Virus record (IMG/VR): IMGVR_UViG_3300032373_000038
Coordinates: 1-41,954 of that record
DNA from: a virus
Taxonomy: Duplodnaviria > Caudoviricetes
Length of the DNA: 41,954 nucleotides
Strand: one strand, 5' to 3'
Part shown: positions 1 to 41,954 of the stretch, in pieces
Position numbering within the stretch: the first letter of the stretch is position 1
Layout: each line of letters begins with the position of its first letter
Program-made: the position numbers and the translations under genes
The notes under the pieces: model-generated
Told to the model about the DNA's origin: nothing
Databases searched by the model: none
What the model saw: only the letters and a program-made list of their open reading frames with translations

Positions 1-45
1 GTTAATATTTGCGCCCTCTTCGGTAGTCTCATTTACCAAGTGCCT

Positions 46-122
46 CGGGGCGTAGCGCAGCCTGGTAGCGCACCTGCATGGGGTGCAGGTGGTCGCAGGT
101 TCAAATCCTGCCGTCCCGACCA
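46..122 (+). tRNA. tRNA-Pro(GGG), intact copy at the left att site
   Basis: Cloverleaf: acceptor CGGGGCG/CGTCCCG, D arm GCGC/GCGC, anticodon stem CCTGC/GCAGG with loop AT-GGG-GT, T arm GCAGG-TTCAAAT-CCTGC, encoded CCA at 120-122. Confidence 0.97.
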
Positions 123-127
123 AATTT
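75..127 (+). repeat. att core, left copy (3' part of tRNA-Pro)
   Basis: TGCATGGGGTGCAGG...CCCGACCAAATTT is identical to 41828-41880. Confidence 0.96.
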
Positions 128-142
128 TGTAGCTTAAGATCA

Positions 143-177
143 GGCAGTTATCACTTTTGGTGGTAGCTGCTTTTTTC
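143..177 (+). terminator. Intrinsic terminator after the tRNA (phage-supplied)
   Basis: Stem GGCAGTTATCAC/GTGGTAGCTGCT with G-U pairs, followed by a T run. Confidence 0.75.
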
Positions 178-190
178 GTTATATACCCGA

Positions 191-212
191 TTTCCGACAG
201 GTCTTCCGACAG
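191..212 (+). promoter_or_regulatory. Putative integrase arm-type binding sites
   Basis: TTCCGACAG at 192-200 and 204-212; same motif near the right end (TTTCCGACG at 41726-41734, inverted TTGTCGGAAA at 41780-41789). Confidence 0.65.
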
Positions 213-218
213 AATTCA

Positions 219-1247
219 CTATTTGGTCGGCGTAACCGTTGGCTTTTTCCTGTCATAAATAGCGGTTTGATCGGCTGATCGATGGCCGCCAGCCAATTGC
301 TTTCCTGTCTCAGTGTCGGACACACCCTTGGCTTTCAGGTCGTGGAAATTGAAGGGCTCGATACCTGCCGCTTTCATTTTCTTCTTATGTCGCTGCCAGG
401 CACTATTAAAGGCGGTGATCGTGATTGGTTGCCCATGCCGGTCGTGAATAATGTAAATGCTCGATATTTGAGAGGGCAGGTCGCCGGCCATGTCAATAGC
501 GGCTTTCAATCGGTCCGACCAGCTAGTTAGAGTGTCACGGCTTCCTTTTAGTCTGAGAGTATCCAATCCATCCTCTAGCACCTGGTCCTTGGTCGCTTTG
601 AGTATTTCCCCTCTACGCATTCGGCACAGGTAAGCAATCTCCATCATAGGCTGAAGATAGGACGGGCCACTGGCTGCCAGAGCATAGGATTTGTTGTATT
701 CGTCGTCCGTCACGTATCGTTTGCGACTACTCTCCTGATTTCTGGAAACCTTGTCACAGGGGTTTTCAACGGCTACGAAGTCTCGCTCAAGTGCCCAATT
801 CCATGCTTTGCTGATTACTGCTTTCTCACGATTGCCAGCAACCGGCGCACCGTCTTCTTCTCGCTTATCGAGATAACGACGTATCACGCCCTTTGTAATG
901 TTCTTCAAGTGAACTTTCCCGAATGTGTCACCGCCTGCCTTTAATGGGTATTTGACAAGGGCATCAATGATTCTGGAGTGCTCCCTGATTGTGTCTTTGG
1001 ATTTTGGCCGTTTGCCAATGAACTCAAACTCTCTGCTATTTTTGTATTCCGTTAGCAGCCAAGCCAAGGTGCTAACGTGATTGGCTTGGAGTTCTTCCCA
1101 TTTTTGCCAGACAGTCGAGATCGGGGCATCAAGCGAGCATAATCGGGTGCATGGCCGCTTCTGGCCTTCGCCCAGGTATGGGCGGTATTCGTATGCCGAT
1201 TTTCCTTTATATGTGCTAGGAGGAAGAGGATTCTTGCCTTTGCTCAT
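219..1247 (-). CDS. int: Phage tyrosine recombinase (integrase)
   Basis: Catalytic pattern R (LCRMRRGE), K (RLKG), HDLKAK, H (GGHRS), Y (IYDR); directly beside att. Confidence 0.93.
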   Translation of the reverse strand: MSKGKNPLPPSTYKGKSAYEYRPYLGEGQKRPCTRLCSLDAPISTVWQKWEELQANHVSTLAWLLTEYKNSREFEFIGKRPKSKDTIREHSRIIDALVKYPLKAGGDTFGKVHLKNITKGVIRRYLDKREEDGAPVAGNREKAVISKAWNWALERDFVAVENPCDKVSRNQESSRKRYVTDDEYNKSYALAASGPSYLQPMMEIAYLCRMRRGEILKATKDQVLEDGLDTLRLKGSRDTLTSWSDRLKAAIDMAGDLPSQISSIYIIHDRHGQPITITAFNSAWQRHKKKMKAAGIEPFNFHDLKAKGVSDTETGKQLAGGHRSADQTAIYDRKKPTVTPTK

Positions 1248-1317
1248 GGTTAATTTCTCATGGTTACATCAAGACAGGGTATTGCTAGTGGTGCTGGATG
1301 TCAGTGGAAATCAGGTA

Positions 1318-1437
1318 TTATTTCTTCACCTTGAAGATAATCTTCACCCATTGAGCTTTCTTGTATTCAATACACCGGCTGTTACAAGTTTGAGCGGGTA
1401 GGCGGCATTCGTTGTATTTTTCACAGTCTTGTTTCAT
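1318..1437 (-). CDS. Small Cys-rich hypothetical protein (39 aa, not in ORF track)
   Basis: MKQDCEKYNECRLPAQTCNSRCIEYKKAQWVKIIFKVKK; AAGGA RBS upstream; fills the HNH-int gap. Confidence 0.5.
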   Translation of the reverse strand: MKQDCEKYNECRLPAQTCNSRCIEYKKAQWVKIIFKVKK

Positions 1438-1467
1438 GAGGCTTCCTTTATTTTATATTCAGTAATG

Positions 1468-2067
1468 CTAGTTAGCTCTGGCCGTTTCACTTGTCTTGGC
1501 TATCAACTTACCTAGCGTTCTGACGACAGGTCTTAATTCAAGATCAAGGCTTGAGCATTGGAGCCTGTTTATCTGAAGGTTCTCGTTGCGAGTAATTAGC
1601 TCTAAGTTATCTGGGTGAATATTCTCTTTATCGCCGTCTTTAAATGCAACGCAATGGCCGCTTGGCACCTCACCATGTTTAGCAGACCAAACTAGGGTGT
1701 GAAGCTGAGCCCAGACTCTTGGTTCCTGGGTCTTTACTTCAATATAGCCATCTTTCGAGACTCGCGTTGACCCAACTGGCATCCAGTTGTGCGGCCTAGC
1801 TCCTTGCTTAAAGCTTGTCTTGTTTGGCTTCATTAATCCCGTGCCAGCGGAACCTGCGTTGTGCGGCTTATGGCCTTTGTGAAAGCATCCTGATCGACCA
1901 GTTAACCAGCCTTTACGCTTTCGTAAAGAGCCAAGGTTTGTTGCTGATACACCGGTGCGATTAAATTTCTTGGAGAACTCGGTGTGTAGCTCTTTACTTG
2001 GGAGCGTCCTGTTATCACTAACCCATTTCATCTCTGCTTCGGAATATTTAATTGGGTGACCTTTCAT
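1468..2067 (-). CDS. HNH endonuclease (HNH_3 type)
   Basis: HTLVW...HGEVPSGHCVAFKDGDKENIHPDNLELITRNENLQIN; N-terminal FxKGxxPxN repeats typical of this phage family. Confidence 0.85.
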   Translation of the reverse strand: MKGHPIKYSEAEMKWVSDNRTLPSKELHTEFSKKFNRTGVSATNLGSLRKRKGWLTGRSGCFHKGHKPHNAGSAGTGLMKPNKTSFKQGARPHNWMPVGSTRVSKDGYIEVKTQEPRVWAQLHTLVWSAKHGEVPSGHCVAFKDGDKENIHPDNLELITRNENLQINRLQCSSLDLELRPVVRTLGKLIAKTSETARAN

Positions 2068-2306
2068 TAGCTTTGTCCTGTTAGCTGTTTTGGCATATCC
2101 CCAGCCTGTAGTCCTTGGTATTCAGCTTTAAGTTTTAAAGCGTTTAATTGAAGTTCTGCGCCACTGACTACTGATTTGGCTACATCAGTGATTGCCTTGG
2201 AGCGATCAATCTCAGATTGCAGGTCTTCGCCTTTTAGGCCTTCATTGTTTAACCTTTCAAGTTGCATGAACAAGTGATCGTTCAAATCAGATAATTTATT
2301 TTTCAT
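2067..2306 (-). CDS. Conserved phage protein coupled to the HNH gene
   Basis: MKNKLSDLNDHLFMQLERL...EIDRSKAI is a type commonly seen just upstream of these HNH genes; stop/start overlap at 2067. Confidence 0.75.
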   Translation of the reverse strand: MKNKLSDLNDHLFMQLERLNNEGLKGEDLQSEIDRSKAITDVAKSVVSGAELQLNALKLKAEYQGLQAGDMPKQLTGQS

Positions 2307-2335
2307 ATTGAATTCCTTACGTTTATTGAGAGAGG

Positions 2336-2521
2336 TTAAAATTTCACCTCTTCCTTCTCAGTGTCGCCACCCATGAGGCGCGAATTAATCGCGGCCTCGG
2401 TTGTGATGGGTTGGCCGTTGTGCAGCTCAAACGGGATCTGCTTCTCTCGTAGAAAAGCGATTACTTTTTTCGTGTGATGCACGCCAAGCCATTCTCTAAG
2501 ATGAACAATATTGATGAGCAT
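2336..2521 (-). CDS. DUF4224-like small protein, probable excisionase/RDF
   Basis: 61 aa, LREWLG...FLREKQIPF...GQPITT winged-helix-like pattern; GAGGTG RBS; upstream of int. Confidence 0.6.
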   Translation of the reverse strand: MLINIVHLREWLGVHHTKKVIAFLREKQIPFELHNGQPITTEAAINSRLMGGDTEKEEVKF

Positions 2522-2553
2522 GATTCACCTCGTGATTAACGGGGGAGGGAGGC

Positions 2554-3411
2554 CTAAGCGGCCCCTAGCTCCTGCTTCTTGGTGTTAAGCTGTTTAATTA
2601 ATTCGCCGCGGTGGATTTCGTTTTTGACAGACCCAATTAACGATTCAGCAAGCTCAACGTCATCAGCTGTTTTGGCATTTTTGATATCGCCAGCTACTGA
2701 TGCATAGGTGGCTGGCAGTGTTACTATTTCTTGATCTGGGCTTGCCTCATCATCTGGAGTGACCGCCTTTTCTTCTTGCTTTAGGTCTTGTGTGGTAACG
2801 CTATAGGCTCCGGTCTCATCCATCTTTGCATCAAATGTTTCATTAATTTGATCGGCTGTTTGTAGACCCATGGATATCTCAGGAGCAACGGTATCCACCA
2901 ACCATGCAGCAGAGCGATACATGAACATTTTTTCGGGCATTGTTTTCCACTTAGAGCCATTTTTACTGTCCCACTTTTCAGCACGAACTAGATCCCATGT
3001 AATCCAAGGGGATTCGACGCGCTCATTAGTTGCCTTTTCCATTGCCCACGCACGACAACCATAATCACGATCACCTGGGTTGCCTTTCCACTCATACCGA
3101 ACAGAAGAGAAGCGACCACATTGGTTAAATGATGCGATTAAAAACTTGGCAGACCATCCAGGTGTTCCATGAACGACATAAAGGTTTTGCATAACCATTA
3201 GTGGATCGGCACCAACACGGTTAGCCATGTTTAGCGCAATCACGCAGTTCGATAAATTATCTCTGTACTGCTGAGGAACTAGCGTTGAGGCGGCTAGCAT
3301 ATTTGCTTGGCGCTGCATTAGCTCAAAGCTAGCGGAAGTGCTGAAGCCAGCGGTAACTACTTCCTGGCTTCCTTGTTGTTGCATTTGGGATAAAGTGACT
3401 TGCTGATCCAT
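2554..3411 (-). CDS. Single-strand annealing recombinase (RecT-like)
   Basis: NCVIALNMANRVGADPLMVMQNLYVVHGTPGWS and WKTMPEKMFMYRSA motifs; paired with an exonuclease. Confidence 0.75.
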   Translation of the reverse strand: MDQQVTLSQMQQQGSQEVVTAGFSTSASFELMQRQANMLAASTLVPQQYRDNLSNCVIALNMANRVGADPLMVMQNLYVVHGTPGWSAKFLIASFNQCGRFSSVRYEWKGNPGDRDYGCRAWAMEKATNERVESPWITWDLVRAEKWDSKNGSKWKTMPEKMFMYRSAAWLVDTVAPEISMGLQTADQINETFDAKMDETGAYSVTTQDLKQEEKAVTPDDEASPDQEIVTLPATYASVAGDIKNAKTADDVELAESLIGSVKNEIHRGELIKQLNTKKQELGAA

Positions 3412-3422
3412 GGGTTAAGTCC

Positions 3423-4229
3423 TTATTTTCGAAAGTTGCAGGTGGTGTACCGCGGGCAATAGCGTTCGTGGCACATCATTGATTTTGGATTGCCGTAGAA
3501 GCTGCCTGAGTGAATTAGCTTTGATGCTTGAGAGAGAATTCCTGTATTGCTAGCATCACCAAGTAATACGGCTCTTGAGCCCGTGATCTCCCCAGAGCCA
3601 ATACGCTGAGAGGCGGGTGTTTTTGCTGTGTTAAGCCCGACGATTTCACCAGGTGCGGTAATGGGTAAGCCGCCGCCATATTCAGCAAGCAATTCATAAA
3701 CACCGATTTGGTAGGCATGGCCCTTGGTATTGACGTGGCCGTCTTTGGCAACAGCTTGCTTGCCTGTTTTAATATCAACAATGCCGTAGCCTCCATTGGT
3801 CTTGCGTATCCGGTCAGTTGTGCCGGTGAGCGCTAAACCAACATCAGTAATTTCGAGTCGATCACATTGCACTTCCACGGCCACATAGTTTTGAGTTGGT
3901 GCCACTTGCTCGCAGTATTTGCGGTGAAGAGATAGGGCTATTTTTTCAACGTCAGCAGGCTTGTCATCATCCCAAGAAACTTCTTCATCTGGGTTGGATA
4001 TGGTGTCTACTGCAGCACCTGCAGCTTCTTGGATAGTGATGCCTGAACCATCCAAGACCGCTTGGTCATATGCAGCCGTTGAGGCGTGCACCGCTCGACC
4101 AAGTTGAGCCTTACCGTTTGATGGTGTGTGCATCTTTAGAATGTGCTTTGATTCCCATCTAGCGGGGCAGTCGAATAATTCACCTAAGGAGCTTGCTCGA
4201 ATGGTGGTTAGCTTAATTGTTGTTTGCAT
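3423..4229 (-). CDS. PD-(D/E)XK exonuclease (RecB/Cas4-like, probable Fe-S)
   Basis: IRASSL...DCPARW, GTTD, IVDIKTG, QIGVY, C-terminal C-x4-C-x5-C. Confidence 0.85.
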   Translation of the reverse strand: MQTTIKLTTIRASSLGELFDCPARWESKHILKMHTPSNGKAQLGRAVHASTAAYDQAVLDGSGITIQEAAGAAVDTISNPDEEVSWDDDKPADVEKIALSLHRKYCEQVAPTQNYVAVEVQCDRLEITDVGLALTGTTDRIRKTNGGYGIVDIKTGKQAVAKDGHVNTKGHAYQIGVYELLAEYGGGLPITAPGEIVGLNTAKTPASQRIGSGEITGSRAVLLGDASNTGILSQASKLIHSGSFYGNPKSMMCHERYCPRYTTCNFRK

Positions 4230-4240
4230 GGGTTATTCCT

Positions 4241-5344
4241 CTAAGAGGCTTCTTCATCAACAACAAGATCCAGTACCTGGCTTCTCATTGTGCGTAGACG
4301 GTTATTAAGGCTTACAGTTAGCGCCATAAGCTCTTTGTCATTTACCTCAGGAATTGAATCGATTAACTTTTGAAGATCATTGCAAGCCCACACGCGAAGC
4401 TTTTCCTTTTCTGGCCAAGCAGCTTTCAGACGCTCTTGTTCGGCCTGTTTTGCTGCAAACTCTTCAGCTTCCCGCTTTTGGTGTTCGGCTAACTCACGAC
4501 CTGCTTTTTCCTTGGCTGCTTGCTCCATTTGGATACGATGGGCTTCTTCGTCTTTTTCTTTCTGGATGCGGGCGGCTTCAGCCTCAACTTCACGGCGCTG
4601 GCGGTCAATTTCTTCCTGCTCGGCTTTGGCCTTGGCATCCTGTTCTTCTTGTTGTTTACGAAGTTCGGCTTGTTGTTCTGCATGGATGCGGTCACGCTCT
4701 GCCTGTTCAGCTCTTAGCTTGGCTAATTCTGCTTGCTCAGCTTCGTATTGGCGGCGGGCTTCGAATGTGGTGGTGATGGCGTGAATAGTGGCAGCCTTGG
4801 CACGCTCGGCTTCGGGCTGGAATTCAACAAAGGAGCCATCAATAACTATTTCGGTAACCGCCTCCAGTCGTCTTGCCATGTCGTCGGCAGTCTCTCCGGA
4901 GAAGAAAGTAGCGGCATCACGCATATCAGAGATTCGCGCTTGAATAGAGCTAATACGCTCATGTTCAATACGAGCCTCTTCGGCTTTACGAATGGCCTCG
5001 GCTTCTTCCCATTCAGTAAGAGGAAGACGTACTTCGTCACGAATCGCATCAAGCGAGTCGCGCATCTTTTTGCGAGCGCCATCAACCACCTTAATTTCCG
5101 CTTTCTTTCCCGCAACCAAGGCCTTGCCCGCGTCATCAAGCGCAGTCTTGGAACGCGCTACCTTAAAGGCGCGAGCCTTTACTTCAGCACGACCCTTAGC
5201 TGTTGAAATATCCGGCGCAATACCAAGCACCTCATCCTTAACGGCTTGGATAATCGGGTCGATCCCCTCGCCTGTAAATACCTGGACGGCGTTAATGTCA
5301 TCGACACAGGCAAGTGTTTTCTCGTTACTCATAATGTTCTCCAA
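4241..5344 (-). CDS. Long coiled-coil phage protein (type often mislabelled TolA-like)
   Basis: PDISTAKGRAEVKARAFKVARSKTALDDAGK...LRDEVRxPLTEWE-type motif, then E/A/K/R-rich coil. Confidence 0.75.
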   Translation of the reverse strand: MENIMSNEKTLACVDDINAVQVFTGEGIDPIIQAVKDEVLGIAPDISTAKGRAEVKARAFKVARSKTALDDAGKALVAGKKAEIKVVDGARKKMRDSLDAIRDEVRLPLTEWEEAEAIRKAEEARIEHERISSIQARISDMRDAATFFSGETADDMARRLEAVTEIVIDGSFVEFQPEAERAKAATIHAITTTFEARRQYEAEQAELAKLRAEQAERDRIHAEQQAELRKQQEEQDAKAKAEQEEIDRQRREVEAEAARIQKEKDEEAHRIQMEQAAKEKAGRELAEHQKREAEEFAAKQAEQERLKAAWPEKEKLRVWACNDLQKLIDSIPEVNDKELMALTVSLNNRLRTMRSQVLDLVVDEEAS

Positions 5345-5347
5345 TGA

Positions 5348-5641
5348 TTAATTACTGGTTTCAAGGCCTTCTTGCTTCACTAATAGCGAAGGCACAGCAG
5401 GGCAGTTCTCGTAGACATCGCACCCACTGCATTGCCCACGACTACAGAGATCATCAACACGAACAGCGGCGTAAAAGGTGCGCTGAAGATCAGCAATAAG
5501 CGTCTCTGTTCGTTGGGCGTGGTAATGGGCCTCAGGCAATGCGTTACGCCCCAGTGCTGCGGCTGCGGCCTTTGATTCTCTGGCCGCCTCACTCATTACC
5601 ATATCGATGCGAGCCGATTGATTAATGCCAATATTTGTCAT
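5348..5641 (-). CDS. Hypothetical protein with C-terminal Cys cluster
   Basis: In the PL operon with GGAGG RBS; CSRGQCSGCDVYENC. Confidence 0.6.
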   Translation of the reverse strand: MTNIGINQSARIDMVMSEAARESKAAAAALGRNALPEAHYHAQRTETLIADLQRTFYAAVRVDDLCSRGQCSGCDVYENCPAVPSLLVKQEGLETSN

Positions 5642-6078
5642 TACGACGCCCTCCTTATTTCGTCCGCTTCCATCAGTCTTGTTTCGTGAATCTCACGCGC
5701 TGCTTTGTTCATGTCTTCTTGAATGCCCAATGAATCGTGCTCGCGCTCTTGCCACGAGAGCAGTTGAGCAAATACAGTCATCACCTCTTCCATTCGAAAT
5801 TGCTGCATCATTCCCACAATTCGATCACTGCCACTGATTAAGTCAGCAAATATCTCGTGTGCCTCATCAGCGGGCAGGCTGGCCCACTTGGCAAAACACA
5901 AGCCGTCTTGCTCTGGCAAAGGCAGCTTTTCCAGGCGCGGGCTAGAGCGAAGAGCATCAGTCAGCATCTGGTCGTAGATCCGCCCTCTTTCGTTGAGAGT
6001 GGTGACGGCTATCAAGACACCCTCATCACTGACGCAGCCCGTCAGAGCAAGCAGCGCTTTTGTAGTTTCGTTTTGCAT
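5641..6078 (-). CDS. First gene of the PL operon, hypothetical (start revised to ATG 6078)
   Basis: AAGGA RBS before ATG 6078; the longer ORF-track start would lie inside PL. Confidence 0.7.
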   Translation of the reverse strand: MQNETTKALLALTGCVSDEGVLIAVTTLNERGRIYDQMLTDALRSSPRLEKLPLPEQDGLCFAKWASLPADEAHEIFADLISGSDRIVGMMQQFRMEEVMTVFAQLLSWQEREHDSLGIQEDMNKAAREIHETRLMEADEIRRAS

Positions 6079-6115
6079 GATGACGTCCTTTGTTTGTTGT
6101 GATGGCTTGATTGAA

Positions 6116-6157
6116 ATATTAGCCCCGCTAATGACATTAGTCAATAGCCAAGCTAAT
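6116..6157 (-). promoter_or_regulatory. PL promoter with two operators (OL)
   Basis: Minus strand TTGACT-17 bp-TAATAT; operators ATTAG-CCCCG-CTAAT (6118-6132) and AATAG-CCAAG-CTAAT (6143-6157). Confidence 0.85.
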
Positions 6158-6211
6158 AATTAAATTATTTATTATCAGGTACAATGGGAAAAACAAACAA
6201 GGAGGGTTGAG

Positions 6212-6817
6212 GTGAGCAAATTAGTAAAATGCAAAGAGTGTGGCAACGAGGTCAGTAAAAAAGCTGACGCATGCCCTAAATGCGGCGCAAAAAGGCGGAA
6301 AACATCCCGTGTAACCTGGTTAGTTCTTATTCTGTTGGTGCTGATTGTTGTGGCTGGCGTGAGCGCACCGCCGCCAGTGCAAAAAACAGCGGCAGAAATT
6401 GAAGCAACTAAGAAAGAAAGGGTGGCGACCCTCCTGTCAGAGCTGAAAAATATCCCTGCATCGGAATTCAGCGAAAATCTAACCCGCTACAAAGAGCTTC
6501 AAGCACTAGACCCCTCTAACGAAAAATATTCTAAAAAGATTGCCTTCTATGAGGTCAAAGAAGCTCGAAAACAAAGGGTGGAAAGTCAATTCTCCCCGTG
6601 GAATGGGTCTCATCGCAGTTTAGAGCGACTCATTAAGGAAAGCATGAAAGACCCTGATAGCTACGAGCATGCCAGAACTAGGTTTTCTGATAATGGAGAT
6701 CACTTAGTAGTTGCTACGAGCTACCGTGGGAAAAATTCCTTCGGTGCGGTTGTTATTGGGTCAATGACTGCAAAGGTTGATCTGGATGGTTATATATTAG
6801 AAATTCTTGAAAAGTAG
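6212..6817 (+). CDS. Zinc-ribbon, single-TM membrane protein
   Basis: CKEC...CPKC, hydrophobic helix, C-terminal MKDPDSY...YRGKNSFGA domain; AAGGAGG RBS. Confidence 0.8.
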   Translation: MSKLVKCKECGNEVSKKADACPKCGAKRRKTSRVTWLVLILLVLIVVAGVSAPPPVQKTAAEIEATKKERVATLLSELKNIPASEFSENLTRYKELQALDPSNEKYSKKIAFYEVKEARKQRVESQFSPWNGSHRSLERLIKESMKDPDSYEHARTRFSDNGDHLVVATSYRGKNSFGAVVIGSMTAKVDLDGYILEILEK

Positions 6818-6841
6818 ATGTAAACAAGGAGGGTTATTTAG

Positions 6842-7801
6842 GTGAGGTATTTAGTTGTTGTGTTGGCGTTGATGTTGGGCGGGTGTCAGACCGCGGGGCC
6901 CGTTAAACACCTAGGCGATAGTGCAGTCAATAGTGGCGAATGTGGGTTTGCTGACATAACGGGCGACACCTATAGACTTGCAGACAAGAGCAAGCAATAC
7001 GTCACTCTCTTCTTTTTTTACGATCCCACTAAAGAAAAGATTTGGCAGCGGGAAATATCGGCATATTCAGCCTTAGTTTCAGGTGGGTTCAAAGTAGTAA
7101 AAACAGGCCTTGTTACCGCCGAAGACAAAGGCGCTCAGAGGCCATTTTTAGCCAAATACAGGTACAAGCAAGAAGAGTTTAACGGGGATTTGCTCAAGAG
7201 AGATAAGGCGTTTTCTACCAAAGTAGTGACTCAGGGCTGTGACATATATTACCTGTACGGCGGTACTGCGAAAAAATCGCTAATGAGCAGTATAACGAAA
7301 GAAAACGGGGCTAGTCTCACGGACAATGATGCGTTAGCGTTATTTGGCAAAGAATCGGTTTCTGAGCTAAATATTGACTCAAAGGTGGAGTATGATCGCT
7401 TTGAGAAGGTATATAAGGTTACCACTCCGCGACATAAGAGCATGCTTCTTCGAGGGAGTGTTGTCGAATCCACAAGAGAGGTTTCATACATTCAGTTATA
7501 TGCCGACGTGACATTTCTTGAAAAGTGGGGTTTTGTTAAAAACGCTGTCGACACAGATGGAAATTATCATAAGGTAACCAAGATTGGCTCAGATACCGAC
7601 TGCTCATCCAAAGTGCTTGGCTGTGTTTTGACAGAAACAATCGGGGTGTCGCTCTCGCGCCAATTCCTAGAGGAAAAGAAAACCAAAGGCTTTGAAATCA
7701 AGGTTTACGGAGCACGGGAGGCAATCCTTAATATTCCATCCAAGCTTATTTTGTCTTTTTTGGCTGGCCTTGATGAGGGGAAGAGCAAGACAAAAGAATA
7801 A
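6842..7801 (+). CDS. Lipoprotein of unknown function
   Basis: Signal peptide with lipobox LGG-C; AAGGAGG RBS. Confidence 0.8.
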   Translation: MRYLVVVLALMLGGCQTAGPVKHLGDSAVNSGECGFADITGDTYRLADKSKQYVTLFFFYDPTKEKIWQREISAYSALVSGGFKVVKTGLVTAEDKGAQRPFLAKYRYKQEEFNGDLLKRDKAFSTKVVTQGCDIYYLYGGTAKKSLMSSITKENGASLTDNDALALFGKESVSELNIDSKVEYDRFEKVYKVTTPRHKSMLLRGSVVESTREVSYIQLYADVTFLEKWGFVKNAVDTDGNYHKVTKIGSDTDCSSKVLGCVLTETIGVSLSRQFLEEKKTKGFEIKVYGAREAILNIPSKLILSFLAGLDEGKSKTKE

Positions 7802-8046
7802 GCGGCGAATTAGTGGCTCGATTGGGGCTTGATTGCGTGACCAAGTATTTAAAAGAAGCTGCGGTGTCGCTGCAACATAGCCTGTAGTAGTTAGCTCTTT
7901 TCACAGCACTCAACCTTTAGTTGCACCAATACACCAGCCTTTAACTTATCCCTGAAGGCTGGCGTATCTGCAAACTCTTCATCAATAAGGAAATAGAAGC
8001 TCTTCAGGCAAAAGAAGGGCAACAAAACACAACCCAAGGACGGGAC

Positions 8047-8277
8047 ATGCTCAATTTCAAACGCCGAGCCGGCGAATCATTTTATATCTACCCCAACAAA
8101 GGCCTTCCTCCCGGCATGACTGTCGAGGAGCTGTTTAACGAAGACCTTATTGAGGTAGTTATCGTTGACCAGAGTAGCAATCAGACGAAGGTTGGCGTTA
8201 AAGCGCCCAAGGGGCTTGTTATTGTTAGAGGTGAGCTGGTGCGTGCGGAGCGCTTAGCGGGCGATGATGGCTCTTGA
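8047..8277 (+). CDS. csrA: CsrA/RsmA-family RNA-binding protein with RsmN/RsmF-like insertion
   Basis: MLNFKRRAGESFYI...NQTKVGVKAPKGLVIVRGEL aligns with CsrA MLILTRRVGETLMI...[20 protein letters not shown]; Arg44 equivalent kept; about 17-aa insert between beta2 and beta3. Confidence 0.85.
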   Translation: MLNFKRRAGESFYIYPNKGLPPGMTVEELFNEDLIEVVIVDQSSNQTKVGVKAPKGLVIVRGELVRAERLAGDDGS

Positions 8278-8493
8278 GTTGCGCTGTTAATAAGATGTTC
8301 AATACGATCCTTAAGCGCCGCTTCATCGGGCTCTACTTCGATCTTGGTTGGAAATTGAATAATTTTTTGGCTGTCCATGCATTCCCCAAAAAGCACAAAT
8401 CCTGGCATTGCCAGTTTTATTATTTGTGCGTGCTTTTGGTAGGACGCTGTATGATTCGCGCTGCTGGTAGGGCGAGCACCGAATATACCGTGA

Positions 8494-9093
8494 TTAGTTG
8501 CTAGGGTCTATTAATGAGTCCCTAATGCAGTCGGGAAGATTCGATCTAGCATCGACCTGATTCATTATTTCTGTCGCTAAGTCATGTAATTTGACGCGAC
8601 GCCGATTTGATTCTGTAGCTAGGAATTTTTTGGCGTCATTAACGGACAGGCCAAGGCGACAGCAAATGATTGCAATAGCTCCCGATAGGGCGCGTGAGTT
8701 CTCAACAGCCGACTCAAGCGCTGTGACGCGCCGAACATAGCGCAGACCCACTTTCACAGAGGCTAGCACTTGCTGTAGCTGAATCGGTTTATCAATATAA
8801 CCAACTGAGCCAAGGCGATCCCACTCAGCAATAATACCGTCGTCCCTGGCTGCCGTTGTGCCAATGAATGCTGTACCAAGATTATTTAACTCAACAGCAA
8901 GCTCAAGGCCTGACATTCCAGGCATCATGCAATCTATGATAGCTACATCAACATGGTTTGTTGCGATAATAGCTAGCGCTTCTGCACCGCTGCTAGCTTC
9001 AATAACAATGCATCCATTTTTTTCTAATAAAAGCCGAAGCGGCGCTCGCCCCATTTCTTCATCATCAACAATCAATATTACAGAGTTACGCAT
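8494..9093 (-). CDS. Response regulator, REC plus ANTAR domain
   Basis: REC: IVDDEE, phospho-acceptor IIDCMMPGMSG, TTA, DKP. C-terminus SRALSGAIAIICCRLGLSVNDAKKFLATESNRRRVKLHDLATEI has the three-helix ANTAR pattern. Confidence 0.82.
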   Translation of the reverse strand: MRNSVILIVDDEEMGRAPLRLLLEKNGCIVIEASSGAEALAIIATNHVDVAIIDCMMPGMSGLELAVELNNLGTAFIGTTAARDDGIIAEWDRLGSVGYIDKPIQLQQVLASVKVGLRYVRRVTALESAVENSRALSGAIAIICCRLGLSVNDAKKFLATESNRRRVKLHDLATEIMNQVDARSNLPDCIRDSLIDPSN

Positions 9094-9181
9094 ACAGTCA
9101 CCTCTGTATGTGTAACGTCATGTATAACAAATGACTACAGTAAATAATTGTTACTAGATGATTTTACTAAAATTATCGTGG

Positions 9182-9706
9182 CTATCCGGCAAAGCGGGCA
9201 AGGCGAGCAATCCACTCGGGGTCTTGGGCCTTCCCTTGGCGTTTGGCGTCATCAAATAATAACGCTATCAGCTCAGATTCCTTATCGTCGGGCAGCTTAA
9301 TGCCGCGCTCTTTGAGCACTTCTTTTGTGACCTTCATTACAGCTAGCAGCAGGTCATTCTCGCTTGCGTAGCCGTAGGCTGTGGTGCTTTCCTGGGCCAA
9401 GGGTGGTGTTGCAGACTGACTTGATGGCTGTTCTGTCTGGGTTAAATAGGCGACATCAGGCCTAATGTCCGAAGGAGCGACGCCGAAGAATTTCGCAAAC
9501 TTCAGCGTTGCCTGAACACCCAAAGGAGTGAGGCAATTCAGGTAATGACTGAATGCACCTTGGGACATGTCCAGGGACTCAGCCGCCTTCTCTTGGCTAA
9601 GCTTTCTCATGTTTTTTGATTTTCTTTTTGCCTGCAGGCGGCTCCACAGCTCACGCAACACTGACGCAGCTAATTCGTCTTCTTTCGTAATTTCTTTCTT
9701 TGCCAT
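9182..9706 (-). CDS. cI: CI-like repressor (XRE HTH, no S24 peptidase domain); start revised to ATG 9706
   Basis: LSQEKAAESLDMSQGAFSHYLN HTH; divergent from cro; C-terminus is a short helical domain. Confidence 0.85.
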   Translation of the reverse strand: MAKKEITKEDELAASVLRELWSRLQAKRKSKNMRKLSQEKAAESLDMSQGAFSHYLNCLTPLGVQATLKFAKFFGVAPSDIRPDVAYLTQTEQPSSQSATPPLAQESTTAYGYASENDLLLAVMKVTKEVLKERGIKLPDDKESELIALLFDDAKRQGKAQDPEWIARLARFAG

Positions 9707-9782
9707 ATTAGCGATCCTAATATATCTGTGCTTAATTACAATTAGCCTAGGTATTGACAAAAACATTAGCCGCACTAATACT
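9707..9782. promoter_or_regulatory. OR region: three operators, PR and PRM
   Basis: ATTAG-N5-CTAAT at 9707-9721 and 9765-9779, degenerate copy at 9741-9755; PR TTGACA (9754-9759) with -10 TAATACT (9776-9782); PRM on minus TTGTAA-16 bp-TAGGAT ending 7 nt before the cI ATG. Confidence 0.85.
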
Positions 9783-9810
9783 TAGAGGACACGAACGGAG
9801 AGAGACTTCA

Positions 9811-10044
9811 ATGAACATTAATGAATACCTTGAGCGCGACAGTAATAGTCAAACAAGGCTGTCGTCGATGCTAGATAAAGATCACGGTCCTGGTGCGACC
9901 CAGGGAGCAATTAGTCAGTGGACCAAGCTTGGAGTCCCTCCTGGTCGCTGGACCCAAATGGAGAGAGTTAGCGAAGGAGAAATGACGATGCGCGACTTAG
10001 CCGATGAATACGATTTTCTTCAGCAAAAGTCGTCATGTGCTTAA
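9811..10044 (+). CDS. cro: Cro-like (YdaS-type) HTH protein; start revised to ATG 9811
   Basis: TQGAISQW...VPPGRWTQMERVSEGEMTMRDL; GGAG upstream; first gene after PR. Confidence 0.82.
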   Translation: MNINEYLERDSNSQTRLSSMLDKDHGPGATQGAISQWTKLGVPPGRWTQMERVSEGEMTMRDLADEYDFLQQKSSCA

Positions 10045-10093
10045 CCCAATCCTCACCGTTAACCCATCATGCCAACCCCAGGAGATTCCCACA

Positions 10094-10561
10094 GTGGAAA
10101 CTGAAAACGATTACACGCCGGACATGGATGATTTTTATGTCGCACTCCATCAAGAAGCCAAATCCACGAAGGGTGGCATCTCAGGTATTGCCCGAAAGCT
10201 GGGTATGACACCCAAGACCTTAATCAATTATTTAGCGCCCTACGATGACACGCATCAGCCGCGAGTTAATGAGCTAATTGCCACCATGCACAACGTAAGT
10301 GATGTGTCTGTTGCCTTGGATGTGTTTTGTCAGATGTTTGGTTATGCGCTTAAGACTCATACCACTGATAAGCACGACAACATGTATGAGGCCACCCTGA
10401 GCGCGATTAATGAGGTAACAGACATATCGCGTCGCCTTATTGAGTTTAAGAACAATGACGGCTTTTTAGATGCGAATGAGAAGCTAATGATTCGCAAAGA
10501 AATACAAGAGGCAGAACGGGAATTGGCCAAGCTCAAAAACACATTGAATGCGGAGGATTAG
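10094..10561 (+). CDS. cII: Phage regulatory CII-family protein (start probably GTG 10094)
   Basis: GGISGIARKLGMTPKTLINYL...H motif and C-terminal DGxxDxxE; AGGAG RBS; follows cro. Confidence 0.78.
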   Translation: METENDYTPDMDDFYVALHQEAKSTKGGISGIARKLGMTPKTLINYLAPYDDTHQPRVNELIATMHNVSDVSVALDVFCQMFGYALKTHTTDKHDNMYEATLSAINEVTDISRRLIEFKNNDGFLDANEKLMIRKEIQEAERELAKLKNTLNAED

Positions 10562-10564
10562 ACC

Positions 10565-10696
10565 ATGGATGTCAGCACTGAATTTACGTTTCTTATCTTC
10601 TTTATTATCGGCCTTGTTGTTGTTGCGGCGCTCTTGCTTGGGGTTCTGGCTGAGGCGGTGATTGATGATGTTTTTAACGGTTCTGAAGAAGATTAA
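10565..10696 (+). CDS. Small single-TM protein (43 aa, not in ORF track)
   Basis: MDVSTEFTFLIFFIIGLVVVAALLLGVLAEAVIDDVFNGSEED; GGAGG RBS; fills the cII-replication gap. Confidence 0.6.
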   Translation: MDVSTEFTFLIFFIIGLVVVAALLLGVLAEAVIDDVFNGSEED

Positions 10697-10710
10697 GGGC
10701 GAACAAGGGT

Positions 10711-11562
10711 ATGGCCAGACCAACAAAGCAGGGTATCGATTACTTCCCGATTGATTGTCAGTTTGACGACAAGATCGAGATGTATTTAATCGAAAAAGGG
10801 GCGACTGGCCTAGGTGTTTTGGTCACGCTTTGGCAGATGATTTATAGCAATGAAGGCTACTACATTGGTAACAATATTGACCTGCACTTGCTAATAAAAA
10901 GAAAAATAGATGTCGACGTAAACGAGGTTTCCGACTGCATTAACGTGTGTTTACGCCGGAATATATTTGACAGCGAAAAGCACGAAGAACATGAAATATT
11001 GACCTCGAAGGCTATTCAAAAGCGTTTTTTTGACGCTGCGAAAAAGAAGAAAACAGTGGCTGTAATAGAAGATTACGTTATTAACTCGGTTAATTCCGGC
11101 GGAAACTGGGTTTATGTTTGCGGAAATGCCACAAATGTAAATGTAGATGTAAAAGTAAATAAAAAAATAAACAAAAAAAATCCCGAAACCGAAAAGCCGG
11201 TTTCTGCTTCGCTTGATGACGAAGGAAAAAAACCAAAACCATCCCCAGTCCTGTTGAAGACCTATCTCGATGAATGTGATCAAGCCGGAACAAAACCCAT
11301 ACCGCCTGACGACAAGATTTTTGATTACGAAAGCGAAATCAATTTGCCAGACGGGTATTTGGGTTTGTGCTGGACCGTGTTCAAGGACGACTACACCAAC
11401 CCCGACAAAACTGGCAAGAAAAAATACACGGACTGGAAGGCTCATTTTCGAAATTATGTCCGCAAGAATTACCACAAGCTCTGGTGGCTAAACCCTCATG
11501 GCAAGTACCAGCTGACCACCGTCGGCATGCAAGCGGCCAGGGAGCACGGAATCAATGTCTGA
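10711..11562 (+). CDS. Replication initiator (DUF4373/Lin1244-like N-terminus)
   Basis: MARPTKQGIDYFPID...GYY, ILTSKAIQKRF; directly upstream of and overlapping dnaB. Confidence 0.8.
   Translation: MARPTKQGIDYFPIDCQFDDKIEMYLIEKGATGLGVLVTLWQMIYSNEGYYIGNNIDLHLLIKRKIDVDVNEVSDCINVCLRRNIFDSEKHEEHEILTSKAIQKRFFDAAKKKKTVAVIEDYVINSVNSGGNWVYVCGNATNVNVDVKVNKKINKKNPETEKPVSASLDDEGKKPKPSPVLLKTYLDECDQAGTKPIPPDDKIFDYESEINLPDGYLGLCWTVFKDDYTNPDKTGKKKYTDWKAHFRNYVRKNYHKLWWLNPHGKYQLTTVGMQAAREHGINV
11088..11190. other. Possible replication origin within the initiator gene
   Basis: Two imperfect 21-bp-spaced repeats (GGTTWAT...GCGGAAA at 11088 and 11109), then ATGTA repeats and an A-rich tract. Confidence 0.4.
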
Positions 11563-12979
11563 GTCAACGCCAAACACCATGCCTGAGTTTGCCCCCGTTG
11601 ACGGCGCAATGATTAAACCGCTGTGCAGCGTTGAGTCTGAGCAAATGATTTTGGGTGCAGTGATGATGTGGTCCGATTGCTGGGAGCGCGTGGTGGGCAC
11701 TGTGAGTGAGAGTGATTTCTTTCGCAAAGACCACAGGATTGTTTTTTCTGCACTGACTGCGCTCGCTCGCGGCGATGGTGCAACGGATGTGGTTGCAGTT
11801 CATGAGCACCTGGAAAGGGCAGGGCAAGCCGATACGGTGGGTGGATTGTCTTACTTGGCCAACATCGCGAACAATACGCCTGGGTCGTCGAATGTTCGAC
11901 ACTACGCCAAAGTTGTTCGCGATTACGCGATTCGTCGTCAACTGGTTGCTGATGCCCATGATTTGATCGAGGCCGTACATGGCAGCGAGGAGCTGCCCGT
12001 AATTGTGAATGATGCACAGCACCGCATTACCTCCATCACGACCTCTGAGAAAACCACGCAGCCGAAAAAGGCCAGCGAGTACATGACAGGGGTCAACGAG
12101 GAAATTCAAAAACGGTTTGATTGTGAGGATAGCGTTGTCGGTTTGTCGACGGGCTGGGTTGATCTGGATAAAAAATTGGCCGGTCTTCATCCAGGGCATT
12201 TGGTGATTGTGGCTGGCCGCCCATCGATGGGAAAGACTACGTTTGCCATGAACATGATCGAGCATGCGGCCGTTACGCTACGCGAAAAAAGCTTGGTGTT
12301 TTCGATGGAAATGCCAGCCAATGAATTACTTGATCGCTGCATATCCTCGACCGGCAATATTCTTCATGACCATATCCGTACAGGCCGGCTTGATGATGCA
12401 GACTGGGCAAGCCTTGCCCGGGTTAATGCTGAGCTTTCAGATGCGCCGTTAATTATCGATGAAACTCCTAACTTGAGTGTGCATGAGTTATGCGCTCGTG
12501 CTCGTCGTGTGGCTCGCGACGGTGCCTTGTCGTTGATTATGATCGACTACTTGCAGTTAATGCGGATCAAAGGCCAGAACGTCACTTTCGAAATTGGCGA
12601 GATCACTCGACAGCTCAAATCACTAGCGAAGGAGTTAAGCGTTCCTGTAGTGCTGCTTTCACAGCTCAATCGCAGCCTTGAGAATCGCCCGAACAAGCGA
12701 CCCATGATGTCGGATCTACGTGATTCAGGCTCTATCGAGCAAGATGCTGATGTGATTATTTTCCCCTACCGCGATGAAGTTTATGACGCGTACACGCCGG
12801 ATAAAGGCGTTGCTGAAATTCTGATCGCAAAGCAAAGGGGTGGCGAAATTAGCGCTGTGAAACTGGCGTTCCAGGGTCAGTTCGTGCGATTCGTCAATTA
12901 CGCACCAGAAATTTTACCTTTGCCACTTGAGCGCCCTGAAGCCCATCGGCCTTATGCGAAAAAGAATGGCCTGGATTAA
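11555..12979 (+). CDS. dnaB: Replicative DNA helicase
   Basis: Walker A GRPSMGKT, FSMEM, IDYLQLM, LSQLNR, SDLRDSGSIEQDAD. Confidence 0.96.
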   Translation: MSESTPNTMPEFAPVDGAMIKPLCSVESEQMILGAVMMWSDCWERVVGTVSESDFFRKDHRIVFSALTALARGDGATDVVAVHEHLERAGQADTVGGLSYLANIANNTPGSSNVRHYAKVVRDYAIRRQLVADAHDLIEAVHGSEELPVIVNDAQHRITSITTSEKTTQPKKASEYMTGVNEEIQKRFDCEDSVVGLSTGWVDLDKKLAGLHPGHLVIVAGRPSMGKTTFAMNMIEHAAVTLREKSLVFSMEMPANELLDRCISSTGNILHDHIRTGRLDDADWASLARVNAELSDAPLIIDETPNLSVHELCARARRVARDGALSLIMIDYLQLMRIKGQNVTFEIGEITRQLKSLAKELSVPVVLLSQLNRSLENRPNKRPMMSDLRDSGSIEQDADVIIFPYRDEVYDAYTPDKGVAEILIAKQRGGEISAVKLAFQGQFVRFVNYAPEILPLPLERPEAHRPYAKKNGLD

Positions 12980-12995
12980 CCGAGAGGATGAACCC

Positions 12996-13163
12996 ATGAA
13001 ACCCAATCACGTACAGCAAATTTCTTACGGTCGACCCGTGACTGGCAAGAAGACCAGAGAGTTAACCGATGATCAGCGAACAGCATGCAAGCGACGTAAG
13101 CGTATGAACGACCTTCAGACCAATCAAGAAATGAAAAAGCAGGTTTTAGAGGTTTGGGATTAA
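12996..13163 (+). CDS. Small basic hypothetical protein
   Basis: GAGG RBS before ATG 12996; ends EVWD. Confidence 0.55.
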   Translation: MKPNHVQQISYGRPVTGKKTRELTDDQRTACKRRKRMNDLQTNQEMKKQVLEVWD

Positions 13164-13213
13164 CACCGTTATTTGCCCTGTTTTTGTTGGGCTGAAAATT
13201 TTAGGGTAGCGAC

Positions 13214-13327
13214 ATGATATTCAAATACATCTGCAAAAAGTGCGAGAAAGTTTATTACTCAAAAGCACCTGGCAACCCTTGCGTTAACTGTGGGTGCATG
13301 GAGTACAGCGAAGAGAGGCGTGGTTAG
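13214..13327 (+). CDS. Small zinc-finger protein (37 aa, not in ORF track)
   Basis: MIFKYICKKCEKVYYSKAPGNPCVNCGCMEYSEERRG with two CxxC motifs; stops 2 nt before rusA. Confidence 0.6.
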   Translation: MIFKYICKKCEKVYYSKAPGNPCVNCGCMEYSEERRG

Positions 13328-13329
13328 TT

Positions 13330-13815
13330 ATGAGCGAGATCATCACTATTTCAATTTCTGGCCAGCCCGTGGCCAAGGGGCGACCTCAGTTTGTAAAGGC
13401 AACAGGGATTGCTATTACGCCGAAGAAAACCAGGGCGTGGGAAAAGGATGCTCGCCAAGTAGCCAGAATGCAGATGAGTGGGCGAAAACCGATCGAGGGG
13501 CCGGTACAACTTACAGTCATCGCGTTCTTTGTGCCATCGATGTCATGGCCTACCTGGAAACAAGAAGCAGCCTTGAATGGTCAGGTGGTGCATACAGCAA
13601 AACCAGATTTAGACAATCTTGTGAAGGCGGCCAAGGACGCCATGAACGGGATTGTTTGGCTTGATGATGCGCAAGTTGCTTCATCGTCAGAGCGTAAGTG
13701 TTATGGCGACCGGCCTGGCGTCGTGATCACTGCTCAGAAGTTAGACCTTTTGCCTTCGCAGGTAAAAACACGGGCCGCATTCACTCAATTCATTAACTCC
13801 CAAAAGGACAAGTAA
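13330..13815 (+). CDS. rusA: RusA-family Holliday junction resolvase (start ATG 13330)
   Basis: GQPVAKGRP, KPDLDNLVKAAKDAMNGIVWLDDAQV. Confidence 0.92.
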   Translation: MSEIITISISGQPVAKGRPQFVKATGIAITPKKTRAWEKDARQVARMQMSGRKPIEGPVQLTVIAFFVPSMSWPTWKQEAALNGQVVHTAKPDLDNLVKAAKDAMNGIVWLDDAQVASSSERKCYGDRPGVVITAQKLDLLPSQVKTRAAFTQFINSQKDK

Positions 13816-13817
13816 TT

Positions 13818-14294
13818 ATGACAACCGTAACCCAATTACCGGCCGCAGTAAGTGATGCTGATGTTGATTCAGCCCGTAAAGCGCTAGAAGGAAATGGCCG
13901 CGCCTTTGATGAGCCTGGCGTACTGGATGGTACGGAAAGCTCGCAAGCTGAAATGGAAGAAAATGAGAAGGTTCAGGTCCAGAAAATTGAAGGTGATAAT
14001 TTACCCGAAGTACCTAAGCCAGGCTTAGAAATCAATAAGTTCATCATGGATAAAAAGGCTGCGATGGATGAAATCAATCAGGAGCGAGCCAAGCTCAATG
14101 CAGATGCTTCTTTGATTCGTGAAGAACTTAAAAGCGAAGGCATTGACGTAGCGACGTTTGAGTATCAATGCAAGCTAATTGACATGGATGAAGACAAACG
14201 TCTTCGCGTTGACCAGACGAGTCGCCTGGTTCGTGCTGCTGCGGGCAAGAATATTCAAGACGATTTATTTACATCTACCGAAACAAAGCACTAA
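13818..14294 (+). CDS. GapR/DUF2312-like DNA-binding protein with acidic N-terminal extension
   Basis: INQERAKLNADASLIREELKSEGIDVATF...KLIDMDEDKR resembles GapR [25 protein letters not shown]...RLRKxD. Confidence 0.55.
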   Translation: MTTVTQLPAAVSDADVDSARKALEGNGRAFDEPGVLDGTESSQAEMEENEKVQVQKIEGDNLPEVPKPGLEINKFIMDKKAAMDEINQERAKLNADASLIREELKSEGIDVATFEYQCKLIDMDEDKRLRVDQTSRLVRAAAGKNIQDDLFTSTETKH

Positions 14295-14297
14295 GTT

Positions 14298-14942
14298 ATG
14301 CTTTCTCACATCGATTATTGGTTGGATGTGTGGGCTAACTGGAGTCGGGGCCGTAGTGATAACGGCCTTGGCTCTAGCAGTAGCTCGCCCGAGTACCGAA
14401 TGATGACCGAAAACAAAGACACTACGAGCAAGTTTAAGCATCGCGGTAGTAAGCACATGTTGAATGTTGGCACTGAACAACATAAGCGTTTTGTTCAGCG
14501 TGATATCGATCACATGCGATGTGTTGAGAGTCGTGGCAAGTATCGGGAGTCGATTCCAGATAATCCCGTTGCTGAAATGATGGAGGATGCTGTAAATCAT
14601 CTTCGCAGCCCAATGTTTAAAGATGTAATTTTACTTAAATATCAATCGCAGTTTGGAACTCCTGTGTGTGCGAATTTAATGAAGATCAGTAAGGGTAAGT
14701 TTTTGATCATGCTTGGACAGATTCATGAGTCGCTTGATACGTATTTGAGGGCACATAATCCGGAGCAAGTGCATGAGGTTGTGACTGTTTACTCTGAGTT
14801 ATTTAATGAGCGTGAAGAGGCTATGGAGGAGGAGTGGCAAGCCAGTATTGAGCGCTTTGATGTGAGCGCTGCAGGTTTGACTGAAGGAGAGAAGGCGAAG
14901 CTGAGGGTTGTGCTGATGATTGAGGGAAGGTTGCGAAAATGA
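14298..14942 (+). CDS. Q-like late antiterminator
   Basis: IDYWLDVWANW N-terminus, C-terminal sigma-4-like HTH, position after rusA, and a PR'-like promoter downstream. Confidence 0.65.
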   Translation: MLSHIDYWLDVWANWSRGRSDNGLGSSSSSPEYRMMTENKDTTSKFKHRGSKHMLNVGTEQHKRFVQRDIDHMRCVESRGKYRESIPDNPVAEMMEDAVNHLRSPMFKDVILLKYQSQFGTPVCANLMKISKGKFLIMLGQIHESLDTYLRAHNPEQVHEVVTVYSELFNEREEAMEEEWQASIERFDVSAAGLTEGEKAKLRVVLMIEGRLRK

Positions 14943-14957
14943 AGCCGCTTGTTATGT
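14939..14957 (-). mobile_element. Truncated attC (R''-spacer-L'' only)
   Basis: Minus strand ACATAAC-AAGCG-GCTTCATT matches the start of the four intact attC sites; no partner arm found. Confidence 0.55.
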
Positions 14958-14984
14958 GTCGTTCTAAATTAATTTAAAAACCCC

Positions 14985-15013
14985 TTTCGATACGACAATG
15001 TGTCGTATATAAT
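14985..15013 (+). promoter_or_regulatory. Sigma70-type promoter with palindromic operator
   Basis: TTTCGA-17 bp-TATAAT; ATACGACA-ATG-TGTCGTAT palindrome (14990-15008) fills the spacer. Confidence 0.75.
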
Positions 15014-15054
15014 GTATTCACAGTCAGAGAGAAAACAACGCAAGGAGAGATCAA

Positions 15055-15387
15055 ATGTACGAGACACGTGACGAGCTTGTAGAGCAACTATATAAGGATC
15101 TAAAAGAGGGAAAGTATACCGACTCATACTATGGAAAATTATTGACTAGTCCGTCTTTTTTTGAAGAAGAAGCAAGAGTGAAATGTGAAAAAGCAAAGAA
15201 GGAAGTAGAGCAGTTCTTAGCTGACACTAAGCCCGGCGACAAAATGTACGGTGAAGAATTTTCAGAAATATACACAGAAAAAAGCTATAAGCAACAAATA
15301 GAAAATATAGAAAGACGTGCAAATATTGATAATCAAAGGGAATGGCTAAAAACAACGGCAGAGAACATAATTTTAGGACTTGAGTAA
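15055..15387 (+). CDS. Hypothetical protein (A-rich accessory module)
   Basis: AAGGAG RBS; 110 aa; no recognised family. Confidence 0.75.
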   Translation: MYETRDELVEQLYKDLKEGKYTDSYYGKLLTSPSFFEEEARVKCEKAKKEVEQFLADTKPGDKMYGEEFSEIYTEKSYKQQIENIERRANIDNQREWLKTTAENIILGLE

Positions 15388-15439
15388 CAACCTTAAACCA
15401 ACGCGGCCGGCCAATTTGGCCGGCTTCTGAGGCAATAAA

Positions 15440-16009
15440 ATGAAATTCAAAATAGTATTTTTCCCATATTCGGAAAAAGCAGGCCTCGATTTATTGGACG
15501 AATACGAGCGATTAAATTTTCCAGAGCATCAGCGTAAAAATAAATTCGAAGCAGGTGGCGCCGATATTGATGTCCCGATTGAAGTAGCGAGACTATTAAG
15601 CAATATCTTTCATGACTCAACAACTGCACACATACATATCGATAGCTCTCTAACCTCGGCTGACAGTTGGGAAGAAGATCATTACGACGTAATGCGACTC
15701 AAGAAAATAGACCTTTCTGAACTGACATGCAAAATGCTAACAGCAAATAGGAAGCAACTCGAACACAAGAAAGCAGGATTCGATACGTTTTTCGAGCATG
15801 AAAATGCTAACGACAATATCGAGCTTGACGCAACTGAAAAACAAACAATTAAAACAACATTAAAAAAACGTGGCATCACTGAAAAAGATATCGATTTTGC
15901 AATTCAAAAAACAACAAATCAGAAGACTCTAAGAAGAAAAATAGATGAAATAAAAACTATTAAAACGCTAGAACTCGCAATTGAAACAGCGGGAGAACGA
16001 AAAAAATGA
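15440..16009 (+). CDS. Hypothetical protein (A-rich accessory module)
   Basis: GAGG RBS after a GCCGGCCA/TGGCCGGC hairpin; ATGA overlap with the next gene. Confidence 0.75.
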   Translation: MKFKIVFFPYSEKAGLDLLDEYERLNFPEHQRKNKFEAGGADIDVPIEVARLLSNIFHDSTTAHIHIDSSLTSADSWEEDHYDVMRLKKIDLSELTCKMLTANRKQLEHKKAGFDTFFEHENANDNIELDATEKQTIKTTLKKRGITEKDIDFAIQKTTNQKTLRRKIDEIKTIKTLELAIETAGERKK

Positions 16010-16254
16010 ACAAAGCAACCGAAGTGCGTAAGGCATTGGGCCTCACACAAAAGGAGGCTGGTGAATTGTTCGCTGGTCAAGCTGGGCAAAATGCTAGCGA
16101 CACATGGGGCCGATGGGAACGGACGGAAAAATGGCCCAAGCCCGCAGACAAGCTCATGACATTAATTCTCGCGTTAAAAGTGGCCGAGAGTTTAAAAACA
16201 CCAGGCGTTAGCAAGGGATTGGAATTTGCACTCAATGAGCTTAGAGAAAAATAA
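16006..16254 (+). CDS. XRE-family HTH regulator
   Basis: VRKALGLTQKEAGELF...TWGRWE. Confidence 0.8.
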   Translation: MNKATEVRKALGLTQKEAGELFAGQAGQNASDTWGRWERTEKWPKPADKLMTLILALKVAESLKTPGVSKGLEFALNELREK

Positions 16255-16261
16255 GGAAAGT

Positions 16262-16316
16262 TGAGCTATTAGGAAATCCCGAATAACTGAGTATTCCGGA
16301 ATTTCCGGATAACTGA
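16262..16316. repeat. Two tandem imperfect palindromes (about 26-bp period)
   Basis: TGAGCTATTAGGAAATCCCGAATAACTGA followed by TGAGTATTCCGGAATTTCCGGATAACTGA. Confidence 0.65.
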
Positions 16317-16323
16317 AGTAGAG

Positions 16324-16408
16324 GCATAACGTTAGGCATAAATTGCGGCCCACTGAAATAGAAAAAGACGCGGCGCGTTCGCCGTCAATTTAATGTCCTT
16401 TGTTATGT
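16324..16408 (-). mobile_element. attC site 1 (85 bp)
   Basis: Minus strand ACATAAC AAAGG ACATTAAATTGACGGC...GCCGCAATTTATGC CTAAC GTTATGC. Confidence 0.85.
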
Positions 16409-16428
16409 GGGCTACGGAGACCAGAACC

Positions 16429-16689
16429 ATGACTAATAAAGTAACAATACAGCAAGTTAATAAATTCAAAGTGACCATAGGTGATAAGACCTATGAAGAT
16501 TTTGAGAAGGTTAGCGAATGGAATGGGATGCTCGAATTTAAAGGGCCAAGCGGAACAATCATTGTTCATAAGGAAGAAGATATGATGGCGACATTTTCAT
16601 CTATATTTGGGAATGTGAAACAGCCAGACGCAACTGATTTTCATATAGCCAAGATATCCCCAGGACTGGTTGATACCACTGCCACATAA
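16429..16689 (+). CDS. Cassette ORF, hypothetical (start ATG 16429)
   Basis: CTACGGAG RBS; stop TAA lies in the core site. Confidence 0.75.
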   Translation: MTNKVTIQQVNKFKVTIGDKTYEDFEKVSEWNGMLEFKGPSGTIIVHKEEDMMATFSSIFGNVKQPDATDFHIAKISPGLVDTTAT

Positions 16690-16813
16690 CGCAAAGCATC
16701 ACGGGCTTGCGGAAATGAGGCCACAAAACTTGGAGCGATTATTGATATGAGCGGGACCACAGAGCTAGAAGCGAACACCGAGGTAGCAAGTCCAGTGGAT
16801 GCGATTGTTAGGC
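16684..16813 (-). mobile_element. attC site 2 (130 bp)
   Basis: Minus strand GCCTAAC AATCG CATCCACTGGACTTGC...GCAAGCCCGTGATGC TTTGC GTTATGT. Confidence 0.88.
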
Positions 16814-17127
16814 GTATTTTACGACTGACCCTGACGAAACAATGGTTTGATTTGATCGTGAAAGGCGAAAAGAAATTTGAGTATCGTGAGTACAAAAAAC
16901 ACTGGATGTCTCGCTTGCTTTGCAGTAGCGGCATTAGAAACTATGACGAAATTCATTTCACCAACGGCTACGGAAAAGATAAGCCCTTTGCTCGCGTAGA
17001 ATTTGATGGCGCTGCAATTATTAAAGGTGAGCATTGCTCTCCAGATAATGATGAGGCACTGGACTCTGATAAGAAATATTTTGTTATTGGCCTTGGCGAA
17101 GTTTTAGAGGTTGGTAACTACGCCTAA
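16747..17127 (+). CDS. Cassette ORF, ASCH/PUA-like domain protein
   Basis: LTLTKQWFDLIVKGEKKFEYR (GxKxxExR) ... IHFTNGY. Confidence 0.82.
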   Translation: MSGTTELEANTEVASPVDAIVRRILRLTLTKQWFDLIVKGEKKFEYREYKKHWMSRLLCSSGIRNYDEIHFTNGYGKDKPFARVEFDGAAIIKGEHCSPDNDEALDSDKKYFVIGLGEVLEVGNYA

Positions 17128-17251
17128 CGCCAAGCATCACAGGCTTGCGGAAGCGAGACCACAAAAATTGGAGTAAAAATTAACATGAGCGAAGCCACAG
17201 AACCTAAACCAAACGCCGAGGCAGCAAGTCCGGTGAATGCAATTGTTAGGC
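17122..17251 (-). mobile_element. attC site 3 (130 bp, about 78% identical to site 2 by hand count)
   Basis: Minus strand GCCTAAC AATTG CATTCACCGGACTTGC...GCAAGCCTGTGATGC TTGGC GTTAGGC. Confidence 0.88.
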
Positions 17252-17604
17252 GCGACGATACCAAGTGCGGTGATAAATGCACTGACCCTAAAGGCTGTTA
17301 TGCCCACGGCTGCCTGGTTGAGGTTGGCCTTGATGAGCGGATGATTGCCGCTGGCATGATCCCTATTAGTGAGATGCTAGAGCGCAACCCTCTTGGTAAA
17401 TTTTCGGCGTGTGCTGAAGTTACAGATTTAGAGAATTTCGAGAAATGGCTAAAGGATTGCTATCGCGAATTTTTACAAATGCAAGTACGCATGACTTTAG
17501 CTAAGAAAGAAGACGATGAGCTTTTCGAATGGACGCTGAGTCATGCCGCTTGCCTTGGCTCTGTTTTGGCAAACTTTAGGCAGGCAACAGGACGCAGCGC
17601 CTAA
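17185..17604 (+). CDS. Cassette ORF, hypothetical with Cys-rich segment
   Basis: GGAG RBS and ATG inside attC 3; stop in the core site. Confidence 0.75.
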   Translation: MSEATEPKPNAEAASPVNAIVRRDDTKCGDKCTDPKGCYAHGCLVEVGLDERMIAAGMIPISEMLERNPLGKFSACAEVTDLENFEKWLKDCYREFLQMQVRMTLAKKEDDELFEWTLSHAACLGSVLANFRQATGRSA

Positions 17605-17666
17605 CGGAGAAGCTGAGTTGCGTTTGTAGCGCAGCGGAAAACGTCAAATCGAGCGCATTGTTATGC
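17599..17666 (-). mobile_element. attC site 4 (68 bp)
   Basis: Minus strand GCATAAC AATGC GCTCGATTTGACGTTT...CGCTGCGCT...AAACGCAACTCAGC TTCTCC GTTAGGC, a typical short attC. Confidence 0.9.
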
Positions 17667-17687
17667 GTGACTACGGAGTGAACATCA

Positions 17688-17972
17688 ATGCTTAAAATGA
17701 AAGATAAAAGGGACGCTGGTGCGATATTAGAAAGAGGTGGTATCTCGCAGCGGATTATAAGTATTGCCCAAGAAATTGCAGAAGGCTCTTATAAGGATGC
17801 AATTAAAAATGCTGGGCGAATTGCTGCACTAGTTGATGCCGCTACTTACGATGGTTATTGGGACGCTAAAGCCAAGGAAGGGAAGCTTCAGGAAGAATTT
17901 ATTCTTGAGGATTTGAATAAAGGCGTGGTTACGCGAGAAAGAATGATAGCTCAAGTAGACCCTTACGCATAA
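17688..17972 (+). CDS. Cassette ORF, hypothetical
   Basis: CTACGGAG RBS; stop TAA in the terminal core site GCATAAC (17967-17973). Confidence 0.75.
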   Translation: MLKMKDKRDAGAILERGGISQRIISIAQEIAEGSYKDAIKNAGRIAALVDAATYDGYWDAKAKEGKLQEEFILEDLNKGVVTRERMIAQVDPYA

Positions 17973-18142
17973 CTAGCGATACAAACCAACGTGGTGTAAT
18001 CCCCATCCGGGAATTACACCAGCTTTTAAGCAAATGACTCCATATGTTACTGATTATTGCTTTTGAAGCGGTGTATATCCAAATGTTGGCTATCGAAAAA
18101 TATCTTTTTCTGTGGAAAGAACCGCTGCATTCCCTTGATTTT

Positions 18143-18184
18143 TTGACAACTGTTTAAACAGTAACTAGAATTACTACCTAGAAT
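18143..18184 (+). promoter_or_regulatory. Late promoter PR' with candidate Q-binding element and sigma pause element
   Basis: TTGACA-17 bp-TAGAAT; perfect palindrome ACTGTTTAAACAGT in the spacer; second TAGAAT at 18179-18184 just after the predicted start site. Confidence 0.82.
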
Positions 18185-18198
18185 TGCGTGAATTGTCC

Positions 18199-18229
18199 AA
18201 AAAGCCTGGCCACTGTGCCGGGCTTTTTC
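18199..18229 (+). terminator. tR'-like terminator
   Basis: AAAAAGCCTGGC-CACTGT-GCCGGGCTTTTT directly after PR'. Confidence 0.8.
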
Positions 18230-18274
18230 GTTTGGACAATTTGGACAACATAAAAAACACATAGACAAGGCCTC

Positions 18275-19033
18275 GTGAGCACTCTGCTTAGCGGGGCCTT
18301 TGTCGTTTCTGAGGGCATGGTTTTGAAAGTCACAGCATCGATAAAAGCCACAATCAAAGAAGCGTGTAACTGGGCGCTGCTTGCATACCAGAGCCGCGGC
18401 TTTCTTGAGTCTCGCTACGGTGACCAAATCACTGTGATCGACATTGATAACGATAAGAGGGGCGAGTTTGTCTACGTTCTAGACCGGGGCGATTCTGCTG
18501 TAGTCGCTATCGCCGGCTCTAACGATATTCTTGATTGGATTCGAAACCTCATCTTTCGTAAGACCAAGTGCAAGCGCTATCACGCCGGTTTTTCTGCTGA
18601 ACTGGACAGGATTGCCGATCAAATTCTTGAGGCTGTCAGAAAGACGGGAGCGAAGTCAGTACTGGTTACGGGGCATAGTCGTGGCGGTGGCGTGGCGATT
18701 CAGTTGGTTCATAAATACCGTCATTACTTTCCCAATGATCTTGAGTTAGTTGTATTTGCTGCACCTCGTGCACTGACAAAGAAAGCTGGGTGGAATATTT
18801 CTAATTGTCGGTTCCTGAATGTGATCGTGGGCAATGACCTGGTCGCCTCTCTTCCTCTTGTTGCCTGGGGATTCAAAACCTATGGGCATGTGATCGAGTT
18901 AGGTGAAAAGCTTTCTTTGTGGTGTAGGGCGCTACGCTATACCCATGCGGTCAAGAACAAGGTTAAGCCAACGCTCAAGGGCATTAAGGATCATCTTCCC
19001 GCTGCTTACTCAAAAGCTGTGGGGAAGCTTTGA
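18275..19033 (+). CDS. Class 3 lipase (alpha/beta hydrolase); true start may be ATG 18317
   Basis: VAIAGSNDILDW lid, HAGF, nucleophile GHSRGG, FAAPR, NDLVASLP (Asp), DHLPAAY (His). Confidence 0.9.
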   Translation: MSTLLSGAFVVSEGMVLKVTASIKATIKEACNWALLAYQSRGFLESRYGDQITVIDIDNDKRGEFVYVLDRGDSAVVAIAGSNDILDWIRNLIFRKTKCKRYHAGFSAELDRIADQILEAVRKTGAKSVLVTGHSRGGGVAIQLVHKYRHYFPNDLELVVFAAPRALTKKAGWNISNCRFLNVIVGNDLVASLPLVAWGFKTYGHVIELGEKLSLWCRALRYTHAVKNKVKPTLKGIKDHLPAAYSKAVGKL

Positions 19034-19287
19034 TGAGTGAAATTGATCCAGCTACTGCAACCGCTGTGGGCGGCACCGGAATTGCTAGCTGGTGGATTAT
19101 TCGGTGGTTCTTTAGTCGCTCGATTAAGCGTGTTGATGATCTGGAGGAGCGCCTCGAGAAGTTGGAGCAAAACGCAGCGACACATGCTGACATTAAGCAG
19201 CTTCGAGAGGCAATAGAAAATGGTAATCGGTCTATTCATGAGCGGATCGATGGGCTGTATAAGCTTTGGGCTGAAAAACCAAAGTAG
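19030..19287 (+). CDS. Holin-like small protein (N-terminal hydrophobic segment plus coiled coil)
   Basis: AVGGTGIASWWIIRWFF then RVDDLEERLEKLE...IHERIDGL; lysis-slot position. Confidence 0.5.
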   Translation: MMSEIDPATATAVGGTGIASWWIIRWFFSRSIKRVDDLEERLEKLEQNAATHADIKQLREAIENGNRSIHERIDGLYKLWAEKPK

Positions 19288-19297
19288 CTGGTGATTA

Positions 19298-19723
19298 GTG
19301 CTGAACAATGCCAAGCGAGATGCCAAGCGAGACGATAAGTTTTTTGAGGCGCTTACTGAGGGTTATGGACCTGCTAATGCTGCAAAGATGGCTGGGTACT
19401 CTCGCTCTAGTGCGTACAACTATCGCAAGGAAGATAAGGCGTTTAGTGAGCGCTGGGATGATTCTCTTGCCGAGTATAAAGAAACGCTTGAGGCTGAAGC
19501 CGATAGACGGGCCCATGACGGTGTTACTGAGGGCATTTATTACCAGGGAAAAGAGGTTGGCAGTGTCCAAAAGTACTCTGATTCGCTTTTGATGTTTCGC
19601 CTTAAGAAAATTGACCCAAGTTACCGAGAGAACTTTAAACCTGATCCTCGTGATAGCGAGGATGACGATCCCGTGTCTGTTGAATTTGTAGTGATAGATG
19701 GTCGCAAAGATAGCGAGAGCTGA
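19298..19723 (+). CDS. terS: Terminase small subunit
   Basis: N-terminal HTH (AAKMAGYSRSSAYNYR), LEAEADRRA...YSDSLLMFRLK; upstream of terL. Confidence 0.85.
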   Translation: MLNNAKRDAKRDDKFFEALTEGYGPANAAKMAGYSRSSAYNYRKEDKAFSERWDDSLAEYKETLEAEADRRAHDGVTEGIYYQGKEVGSVQKYSDSLLMFRLKKIDPSYRENFKPDPRDSEDDDPVSVEFVVIDGRKDSES

Positions 19724-21014
19724 GCTTAATCGGCCTCAGGCGGCGTTCATTCAGTTGCCCCACAAGTTTCGATCATATGTTGGTGGCTTTGGTAGCGGCA
19801 AGACCTGGGTGGGCTCTTCTGCAATGTGCGCTCATTACTATCGATGGCCAAAGATCAATCAGGGCTACTTTGCCCCAACGTATGGCCATATTCGCGACAT
19901 CTTCTATCCAACGATCGAAGAGGTTGCATACGGCCTTGGGCTGAATGTCGAGATTAAGGAAGGAAACCGAGAGGTTCATTTTTACTCAGGCCGCCGGTAC
20001 CGAGGCACGACGATCTGCCGCTCAATGGAGAAGCCGCAAAACATCGTAGGGTTCAAGATTGGGAATGCGCTAATCGATGAGTTAGATATCCTCACAGCAA
20101 CAAAGGCAAATCAAGCCTGGACAAAAATTATTGCCCGAATGCGCTACAAGGTTGACGGCCTTAAAAATGGCATTGATGTAGCAACAACACCTGAAGGTTT
20201 TAAGTTTGTCTATCAGATGTTTATCAAGAAGGTGAGAGAGAAGCCCTTGCTAGCTAAGAATTACGGAATCATTCAGGCCTCAACGTATGAGAATGAAAAA
20301 AACCTTCCTGATGATTACATTTCAACCCTTTATGAAACGTACGCTGAAGAGCTGATTAAGGCCTATCTGAAGGGTGAGTTTACTAACTTAACTTCTGGCA
20401 CAATTTACAGCGCCTTTGATCGGGCGCTTAATCATTGCAATGATCGACTGGAAGAGAAAGAGCCTGCTTTTGTGGGGCTAGATTTCAATGTGGGCAAGAT
20501 GGCGGCGGTAACGCATGTGCTGCGCAACAAAGAACCAAAGGCAGTTGATGAGTTAATGGGCGGAAAAGATACGCCAGACATGATTCAGCGACTCAAAGAG
20601 CGCTACTGGGATTATATGGGCGGCGAGTATCGACGTTCGAGAGAGATTCATATTTACCCAGACTCATCGGGCGACTCTCGCAAGACGGTGGATGCATCTA
20701 AAACCGATATAGCACTTCTTCGTCAAGCCGGTTTTATTGTTCATGCACCAAAGGCAAATCCACCGGTTAAAGATCGGATCAACGCCATGAATGCGATGTT
20801 CTGCAACGCGAATCAGGAACGGCGGTATCTCGTGAATACCGATCTCTGCCCAACGTACACAGAGGCATTGGAGCAGCAGGTTTATACAGGGAATGGCGAA
20901 CCAGACAAACAACATGATCAGGATCACCCCAATGATGCATCAGGCTATCTTATTCACCAACGATTCCCGGTTGTTAAGCCGGTTATCAGAACAGGCATAG
21001 GCATGGCTTACTAA
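19698..21014 (+). CDS. terL: Terminase large subunit
   Basis: Walker A GGFGSGKT, Walker B LIDE, ATTPEG, nuclease GLDFN and DHPNDA. Confidence 0.95.
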   Translation: MVAKIARAELNRPQAAFIQLPHKFRSYVGGFGSGKTWVGSSAMCAHYYRWPKINQGYFAPTYGHIRDIFYPTIEEVAYGLGLNVEIKEGNREVHFYSGRRYRGTTICRSMEKPQNIVGFKIGNALIDELDILTATKANQAWTKIIARMRYKVDGLKNGIDVATTPEGFKFVYQMFIKKVREKPLLAKNYGIIQASTYENEKNLPDDYISTLYETYAEELIKAYLKGEFTNLTSGTIYSAFDRALNHCNDRLEEKEPAFVGLDFNVGKMAAVTHVLRNKEPKAVDELMGGKDTPDMIQRLKERYWDYMGGEYRRSREIHIYPDSSGDSRKTVDASKTDIALLRQAGFIVHAPKANPPVKDRINAMNAMFCNANQERRYLVNTDLCPTYTEALEQQVYTGNGEPDKQHDQDHPNDASGYLIHQRFPVVKPVIRTGIGMAY

Positions 21015-22426
21015 TGGCAGATGTAACGTTTACGCGCTCAGAGTACGACAACGCGCTTCCTGGCTGGGAAGAAGTTGAGGATGTATGTGCGGGCGAGGCA
21101 GCCATTAAAGCCAAGGAAGGGCAGTATCTACCAAAGCACCAGGTCGGTGATGATGCTGATGCTAGATACAAGCGCTACCTCTTTCGTGCCTGCTTCGTTG
21201 GCTTCGCTGGTAGAACGCTTCAAAGTATTATTGGTGCAGTGTTTCGCAAGTGGCCTGAGCTAGTCGTTCCGACATCACTGGACTGCACCAAGAAGAACGT
21301 CGACGGCGCTGGTGTAAGTATTTACCAGCAATCTCAAAGCGTTCTATCTGAAGTAATGAAAAAAGGCCGTCACGGGCTTCTCGTTGATTACCCCAAAACA
21401 GAGAAATCGACCTCTAAAGCTGAGTTGGCCAAGGGTAATGTTCGGGCGACGATCGTAAGTATTGATGCAAAGCAGATTGTTAACTGGCGTACAGCTCAAG
21501 TGGGCGGCATTCATAAGCTCTCGCTCGTTGTTATCTGGGAGTTTGTCACCGAAGAAACAGAGGACGGCTTTGGCTTAGAAAGCATTGAGCAGTACCGAGT
21601 GCTTAGACTGTTTGATGGCGTTTATGCTTGGCAGATTTGGCGGCATGATAAGAATCAAAACGCTTGGGTGATTGACGATAGCGCCGTTCCAAGAGATGGC
21701 AAGGGCAAGCTGTGGGATACGATACCGTTTACGTTTGTTGGGGCCAAGAACAACGATTCCAATATCGATCTAGCACCAATGTCTGAGCTGGCTAGAGCTA
21801 ATCTCCATCATTACCTAAATTCGGCTGATTTTGAGTACGCGACATTCTTTCAAAGCCACCCGCAACCAACGATGAACATGGACGATACTCACTTTCGAAT
21901 GATGAAGGAGGAGGGCGTAAAGGTGGGGCCTGATGAATTACTCCCTGTCCCCATTGGTGGAAGGTACGAGCTAGCACAAGCAAGCGGTGATTCATTGGCG
22001 GTAACTGCCATGGAGCAAAAGGTTGGCTACATAGTGGCACTTGGTGGGCGCTTAATCCAAAAGGGCGAGGCCGTAAAAACGGCAACGGAAGCGCAGAACG
22101 ATAACGAGTCCGAGCATTCAGTACTTTCCCTTGCTGCCTCGAACGTGTCTGAAGCTTACACGCAGTGCCTAGAGTGGATGGCTCGCTTCATGAATGCCGA
22201 CGGTAGTGAAGCGTCTTATACGTTAAGCCAAGATCTTGTTACCCCCTCTCTTGATGCTCAAACTATTCTCGCATTCAATGCGATTGTCGACGGTGCCAAG
22301 ATGCCTAAGTCAGACTTCTGGACATACCTGCGTCGCATTGGATTGATTGATCCAGAAAAGACTGACGAGGACATCAAGGAAGAGATTGAAGGGCAGGGCG
22401 ATGGATTAGGGTTAGATAATGAGTGA
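21014..22426 (+). CDS. Portal protein (DUF4055-like)
   Basis: YLP...YKRYLFRA, GRHGLLVDYP, IVNW, IPFTF, KTATEA; follows terL. Confidence 0.9.
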   Translation: MADVTFTRSEYDNALPGWEEVEDVCAGEAAIKAKEGQYLPKHQVGDDADARYKRYLFRACFVGFAGRTLQSIIGAVFRKWPELVVPTSLDCTKKNVDGAGVSIYQQSQSVLSEVMKKGRHGLLVDYPKTEKSTSKAELAKGNVRATIVSIDAKQIVNWRTAQVGGIHKLSLVVIWEFVTEETEDGFGLESIEQYRVLRLFDGVYAWQIWRHDKNQNAWVIDDSAVPRDGKGKLWDTIPFTFVGAKNNDSNIDLAPMSELARANLHHYLNSADFEYATFFQSHPQPTMNMDDTHFRMMKEEGVKVGPDELLPVPIGGRYELAQASGDSLAVTAMEQKVGYIVALGGRLIQKGEAVKTATEAQNDNESEHSVLSLAASNVSEAYTQCLEWMARFMNADGSEASYTLSQDLVTPSLDAQTILAFNAIVDGAKMPKSDFWTYLRRIGLIDPEKTDEDIKEEIEGQGDGLGLDNE

Positions 22427-22682
22427 TCAAAAAGTAGCTGAGCTTTTCCCTAAATCAAACAAGAGCCTTGTGGAGCATTTAGAGAAGTTGGTAGAGATGG
22501 CTAAAGAAGGCGATCTTACCGGGATGGTTGCTCTCGGGGTGACGAATGATGGTTGTATCGTCGATGGTTTTACCGGGATAGAAGATAATGTGTTTAACGC
22601 TATTGCAGGTCTTCGAATCCTTGAACATCGAATCATTACGGGTAGTGTAGATATGCCGGAAGAGCGCAACATCTACGAATAA
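22419..22682 (+). CDS. Hypothetical protein
   Basis: Overlaps the portal stop and the MuF start; LEKLVEMAKEGDLTG. Confidence 0.7.
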   Translation: MSDQKVAELFPKSNKSLVEHLEKLVEMAKEGDLTGMVALGVTNDGCIVDGFTGIEDNVFNAIAGLRILEHRIITGSVDMPEERNIYE

Positions 22683-24364
22683 TGGCCGTCCCCGATCTGC
22701 TCGTCCAATCCACTGTACGCCATCAAGTACACCTGGAAGGACTCAAGGCGGGCGAAGTAAATCAGTTCACTGCTTTTCTAAAAAAGATCGACAGAGATCT
22801 TCGAGAGAAGCTAACGCGAAGCGAGCTAACCGAATACTCTCGTGACCGCCTTGAGAAACTCCTTAAGTCAGTCGACAAGATGCTGGCAGAGACTTACGGC
22901 GATTACTACGATGAGCTAGCGGGCCATTTAACTGACACCGCAGAGTATGAGGCCGAATTCGAAGCAAAAAGCCTTAACAACGTTTTGGATTCTTCAAGTT
23001 TTGAGGCTGTTGTTCCAGCGCCTGCACAAGTTCATGCGGCGATATTTTCAGCGCCTTTGTCTGTACGTGGTGCGGATAATGGCAAGCTTTTAGAACCGTT
23101 CATTAAGGACTGGTCTCACAATGAGCGTAAGCGCATTGTTGGTGCGATCCGCCAAGGCGTGTTTGAAGGACAAACGAATCACCAGATAATCCAGAATATT
23201 CGAGGCACCAAAGCCGCTAAGTTCAATGATGGAATTCTGGCAATCAGTGCGCGAAATGCTGAGAAGGTCGTTAGGACAGCGGTTCAGCATGTATCGACAG
23301 CGGCGCGCTTTTCTACTTTCGAAGAAAACAACGACATTGTAAAAGGCTACCGAATCGTAGCCACACTGGACGGAAAGACCTCGGTTATTTGTCGCTCGCT
23401 TGATGGCGAGGTGTATGAACTAGGCAAGGGCCCGCGTCCACCGTTCCATGTTCTGTGCAGGACAACGATTATTGCTAAGCTGGATGATCGCTTTGCATTT
23501 CTCAAAGAAGGCGCTACCAGAGCCTCTATGGATGGGCCGGTTGACGCAAAAGAAACTTATTATTCTTGGCTGAAGAAGCAGGAAGTAGCGTTTCAAGATG
23601 ATGTATTGGGCCCCAACAGGGGCAGCCTGCTTAGGAGTGGTGACTTAAGTGCAGAAAAGTTTGCCAAGCTAAATATTGGAAAAAACTTTAAGCCGCTAAC
23701 TTTAGCCGAGATGCGACACAAAGAACCATTGGCTTTTAAAAAGTCAGAGGCTGTTAAGCCGCTTACTAAGCAGGCTGAGCATGCCAAACTGGCAGAATCG
23801 CGCCAACGTCAAGATTTAACTCGAAACTGGATGAGCGATAAGGAATACAAAACCGAGGCTGGACGCATGGTGAACCCTCGCATCAAAAAACAGGCAGAGG
23901 AGTATGGTTTAACTCAGCCTGAACAAGTAGCGATCGGACATTACACTGGCACGGGATATTTTGATCTTAATGGTGATCTGTTTAATGCAAAACAACCAGC
24001 CGATGCTAGACTCAATGATGCGGCCAATGTTTTGCGAGATGGGTTAGCCAAACTACCAGGCTTTGAAGGTCAGACAATAAGGAGAACTACGCTACCTGCT
24101 TCGATATTAGAGAAGCATCAAATAGGTAGCGTGGTTGAATACCCAGCGTTTACAAGCTCAACGTTTGGCCCTAGTGATGTCTTCGATGACAATCCACACC
24201 GGTTTGTTATTCAGGGAACAGCAGGCAAAAAGATTGACTGGATTAGCCACTTTGGCTCAGAGCGTGAAGTGCTGCATACTAGTCCTACCAAGTTCCTGGT
24301 TAAGGGGCGCATTGAAAAAGATGGGATCGTAGAGATTACGTTAAAAGAGCTGCCAAATGACTAG
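22682..24364 (+). CDS. MuF (SPP1 gp7-like) minor head protein with C-terminal ADP-ribosyltransferase domain
   Basis: MuF: ATLDGKTSVICRSLDG...PPFHVLCRTT. ART: YTGTGYFDLN, KLP, TIRR, FTSST, SEREVL (R-S-ExE class). Confidence 0.88.
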   Translation: MAVPDLLVQSTVRHQVHLEGLKAGEVNQFTAFLKKIDRDLREKLTRSELTEYSRDRLEKLLKSVDKMLAETYGDYYDELAGHLTDTAEYEAEFEAKSLNNVLDSSSFEAVVPAPAQVHAAIFSAPLSVRGADNGKLLEPFIKDWSHNERKRIVGAIRQGVFEGQTNHQIIQNIRGTKAAKFNDGILAISARNAEKVVRTAVQHVSTAARFSTFEENNDIVKGYRIVATLDGKTSVICRSLDGEVYELGKGPRPPFHVLCRTTIIAKLDDRFAFLKEGATRASMDGPVDAKETYYSWLKKQEVAFQDDVLGPNRGSLLRSGDLSAEKFAKLNIGKNFKPLTLAEMRHKEPLAFKKSEAVKPLTKQAEHAKLAESRQRQDLTRNWMSDKEYKTEAGRMVNPRIKKQAEEYGLTQPEQVAIGHYTGTGYFDLNGDLFNAKQPADARLNDAANVLRDGLAKLPGFEGQTIRRTTLPASILEKHQIGSVVEYPAFTSSTFGPSDVFDDNPHRFVIQGTAGKKIDWISHFGSEREVLHTSPTKFLVKGRIEKDGIVEITLKELPND

Positions 24365-24581
24365 CGTTTTAGATTTACCAATTGAAAAGCAGGAGAAGTT
24401 AGCTGCATTGGAAGGTATGAACCACCAAGCATGGGTGGAAGTGACCAAGCAGGAGCTGGCTAGCGCTGATGCATTCCGCAAGGAGCTGGATGCTAATGCT
24501 GGCGTTCGGCCTAAAGGCTGGGCTGAGGAGGATACTAAGCGGTTTCAAGCAAAAGTAGATTCGGGAAATCCGCCCGGGTAA
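24357..24581 (+). CDS. Small protein downstream of the MuF toxin, candidate immunity protein
   Basis: 74 aa, overlaps the toxin stop, followed by terminators. Confidence 0.55.
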   Translation: MTSVLDLPIEKQEKLAALEGMNHQAWVEVTKQELASADAFRKELDANAGVRPKGWAEEDTKRFQAKVDSGNPPG

Positions 24582-24604
24582 CTAGTCAAGTAATTTGAAT
24601 TCAG

Positions 24605-24665
24605 AGAAGCCCGCCTAGTGCGGGTTTTTCTTTATCTGGACACCGGCCTTAGTGCCGGTTTTTTT
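24605..24665 (+). terminator. Two tandem intrinsic terminators
   Basis: GCCCGC-CTAGT-GCGGGT plus T run; ACCGGC-CTTAGT-GCCGGT plus T run. Confidence 0.8.
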
Positions 24666-24711
24666 ATGCCTGCGGGGCAGGTAAATAATTATCTCTGGGA
24701 GATATGAAAAC

Positions 24712-25449
24712 ATGGCTTTGGAATTCACAGTTAAATCGCTAGACGGCCTCGATGATTCTGTTAAGGCACTCTACACAGAGAAGGACGGAGCCTTTGCTCT
24801 GGACATCAAAGGGCTTCCGCAACAGGAAGATGTCTCTGGTCTTAAGGCGAAAGTAGATCAGCTTCTTAAAGAAAAGAAAGATGCCTCAGCCAAGACCAAA
24901 GAAGCTGAAGAGGCAGCACGTAAAGCCGCTGAAGAGAAGGCCAAAAAAGATGGTGACGTTGAAGCGCTTGAAAAATCTTGGCAGGGTAAATGGGATAAAC
25001 GCGAGGCTGAGTATGAGTCAAGTACCAAAGGGCTTAATGACAGCATTGCAAGCCTTACATCTGGTAAAGACGCATCTTCATTGGCTGCTGAATTAGCTGT
25101 CGAAGGGAGTGCGTCGGCCCTGCTCCCTCACATAGAAGGCCGCTTAAGCACCGATATCCGTGATGGCAAGCATGCAACCGTTGTGCTGGACAAAGAAGGC
25201 AAGCCTTCGGCGGCAACGCTTGATGAGTTTAAAAAAGAGATTTCTGAAACAGCGGCTTTAGCGCCGCTGATTGCGGGAAGTAGAGCTTCTGGCGGCGGGG
25301 CTGGCCAAGGGCAAGGTGGTCAATCCAGTGTTAAGGAATCCGACTACTTCGACAAGAAATCTCCTCACTTTAGTCAAACCAAACAAACCGAAATTTATCG
25401 AGATAACCCAGAGCGTTACCAGCAACTAAAAGACGCTTCTGGTCAGTAA
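24712..25449 (+). CDS. Capsid scaffolding protein
   Basis: LYTEKDGAFALD...GLKAKVDQLLKEKK coiled coil, SGGGA; precedes the capsid gene. Confidence 0.85.
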   Translation: MALEFTVKSLDGLDDSVKALYTEKDGAFALDIKGLPQQEDVSGLKAKVDQLLKEKKDASAKTKEAEEAARKAAEEKAKKDGDVEALEKSWQGKWDKREAEYESSTKGLNDSIASLTSGKDASSLAAELAVEGSASALLPHIEGRLSTDIRDGKHATVVLDKEGKPSAATLDEFKKEISETAALAPLIAGSRASGGGAGQGQGGQSSVKESDYFDKKSPHFSQTKQTEIYRDNPERYQQLKDASGQ

Positions 25450-25520
25450 GTCGCGGGGCGACAACACCAAGGCCGGGGGCCTGGAATCAACTATTAACTT
25501 TTAGAAAAGGAGCCTAAATA

Positions 25521-26531
25521 ATGGCCACCGTGCAAATTGCAGATATTTACGAACCCGTCCCTTTTAACCACGCCGTACAGGAGTCAGCAACCGAGAAAAA
25601 CGCTTTTGTTCAGTCCGGCGTAATGGTCAATGATGAGCGTATCTCTCAGATGGCTGATGTTGGTGGTACTACTGGGGATATCCCTTTTTACAAGCCCATC
25701 ACGAACGATGAACCTGATTATGTTACCGATAATCCTGCTACGCATTCTACGCCCGCAAATATCGCCACAGGCAAGCAGATGTACCACAAGGCTAATATGC
25801 ATAAGTCTTGGTCTGCCATGGATTTGGCGCGTGAGCTTGCGCTGAAAGATCCAGTAGCTGCAATCACTGGCGGCATTGGTCATTACTGGGCTACCCACTA
25901 CCAGAACCGCGTTATCCAGTCCTCTATGGGCTTGTTGGCCAATAATGTGGCCAATGATTCGGCTGATATGCGGTTTAGTGTCGCTACTGACAATGTAGCG
26001 GCAGTTACCGATGCAGAGCGTATCAGTGGGGATGTTGTGATTGAAGGTGCGGCTACCATGGGTGATGCGGCGGCCAGCTTGTCATTGATTGCGGTACATT
26101 CGGTTGTCTTTAAAAAAATGCAAAAAGACAATCTAATTACCACCATTCCTAATTCGGATAACACGGCATTTTTTAATCTTTACCTGAATAAATATCACAT
26201 CATTGTTGATGATTCGCTTCCTGCTGTGGCTGGTACTAATCGTATTACCTACACATCAATTCTGTTTGCTGGCGGCGCGATTGCTTATGGTGAAGGAAAG
26301 CCCTTGAAACCTTCAGCGCTATCTCGTAGCGAATCAGCCGGTAACGGTGGTGGTGAAGACACGATTCACTCTCGCAAAACGGCCATCATCTTGCCTTATG
26401 GCACGTCCTTTCTGGCGGCTTCTGTTGCTGGGCAGTCACCAACGCTTTCCGAGTTAGCTGCTGCCGGCAACTGGGATCGAGTTCATGCCCGCAAGAACGT
26501 AAATATCGCATTCATTCAAACCAACGGTTAA
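25521..26531 (+). CDS. Major capsid protein
   Basis: MATVQIADIYEP, FVQSG, IPFYK, DPVAAI...HYW, WDRV; 336 aa after the scaffold; strong RBS. Confidence 0.9.
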   Translation: MATVQIADIYEPVPFNHAVQESATEKNAFVQSGVMVNDERISQMADVGGTTGDIPFYKPITNDEPDYVTDNPATHSTPANIATGKQMYHKANMHKSWSAMDLARELALKDPVAAITGGIGHYWATHYQNRVIQSSMGLLANNVANDSADMRFSVATDNVAAVTDAERISGDVVIEGAATMGDAAASLSLIAVHSVVFKKMQKDNLITTIPNSDNTAFFNLYLNKYHIIVDDSLPAVAGTNRITYTSILFAGGAIAYGEGKPLKPSALSRSESAGNGGGEDTIHSRKTAIILPYGTSFLAASVAGQSPTLSELAAAGNWDRVHARKNVNIAFIQTNG

Positions 26532-26540
26532 GGAGGGCGC

Positions 26541-27242
26541 ATGTCCGAGCAAAAAATAGAGGAGGGGGCCTGCGGGGCTCCCGTCGGTTCACAAGTTGAT
26601 GTATCCGTGGCACTACAGTTCGATCGTGCGCAACAGCTGAAAGCCAAAGAGGAGGCAGACCGAAAGGCTGCTCAAGATAAACTAGATCAAGCCCAAGAAA
26701 TTGTTCGTGAGCTGGGTGGCAAAAATGAACAGGAGAAAAAAGTGGAAACGCTCTACTTTGTACAAAAGCGCCCTAACGGTGATCAGTGCGCATTAGCCGG
26801 TAAAGCAAAAGCAAAGATTCGTAGCTGCTTGGATCATGTGTATGGCGAACCCGAAGAGGTGTGTGACTTTGTAATGGGTGAAGTACCAGAAGGTGCTTAT
26901 GCTGATGTTAATGAGCATGCGCTTCACGATGAAGCCCTAACCCTTGCCGCTCAAATTGAGGAGGCTCGACTTGCAGTAGAGAGCGCAACGCAGGGTAATG
27001 AAACCGAAGTTCCACAGCTAGAAAGCGAGCTTCACGCTACAATCAATGTGGCACTTGATCAGCTGGAGCACGATAACGATAACCACTGGACTGATGCAGG
27101 TCTTCCGGCAATGAATGCAATAGAAGCAATGGTTGGCGACGAGAAAGTAAATCGCTCCGATGTTGAGGCGGCCCGCCCTGGTTTTGTTCGCATCAAACCA
27201 TCTGCTGAGCCCGTTGAAGGCGAAGGTGTATCACTAGGCTAA
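26541..27242 (+). CDS. Post-capsid protein with HeH/LEM-like C-terminal motif
   Basis: DNDNHWTDAGLPAMNAIE...VNRSDVEAARP motif. Confidence 0.6.
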   Translation: MSEQKIEEGACGAPVGSQVDVSVALQFDRAQQLKAKEEADRKAAQDKLDQAQEIVRELGGKNEQEKKVETLYFVQKRPNGDQCALAGKAKAKIRSCLDHVYGEPEEVCDFVMGEVPEGAYADVNEHALHDEALTLAAQIEEARLAVESATQGNETEVPQLESELHATINVALDQLEHDNDNHWTDAGLPAMNAIEAMVGDEKVNRSDVEAARPGFVRIKPSAEPVEGEGVSLG

Positions 27243-27255
27243 AAGGTAACTATCC

Positions 27256-27771
27256 ATGGCTTTGATCGTAGAAGACGGAACAGGCAACACTCCCGATGCT
27301 AACAGTTATCAATCTCTTGACGACTTGCGCATGTATGCTGAGCTAAGAGGCGTAACGCTACCGACGGCCGATGCTGACTGTAACGCTCTCATGATCAAGG
27401 CTATGGATTATCTCGAAGCACAGCGAAGCAAATACAAGGGGCGCATTACTAGCGCCTCTCAGCCGCTGCAATGGCCTCGTGCGGATGTTGTTGGGATAGA
27501 GTGGGAAGGCAATATTCACCCAAACAACGAAATCCCCAGAGAGCTTATTTATGCGCAATTGGCATTAGCTGTCGAAGCGGTTAATCACGACCTTCAACCA
27601 ACCCGAACACCACAAGACCAAGGCCCGCTTGTATCATCTGATACCGCAAGTGCTATTAAGAAAGCCTGGGCTAATCCAGGCAAAGTTTTATCGGTTCCAG
27701 CATTCGCCAAAGCGGATGCGCTGCTGGCTCCATTATTCAAACGTAACGGACTTTCTTTAGTCCGAAGCTAA
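27256..27771 (+). CDS. Head-tail adaptor (DnaT-like family)
   Basis: MALIVEDGTG...ANSY, AMDYLE, QPLQWPR, IPREL. Confidence 0.85.
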   Translation: MALIVEDGTGNTPDANSYQSLDDLRMYAELRGVTLPTADADCNALMIKAMDYLEAQRSKYKGRITSASQPLQWPRADVVGIEWEGNIHPNNEIPRELIYAQLALAVEAVNHDLQPTRTPQDQGPLVSSDTASAIKKAWANPGKVLSVPAFAKADALLAPLFKRNGLSLVRS

Positions 27772-27851
27772 CCACTTAAACCACCTTTTTTATTTAATTC
27801 GGCACAGCTCCGAAGGGCTGCGCACGTCTGTCTTTTACAGGAGGCCTACCT

Positions 27852-28487
27852 ATGGGCGGCAAAAGTAATGCGCTAGAAAATGAGATCGTTGACGGCAAGC
27901 TTAGAGGTCAGCCGATTTCGACCCCAGCAACCGTTTATGTGAAGCTGATTCAGTGCGATGGCAAGCATGCGGCAAGCACTGCTTACACTCTCAATCAGCT
28001 TATTGGCATTGAAGACGATAACGGCAAGTGGAAGATGTACGAGTGCACAACGGCGGGCACTTCAGCAGCCTCTAAGCCTTCGTACCCTGGTGGTGCAAAT
28101 GAGGTCATTGCAGATGGTACTGCAGTATTCACCAATCAAAATGCAGGCATGGAGTCGGGCGCGAAAATTACCGAACTGTCGGGCGGTTCTTATGCTGCAC
28201 AAGCAGTAACCGCATCTCTCGCTAACTGGGCAGGCACGCAGGGCGCTGGCACAACTACAGTATCAACAGGCACCGAGGCTACTACCTCAAACAACAATGT
28301 CATCCCATTCCCTGACCCTACGGCTGATTGGGGTTGGGTATTCGGGTTCATTATTGATGATGTTGTAAGCGGAAGTTTGGGTAAATATATATGGGCTGAA
28401 TTTACTAACGGCCCTGTGAATATCGTCAATGGTGTAACTAATGCTGCCTTCGCTGCCGGAGCACTGAAGTACACGGAGGATAGTTAG
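27852..28487 (+). CDS. Virion accessory/fibre-type protein with inserted small beta module
   Basis: SNALENEIVD, ELSGGSYAAQAV, SNNNVIPFPDPTADWG, FAAGAL; insert YECTTAGTS...P...DGTAVF. Confidence 0.65.
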   Translation: MGGKSNALENEIVDGKLRGQPISTPATVYVKLIQCDGKHAASTAYTLNQLIGIEDDNGKWKMYECTTAGTSAASKPSYPGGANEVIADGTAVFTNQNAGMESGAKITELSGGSYAAQAVTASLANWAGTQGAGTTTVSTGTEATTSNNNVIPFPDPTADWGWVFGFIIDDVVSGSLGKYIWAEFTNGPVNIVNGVTNAAFAAGALKYTEDS

Positions 28488-28922
28488 TTGAATCTGTCAG
28501 AACTAATTGCAATTGACCCCGACACCAAGGGCTATGCCAGCATGACAAACGCTCAAATCGCTGCAGATTTGATAAACCGCCGTCATACGGCACGTGTGAA
28601 TGTGTCCATTGATTCAGTGGTTGCAAAATTAAGGCAGACCGGTGCTTTCTCACGATTACTTTTAGCAGTACAAAACGCTGAGCCAGCGGCGGTGCTGCTT
28701 GATGCTCAGTTAAGCAAGCTGGCTCAGTGGGGGATTCGTGATGTGGATTTGGACGCCGTCGCCTCGACTGATGTATTAGCCGCCTTGCAAGCCGCTGGAA
28801 CATTTACGCCCGCCGAAGTCGCTGAGGTCAACGAATTAGGAAATCGGGCCGAATCGCTTGCTGAGCGACACTTGGGGTGTTCTTCTGTTTTTCCTGAAGA
28901 CGTACAGGCTGCAAAGGTGTAG
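28488..28922 (+). CDS. Hypothetical virion-associated protein
   Basis: GGAGG RBS; DPxxxGYxxMTNAQIAADL...SLAERHLG pattern. Confidence 0.65.
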   Translation: MNLSELIAIDPDTKGYASMTNAQIAADLINRRHTARVNVSIDSVVAKLRQTGAFSRLLLAVQNAEPAAVLLDAQLSKLAQWGIRDVDLDAVASTDVLAALQAAGTFTPAEVAEVNELGNRAESLAERHLGCSSVFPEDVQAAKV

Positions 28923-28924
28923 AC

Positions 28925-29260
28925 ATGGCTGATCGAGCAGACATAACGCCACGAGTAGAAACGACAGGCTCAGCAACGAGTTTTGGGCACTCAATCACAA
29001 CAGAGTCAACTGCAGGATATTTGGTTCGCGTAACCAATGGAGTAACAGCTCCAACAACCGGTTGCCTTGTTACTGTTTACGAAAAAAAGGGATTGGCGGA
29101 TCGAGTGAAATTATGGGCTGTTCGTGCTGGAGTTGATAGTGATGGCATGTATGAGTGGCCTGTGGAAATTGACCCTGCATCAAACGGTATAGAAGTTGAT
29201 TTTGGTGCAACTGATCAGCTCGTTACTAAAGAGTTGGACGGGACAACGGTAACGTTCTGA
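28925..29260 (+). CDS. Hypothetical beta-rich virion protein
   Basis: Tightly coupled to its neighbours; VTNGVTAPT motif. Confidence 0.65.
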   Translation: MADRADITPRVETTGSATSFGHSITTESTAGYLVRVTNGVTAPTTGCLVTVYEKKGLADRVKLWAVRAGVDSDGMYEWPVEIDPASNGIEVDFGATDQLVTKELDGTTVTF

Positions 29261-31140
29261 TGATTGTTCGTCGCCCTAATAGGGTAATTCCATCGGTATC
29301 TAGACAGGCTATCGATTGGGAAAATCCTCTTAATTCTGGCTTGCAGTTTCTGTCGTATTTCCGCGAGAACACGATAGATTTGGTAACTGGTCTACCAGGT
29401 CGAACCTCAGTTGGCGCAGTAGATTTTGCTACAGCAGATGGGGAGGTTGTGCATGAGCCTGGAAATCTAGACTATATCGCATTTGACAACAATCTAAGCC
29501 TGACTGATGAGTGGTCTATTCTTCTTGTTTGTAACATACAAAGCTTCGCGTCATGGGGGGCTGCGTTTGGCATCCCATACTGGTATCCGGGCTGGTCTTT
29601 CCCGCACCAGGGTCTTTCTCTTATTGCAGCAAGTACCTCCGGCACACACAGGTTCGCAACTGGTCCGGCAGACCGTCCAACCAATTCCATTCCAAATTTT
29701 TGGGAGTTGGCTGTACCCAGTGCATATCTCGTTACCCGTCAGGGTACAAACATAGAGTGGTATCGTTCTGGCGAGCATATTGGCTCATCCGCTACATCGC
29801 CTGGAAATATAGATTTATCAAATAACGGCGCCCTGTGTTTTGGTGTTCGCTCTGACATGTCTATAGGCGAAGGTGTGCCGGGAACATTTTACTGTGGTGG
29901 CATATGGAGCAGGAAGCTAGAACAACAAGAGGTAAAGCATTTATCTAGCAATATTCTGGCACCACTAAAGCGACGCAAAATCTGGGTGCCTGCTACATCC
30001 CAGTTTAGCGTACAGTTATCAGGCACAGCTGATAGTAATGCGAGCATAGATGGCACTCCTTCGTTTGATATACCTCTTGATGGCATTATCGCAAACCTAA
30101 CAACAGCTCAAGGCATTCTTGGCGCAACACTACCCCTGGTTGGTCAGTCGGTAGCTATATCTAAAACATCTGGAAGCCTCGGCGGAGCTCTGAGCTTGTC
30201 CGGCCAAGCGTTATCTGAAGGGCTTACCCAAGCAGTACTATCAATGGGCGTTGATTTAAGCGGGCAAAGTATTGCTGAGACTGTCTCGAGTGGTGTGCTT
30301 GCTCTTTCTGTGCAAATAGATGGGACAGCAATAAGTGAGGCTTACGCTTCGGGTGACATATCGGTTAGCAGCGTAGGAACTCCTTTGTTTGGTAATGCAG
30401 CTTCGGAATCAGCGGCAAGTGCTGGTTTGGCCTTTGATATCCCGTTTAGCGCCTTATCTGTTTCCAGCTCAAAGACATCTGGAAATGTCACTTCGATCTT
30501 GCCAGTGACTGGCGCTATTTCTGCAATTTCAAAAGCTGATGGAGGGCTTACTATGGCTGTTGCTATAAGCGGTGATGCGCTAACAACTGCATTAACCAGT
30601 GGTGACCTAACGTTACGATTCAGCTTAGATGGCTCTGTTGTTGCTAAGGCAAGCGCTGCGGCTCAACTAAATATTAATAATGGAGAGGTAGTCTTATCCG
30701 GTGGGGCGACGTCTAACGCCAGCAATGAAGGGTCAATTAAAACGGAAGCGCGTAGCCCTGCTTATGCTGAATACATTAAGTCAGCAAAAGAGGCGCGTGA
30801 CGATATTGCTCGTGAAGGCCTTGAGATTGAATTCACCCGTCACACAAAAGGCGCAAGCAATGGCGCGCTTGGCACAGTTACAAAAACATCAACAACAGGT
30901 AAATTTCAGTGCATCATGCTTCCGGCCTCTAAAGGTACGATTCAAGCGTTTGATAACCGACAAGACGCGCTCACATCCGAGAGCTATAAGTTCATTATTG
31001 TTGCAGCGTATGACGCCCCATTTAAGTTAAGGCCGGGCGATAAGATGTACCACGATACTCACACATGGGAGGTGTTGGGCAACACACCTGTCGGCCCTGG
31101 AGGTGTTGATTTAATCTATCGGGTTGGTGTTAAGCGATGA
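29260..31140 (+). CDS. LamG-like domain, S/G/A-rich beta-repeat shaft and C-terminal head-closure-like domain
   Basis: N-terminal IDWENPL...GIWSRKL lectin-like fold; roughly 19-20-aa LxGxxxxxxxxxGxL repeats; last about 125 aa end PGD...WEV...P...LIYRVGVKR. Confidence 0.65.
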   Translation: MIVRRPNRVIPSVSRQAIDWENPLNSGLQFLSYFRENTIDLVTGLPGRTSVGAVDFATADGEVVHEPGNLDYIAFDNNLSLTDEWSILLVCNIQSFASWGAAFGIPYWYPGWSFPHQGLSLIAASTSGTHRFATGPADRPTNSIPNFWELAVPSAYLVTRQGTNIEWYRSGEHIGSSATSPGNIDLSNNGALCFGVRSDMSIGEGVPGTFYCGGIWSRKLEQQEVKHLSSNILAPLKRRKIWVPATSQFSVQLSGTADSNASIDGTPSFDIPLDGIIANLTTAQGILGATLPLVGQSVAISKTSGSLGGALSLSGQALSEGLTQAVLSMGVDLSGQSIAETVSSGVLALSVQIDGTAISEAYASGDISVSSVGTPLFGNAASESAASAGLAFDIPFSALSVSSSKTSGNVTSILPVTGAISAISKADGGLTMAVAISGDALTTALTSGDLTLRFSLDGSVVAKASAAAQLNINNGEVVLSGGATSNASNEGSIKTEARSPAYAEYIKSAKEARDDIAREGLEIEFTRHTKGASNGALGTVTKTSTTGKFQCIMLPASKGTIQAFDNRQDALTSESYKFIIVAAYDAPFKLRPGDKMYHDTHTWEVLGNTPVGPGGVDLIYRVGVKR

Positions 31141-31532
31141 GCCAGTTTCAGAAACAGTTGGCGGCATTCAGAAAGAAGGCGGTTACTGATACCGATGCAA
31201 CAAAACGAGCCATTATTTTGGAGTTGTTCGGTTCGGTTGTTATGGATACGCCGGTCAGAGAAGGTCGCGCTCGCGGCAACTGGCAAGCGTCTTTTAATTC
31301 ACCAATCAGTGGCGAGACCGCTCGAAAAGACAAGAATGGGGCGCTAGTGATCAATGAAATTATCGGAGCCCTAAAGCCTGGTGACGGCGTGTGGTGGCTA
31401 ACTAACAATCTCCCTTACATTGCGCGACTCGAATACGACGGGCATTCAAAGCAAGCCCCAGAAGGCATGGTTCGCAAGAACGTTTCTCGCATAGAAAGTA
31501 TCGTTAAAAAAGCAGCCAAACAAAGCAAATGA
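31137..31532 (+). CDS. HK97 gp10-like tail completion protein
   Basis: TPVREGRARGNWQ, NNLPYIARLEY, SKQAPEGMVR. Confidence 0.85.
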   Translation: MSQFQKQLAAFRKKAVTDTDATKRAIILELFGSVVMDTPVREGRARGNWQASFNSPISGETARKDKNGALVINEIIGALKPGDGVWWLTNNLPYIARLEYDGHSKQAPEGMVRKNVSRIESIVKKAAKQSK

Positions 31533-31933
31533 GCCTACAAAAAATCGACACGGCCCTAGCGAGTGCATATATCGCCGGGGCCTTTGGCTTGCCCGTGCAA
31601 TGGCCAAATGAATCATTTACGTCATCTGGCACCGCTTGGTCTAGGTATTCATTCGTTCCAGCAACGCCGGGCAATGACACGCTCTCACGAATTGGCAGGG
31701 ATCGATACACCGGATTTATTCAAATTGATTTGAACTACCAACCCGATGAAGGGCGCAACAGCGCTTCGTCAAAAGCTGAAGAAGTCCGCGCCTACTTTTC
31801 ATTAAATCGCAATCACTCACACAAAGGCCAATCAGTAACAGTCGAAAAGATTGGCATATCACAAGGTCGCTTAGTCGATGGTTGGTTTCGTATTTCAGTC
31901 TCGGTTTATTGGCGAGCAAATATTCAACGTTAA
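31529..31933 (+). CDS. Tail terminator (DUF4128-like)
   Basis: VQWPNESF, TGFIQIDL, GWFRISVSVYW; precedes the tail tube. Confidence 0.78.
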   Translation: MSLQKIDTALASAYIAGAFGLPVQWPNESFTSSGTAWSRYSFVPATPGNDTLSRIGRDRYTGFIQIDLNYQPDEGRNSASSKAEEVRAYFSLNRNHSHKGQSVTVEKIGISQGRLVDGWFRISVSVYWRANIQR

Positions 31934-31944
31934 GGAGATAAATA

Positions 31945-32874
31945 ATGGCTGATGAGTTTTACATCTGCGAAGAAACGGCGGGCTATGGGAACGCTGTCCC
32001 TAATCCGGTTTGGACAAAGCTTAGAATCGATACATGTACCTTAAAGTTGACCAAAGCTTCTCGTGTAACCAAAGGGCAGCGAGAGGATAAGCAAATTGCA
32101 GGCCTCCGCCATGGCACCCGAGACGTTGCTGGCGAGATCACTAGTAAAGAAATGTATTACGGTGAGTATGATGCCCTGTTCGAGGCAGGAATGCGTACAA
32201 ACTGGGCAGTGAATACACCGGCGCTAGGGACCGATCAAGCAAAAGTAGGAATGACTCGCCGAAGCTTTAACGTGCTCCGCAAGTTGGGGGATATCTCAGA
32301 CAAGCCTTTTCTGTTGTATACAGGCATTGAGGTAAATACATTCGCTCCAACGCCTGTCCCAAATGGTGAGATTGGAATTAAGTTTGGCCTTATTGGTTTG
32401 GATATGTCAGCCCCAAGCGCGACAGAGCCAGCGGGCTCAAGCTACGCTACCGAAAATAGCACCGGGCCTATGGACTCTTTTGTGGGGTTGATCAACATCG
32501 ATGATGTTGGCTCAGCTGTTGTTACCGAAATCACCCCCTCTCTTGAGAACGGGATGCAAGCCCGAAAAATCATCGGCCAACCTCAAGGCATCCGTCCAAG
32601 CATTGGCAGCCCGGACCTTAAGAGCACCGTTACAGCCTACTGTGATGACATGGTGCTTTATGAGCGCTTTCTAAATGAAATTGAAACTAAAGTGGACTTA
32701 ACTATTGCTGATGCCGCGGGCAATGCATACAAATTTATTTTACCAGCAGGAAAGCCTACCGATGGGTCTGTTGATACTGGTGACGGCGATCGAATGATCT
32801 CGCTGCCAATGCAGTTTTATTATGACGCAGTATCGCAAACAAACATGATCCTAGAACGTACTCCGATAGCGTAA
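31945..32874 (+). CDS. Major tail tube protein
   Basis: EETAGYG, REDKQIAGLRHG...VAGEI, LYERFLNE, GNAYKFILP. Confidence 0.85.
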   Translation: MADEFYICEETAGYGNAVPNPVWTKLRIDTCTLKLTKASRVTKGQREDKQIAGLRHGTRDVAGEITSKEMYYGEYDALFEAGMRTNWAVNTPALGTDQAKVGMTRRSFNVLRKLGDISDKPFLLYTGIEVNTFAPTPVPNGEIGIKFGLIGLDMSAPSATEPAGSSYATENSTGPMDSFVGLINIDDVGSAVVTEITPSLENGMQARKIIGQPQGIRPSIGSPDLKSTVTAYCDDMVLYERFLNEIETKVDLTIADAAGNAYKFILPAGKPTDGSVDTGDGDRMISLPMQFYYDAVSQTNMILERTPIA

Positions 32875-33398
32875 TGAGTATCGAAAAATTTTATACGACA
32901 GGCGAGGCGAATAGCGGGAAGATTATCCCGCTGTTCTCTCCAACAGGGGGCGCTACAGAACATTGGGTTCGTGCGCGCGGCGTTGATTCAGATATCTATG
33001 TTCGCGCTTGCTATGAAGTGCAGCACAAAATGATTGCCTTCAGGGCCGAGCTAGATGAGCAGCTACTGACAAAGGAAGAGCGCACCAAAAAGCTTATTGA
33101 AAAAGAGATCGAATTAGAGCGGTGGAAAGCGGCTCACATCGTAATGGAATGGTCTTTTGATATTGCTGTTGAAATAGAAGAGATTACCAAGCACTTCAAG
33201 AAAGCACCACAGCTTCAGGAATCACTAAACACAGTGGTGATGAGGCGCGCGCTTTTTTTCGGCGCAGGGTTGAGCGGCTCATTAGATTCGCAAGAGACGA
33301 ATTCCGACTCAACCAGAGACGAAAAGACAGCAAAACGACCTACCGAGATCACTATATCCAAGTCTGGAAAACGCGAGGGCAAAAGCCGCCAGAACTAG
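32874..33398 (+). CDS. Tail assembly chaperone (gpG-like)
   Basis: Between the tube and tape measure genes; RGVDSD, WSFD, APQL; slippery site near its end. Confidence 0.8.
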   Translation: MSIEKFYTTGEANSGKIIPLFSPTGGATEHWVRARGVDSDIYVRACYEVQHKMIAFRAELDEQLLTKEERTKKLIEKEIELERWKAAHIVMEWSFDIAVEIEEITKHFKKAPQLQESLNTVVMRRALFFGAGLSGSLDSQETNSDSTRDEKTAKRPTEITISKSGKREGKSRQN

Positions 33399-33622
33399 AG
33401 GGCGTAACGCAGTGCCCTTCAGATCTCGCTTACCTGCTGCGTCACTACTACACCGTAAAAAAACCAGACGAACCACTTACTGAGCACGACATTTATGCAA
33501 TGCAGCAAAACTCAGGGCTGAAGCTAAAGCCCTGGGAGACTCAATGCATCCGCGATTTAGATCGCACCTACTGGAATATCATCTATGAGCGAAGACATAG
33601 CGAAACTCCAAATAAGAGTTGA
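33254..33622 (+). CDS. gpT-like -1 frameshift extension of the chaperone (not in ORF track)
   Basis: In-frame T TTT TTC heptamer at 33254-33260; the -1 frame is open to TGA 33620-33622 and reads ...PPELEGVTQCPSDLAYL...LKPWETQCIRDLDRTY. Confidence 0.85.
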   Translation, partial: FFRRRVERLIRFARDEFRLNQRRKDSKTTYRDHYIQVWKTRGQKPPELEGVTQCPSDLAYLLRHYYTVKKPDEPLTEHDIYAMQQNSGLKLKPWETQCIRDLDRTYWNIIYERRHSETPNKS

Positions 33623-35675
33623 GTCGCTGGAGGCGGCTTTGGCCAAGAAGCGGCTGAAGGAGTTAGAAGGGCAGGGCGGTCGAACCGAGAAGGCGACTGA
33701 TGGTTTGACGGCATCATTTCAGCGACTTATCGGCCCTATTGCCGCTGTGGTGAGTGTGTCGGCAGGACTTACCAAACTCGTTGATTCGGCACGTCAATTT
33801 AGCGTGCTTAACGCAGGCCTAAAAACTGCTACCGGCAGTATGGAGGGAGCTTCCGAAGCTTTCGAGGTACTTGAAGATTTTGCAGCCTCAACACCTTACG
33901 CTCTTGAGCAATCGGTAGATGCGTTTACAAAGCTCGTAAACCTTGGGCTTGATCCTTCTGAGCGAGCAATGCGCTCATACGGCAATACGTCAGCAGCAAT
34001 GGGTAAGGATATGACTCAGATGATAGAGGCGGTAGCGGATGCTTCTACGTTTGAGTTTGAGCGACTAAAAGAGTTCGGTGTTAAATCAAAGCAACAAGGC
34101 GACAATGTTTCGTTCGCATTCCGAGGCGTCACGACCACGGTCAAAAAAGAGGCAAGTGAAATAGAGGGCTACCTAATTAATCTAGGGGAGAGCAACTTCG
34201 CTACGGCTATGTCCGACAGAATGGAAACGTTTGACGGCTTGCTATCTAACCTGGGGGATAGCTGGGACCAGCTATTCCGCAACATAAACAACCAGGGCGT
34301 TGGTAGCGCGATGTCAGATGCTGTCAGACTTGGAATTAGTGCGCTTGAAGAACTGAATGCCATGATCAAATCTGGCGAGCTTGAAGCATATTTCAAGGTT
34401 GTAAAAAGCAAATTTAGCGAATTCGGGGAAGACTTCGAAGAGATGCTTGTGATTGTTAACGATTTTTATTCTGACTTCACTTTGGATGTTTCGGGCAAGG
34501 CAAGGCTTCTTGGTGAAGATTTAGCGAATGCATTTAAAAATCTACCTGAAAATGTGCGAGCCATGATCCAGATAATGGTTACCGAGTTGGCAGTATTTAT
34601 TGACAAGACGGCCGCATACGGAAAAGAGATCCTTGAAAACCTTACTTTCTGGAAAGATGAAACATTTGATTTGGATGCTGAGCTGGAGCGCCTTGATAGT
34701 ATTCGTATGAGTAGCATCGAGACGATTCTTCTTGAGCGCGAAGCAGCTGTTACCTCTTCAGATGCACAAATACAAAAAGTAAAAGAGCTGCGTACTGAGT
34801 ACGACGAACTCATTGAGAAAAAGAGGTTGGCCAATGAGGGCGTTGATCGTTTAGAGAAGTTCAGCCAAGAAGCGCCTGAAGTACTTCCTGATGGAGAAAG
34901 TGGACTTACTGACAAGGAAGAGAAACAAAGCGGGAAGTACGAAAAAGAACTTGAGCGTCTTGATGATTTTTTAGCAACCAAGGAAGAAAAGCTTCTAGCA
35001 GCCTACGAGCAAAACCAATTATCGCTTGGTGAGCTGGAGGAGGCTGGTGTAATTAATGAAATTGAGCAGTATGGGTATTTATTAAGCCTGGAAGAAAAGT
35101 TCCAAGCTGATAAGCAAAAAACTCAAATGGATGGGTTATTGGCGGAGCAGAGAATCTGGAGCTCTGGATGGAAAGGTAAGGCAAGCATTGTCCAGGGCAC
35201 GCTTGGTGCAATTCAGGGGTATTTGGCTTCAGGCAACAAAAAACAGGTTGAAGAAAGTAAGCGACTTGGTAAAGTGCTAATCAAGGCAAGCGCTGCGATT
35301 GGGTACGCAAAGGCCTATGAGCTCGGCTGGCCTCTAGGCCCGTTGCACGCGCTTGAGGTTACAGCTATGGCAGCCACTCAGTTAAACAATCTTGAATCGG
35401 TTTCTTACGGTGGAGGTGGCTTGTCGGCTTCCGGCGCAAGTTATGACGGCTCTAGTACCACGTTCTCCCCATCTACTCCTTCATACTCAAATCCTAGAGA
35501 AAACGAACCCAACCCCGGTGGCGTCCACATAATTTTTAACAACACTCAATTCATCGGCGGTGATGACGAGCGCGTCAAAGACATGGTCAAAACTGCTGTT
35601 CAAGAACTTAACGGCGAAGGTACGGTTTTGATTGATGAAGGCTCTTATAACGCCGAACTACTAAAGCAGTCCTAG
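33585..35675 (+). CDS. Tape measure protein
   Basis: FAASTPYALEQ, AVADASTFEFERLKEFG, GLLSNLGDSW; long helical protein. Confidence 0.92.
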   Translation: MSEDIAKLQIRVESLEAALAKKRLKELEGQGGRTEKATDGLTASFQRLIGPIAAVVSVSAGLTKLVDSARQFSVLNAGLKTATGSMEGASEAFEVLEDFAASTPYALEQSVDAFTKLVNLGLDPSERAMRSYGNTSAAMGKDMTQMIEAVADASTFEFERLKEFGVKSKQQGDNVSFAFRGVTTTVKKEASEIEGYLINLGESNFATAMSDRMETFDGLLSNLGDSWDQLFRNINNQGVGSAMSDAVRLGISALEELNAMIKSGELEAYFKVVKSKFSEFGEDFEEMLVIVNDFYSDFTLDVSGKARLLGEDLANAFKNLPENVRAMIQIMVTELAVFIDKTAAYGKEILENLTFWKDETFDLDAELERLDSIRMSSIETILLEREAAVTSSDAQIQKVKELRTEYDELIEKKRLANEGVDRLEKFSQEAPEVLPDGESGLTDKEEKQSGKYEKELERLDDFLATKEEKLLAAYEQNQLSLGELEEAGVINEIEQYGYLLSLEEKFQADKQKTQMDGLLAEQRIWSSGWKGKASIVQGTLGAIQGYLASGNKKQVEESKRLGKVLIKASAAIGYAKAYELGWPLGPLHALEVTAMAATQLNNLESVSYGGGGLSASGASYDGSSTTFSPSTPSYSNPRENEPNPGGVHIIFNNTQFIGGDDERVKDMVKTAVQELNGEGTVLIDEGSYNAELLKQS

Positions 35676-35678
35676 CCC

Positions 35679-36320
35679 ATGTACATAAAATATATTGCAA
35701 CGAAAGACATCGTTCCGGTGGCTTTTGTCGTCTCGGGTGATGACATTGCTTTCTCTGGGAATGCGATCACATCGACAACTACCAATCTATCAGGTGTGTT
35801 AAATGGTGAGTGGATTCAGATAATCAATTCAGCAGGTAATGATGGTTGGTTTCAACTCATAGCAAACTCAACAGCCAACAGCATCTCAGTAGCCCAAGCA
35901 CTCATCACGGAAGTAGCAGGGGCGCTAGTAACGCTTGATGGTTATGAGCATGGTTATGGCGAAGAATACACGCTAGAGATCGGTGCTGAATCAGTCACGA
36001 ATAAATTCGATGACGACGTAAAGGAAGTTGATCCGATCGATACAACAGCTTTAAGCGATTTTATCGACTGGGGCACGGATGAGTCATGGACAATCAAGAC
36101 CACTTACTTTGATTATTCACTAAAGAAATACTGGAAAGAATTTCGATCTTCAGTAAGGGGCGGCGCGACGCTTGAATTTGATCCTTACGGCACCGCTGCC
36201 AGTCCAGTAGAGCCGATGATTGCGCAAATACCCAAGAAGAAAAACATCCAATTCTCTCACATTGATGACTCTCTCGATTTGCTTATTTCCTTCACTGCTA
36301 AAAAGGTACGCGACGCATGA
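35679..36320 (+). CDS. Distal tail-like protein with inserted beta domain
   Basis: Position after the tape measure gene; WKEFRSSVRGGATLEFDPYGT. Confidence 0.65.
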   Translation: MYIKYIATKDIVPVAFVVSGDDIAFSGNAITSTTTNLSGVLNGEWIQIINSAGNDGWFQLIANSTANSISVAQALITEVAGALVTLDGYEHGYGEEYTLEIGAESVTNKFDDDVKEVDPIDTTALSDFIDWGTDESWTIKTTYFDYSLKKYWKEFRSSVRGGATLEFDPYGTAASPVEPMIAQIPKKKNIQFSHIDDSLDLLISFTAKKVRDA

Positions 36321-39300
36321 GCGAAGCATTCGAAGCCGCACTAAACAACCCCCATAAACAGCCTCGCGTCATTGTTCGTCACTATCATGACAAGGCGAAG
36401 CTCAACTTTACCGAACTAACTTCCCATGCTGACTGTAAAACCGATGCTGGGGTGGTTCGAATTGATAGTGTCGTCAGGGCGAAAGATATCACCGGCTTTT
36501 TGCAGATCCTTTACCCTGATAAGAACCGCTCAGACATTGGCCGCTTAACGCTTAAATATGACGATCTGAATGACGCAGTTACCGATTTTCTTAATGCTCT
36601 ATACGATAGTGGGGAAGATATCTTTGACCGCCAAGTGGAGATTTATTTTGGATTTAAGGGATTTGCCAGTGAAGACTACGTAAAGCTTCAGACCCAGATA
36701 GTAGACTCGGCTGTAGCTTATCATGAAGGCGTGTACACAATCCGCTGTGCTGACATTACGCGCTATACCGATGAGCAAGTATTCACAGAAACTAAAACCC
36801 GCTTGGTGCGCTCTCTTCGTGAGACTGATACCACTATATTGGTGGAGGATGTTACGCCGATTGATGGGGCCGATTCTGGCTTTACTCACGGGGTAGAACA
36901 GGGCGCGTCATTTGATGTTGGCACCAATCAAACCATAGTCGCTTTTACGATTGGCGATGAGCGCATGTGGTGTCTTGAATCAGATGTAATCGAGACAGCT
37001 GCAACTACGGCAACGGGATGGAGCGTCACCGGCTCGGATATATCATTCGAAAGAGAGACAGGAGCGATTCGCTCGACATCAACTGACCTATCTGGCGCCC
37101 CTGTAGGGCAGTGGATAACAGTCTCAGGCGTCACAGCCAACGCTACCTTTTTCAAGGTTGTTTCGACATCAGCTAATGAAGTGGTTGTTGAGTCATTTCT
37201 AGCAGAGGAAGCTGTTGGGCAGCTAATAACAATCACCGGCTATAGCGACCTGGCGCAAGCGGTACCACGCTTTCAGAACGTCAACCGAACAGACTTCAAA
37301 ACAACCCCAGAAGCTCACGAAGTACCAACAGACCCTAACTCGCAAAAGCCGATTATTGCTCGACTGTGGTACGTGCAAATGCCAGCGGCCAAACTGGTTC
37401 TGGCTGTACTGACTGGTCAGCTATATGGCCAAGCCGGGATGATGCCCGACGGCTCCCATTTAGGGATTGACCCTTCTCTTGTAGACATTCAATCACTCAT
37501 TAATTCAACCGCGGATAAATGGAATCCAAGTGATGACACTAAAGGCGTTATTGCTAACTTCAGGAATCTGAAAAAGACGAACGCCAAGCTGTTTCTAGAA
37601 AGCCGCGTCTACCCCATGCTAAGGATATACCCCTATATCGATGAAGACGGCGCTTACGGTTTCAGAAAAATAAAAACGATCACAAAAACAACGACACCAG
37701 AAGTATATATTGATGAAAGTGAAATCGTTAAATTAGGACCGCTAAAGAAAGATGCAAATCTGCTGGTTAATGATGTTCGCGTTGAGTGGGATCATGACTA
37801 TCATACAGGGGAGAATCCCTGGATTACTTGGTTTCCAAATACGAGTAGCTGGAGTAAGTTTAAACGGAGCAAATTAAAAACAATTTCACTAGACGGTTTG
37901 ACCAGTGAGCATTTTTCATCCGACGTAGTTAAAGGCTTGATTAACTACTTTCATTTAATGCATTCCGCACCGCCATACACCTTATCGGCAACACTGAAGT
38001 TTAAGCATTTTAATCGCCGGCCTGGTCAAATTATTCAGTTTGTTTCTCCTTCAACAAAAGACTACACAGCAGGTAGTTATTTAGATCGTTCATTCTTGAT
38101 TCTTTCGGTTAAGCCCAGAATCAGAGATGGCGTTGTTGATGTCACCCTAATGGGGACTTCAGAGTTCGTGGAGCCGCTAACATCGCTCGGGTCGGCTTAC
38201 CATATTACCGACGCTCATTACACAGTCATCGGTACAGAGCTTTCAACGGTTGTACCTATCGTTAATAACGTTGTTCAGGCGGGCACGCATACTCTGGTGG
38301 GTGGAGCCACTCTTAATGACGGCGTTTACTACCATGACGGCCCCCTGTGGACAGGGTCAGACGTTACATTCGATATTTCAGATAATGTTTTCGTAAGAGT
38401 CCGAGGCTTCTTTACTGATGACGCTCATTGGAATGGCGCTGGCAGCGGGTTGGCTGGCGCAGCGCCCAGAGCTTCGACACTGGAGGCCGATGGAATTACA
38501 GCGAATGTTAAAGGCAATCCAGGCTTATCAGGTGGTTATGGAATTACTCAGGCCATGGGCGGCTTTGGGCAAAAGCCTTGGGTCATTAATGGTAGCGTCA
38601 TCAAAGGGAAGTTCTCATTAGCTCCATCCACTGAAGCCAAAGTTTATCCATCCAAAGATGCTTCAAACTTAATATCTATCTGGGACGGGGATTCACTTTC
38701 GATTCTCGGCTACGATCTTCGCGGGGCGTCTGGTGGTTCCGGTGGAAATGTTTATGCACCGGATTTGGGTATTGTTGATACTCCAGGCAGCCATGGTGGT
38801 CAGGGCGGGGCAGGTCTAGCTATTAATAGTCGTGGCTACTCTGGTAACGCAACCTACAATCTGTCCGGAGCAAATGGGCAAGTAGGAAGCAAGGCCTATG
38901 ACGCAGAAACAGATAGATATTACTGGTCTGGCTCAGGATGTGGCGGTTATGGCGGTGGCTTGCATATCTATATCGATGGAAGCTACCCGCTTCCTCAAGG
39001 CGTTAAAGAAAGGTTTACAGCTAATAAAGGCGAAACACCAAAACCACCTTCTGCCGTCGGCTGGCCCGCCATGAAAATTCCACCAGACGTTTTTGCTCAG
39101 TGGGATAAAAGCTATTATGCAATCAGCTCAGGCCTGCCAATTCCGACAACCAATACAAATGAATCTAACTTAGAAATATCTCATGTATTAAACAACGCGC
39201 CAGACAACCGAGAAGGCCGGCCAGAAACCCAATCCATAGCAGCCCCGACATTCGATAGCCTGGTCTCTGGTGATGCTGCCATGGACCCAGCTGACAAAGA

Positions 39301-41704
39301 CGGCACAAGGCAAACCAAATTCAAGGGTACGCTCACGCCGCCCGACGACCCCTATTACGACGGAGCAGAAGTCCAGTTTCGCCAAAGCACTGAAACAGCC
39401 TATACCCGACGCTCTGCGCTAGTGCTAGCTGGAACGAACGAATTCAAAGAAAATGCTGCTCACAATATTGGTTACTTTGTGCGCATTAGAGCCTGGAATA
39501 AATACAAAAAAAAATCGCCTTGGGTAGAGTTATTTATCCTCGCTGATGGTAAAGGCGCTCCGCCGGGTAATGTTCAGTCAATTACAACAAGCTCAAAAAT
39601 CGCAGGCGTGCAGCTTAATATCACCCCGCCTGGTGATGACGATATTCTGCATTATCGTGTATGGAGATCACTCAGCAACAACAAAGCCTTCGCCGATATC
39701 GTCGCCCGCCCGACAGATACAAACCCCGTGATACCGCTTACCGTGGGTGTAACTGAGTATATATGGGTCGACGTTGTTGACCGATCAGGAAATATCAGCG
39801 AACAAAGCTACCCAGTAAGTGCGACTGCCGGTCTAGCTGTGAGTGCTGCGGCGGTTGATTATTTGGGTGACTTAGTGGGCACACCAACAGTGTTGGCGGA
39901 CATTAATGCGAGTGAGGGGGCGCATCTAGCGGGTATTGAGGCGGGCGCAACAAACACGACGAATACAAATCAGTTAACCGATGGTGCGCAGCTAGGGCAA
40001 ACAGCGAGCTATGCTCTCGTAACTGGCCCTAAACCCCCAAGCAATGCAGATAACACAGCGTCTAACGTTGCGCTAAATACCCAAAACGTAGGCTCGACTG
40101 CAGCAGCTACTGTAGAGAGCCAAGCCGCATCTGGGTCAACATTTACATCGTCAGATGCTGGACTTCTTGCATATGTTAATCAAGCTGATTGGAATGATGA
40201 TATTGCAAATAGACCCTTGGAAGAGAATTTATTAAACTCAAATGATGCAGTTGTTTTAGGTTTTAACCCAATATTCGACTGGATCGATGGCGCTGTACGT
40301 CCTCGCAATTGGGGGGCTTGGGCAATCAATCCGACACATGAAAAAACTAATGTTCGGATCGGCAAAAGTGCACCTAGATTTATAACGGATGGACTTACTA
40401 ATGCGGGCATTGCGCGAGCCCATACATTCAGCTCGCCGATGCCTGCAGACACTGTATTTCGTGGCTCGTATGATTATCGACTAGTGTCTGATGGCATCGG
40501 CTACGGTAATGCTGGGTTGTTGATAGATATCGGGTATGGCGGGGCTGGGGCATACTCGAGGCATAACGTAACTCTGAATGAGCGGGTGTCTGATGGTGCG
40601 TGGAGGACCCGGCAGTTTGCTGTTAGAGCAGCAGCAGGACAAACAATAGATTTCATCCGTGTGTATGTGATGGGGTCGTGGAATGGATTTGGTGGATTTA
40701 GTCAAATGGATATCACATTTGATCGTTTTCAGTTTGAAATGATTCAATCCGAATTTGATAATACTCAGCAGGTTTGGAGTGATGTGAATGATCCAGGCGA
40801 TGGGTCAAGGCCCGCAGATCATGCGGATGTAACATTGGCCGCTATCGAAGCTGGGCTAACTGTATTGTCCGGTGGGTTGGTTCTCGGGGGGGATGGTCTC
40901 GGAGGAAGTGCTAGTCTGCGCATGGGGGATGCAGCCGGCTATCGCGATGGGGCTGGCATTTGGTTGGGTACTGAAACACAAGCGGGCTTAGTGAAGGCTA
41001 ATATGCATGTCGGTGACCCAGCACTGGAACAGGGTTTCAGCTACGATCCGTTTTCAGCTAAATTTGATGTTTGGAAAAACACTGAGTTGCGCGGAGCGGA
41101 TGCATACAATAATAGTGCAATCTATCACCGCGCCCTAGCTAATTCATTAGATCAATGGGATCTACTGACGTCGGGGACATCTACTGTTTCTGTTGGTGGC
41201 GGTGTGTTGCGACTACAGAATGGGACGGCGGCTGGAGACTACGCACTAGCTTCTTTCGGGTCGTCGCATGCCCTGTCGGCATATACATGGGATAAGCCCC
41301 GCTCATTCAAAGTCATTGCTGAGCCGTATTATTCTGCATCACTGGATCATGAGATTGTGTCAGGCGTGCCGGGTATTGTGTATGCGGGTAATTCTCCTCG
41401 AATGGGGTTCAAAATGACTGGCGGGAATATATATGCAGTTGTTGCTAATGCTGCAGGTGAAACGGTATCGGCATCGTTAAGCGCATGGGTAAGTACCCAG
41501 AAATATGCGCTAGAGGTTATATATAATGCAACTTCTGTTGAGTTTTACATTGACGGTGATCTTAAAACCACAATATCCACGAATATACCGACAGGGTTGT
41601 CGTATGCGCATTTTGCATTACGAGTAGCGCTGAAGACAAATACGGCATCACCTGCATACACATTCAGGATTGGCGAATGGGCCTTTCTGCAGGAATCGGA
41701 TTAA
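36317..41704 (+). CDS. Tail tip/central fibre host-specificity protein (J-like, FN3 and carbohydrate-binding-like modules)
   Basis: 1795 aa; hub-like N-terminus, Gly-rich segment, FN3-like YFVRIRAWN and YIWVDVVDRSGN, lectin-like C-terminus. Confidence 0.85.
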   Translation: MSEAFEAALNNPHKQPRVIVRHYHDKAKLNFTELTSHADCKTDAGVVRIDSVVRAKDITGFLQILYPDKNRSDIGRLTLKYDDLNDAVTDFLNALYDSGEDIFDRQVEIYFGFKGFASEDYVKLQTQIVDSAVAYHEGVYTIRCADITRYTDEQVFTETKTRLVRSLRETDTTILVEDVTPIDGADSGFTHGVEQGASFDVGTNQTIVAFTIGDERMWCLESDVIETAATTATGWSVTGSDISFERETGAIRSTSTDLSGAPVGQWITVSGVTANATFFKVVSTSANEVVVESFLAEEAVGQLITITGYSDLAQAVPRFQNVNRTDFKTTPEAHEVPTDPNSQKPIIARLWYVQMPAAKLVLAVLTGQLYGQAGMMPDGSHLGIDPSLVDIQSLINSTADKWNPSDDTKGVIANFRNLKKTNAKLFLESRVYPMLRIYPYIDEDGAYGFRKIKTITKTTTPEVYIDESEIVKLGPLKKDANLLVNDVRVEWDHDYHTGENPWITWFPNTSSWSKFKRSKLKTISLDGLTSEHFSSDVVKGLINYFHLMHSAPPYTLSATLKFKHFNRRPGQIIQFVSPSTKDYTAGSYLDRSFLILSVKPRIRDGVVDVTLMGTSEFVEPLTSLGSAYHITDAHYTVIGTELSTVVPIVNNVVQAGTHTLVGGATLNDGVYYHDGPLWTGSDVTFDISDNVFVRVRGFFTDDAHWNGAGSGLAGAAPRASTLEADGITANVKGNPGLSGGYGITQAMGGFGQKPWVINGSVIKGKFSLAPSTEAKVYPSKDASNLISIWDGDSLSILGYDLRGASGGSGGNVYAPDLGIVDTPGSHGGQGGAGLAINSRGYSGNATYNLSGANGQVGSKAYDAETDRYYWSGSGCGGYGGGLHIYIDGSYPLPQGVKERFTANKGETPKPPSAVGWPAMKIPPDVFAQWDKSYYAISSGLPIPTTNTNESNLEISHVLNNAPDNREGRPETQSIAAPTFDSLVSGDAAMDPADKDGTRQTKFKGTLTPPDDPYYDGAEVQFRQSTETAYTRRSALVLAGTNEFKENAAHNIGYFVRIRAWNKYKKKSPWVELFILADGKGAPPGNVQSITTSSKIAGVQLNITPPGDDDILHYRVWRSLSNNKAFADIVARPTDTNPVIPLTVGVTEYIWVDVVDRSGNISEQSYPVSATAGLAVSAAAVDYLGDLVGTPTVLADINASEGAHLAGIEAGATNTTNTNQLTDGAQLGQTASYALVTGPKPPSNADNTASNVALNTQNVGSTAAATVESQAASGSTFTSSDAGLLAYVNQADWNDDIANRPLEENLLNSNDAVVLGFNPIFDWIDGAVRPRNWGAWAINPTHEKTNVRIGKSAPRFITDGLTNAGIARAHTFSSPMPADTVFRGSYDYRLVSDGIGYGNAGLLIDIGYGGAGAYSRHNVTLNERVSDGAWRTRQFAVRAAAGQTIDFIRVYVMGSWNGFGGFSQMDITFDRFQFEMIQSEFDNTQQVWSDVNDPGDGSRPADHADVTLAAIEAGLTVLSGGLVLGGDGLGGSASLRMGDAAGYRDGAGIWLGTETQAGLVKANMHVGDPALEQGFSYDPFSAKFDVWKNTELRGADAYNNSAIYHRALANSLDQWDLLTSGTSTVSVGGGVLRLQNGTAAGDYALASFGSSHALSAYTWDKPRSFKVIAEPYYSASLDHEIVSGVPGIVYAGNSPRMGFKMTGGNIYAVVANAAGETVSASLSAWVSTQKYALEVIYNATSVEFYIDGDLKTTISTNIPTGLSYAHFALRVALKTNTASPAYTFRIGEWAFLQESD

Positions 41705-41827
41705 AACTAATATAGGGTATAATCCTTTCCGACGAAACTTATCAGAAGAACCACAAAACAATCACTTATATCTGTCAACTTGTCGGAAAAAATTAGGTAA
41801 CTATATGATAATAATAAAAAAATGGTT

Positions 41828-41880
41828 TGCATGGGGTGCAGGTGGTCGCAGGTTCAAATCCTGCCGTCCCGACCAAATTT
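41828..41880 (+). repeat. att core, right copy (3' tRNA-Pro fragment)
   Basis: Identical to 75-127; lacks the tRNA 5' half. Confidence 0.96.
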
Positions 41881-41893
41881 AGCTATACAGATT

Positions 41894-41927
41894 AAGCGGT
41901 TGATAGACTTTCTATCAGCCGCTTTTT
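41894..41927 (+). terminator. Original host terminator of the tRNA
   Basis: AAGCGGTTGATAGA-CTT-TCTATCAGCCGCTT plus T run. Confidence 0.8.
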
Positions 41928-41954
41928 CGTTTCTGCAGCATCAGTCCCCGAGTT

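Follow-up and report, generated by a model that had tools for sequence, protein, structure and literature searches.

Integrase-less array of four inverted integron-type cassettes in a whole prophage, probably assembled by an integron integrase supplied from outside

An array of four integron-type cassettes without an integrase gene was found in a whole prophage of the Caudoviricetes (IMG/VR record IMGVR_UViG_3300032373_000038; the entire 41,954-nucleotide stretch analyzed is called the window), and its assembly and reshuffling are probably the work of an integron integrase (IntI) that comes from elsewhere than the prophage. The locus is an integrase-less inverted cassette array, by definition a CALIN, and is neither a classical cassette array nor a complete integron. 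Phage clusters of attC sites without an integrase, and the activity of IntI1 on them, are already known; the inverted layout is apparently new.

That the window is a prophage, as had been predicted from the sequence, is borne out by a tRNA-Pro gene at 46-122 and a 53-bp direct repeat at 75 and 41828. These att repeats bound a whole prophage, despite a CheckV completeness of 63%.

75..127, plus strand: left att core, the 3' part of tRNA-Pro, 53-bp repeat
219..1247, minus strand: att-type tyrosine integrase of the prophage (phrog_1), not IntI, with no TIGR02249 match
41828..41880, plus strand: right att core, 53-bp direct repeat

The att integrase is the single tyrosine recombinase in the window. 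No TIGR02249 match was found anywhere in the window, tblastn with a phage IntI as the query recovered no intI remnant there, and the only PF00589-type recombinase is that at 219-1247, all in agreement with the original prediction of a phage that has no intI and a sole recombinase of the att type. The proposed location of the array between Q and PR' holds only in part, as 14298-14942 has no Q-family match, three ORFs (15055-16254) separate it from the array, and the promoter match is at chance level: the promoter-like match at 18143-18171 (11/12) came from a scan that gave 5 matches against 6.5 expected by chance. A minus-strand promoter match near the array end (18081-18053, 9/12) is also at chance level. 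No Pc promoter drives the array from an attI; the array genes point toward the receiving end. The low-GC segment directly before the array (14990-16254, three ORFs) may have its own promoter, and its last ORF encodes a small HTH protein weakly similar to MqsA antitoxins. After the late-promoter-like site, 18275-19287 holds a class-3 lipase gene and a small holin-like ORF at the usual place of lysis genes; no endolysin was recognized among the 54 ORFs of the window, and the lipase gene was not found in the bacterial genomes searched. Near the repressor region (8047-9093) the prophage carries a CsrA homologue and a receiver-ANTAR response regulator. Comparison of 14300-19700 with 50,697 GenBank phages by blastn gave no match, and viral contigs with terminases 64 to 70% identical to that of the window share no DNA with 14200-19600, with no empty-site relative found.

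The search for attC sites used a covariance model trained on 47 bacterial sites (of 56 collected from genomes by a motif scan and a grammar scanner blind to ORFs), none from the window; it is not IntegronFinder's model, and it was run unfiltered over both strands, with E-values that are rough. Exactly four sites of 29 to 46 bits were found (rough E-values, 8e-5 to 1e-8), and the next-best match in the 42-kb window scored 12.4 bits. The four attC-type hairpins of 85, 130, 130, and 68 bp that had been described between four single ORFs are thus present at their predicted places, and the covariance-model search of both strands that had been suggested as a check supports them.

16324..16408, minus strand: attC1, 85 bp, 29.4 bits; its body belongs to cassette 1
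16330..16689, plus strand: cassette 1, 360 bp; attC1 body, then an 86-aa ORF at 16429-16689; core complementarity
16684..16813, minus strand: attC2, 130 bp, 37.7 bits; contains the GGAG motif and ATG (16747) of ORF2
16690..17127, plus strand: cassette 2, 438 bp; attC2 body and an ASCH-like gene at 16747-17127, 126 aa
17122..17251, minus strand: attC3, 130 bp, of the attC2 family, 33.8 bits; contains the GGAG motif and ATG (17185) of ORF3
17128..17604, plus strand: cassette 3, 477 bp; attC3 body and a 139-aa ORF at 17185-17604
17599..17666, minus strand: attC4, 68 bp, 45.5 bits, a score inflated because part of the training set was gathered with a motif that attC4 has
17605..17972, plus strand: cassette 4, 368 bp; attC4 body and a 94-aa ORF at 17688-17972; core complementarity

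Four same-strand attC sites within 1.35 kb and no intI nearby make the locus a CALIN (at least two sites within 4 kb). The minus-strand left arms have the 5-nt spacer and extra bases of attC grammar. Compared with shuffled sequences, only attC1 folds better (z, -2.45; +0.23, -0.40, and -0.48 for attC2, attC3, and attC4), so that support for the sites comes from grammar and comparison and not from folding energy. In all four sites the plus strand gives the more stable fold, and bottom strands are described as folding more stably on average (PMC5027507). The attC3 site is 79% identical to an attC2-type site of metagenome contig L397, and exact patterns of the 130-bp attC family had no match in the viral contigs or the bacterial genomes. 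Siblings of attC1 (window 16323-16388, with a similar downstream leader) and attC2 (window 16685-16735) were each seen on another contig of run X1. A candidate fifth cassette upstream, with a GTTATG core at about 14951, was rejected, having no left arm and no covariance-model match.

The four core pairs, complementary end to end, are as originally described, and from them the unit sizes of 360, 438, 477, and 368 bp were confirmed; for unit 2 the boundaries also match those of homology to L397. Core complementarity by itself gives no orientation. All four attC top strands are on the minus strand and all four genes on the plus strand, so the coding strand is the attC bottom strand; it follows that the crossover reads TAA|C, that each attC body precedes its gene, and that every gene has the core TAA as its stop codon. 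The start codons of ORF2 and ORF3 lie inside attC2 and attC3, behind the GGAG motifs. In none of the four units is the gene on the attC top strand with attC downstream, as it is in a classical cassette. This inversion was absent from the original prediction, whose unit coordinates agree with the inverted layout. The window shares with the classical integron the R''-spacer-L''-L'-R' grammar, with a 5-nt spacer and extra bases in L'', as well as the AAC crossover and one small gene per unit, as these are described in PMC5027507 and PMC4889954. In the same sources the classical integron comprises intI, attI, Pc, and promoterless cassettes with attC after the gene. In contrast, the genes of the window lie on the bottom strand, attC stands in front and often encodes the start, and there is no intI or Pc.

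Viral contigs as a rule show this inversion, though not without exception. One motif pattern was run on viral contigs (61/64 parts) and bacterial genomes (3/64 parts). At single sites the viral set gave 46 inverted, 15 canonical, and 48 uncalled (n = 109) and the bacterial set 8 inverted, 70 canonical, and 48 uncalled (n = 126), a difference with a Fisher P value of 1.6e-15 on called sites. When units were defined by model matches 120 to 1,100 bp apart, with near-duplicate and single-site loci excluded, 85 of the 119 viral units (39 loci) were inverted, 3 canonical, and 31 unclear, against 1 inverted, 104 canonical, and 21 unclear among 126 bacterial units (45 loci); all of these orientation calls depend on longest-ORF rules and one seeding motif. 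The array of the published phage PH101 is inverted, its annotated genes being on the bottom strand, and two of its sites are recombined by IntI1 through that strand; the array of phage TJE1 is in canonical orientation. In PH101 (L257:25919-27987), four attC sites with bottom-strand genes are accompanied by duplicated stretches between the sites.

Which enzyme acts on these sites is suggested by the viral contigs that carry one. Among the 46 viral records with such attC sites, many of them fragments and 10 at least 90% complete, 2 passed the IntI cut-off and 12 had a PF00589 match. One of the two IntI-positive records has an inverted array, and a search with its IntI gave nine loci. Five distinct viral contigs (L425 to L429) have minus-strand arrays upstream of intI (TIGR02249, 466 to 476 bits) in the normal intI-attI-attC geometry; one of the IntI-bearing contigs, G053, is a complete genome with terminal repeats. 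Orientation calls by ORF length are noisy in the GC-rich arrays of L425 to L429; 6 of the 15 ORFs tested were PHROG positive, all 6 on the bottom strand. These contigs are variable in sequence as far as AA|C and conserved beyond it, ahead of intI; this defines the phage attI and fixes the crossover. In L425 and L428 a phage att integrase comes directly after intI, and upstream of the array in L426 (3397-4136) are ORFs that we take to resemble a diversity-generating retroelement region. In the four phages of the ASCH cassette clade described below (two of them complete), no IntI exceeded the cut-off. By these sequence comparisons IntI is the enzyme associated with such attC sites and likely the enzyme here; the original choice of IntI gains support from the recombinases found beside inverted arrays, which pass the IntI cut-off. 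Since IntI is scarce among such arrays, most must borrow it or have lost it, and since other phages carry their own IntI beside arrays, a co-infecting phage or a lost intI of the prophage itself is also a possible source, in addition to the host that had been proposed.

The right end of the array is where the insertion target would lie; the last gene stops there at TAA|C and is followed by no attC hairpin, in keeping with a receiving site.

17966..17990, minus strand: array end without an attC hairpin, putative insertion target (attI-like or a secondary site), crossover between 17972 and 17973
17992..18021, no strand assigned: 13-bp terminator-like hairpin just past the array (z, -3.5 and -4.0 for the 85-nt stretch containing it)

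The position of 17966-17990 corresponds to that of the conserved attI in the five IntI-bearing viral contigs, and its sequence neither matches that attI nor gives a covariance-model match. It has TA at offset 7-8, which is weak for one site; TA at offset 7-8 or 8-9 occurs in 12 of 16 other integrase-less array ends against a background of 12%. The array end of L071, a record that is 86% complete and without an IntI match, resembles the attI of L425 to L429. No intI lies beside the array of the window, as it would in a complete integron. The retention of an attI-like TA box at those 12 of 16 ends is also what might be expected of a frozen relic, that is, of a complete phage integron that lost intI beyond its right end and whose cassettes are now immobile, and complete inverted integrons do occur in phages with intI directly past the hairpin-less end. 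Predicted R-box pairing points the same way at two sites: it is 0.69 to 1.0 for all four attC sites in circle form and, in place, only 0.10 to 0.15 for attC2 and 0.27 for attC4, so that excision may be slow there. We nonetheless judge the relic reading unlikely, because the window contains no remnant of intI, the IntI-bearing arrays examined adjoin a phage att integrase whereas the array of the window precedes the late genes, and the perfect match persists in each of the four core pairs, a hint of recent insertion.

For cassette 2, and for it only, movement of a discrete core-bounded unit is seen. Contig L397 contains the equivalent of window 16683-17129 at 81.9% identity over 448 nt, with nothing in common to either side; in this six-site array the upstream attC and the ASCH-like gene are shared with the window core to core and the neighbors are different. 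For cassettes 1, 3, and 4, no second copy with context was found. In L001, whose ASCH gene is 78% identical, both cores have changed together (AGG/CCT in the window, ATG/CAT in L001). In 109 units, drawn from a set of loci in which two overlap and from the window, 4.58 of the 5 core positions are complementary within a unit; shuffling the pairs lowers this to 2.60 +/- 0.09. Junctions left by excision or empty sites were absent from the assembled contigs of two DNA runs, contigs being an assembly product that loses rare variants.

Units could also move with no site-specific enzyme, by homologous recombination or slippage between attC hairpins that are alike, and the prophage encodes a RecT-like annealing protein and an exonuclease (2554-4229), attC2 resembles attC3, and L400 has a collapsed 36-nt hybrid attC (350-395) before its ASCH gene. 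As an account of the array this is improbable, since the homology to L397 stops exactly at both TAAC cores, cores covary within units, the asymmetry of extrahelical bases is kept on one strand, and variation beside IntI stops precisely at AA|C. L404, with a full site, carries an almost identical ASCH gene; the hybrid attC of L400 is the result of decay through deletion between attC arms. Still less probable is that a short Xer-type recombinase, from a phage or a host, acts on the sites: a 219-aa frame with a PF00589 match, possibly short and Xer-like, lies some kilobases from an attC site in G017 and G046, but the sites of the window fit a model of ordinary bacterial attC, each recombinase found adjoining an inverted array passes the IntI cut-off, and the window has no second tyrosine recombinase.

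The relatives of the cargo are phage genes. The ORF of cassette 1 has 63 relatives at an E-value of 0.001 or lower, and the full-length ones align mostly from residue 1 to 6, which favors the start at 16429; it has no Pfam or PHROG match. The ASCH-like protein of cassette 2 matches phrog_625 (E-value, 5.5e-18), and about 20 of its first codons are encoded by attC2; a weak ASCH match is present in 30 of 34 homologues, the window protein itself being below the cut-off. The C-terminal approximately 90 aa of the cassette 3 ORF is a phage accessory domain with five homologues; as a single query the protein matched no viral contig, and an alignment search with the domain gave 10 viral loci, none with an attC match. 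The cassette 4 ORF matches phrog_33658 (E-value, 4.6e-8) and has one further homologue, at 60%. Profile searches placed cassettes 1, 3, and 4 in no named family, and no usable function for cassettes 1 and 3 came out of atlas searches. Related arrays carry methyltransferase, PAPS reductase, and Lar-like genes. The cargo genes have attC-free relatives in other phages. That the array is a block of ordinary bacterial integron cassettes captured by the phage, an event described for Vibrio and Shewanella prophages (PMC9892861), is scarcely credible given these phage relatives and the bacterial units being canonical (104/126; 1 inverted).

The ASCH family links genes with and without attC. In a midpoint-rooted tree of 32 rows, the 11 ASCH genes associated with arrays group in a single clade (96/91), and the other 21 have no attC match in their flanks, 3 of these being on short contigs. 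Within the clade, seven genes have their own upstream attC, one has a collapsed site, and three have none. The leader is missing from most ASCH homologues, whose length is about 104 aa. When five genes of the clade are compared, 49 to 55 of the 60 nt that follow the GTT core are identical, against only 5 to 12 of the 20 nt that precede it, which indicates replacement of attC bodies at this core. The core of L001-type copies is GTT-ATG; in the window it is GTT-AGG, and the gene start lies inside attC instead.

Under our preferred reading, IntI from the host or a co-infecting phage would fold and cut the plus (coding) strand at AA|C and release circles of 360, 438, 477, and 368 bp. New cassettes would enter at 17972/17973, the right end, which is the more distant one from the phage promoters upstream; with transcription running toward the insertion site, the newest cassettes would be last and not first. 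In attC2 and attC3, the site may double as a translation-start module, supplying a ribosome site and ATG. Recombination at one attC leaves the gene-to-attC orientation of a circle as it was, so that inverted and bacterial cassettes would make up separate pools, the inverted one perhaps being filled from ordinary accessory genes of phages. If a cassette were now and then excised through the top strand and then reinserted normally, its gene would receive the attC of the next cassette, which could explain the swapped bodies. On the presumption that the origin lies within the replication gene (10711-11562), lagging-strand synthesis would copy the coding strand, a placement reported to raise excision (PMC5371416); inversion would then keep the genes codirectional with replication yet recombinogenic.

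More tentatively, we consider it plausible that phages run a mirror-image integron economy, with an inverted pool made de novo from phage genes, an attC that is both recombination site and exchangeable translation start, and movement by host or phage IntI. The 11 array-associated ASCH copies, one clade in an otherwise attC-free family, together with the swapped attC bodies, would show this proposed economy in the act.

Several described systems resemble the array. Phage CALINs, clusters of attC sites without integrase, numbered 17 in 10,705 genomes, and five of six phage sites tested were recombined by IntI1 into attI1 with a preference for the bottom strand (Qi 2023; PMC9892861). Like the array of the window, these are attC clusters without intI in phages; the text of that report is silent on gene-versus-attC strand, its figures may show orientation, and it describes no natural exchange of cassettes, whereas here one whole cassette recurs in another array. 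Small CALINs are known to arise when IntI inserts cassettes at secondary GWT sites away from integrons (bioRxiv 10.1101/2022.09.11.507474), and the right end of the array is GTT on the minus strand. That attG/SALIN system was described for canonical cassettes in bacterial chromosomes, and the word "prophage" is absent from the text of the preprint. The inverted-integrase integrons of the Treponema group (PMC4889954, PMC13323075) are likewise an orientation variant; there intI is flipped relative to attC, whereas in inverted phage arrays the cargo is flipped and intI, where present, is regular. In the open-access and bioRxiv literature we found no description of an inverted cassette layout in phages.

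Integrons have been studied as bacterial devices. If phages keep an inverted pool of their own, IntI also drives the mosaicism of phage accessory genes. Pc would presumably leave inverted cassettes that entered a bacterial integron unexpressed, and the two pools would thereby stay separate. The mechanism by which integron cassettes are created has been stated to be unknown (PMC4889954), and gene families with and without attC offer a direct handle on cassette genesis. Should the mirror-image economy prove true, it would place cassette creation in phage genomes and make it traceable.

Follow-up and report, generated by a model that had tools for sequence, protein, structure and literature searches.

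The window (the whole stretch of phage DNA analysed here, 41,954 nt) probably carries an integrase-less attC array in mirror arrangement, in which each gene directly follows its own attC, lies on the attC bottom strand and closes with a TAA stop at the AA|C crossover, and which, we infer, is likely to be recombined by an integrase of the host. According to the integron orientation rule, recombination through the bottom strand places promoterless genes behind Pc. The occurrence of attC arrays in phages is already known, and in the literature covered, which leaves most subscription journals outside, we found no report of a reversed gene/attC polarity rule in phages.

Layout of the array and polarity of its sites

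The array (16324-17973) comprises four attC sites and a terminal half-site, placed between four ORFs on the plus strand. These features and those just downstream are as follows.

16324-16408, top strand minus: attC site S1, 85 nt; boxes GCATAAC (R', 16324-16330, read on the plus strand) and GTTATGT (R'', 16402-16408)
16429 (16393)-16689, plus: ORF1, 86 aa; ends ACA TAA at the S2 crossover
16684-16813, top strand minus: attC site S2, 130 nt; boxes ACATAAC...GTTAGGC
16747-17127, plus: ORF2, 126 aa, ASCH-like; ends GCC TAA at the S3 crossover
17122-17251, top strand minus: attC site S3, 130 nt; boxes GCCTAAC...GTTAGGC
17185-17604, plus: ORF3, 139 aa; ends GCC TAA at the S4 crossover
17599-17666, top strand minus: attC site S4, 68 nt; boxes GCCTAAC...GTTATGC
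17688-17972, plus: ORF4, 94 aa; ends GCA TAA at the terminal half-site
17967-17973, no strand given: terminal half-site GCATAAC, partner arm absent
17992-18021, no strand given: 13-bp hairpin 3' of the array, scored on the minus strand in the scan
18143-18171, plus: promoter-like TTGACA-17-TAGAAT, 11/12 by consensus match only, before the next block (lipase, terminase)

All four sites have lengths within the 57-141 bp of attC sites and carry the AAC/GTT triplets. The left R boxes fit RYYYAAC at 7/7 positions in S3 and S4 and at 6/7 in S1 and S2, and the right R boxes fit GTTRRRY at 7/7 positions in S2 and S3 and at 6/7 in S1 and S4. In constrained folds, the central spacer, which in attC sites measures some 5-6 nt on each arm, is unpaired (5 and 4 nt) in S2 to S4 and partly paired in S1. 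The R boxes pair at 7/7 positions in S3 and at just 5/7 in S2, and the sites do not fold more favourably than shuffled sequences (z from -2.45 to +1.08). S2 and S3 share 80% identity over 128 nt, and the loop of S4 carries AGCGCAGCGGAA. The ribosome-binding site and start codon of ORF2, together with its first 22 codons, fall inside S2, and S3 contains the start of ORF3. The four sites lie on a single strand within 1.35 kb, and intI was not found nearby, so that the array has the composition of a CALIN, a group of two or more attC sites with no integrase close by. A contig of 188 nt from the source sample shares 16685-16735 with different flanks, and is too short to be read as anything beyond a further copy of this type of attC.

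Since a search of the window with Rfam at gathering thresholds returned only a tRNA (46-119) and no attC match, we built our own attC models. Polarity was assigned by three tests, namely bulge position, a weight matrix and a covariance model, each calibrated on integrase-linked arrays of known polarity, and all three placed the attC top strand on the minus strand at all four sites. The bottom strand is recognised by extrahelical bases that lie across from the AAC triplet (Nivina 2016, PMC5027507), and in our constrained folds of known top strands the one-base bulges fall on the 5' arm. In the window, single-base bulges fall on the 3' arm of the plus strand at 4/4 sites, with the AAC triplet on the 5' arm, and their order on that strand is T, six positions, then G (S2, S4) or A (S1, S3). 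The spacing of six positions includes one mismatch each in S3 and S4, and S1 and S3 deviate in that their first extrahelical base is A, where G is usual.

The end-anchored weight matrix gave the right orientation for 27/27 controls, whether one site or one source was left out, and called the minus strand as top for 11/11 phage sites in the window and a related phage contig, L001, with margins of 16-28 bits; S1, for example, scored 5.8 with minus as top and -15.4 with plus. The covariance model, R2, is self-built rather than that of IntegronFinder, and derives from 34 matches in integrase-linked arrays, all of them Vibrio, Shewanella or class 1 attCs. It called all four sites on the minus strand (S1, 26.8 bits; S2, 22.4; S3, 25.4; S4, 26.3; E from 4.5e-5 to 4.8e-4 with 2.4 kb searched), whereas the same sites reached at most 4.9 bits on the plus strand (S2, 4.9; S4, 3.9). 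With filters off, its top 11 matches in the window and L001 were precisely the 11 sites, all on minus (22-38 bits, E from 2e-6 to 0.011), the next match scoring 15.7 bits, and at E <= 1 it gave no match in 80 prophage loci, 1.3 Mb in all, found as relatives through the large terminase. R2 replaced an earlier model from Vibrio sites only, R1, which had recovered 1/4 window sites and 6/7 L001 sites, all on minus. Two MAFFT alignments of mixed attCs (A1, A2) yielded no usable structure and gave way to a homogeneous Vibrio set (A3). The skews in energy and purines between strands agree with the assigned polarity, although they discriminated the controls weakly (15/27 and 19/27).

With the top strand on minus, the genes lie on the recombinogenic bottom strand and, plus being that strand, every attC precedes its gene. 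In a canonical cassette the ORF lies upstream of the attC that belongs to it and on the top strand of that site; here 4/4 ORFs are on the bottom strand. The TAA stops occupy bases 4-6 of each left box and hence end at the AA of 5'-RYYYAA|C-3', at 16689, 17127, 17604 and 17972. A sequence-only reading of this DNA had anticipated much of this. It had assigned the arm with the extra base to the minus strand, on which the folds and the rule on extrahelical bases agree, and its example arms, GCATTCAC versus GCATCAC at site 3 and GCTCGATTTGAC at site 4, are present in the sequence. Its four plus-strand cassette ORFs are borne out by the ORF list, the coincidence of the stops with the crossover can be read directly, its placing of each attC before its gene follows from the three calibrated tests, and a covariance model, whose calling the sites on plus it had named as a refutation, called them on minus.

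Cassette genes and their surroundings

The cassette genes encode conserved plus-strand proteins, two of which belong to phage protein families, and the ORF list contains no minus-strand ORF filling a spacer. ORF1 has further in-frame ATGs at 16393 and, within the R'' box (GTT-ATG-T), at 16405. It has four homologues besides itself, at 62-74% identity, and no Pfam or PHROG family matched it. ORF2 matches phrog_625 (E = 5.5e-18) over residues 23-121, the match beginning directly past the R'' box, and its ASCH match is weak. Its relatives, at 75% identity in the array of L001 and 39% in that of another contig, L139, place the family in three arrays, behind three different attCs, as well as outside arrays. 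In ORF3, the N-terminal 22 residues are encoded by the attC and the conserved core begins near residue 46; its five homologues share 57-67% identity over the C-terminal ~65%. ORF4 matches phrog_33658 (E = 4.6e-8). The cargo consists of small accessory phage genes with no function assigned, a kind among which genes for host takeover and counter-defence are often found.

To the left, the ORF at 16006-16254 terminates 70 nt before S1, so that the left end of the array does not coincide with a stop codon. At its other end, which is the side expected for an attI junction, the array closes with a half-site, and if minus is the top strand, this half-site is predicted to be the entry junction, either attI-like or attG-like; R2 found no full attC to its right. 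A promoter scan detected no cassette promoter inside the array. The hairpin at 17992-18021 likely terminates the rightward operon from which the cassettes are read, a function that we infer for its plus strand.

The integron integrase profile TIGR02249 had no match in the 41,954-base record, which represents about 63% of the phage by CheckV, so that an intI may lie elsewhere in the phage, and the record does not contain the set of intI, adjacent attI and Pc that makes a complete integron. The record of L001 likewise contains no integron integrase. The carrier phage is temperate; its own integrase matched no NCBIfam family at E <= 1e-5. No alternative joints, deletions or circles appeared in the contigs of two DNA runs, contigs being assemblies that drop rare variants, and in the second run the same phage was present with no alternative joint or cassette polymorphism seen.

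Orientation in other arrays and related phages

The survey of gene orientation applied one DNA pattern and one pipeline throughout to one attC family, chosen by its loop motif, with ORFs called by length rather than by a gene finder. Of the 125 spacers scored in viral contigs, 64 were reversed and only 3 canonical, the other 58 being ambiguous. In bulk metagenome contigs, 50 spacers were canonical and 6 reversed, with a further 18 ambiguous. Counted by locus, the ratio of reversed to canonical was 33:2 in viral contigs versus 4:23 in the metagenome (Fisher p = 7e-11), and integrase-linked arrays, taken as controls, were canonical in 18 cases and reversed in 1. The mirror arrangement is therefore the rule in other phage contigs with this attC family, among those sampled. 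At the background of 6/56 callable spacers, the chance of finding 4/4 reversed is about 1.3e-4. The stop ends at AA|C in 48/64 reversed viral ORFs, and at the equivalent R'' position in 14/50 canonical ORFs. In 20 arrays, 44/58 flanking ORFs of at least 120 aa share the strand of the cassette genes, and PHROG matches identify flanking ORFs of the surveyed arrays as phage replication, recombination and packaging genes. By BLAST of all called cassette ORFs, a small sample, no cassette family was common to reversed and canonical arrays.

Vibrio-type arrays in viral contigs, by contrast, were canonical in 64 cases and reversed in 2, and the array of phage TJE1 is canonical, indicating that residence in a phage does not by itself impose reversal. 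The sequence-only reading had called for such a survey and had proposed a phage-adapted cassette class co-oriented with phage transcription. The dominance of reversed arrays in viral contigs and of canonical ones in the metagenome upholds the association with phages, and the strand of the flanking ORFs agrees with the co-orientation; the class may be adapted to phages, and its universality is contradicted by TJE1 and the Vibrio-type arrays.

L001 has the same layout at seven sites, with its terminal half-site at 5025-5031. Two further sequences provided independent anchors. In another viral contig, L151, a reversed array adjoins a true integron integrase, which scored 371.8 bits with TIGR02249 (cut-off 265); the attI-side half-site faces the intI, and this half-site and the array polarity are as R2 calls them, yet the ORFs of the array run towards intI. 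In Pseudoalteromonas phage H101, the strands cloned as attC bottom strands recombined with attI1 better than the top strands (Qi 2023, PMC9892861, with Table S3), two sites of the window's attC family being recombined by IntI1, and we found that the cloned bottom strands correspond to the coding strand of gp133-135.

R2 matched neither Shewanella phage 3/49 nor the first 50 kb of H101 (E <= 0.5, default filters), a search of the phage collection gave no match to the window, and the S2/S3 core pattern was absent from the viral contigs. Relatives of the large terminase (64-68% identity) occur in Pseudomonas, Enterobacteriaceae, Microbulbifer and Halomonas, without attC. No relatives were found for the flanking 189-aa protein or the lipase, and consequently no relative with an empty site or alternative cassettes was found.

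Possible origin and comparison with known systems

For the array in the window, an assumed cognate IntI of the host, SOS-induced together with the prophage, would fold the plus-strand hairpins and cut after each TAA. The mobile unit would then be C-attC-ORF-TAA (360, 438, 477 and 368 bp), which would pass from one attC site to another or enter the junction at 17972|17973, and every transferred gene would land co-directional with the rightward phage operon, which would transcribe the cassettes as far as the hairpin at 17992-18021. In transcription the bottom strand would serve as the non-template strand and, for a fork leaving the replication module (10.7-13 kb), also as the lagging-strand template; in Vibrio cholerae, attC bottom strands on the lagging-strand template sharply raised excision (Richard 2024, PMC11023631). 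Captured at a host attI, a phage cassette would be oriented the wrong way round with respect to Pc, and in the phage a cassette from the host would be antisense.

Beyond this, we tentatively suggest, as a possibility somewhat short of even, that phages possess a mirror-polarity cassette pool of their own. With genes that lie on the recombinogenic strand behind their attC and end exactly at the cut, a host integrase would exchange them from phage to phage, in every case in register with the operons there, while a cassette that passed from a phage array to a host integron, or the other way, would arrive antisense and silent. As the folding strand would be the strand displaced during transcription and lagging-strand synthesis, its placement may permit fast shuffling in the short SOS and lytic window. 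Mirror polarity would likely keep the phage and host cassette pools functionally apart.

Among the alternatives, that of a neutral by-product of seeding survives best, although we regard it as rather improbable. An integrase would insert attC DNA at secondary 5'-GWT-3' sites, polarity being a record of entry that confers no advantage; in packed phage operons, the only harmless site would be the AAC formed on the coding strand by a TAA stop and a following C, so that arrays would accumulate with their bottom strand on the coding strand, any phage gene caught between two sites would turn into a cassette, and the array may now be inert. Genome-wide attG insertion with a GWT consensus has been described (Loot et al., bioRxiv 10.1101/2022.09.11.507474), and the exact AA|C ending of most reversed ORFs, the occurrence of cassette gene families outside arrays and the lack of visible mobility in the contigs of the sequencing runs are consistent with it. 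However, a single insertion should leave another RYYYAAC half-site right after the attC that was inserted, whereas here, as in L001, the half-site comes only past a whole gene. The left end of the array away from any stop and the presence of one gene family behind three different attCs also argue against it, and it leaves unexplained the great rarity of canonical cassettes that run in the direction of the phage genes (3/67 callable spacers).

It is less probable still, and to our mind unlikely, that the repeats are regulatory hairpins of the phage (terminators, or elements of mRNA processing or translation control) that resemble attC without being integrase substrates. They do lie on the sense strand upstream of each gene, some holding a ribosome-binding site and start codon, TTGTTAT comes after the hairpin, and the record has yielded no integron integrase. 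Yet the sites match a model built from canonical attCs only, at exact end-to-end coordinates, possess the R boxes, an unpaired spacer of 4-5 nt and two bulges six positions apart, and are arranged as n sites plus one half-site; moreover, a true intI adjoins such an array in L151, and IntI1 recombined two sites of the same family from H101 (Qi 2023, PMC9892861). That these are ordinary cassettes, with plus as the top strand, each ORF running towards its own attC and the RYYYAAC stop being the familiar inverse-core-site stop, is very hard to credit: RYYYAAC...GTTRRRY can be read on either strand and left-box stops are common in canonical cassettes, but all three polarity tests point the opposite way, a right-box crossover would cut ORF2 and ORF3 at codon 22, and the last ORF would be left without an attC and the first site without an ORF ending at S1.

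If a large set of phage-borne arrays does use these sites with the gene on the opposite strand, the attC site and the integrase serve a second, Pc-independent logic of expression, annotation pipelines that assume genes run towards attC misplace the boundaries of phage cassettes, and polarity may filter gene flow between phage and host cassette pools. Two questions would also become testable, namely whether strand exposure in transcription and replication sets cassette dynamics, and how cassettes are born, phage families such as phrog_625 occurring both free and behind attC.

The sites resemble bacterial integron attCs in their RYYYAAC/GTTRRRY boxes, a central spacer left unpaired, two extrahelical bases separated by 6 bp, a variable loop and lengths of 68-130 nt, and the arrays resemble integron cassettes in their tandem order, one short gene per site and a predicted crossover in the bottom-strand AA|C. 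In bacterial integrons, however, the gene is on the top strand before its attC, whereas the genes of the window are on the bottom strand after it, with no intI, attI or Pc, so that cassette expression would come from phage read-through. The 'mobile regulatory cassettes' (PeSL) of T4-type phages, in which repeated stem-loops flank small accessory genes and are thought to shuffle them, are similar in plan; PeSL, however, are promoter-plus-terminator repeats not known to be related to attC. Some toxin-antitoxin cassettes sit in reverse orientation. The toxin-antitoxin cassettes of chromosomal integrons bring promoters of their own and are, like those proposed here, expressed independently of Pc, but they are a minority within canonical arrays, whereas the reversal described here takes in whole arrays, and the scan of the window's array gave no cassette promoter.

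Phage CALINs are likewise attC arrays in phage genomes, and the H101 attCs belong to the same loop-motif family; the text of that work (Qi 2023, PMC9892861) contains no comparison of gene strand with attC strand, and by our analysis the annotated genes of H101 are on the bottom strand, while TJE1 is canonical. The inverted chromosomal integron of V. cholerae (Richard 2024, PMC11023631) also has its attC bottom strands on the lagging-strand template, a placement that in the window would apply to a rightward fork. There, however, the whole array including its genes was flipped relative to replication and gene/attC polarity stayed canonical, and the inversion was costly and was reversed during evolution.

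attC polarity and cassette orientation in the window

The window, an IMG/VR virus record of 41,954 bases whose source is a temperate phage (completeness about 63% by CheckV), holds four imperfect inverted repeats with the ends RYYYAAC and GTTRRRY, together with a lone half-site.

Sites of the array
16324-16408: attC site S1, imperfect inverted repeat with RYYYAAC/GTTRRRY ends
16684-16813: attC site S2, the same type of repeat and ends
17122-17251: attC site S3, the same type of repeat and ends
17599-17666: attC site S4, the same type of repeat and ends
17967-17973: lone half-site GCATAAC

The spacers are occupied by four ORFs (ORF1 to ORF4), all on the plus strand, and the TAA stop of each coincides with bases 4-6 of the left box that follows, ending at 16689, 17127, 17604 and 17972, that is, at the predicted crossover, as the sequence-only reading had described. 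Since an attC site reads the same way on either strand, polarity must come from asymmetric features. According to Nivina et al. (2016, PMC5027507), the extrahelical bases are placed opposite the 5'-AAC-3' triplet in the bottom strand, where they are usually G and a conserved T with a 6-bp stem between, and on the triplet's own arm in the top strand. In DNA folds, the bulges of S1-S4 lay on the 3' arm of the plus strand, 6 positions apart (T and G in S2 and S4, with A in place of G in S1 and S3), in agreement with the earlier statement that the extra-base arm and attC start read on the minus strand.

For calibration we used arrays in which a neighbouring integrase sets the polarity: Vibrio phage p16 (MK672802; intIA at 27091-28053 on minus, cassettes on plus), a P1 phage with a class 1 array (MH445380) and Shewanella phage M16-3 (MZ568829; intI on plus, cassettes on minus). 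Known top strands in these controls folded with one-base bulges on the 5' arm, and the plus strand of M16-3, its bottom strand, resembled the plus strand of the window in bulge placement. A weight matrix built on the first and last 22 bases of the site oriented 27 of 27 control sites correctly, also with each source left out, and gave minus as the top strand in all 11 phage sites (four in the window, seven in the related phage contig L001). The covariance model R1, built from 10 Vibrio sites, recovered the Shewanella and class 1 sites, each on the correct strand; when rebuilt as R2 from 34 such matches (Vibrio, Shewanella and class 1), its top 11 matches were these 11 phage sites, all on minus, with S1-S4 scoring 22.4-26.8 bits on minus versus at most 4.9 bits on plus. 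Covariance calls on plus had been named as evidence against the claimed inversion; R2 leaves that polarity unrefuted and, with the bulges and the matrix, places the top strand on minus and the ORFs opposite to it.

Read along its top strand, an integron array opens with a bare GTTRRRY junction at attI, and its last element is a full attC. In the window, the left end is a full site and the right end is the half-site, a layout shared by L001 (seven sites at 2773-4750, half-site at 5025-5031), and this geometry agrees with minus as the top strand. Taking plus as the top strand was rejected: the last gene would be without an attC, and codon 22 would become a cut point in both ORF2 and ORF3.

Cassette genes and genomic setting

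S2 and S3 are 80% identical over 128 nt, and the starts of ORF2 and ORF3 fall within them, with 22 attC-encoded N-terminal residues in common. The two sites supply a ribosome-binding site, ATG and these 22 residues to two unrelated proteins, indicating that the attC provides a common leader peptide. ORF2 matches phrog_625 from residue 23 onward; its relatives were 75% identical in L001 and 39% in the array of contig L139, and others lay outside any array in L002-L004. ORF4 matches phrog_33658, and ORF1 and ORF3 have four and five homologues, respectively (57-74% identity), the conserved core of ORF3 beginning near residue 46. A possible start of the ORF2 relative in L001 is the ATG within the right box GTT-ATG-C; the corresponding box of the window is GTT-AGG-C, and ORF2 has in-frame starts only inside S2. 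At least three of the cassette genes in L001 take their start codon from the right box GTT-ATG-Y. A 188-nt contig from the source sample matched 16685-16735 (the 5' part of S2, five differences) with different flanks on both sides, and probably represents a further cassette of this attC type.

The rightward early block has the array at its 3' end; the window also encodes a CII-type regulator, a Lin1244-type initiator, DnaB and RusA.

Other features of the window
46-119: tRNA
219-1247, minus: integrase
17992-18021: 13-bp hairpin, directly after the array
18143-18171: promoter-like site, opening the lipase and terminase block
from 19298: small and large terminase subunits

Between the array and the terminase genes, behind the near-consensus promoter-like site, is a class 3 lipase/esterase gene (18275-19033, plus), which may have a lysis or host-envelope function. 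A phage-borne protein with response-regulator receiver and ANTAR (RNA-binding antiterminator) domains is encoded at 8494-9093 (minus), adjoining a repressor-like HTH gene at 9182-9775.

Independent anchors and survey of arrays

The viral contig L151 (IMGVR_UViG_3300036762_000104) encodes a true integron integrase on minus (1727-2737; TIGR02249, 371.8 bits); its half-site faces intI, its attC top strand is plus, and its array ORFs are on minus, running from the primase gene toward intI. Positions 1727-5900 form a complete integron (IntI, a half-site on the attI side and no fewer than five attCs), in which all cassette ORFs head toward intI and are transcribed in the same direction as a primase gene. 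The product of one cassette is a 279-aa protein, and another attC-like site, missed by the model, lies at about 4393-4491.

A second anchor was Pseudoalteromonas phage H101 (survey locus L120), in which the minus strand corresponds exactly to the bottom strands cloned by Qi et al. (2023, PMC9892861); in that work, these outperformed the top strands in IntI1-mediated integration into attI1. The genes between the sites, gp133-135, are all annotated on minus in GenBank. In the same phage (NC_029094), an approximately 80-nt repeat (3560-3645 and 4965-5045 in the extracted locus L340) precedes two attCs, and apparently unannotated plus-strand ORFs converge on gp133 and gp135; H101 cassettes may therefore contain a convergent gene pair with one gene on each strand.

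Viral contigs were scanned with a pattern that combined the edges of the two boxes with a loop motif, AGCGNAGCG, which is present in canonical Shewanella sites too. This gave 130 loci, of which the 81 with flanks were run with R2 (212 matches); removal of six duplicates left 62 loci, each with all R2 matches on one strand. The same pattern gave 121 loci in metagenome contigs, 80 of them run with R2 (142 matches in 66 loci). Spacers were scored by the longest start-to-stop ORF on either strand between neighbouring sites, and called reversed (gene on the attC bottom strand) or canonical (gene on the top strand) when this ORF covered at least 60% of the spacer and exceeded the other strand by at least 0.2.

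Spacer calls
Viral contigs: 64 reversed, 3 canonical, 58 ambiguous, 1 skipped
Metagenome contigs: 50 canonical, 6 reversed, 18 ambiguous, 2 skipped
Window, same run as the viral contigs: 3 of 3 reversed
L001, same run: 4 reversed, 2 ambiguous
Class 1 control, same run: 5 of 5 canonical
M16-3 control, same run: 7 canonical, 3 ambiguous
p16 control, same run: 6 canonical, 1 reversed, 7 ambiguous, 1 skipped

The viral and metagenome spacers differed (Fisher p = 6.6e-24), as did the reversed-to-canonical ratios per locus (33:2 versus 4:23 and one tie; p = 7e-11). The comparison of phage with other arrays proposed from the sequence alone found callable viral loci mostly reversed and callable bulk metagenome loci mostly canonical. 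The 64 viral loci, including the window and L001, formed 62 nucleotide clusters. Two contigs from different samples, L107 and L167, have mirror-image, apparently identical 7-site arrays, suggesting that the same phage array was recovered twice, and one copy was left out of the counts. The few reversed metagenome arrays (L241, L245, L267, L278 and L283) may be phage fragments, in which case the contrast would sharpen.

Flanking ORFs of 20 arrays matched the NinB/NinG, RecE/RecT, Erf, primase, SSB, dUTPase, thymidylate synthase, PhoH, endolysin, terminase and methyltransferase families, and by our count 44 of 58 were on the cassette-gene strand. The stop lay exactly at AA|C, the predicted crossover point, in 48 of the 64 reversed ORFs.

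Possible mechanism and comparison with known arrays

Crossover at AA|C on the plus strand would yield units of the form C-attC-ORF-TAA of 360, 438, 477 and 368 bp. Since no integron integrase was found in the window or in the record of L001, the acting enzyme would likely be a host IntI. The array would be transcribed by the rightward phage operon, making the bottom strand the non-template strand; this strand may also be the lagging-strand template for a fork that starts from the replication genes (10.7-13 kb), and excision is reported to rise dramatically when attC bottom strands are on that template (Richard et al. 2024, PMC11023631). Contigs of two sequencing runs contained no alternative joints. 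As the main rival explanation, the array could have been seeded at TAA-C stops, the harmless AAC sites of packed operons. The attG route, as described by Loot et al. (bioRxiv 10.1101/2022.09.11.507474), allows seeding at a GTT/AAC site, and this could account for the polarity as well as for the stops at the crossover.

Phage attC arrays and whole integrons have already been published (Qi 2023, PMC9892861); a statement on inverted gene/attC polarity in phage arrays was not found in the literature searched, a scope exclusive of Qi's annotation file and bioRxiv supplements. The phage-associated class suggested earlier is supported for most of the callable viral arrays with the AGCGNAGCG motif, but not for all arrays in viral contigs. 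For example, the TJE1 array is canonical, with three sites and orf1-3 all on plus, and a Vibrio-type pattern gave 95 viral loci, of which the 53 run with R2 had 64 canonical, 2 reversed, 11 ambiguous and 1 skipped spacers (23 canonical and 0 reversed loci). Many of these records derive from isolate genomes and look like p16, itself a captured or mis-bounded chromosomal array. The Vibrio-type calls show that the pipeline is able to call canonical arrays in viral contigs, and that reversal sets apart a group of arrays that lie among phage genes.

Follow-up and report, generated by a model that had tools for sequence, protein, structure and literature searches.

How a gene acquires its attC site, and thus how integron cassettes originate, is an old open question, on which classical cassettes tell little because there the site comes after the gene. 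A cluster of at least two attC sites with no integron integrase nearby is called a CALIN. In T4-type phages, variable genes are flanked by repeated elements of another kind, promoter-stem-loop "mobile regulatory cassettes," which carry promoters, are thought to use homologous recombination and, to our knowledge, show no attC anatomy. As described by Nivina et al. (2016, PMC5027507), attC sites are 57–141 bp long and combine R boxes (RYYYAAC and GTTRRRY) with an unpaired spacer, five to six bases in length, and a variable terminal structure; of their two or three extrahelical bases, the first is usually a G and the last a conserved T, and a 6-bp stem separates the two; according to the same source, cleavage falls on the bottom strand at AA/C. 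In phages, Qi et al. (2023, PMC9892861) report 17 attC clusters in 10,705 genomes, and five of the six phage attCs that they tested recombined with attI1 via IntI1. Short ORFs within attI1 and attC, such as ORF-11, are described as aiding translation (Jacquier et al. 2009, via the review PMC8876359).

Here we analyzed a phage record in which positions 16324–17973 are likely to be a row of four integron-type cassettes whose genes lie on the attC bottom strand, each attC standing before its own gene, and in which the gene of an ASCH-domain protein and the gene that follows it likely start at an ATG located in the loop of the site. In the openly accessible literature, we found no description of such reversed cassettes in phages, with genes starting in their own attC.

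The probable cassette array and its surroundings

The window, i.e., the whole stretch of DNA analyzed here, is an entire IMG/VR virus record of 41,954 bp with an estimated completeness of 63%. Its gene content is that of a temperate tailed phage, with a phage-type integrase (219–1247), which is the sole tyrosine recombinase in the record, a CII-like regulator, a DnaB helicase and RusA, followed by small genes and, beyond these, the genes of the large terminase subunit, portal and tail. The cassette array occupies an accessory stretch, with the RusA/replication block on one side and the terminase on the other. The integron integrase model TIGR02249 gave zero matches across the 41,954 bp of this 63%-complete record and the four sites lie within 1.35 kb, which makes the array a CALIN. 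A blastn search with region 15000–19500 against 50,697 phage records returned no match.

The four sites are assigned to the minus strand, which corresponds to the classical attC top strand, and their boxes are given here as read on the plus strand, on which all four genes lie. The array opens with a full site, S1 (16324..16408, 85 nt, boxes GCATAAC and GTTATGT), followed by the cassette 1 gene (16429..16689), to which no function is assigned and which likely starts at ATG 16429, with a GGAG 9 nt before it. The frame of this gene is also open from ATG 16393, within S1. Its TAA stop (16687–16689) lies inside the 5′ box of S2 (16684..16813, 130 nt, boxes ACATAAC and GTTAGGC), the site that belongs to the ASCH cassette. 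The ASCH-domain gene (16747..17127, 126 aa) has its residues 1–23 encoded within S2, and we infer an extent of 16690–17127, i.e., 438 bp, for the whole cassette. Then come S3 (17122..17251, 130 nt, boxes GCCTAAC and GTTAGGC), from which residues 1–23 of the cassette 3 protein (gene 17185..17604, 139 aa) derive, and S4 (17599..17666, 68 nt, boxes GCCTAAC and GTTATGC), downstream of which the cassette 4 gene starts (17688..17972, 94 aa, no function assigned), with a GGAG 9 nt 5′ of its ATG. The array closes with a lone plus-strand half-site, GCATAAC (17967..17973), which includes the TAA of the last gene and has no 3′ box after it. The stop codon of all four genes is therefore the TAA inside the box that follows.

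Directly past the array lies a perfect 13-bp hairpin (17992..18021, plus strand), a likely terminator; the terminator scan assigned it to the minus strand, and on the plus strand the stem is followed by GCTTTT. A promoter-like site further on (18143–18171) matches 11 of 12 positions, with TTGACA, 17 nt and TAGAAT.

S2 and S3 are close relatives. They form a 128-nt direct repeat (16687–16814 and 17125–17252) of 80% identity, and a global alignment over 130 nt gives 79.4%, in agreement with the first-pass annotation, which had described two colinear 130-bp relatives about 78% identical. In each, an outer inverted repeat of 7 nt and a spacer enclose an imperfect inner stem, which is topped by a loop of about 70 nt.

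Probable start codons inside the sites

That annotation had also placed a TTGGAG and an in-frame ATG in each loop, and both are found there, at 16730–16735 (GGAG 16732–16735) and 16747 in S2, and at 17168–17173 (GGAG 17170–17173) and 17185 in S3. In both sites the ATG lies 11 nt past the GGAG and is in frame with 16747–17127 and 17185–17604, respectively. A GGAG-to-ATG spacing of 11 nt is long. Read from the ATG, the 3′ arm and 3′ box of S2 translate to ASPVDAIVRR and the corresponding arm of S3 to ASPVNAIVRR, and the two proteins are, as claimed, otherwise unrelated, with sets of homologues that differ beyond residue 23.

The ASCH fold was expected to begin right behind this leader, and the structural prediction agrees. 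The AlphaFold model has a mean pLDDT of 88.7, with residues 1–20 at about 50 and the first strand at residues 24–28, and the stretch ahead of the fold has no further in-frame ATG. The Pfam ASCH family (PF04266) matches residues 27–52 only, with an E-value of 0.0046 and 18.1 bits against a curated cut-off of 21.2, and Foldseek ranks ASCH proteins highest (3iuw, 3s9x, 5y6c, 9kyf), albeit with weak matches (best E 1.6e-3, TM 0.39–0.58). Of 53 ASCH homologues, 35 are no longer than 110 aa and have no leader of such length; the aligned short homologues begin with MRIL or similar at the point where the window reads RRIL. The RR of RRIL is encoded by AGG CGT, inside the GTTAGGCGT box, and homologues of 104 aa have an ATG at the AGG codon.

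Three states of this junction can be compared. In the array L005, a free-standing ASCH gene has a GGAG and starts ATG AGA; in the array L003, the ASCH gene reads GTT ATG CGT, which puts the box ATG on the native start, and an upstream loop ATG is present as well; in the window and in the metagenome contig L086, the sequence is GTT AGG CGT and the loop ATG is left. The next in-frame starts downstream (TTG 16852 and GTG 16858) would delete strand 1. Between the window and L086, the ASCH body shows an omega of 0.096 at a dS of 0.94, which implies that the ASCH protein is made in both lineages. Because the native ATG has become AGG while the body is under purifying selection, translation of the ASCH gene must begin within the attC, where no in-frame starts lie upstream other than the loop ATG and an arm GTG, both inside S2.

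The first-pass annotation did not contain this GTG, which is found in frame at 16795 in S2 and at 17233 in S3 and which, used as a start, would give a leader of 6 residues. It is preceded in S2 and S3 by GAGGT or GAGG 10–11 nt upstream, but the related sites of L086 and of the MAG contig L084 have no such motif before the GTG, and the GTG is in the paired arm, the ATG in the loop. Furthermore, all four known members of the S2 family retain the loop ATG, with a Shine-Dalgarno-like motif 6–11 nt before it, and from this ATG to the 3′ box they are stop-free in the frame of the gene only, the other two frames holding one to three stops each, in loops that are otherwise about 50–70% identical. We thus favor the loop ATG as the probable start of the ASCH gene and consider initiation at the arm GTG unlikely.

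For the cassette 3 gene, the case for a loop-ATG start is softer, because the homologues start around residue 47, and a protein only slightly shorter could be made from an internal ATG (17341). The conserved domain of this protein extends from about residue 47, where five homologues of 93–129 aa begin to align, and residues 24–46 form a Cys-rich stretch absent in them. We saw by eye no TAAC/GTTA box pair around its viral relatives in the printed flanks of 7 of 10 loci, which belong to GC-richer phages. At some of these viral loci, the domain continues an upstream frame.

We took a census of start positions in five arrays (the window, L003, L005, L084 and L086), comprising 25 sites that we curated ourselves from inspection by eye, a script and model matches, with no independent caller, and with the frames at L003 2662 and 2970 assigned by hand. 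The downstream start codon lies in the loop or arm of the site in 9 of the 25 cases and is the ATG of a GTTATG box in another 3, two of which have a GGAG in the arm nine bases before; altogether, the site holds the start codon in 12/25 cases (2/4 within the window). The start lies 15–45 nt behind the site in the other 13. An upstream ORF ends on the box TAA at 19 of the 25 sites.

Anatomy, polarity and the unit of inheritance

The membership of these sites in the attC class is well supported by anatomy and weakly supported by a covariance model. S1–S4 all have both R boxes, with GTTATGY boxes that deviate from the consensus at position 5 in the same way as genuine Vibrio anguillarum sites; their lengths of 85, 130, 130 and 68 nt fall inside the 57–141 bp range of attCs; and their central spacers measure 4–6 nt per arm before the inner stem. 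On the plus strand, the 3′ arm of each site shows a T, 6 nt and then a G (S2, S4) or an A (S1, S3), e.g., an unpaired T, a 6-bp stem and an unpaired A in S1, and T, 6 nt, G, a 3-bp stem, a 5-nt spacer and GTTATGC in S4. The free fold of S2 puts the bulges at slightly shifted positions.

The covariance model, named R1, was built from ten attC top strands of the integron beside intIA in the V. anguillarum phage MK672802. Applied to the class 1 integron of plasmid R46 (NC_003292), it ranked the four attCs highest, at 10–11.6 bits and on the gene-sense strand. In the window, its best match was S1 (13.7 bits, E 0.35), at the exact coordinates and on the minus strand; S3 (9.5 bits, E 4.5, in a window noise of 8.5–12.4 bits) and S4 (8.3 bits, E 9.4, no higher than that noise) were also matched on the minus strand, precisely at the ends that had been set by eye. 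S2 and its relatives at L086 2489 and L084 3989 had no R1 match at E ≤ 10, making the S2 family the site family with the least R1 support.

These scores bear on whether the sites could be attC look-alikes, i.e., phage intergenic repeats shuffled by homologous recombination rather than by an integron integrase. Consistent with such repeats, the 63%-complete record contains no integron integrase, and neither the RNA folds (z between −0.5 and −1.3) nor the DNA folds of the sites are more stable than those of shuffled sequences. Likewise, no excised circles or alternative junctions were seen in the contigs of two DNA runs from microbial-mat samples, one of these runs being the possible source of the window. 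In the second mat run, contigs are interrupted close to the sites, perhaps just an effect of assembling repeats. Against this explanation, all the structural features of attCs are present, R1 matches sites end to end and scores them at least as high as class 1 attCs, and the phage attCs tested by Qi et al. (2023, PMC9892861) do recombine with IntI1. We therefore regard look-alike repeats as improbable and retain the reading of S1–S4 as integron-type sites.

Exact patterns taken from S2 and S3 were also scanned. Neither the 5′-arm pattern nor the two-arm pattern occurred in viral contigs; the two-arm pattern was found in one MAG contig among genome contigs and, among metagenome contigs, in one other besides that of the window itself. 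As these scans used strict matching, the few matches do not show rarity. The MAG contig L084 provides a third setting of the S2 family, with the same peptide motif before a third unrelated protein.

In attC hairpins, the side of the unpaired bases reveals the strand. In our controls (aadA1 and orfD of R46, and seven clear Vibrio sites), they lie on the 5′ arm of the gene-sense strand. In S1–S4, by contrast, they are on the 3′ arm of the plus strand, opposite TAAC, and the clear sites of L003, L005, L084 and L086 likewise have them on the gene-sense 3′ arm. A template scan for the arm pattern gave 13 sites of the 3′-arm type vs. 3 of the 5′-arm type, with 2.6 of each per shuffle; it missed the Vibrio reference sites, whose bulge spacing is different, and was not used as a detector. 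R1 matched 21 of the 25 curated sites of the five phage arrays, all 21 antisense to the flanking genes. These include, in L005, four sites whose genes run the opposite way, along with which the strand of the R1 match flips. The sites at L003 2369, 3364 and 3679 and at L086 3740 fold as multiloops that hide the arm pattern, and their orientation comes from R1 only.

Taken together, the position of the unpaired bases and the strand of the R1 matches indicate that the plus strand is the attC bottom strand, and that the genes run antisense to the direction of classical cassettes, in which the gene runs along the attC top strand and the site lies at the gene's 3′ end. The relation between the window and L086 points the same way. 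The ASCH protein of L086 (P0002) is 81% identical in amino acids to that of the window and its gene has an S2-family site upstream, while the upstream gene, the downstream site and the downstream gene are all unrelated to those of the window. The two sequences align well between the TAAC of the 5′ box and the TAAC at the ASCH stop, and beyond either limit the similarity is gone. As a caveat to this pairing of site and gene, ASCH in L003 is flanked on either side by different site families.

The first-pass annotation had taken the sites for classical attCs belonging to the upstream gene, so that a captured gene lacking a start would depend on the ribosome-binding site and ATG in its neighbor's site. 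Several observations are compatible with this: stops inside RYYYAAC boxes are typical of classical cassettes too, one site family precedes three unrelated gene bodies, and S2 is no nearer to its L086 copy (80.9% identity) than to S3 (79.4%), so that site similarity alone is no proof of co-inheritance with the ASCH gene. The unpaired bases opposite the AAC arm on the plus strand, however, are on the wrong side for it, as is the strand of the 21 R1 matches, given that the R46 controls are matched in sense. In addition, it is the downstream site of the ASCH gene that varies between the window, L086 and L003, and the upstream site that the window and L086 have in common, and arrays open with a full site and close with a lone half-site. 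The opening full site is seen in the window, L003 and L086, and a single RYYYAAC half-site, located on the last stop or directly after it, closes the arrays of the window, L003, L005 (on the plus strand) and L086. Classical polarity thus appears quite improbable. Because of the unpaired bases, the strand of the R1 matches and the limits of homology to L086, we assign each site to the gene behind it; as judged from sequence and predicted folds, each attC is best read as preceding its own gene, with a polarity reversed relative to bacterial integrons. The claim that the site supplies the ribosome-binding site and start codon therefore holds for the ASCH gene, which has no other start and whose body has been kept under selection, with the correction that the giver is the gene's own site and not that of a neighbor. 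The limits of homology and the array ends would fit units composed of C, attC, gene and TAA, cut at AA/C on the gene-sense strand.

Leader peptide, possible cassette origin and known systems

The comparison of the two ASCH cassettes also speaks to the nature of the shared leader. Over leader codons 2–13, omega is 0.93, on small counts (3 synonymous and 9 nonsynonymous changes), while codons 14–23 show 1 change in 30 nt, compared with a pS of 0.535 in the gene body. Since conservation in the arm is equal at synonymous and nonsynonymous sites, the arm is conserved as DNA and ASPV[DN]AIVRR is its translation; the shared peptide is thus probably not a functional motif but a by-product of the DNA arm. 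A protein search with residues 1–40 of the 139-aa protein retrieved only the query itself, a search insensitive enough to miss the motif-bearing P0002 too. That the leader is instead a functional signal (e.g., for capsid packaging or secretion), with the hairpin incidental, could account for the occurrence of ASPV[DN]AIV in unrelated proteins, but it is very hard to reconcile with an arm constrained equally at both kinds of codon position, a variable half that evolves neutrally, the low pLDDT of residues 1–20 and the 35/53 ASCH homologues that do without such a leader.

In the mechanism that we propose for reversed cassettes, a host integron integrase would move the units, cutting AA/C of the 5′ box, and the moved unit would consist of C, attC, gene and TAA (438 bp in the case of ASCH). 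The array is likely expressed from an early rightward transcript of the phage. Ribosomes would likely dock at the GGAG of the open loop and unwind the arm during elongation, so that translation would read from the loop ATG through the 3′ arm into the gene. The resulting leader of 23 aa would probably be a disordered scar, its last ten residues fixed by the shape of the DNA arm.

A broader proposal, which we put forward tentatively, is that these arrays may represent a reversed cassette class of the phages' own, in which the attC serves as a 5′ expression adaptor providing a ribosome-binding site, a start and a leader. Any frame joined to the GTT-ATG of the inner box would become mobile, translatable and self-sufficient, ending on the box TAA. 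For ASCH, the box would have been fused precisely onto the native Met-Arg start, later changed to Arg-Arg, and the birth of a cassette would amount to grafting a gene in frame onto an attC adaptor already in place. What makes the locus informative in this respect is that site and gene start overlap, and that the three states of ASCH, i.e., own ATG (L005), box ATG plus loop ATG (L003) and loop ATG only (window and L086), can be compared. If the reversed polarity were general, phage cassette arrays would not simply be fragments taken from bacterial integrons, cassette finders working on the assumption of sense orientation would mis-assign genes to sites, gene callers would keep giving spurious or missing N termini, and every array transcript would carry the bottom-strand hairpin.

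Among described systems, the array resembles the promoter-stem-loop cassettes of T4-type phages in that repeated regulatory hairpins stand before small accessory phage genes and are tied to gene shuffling. It resembles the attCs of class 1 (R46) and Vibrio (MK672802) integrons in its R boxes, unpaired spacer, extrahelical G and T 6 bp apart and variable loop, as well as in site length (68–130 nt) and in the stop codon located in the RYYYAAC box. In these classical controls, however, the gene is on the top strand and the attC comes after it, whereas here the gene is on the bottom strand and the attC comes before it, overlapping its 5′ end. Like the phage CALINs described by Qi et al. (PMC9892861), the array is a row of small genes of unassigned function with attC-type spacers and no adjacent integron integrase; the main text of that paper describes neither polarity nor start codons, while here the genes are antisense and two of the four sites hold a start. 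Lastly, as in the account of ORF-11 given in the review PMC8876359, a recombination site contains a Shine-Dalgarno motif together with a start codon, and downstream expression is affected when the hairpin is translated, an effect that is proposed for the present sites. There, short leader ORFs on the classical strand act by termination and reinitiation, whereas here the gene itself would start in the site, in frame.

Sequence flanking and within the window's sites

In one of the two microbial-mat sequencing runs whose contigs were compared with the window, we found further short contigs carrying sites of two families, matching window positions 16323-16388 (like the first site, S1, 16324-16408) and 16685-16735 (the family of the second site, S2, 16684-16813), and differing from the window upstream of the 5′ box. 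Beyond the 3′ box, the sequence of the S1-like contig resembles that of the window. The spacer ahead of S1 (window 16255-16323) contains a CCGGAATTTCCGG palindrome flanked on either side by a ATAACTGA repeat (two copies), an arrangement that may represent an operator or the remnant of an insertion site.

Inside the gene that follows the third site, S3, and encodes a 139-aa protein, a box-like heptamer, GTTATGC, lies out of frame at 17296-17302, within the 23-residue Cys-rich stretch that separates the S3 leader peptide from the conserved domain. This heptamer may be a relic of an older site, in which case S3 would have been grafted ahead of an earlier 5′ region. A scan with the covariance model built from 10 Vibrio attC top strands gave no match at the heptamer.

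Additional phage genes in the window

The phage also encodes a response-regulator receiver joined to an ANTAR RNA-binding antiterminator domain (8494-9093). It adjoins a repressor-like HTH gene (9182-9775), an unusual setting for such a fusion. Further along, the 560-aa product of 22682-24364, apparently an enzyme fusion associated with the virion, combines a Mu F-like head-morphogenesis domain (PF01129, E 1.8e-5) with an ADP-ribosyltransferase domain at its C-terminal end (PF03496, E 1.1e-4).

attC-type arrays in other contigs

A single phage contig, L005, carries arrays on both strands (299-872 and 5038-5479 on one, 3384-3798 on the opposite), with an SSB gene between; the sites of each array run antisense to the genes around them. 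On another contig, L003, two sites (3364-3436 and 3679-3750) have the 3′ end GGAGTGAATTGTTATG in common, and therefore in both the arm provides the Shine-Dalgarno motif and the box provides the ATG of the next gene, without a leader peptide. A third contig, CAZNGK010000065.1, binned as an uncultured Thermoplasmatales archaeon, contains three attC-type sites, a RusA-like gene and small genes like those of bacterial phages, and is probably a mis-binned phage fragment.
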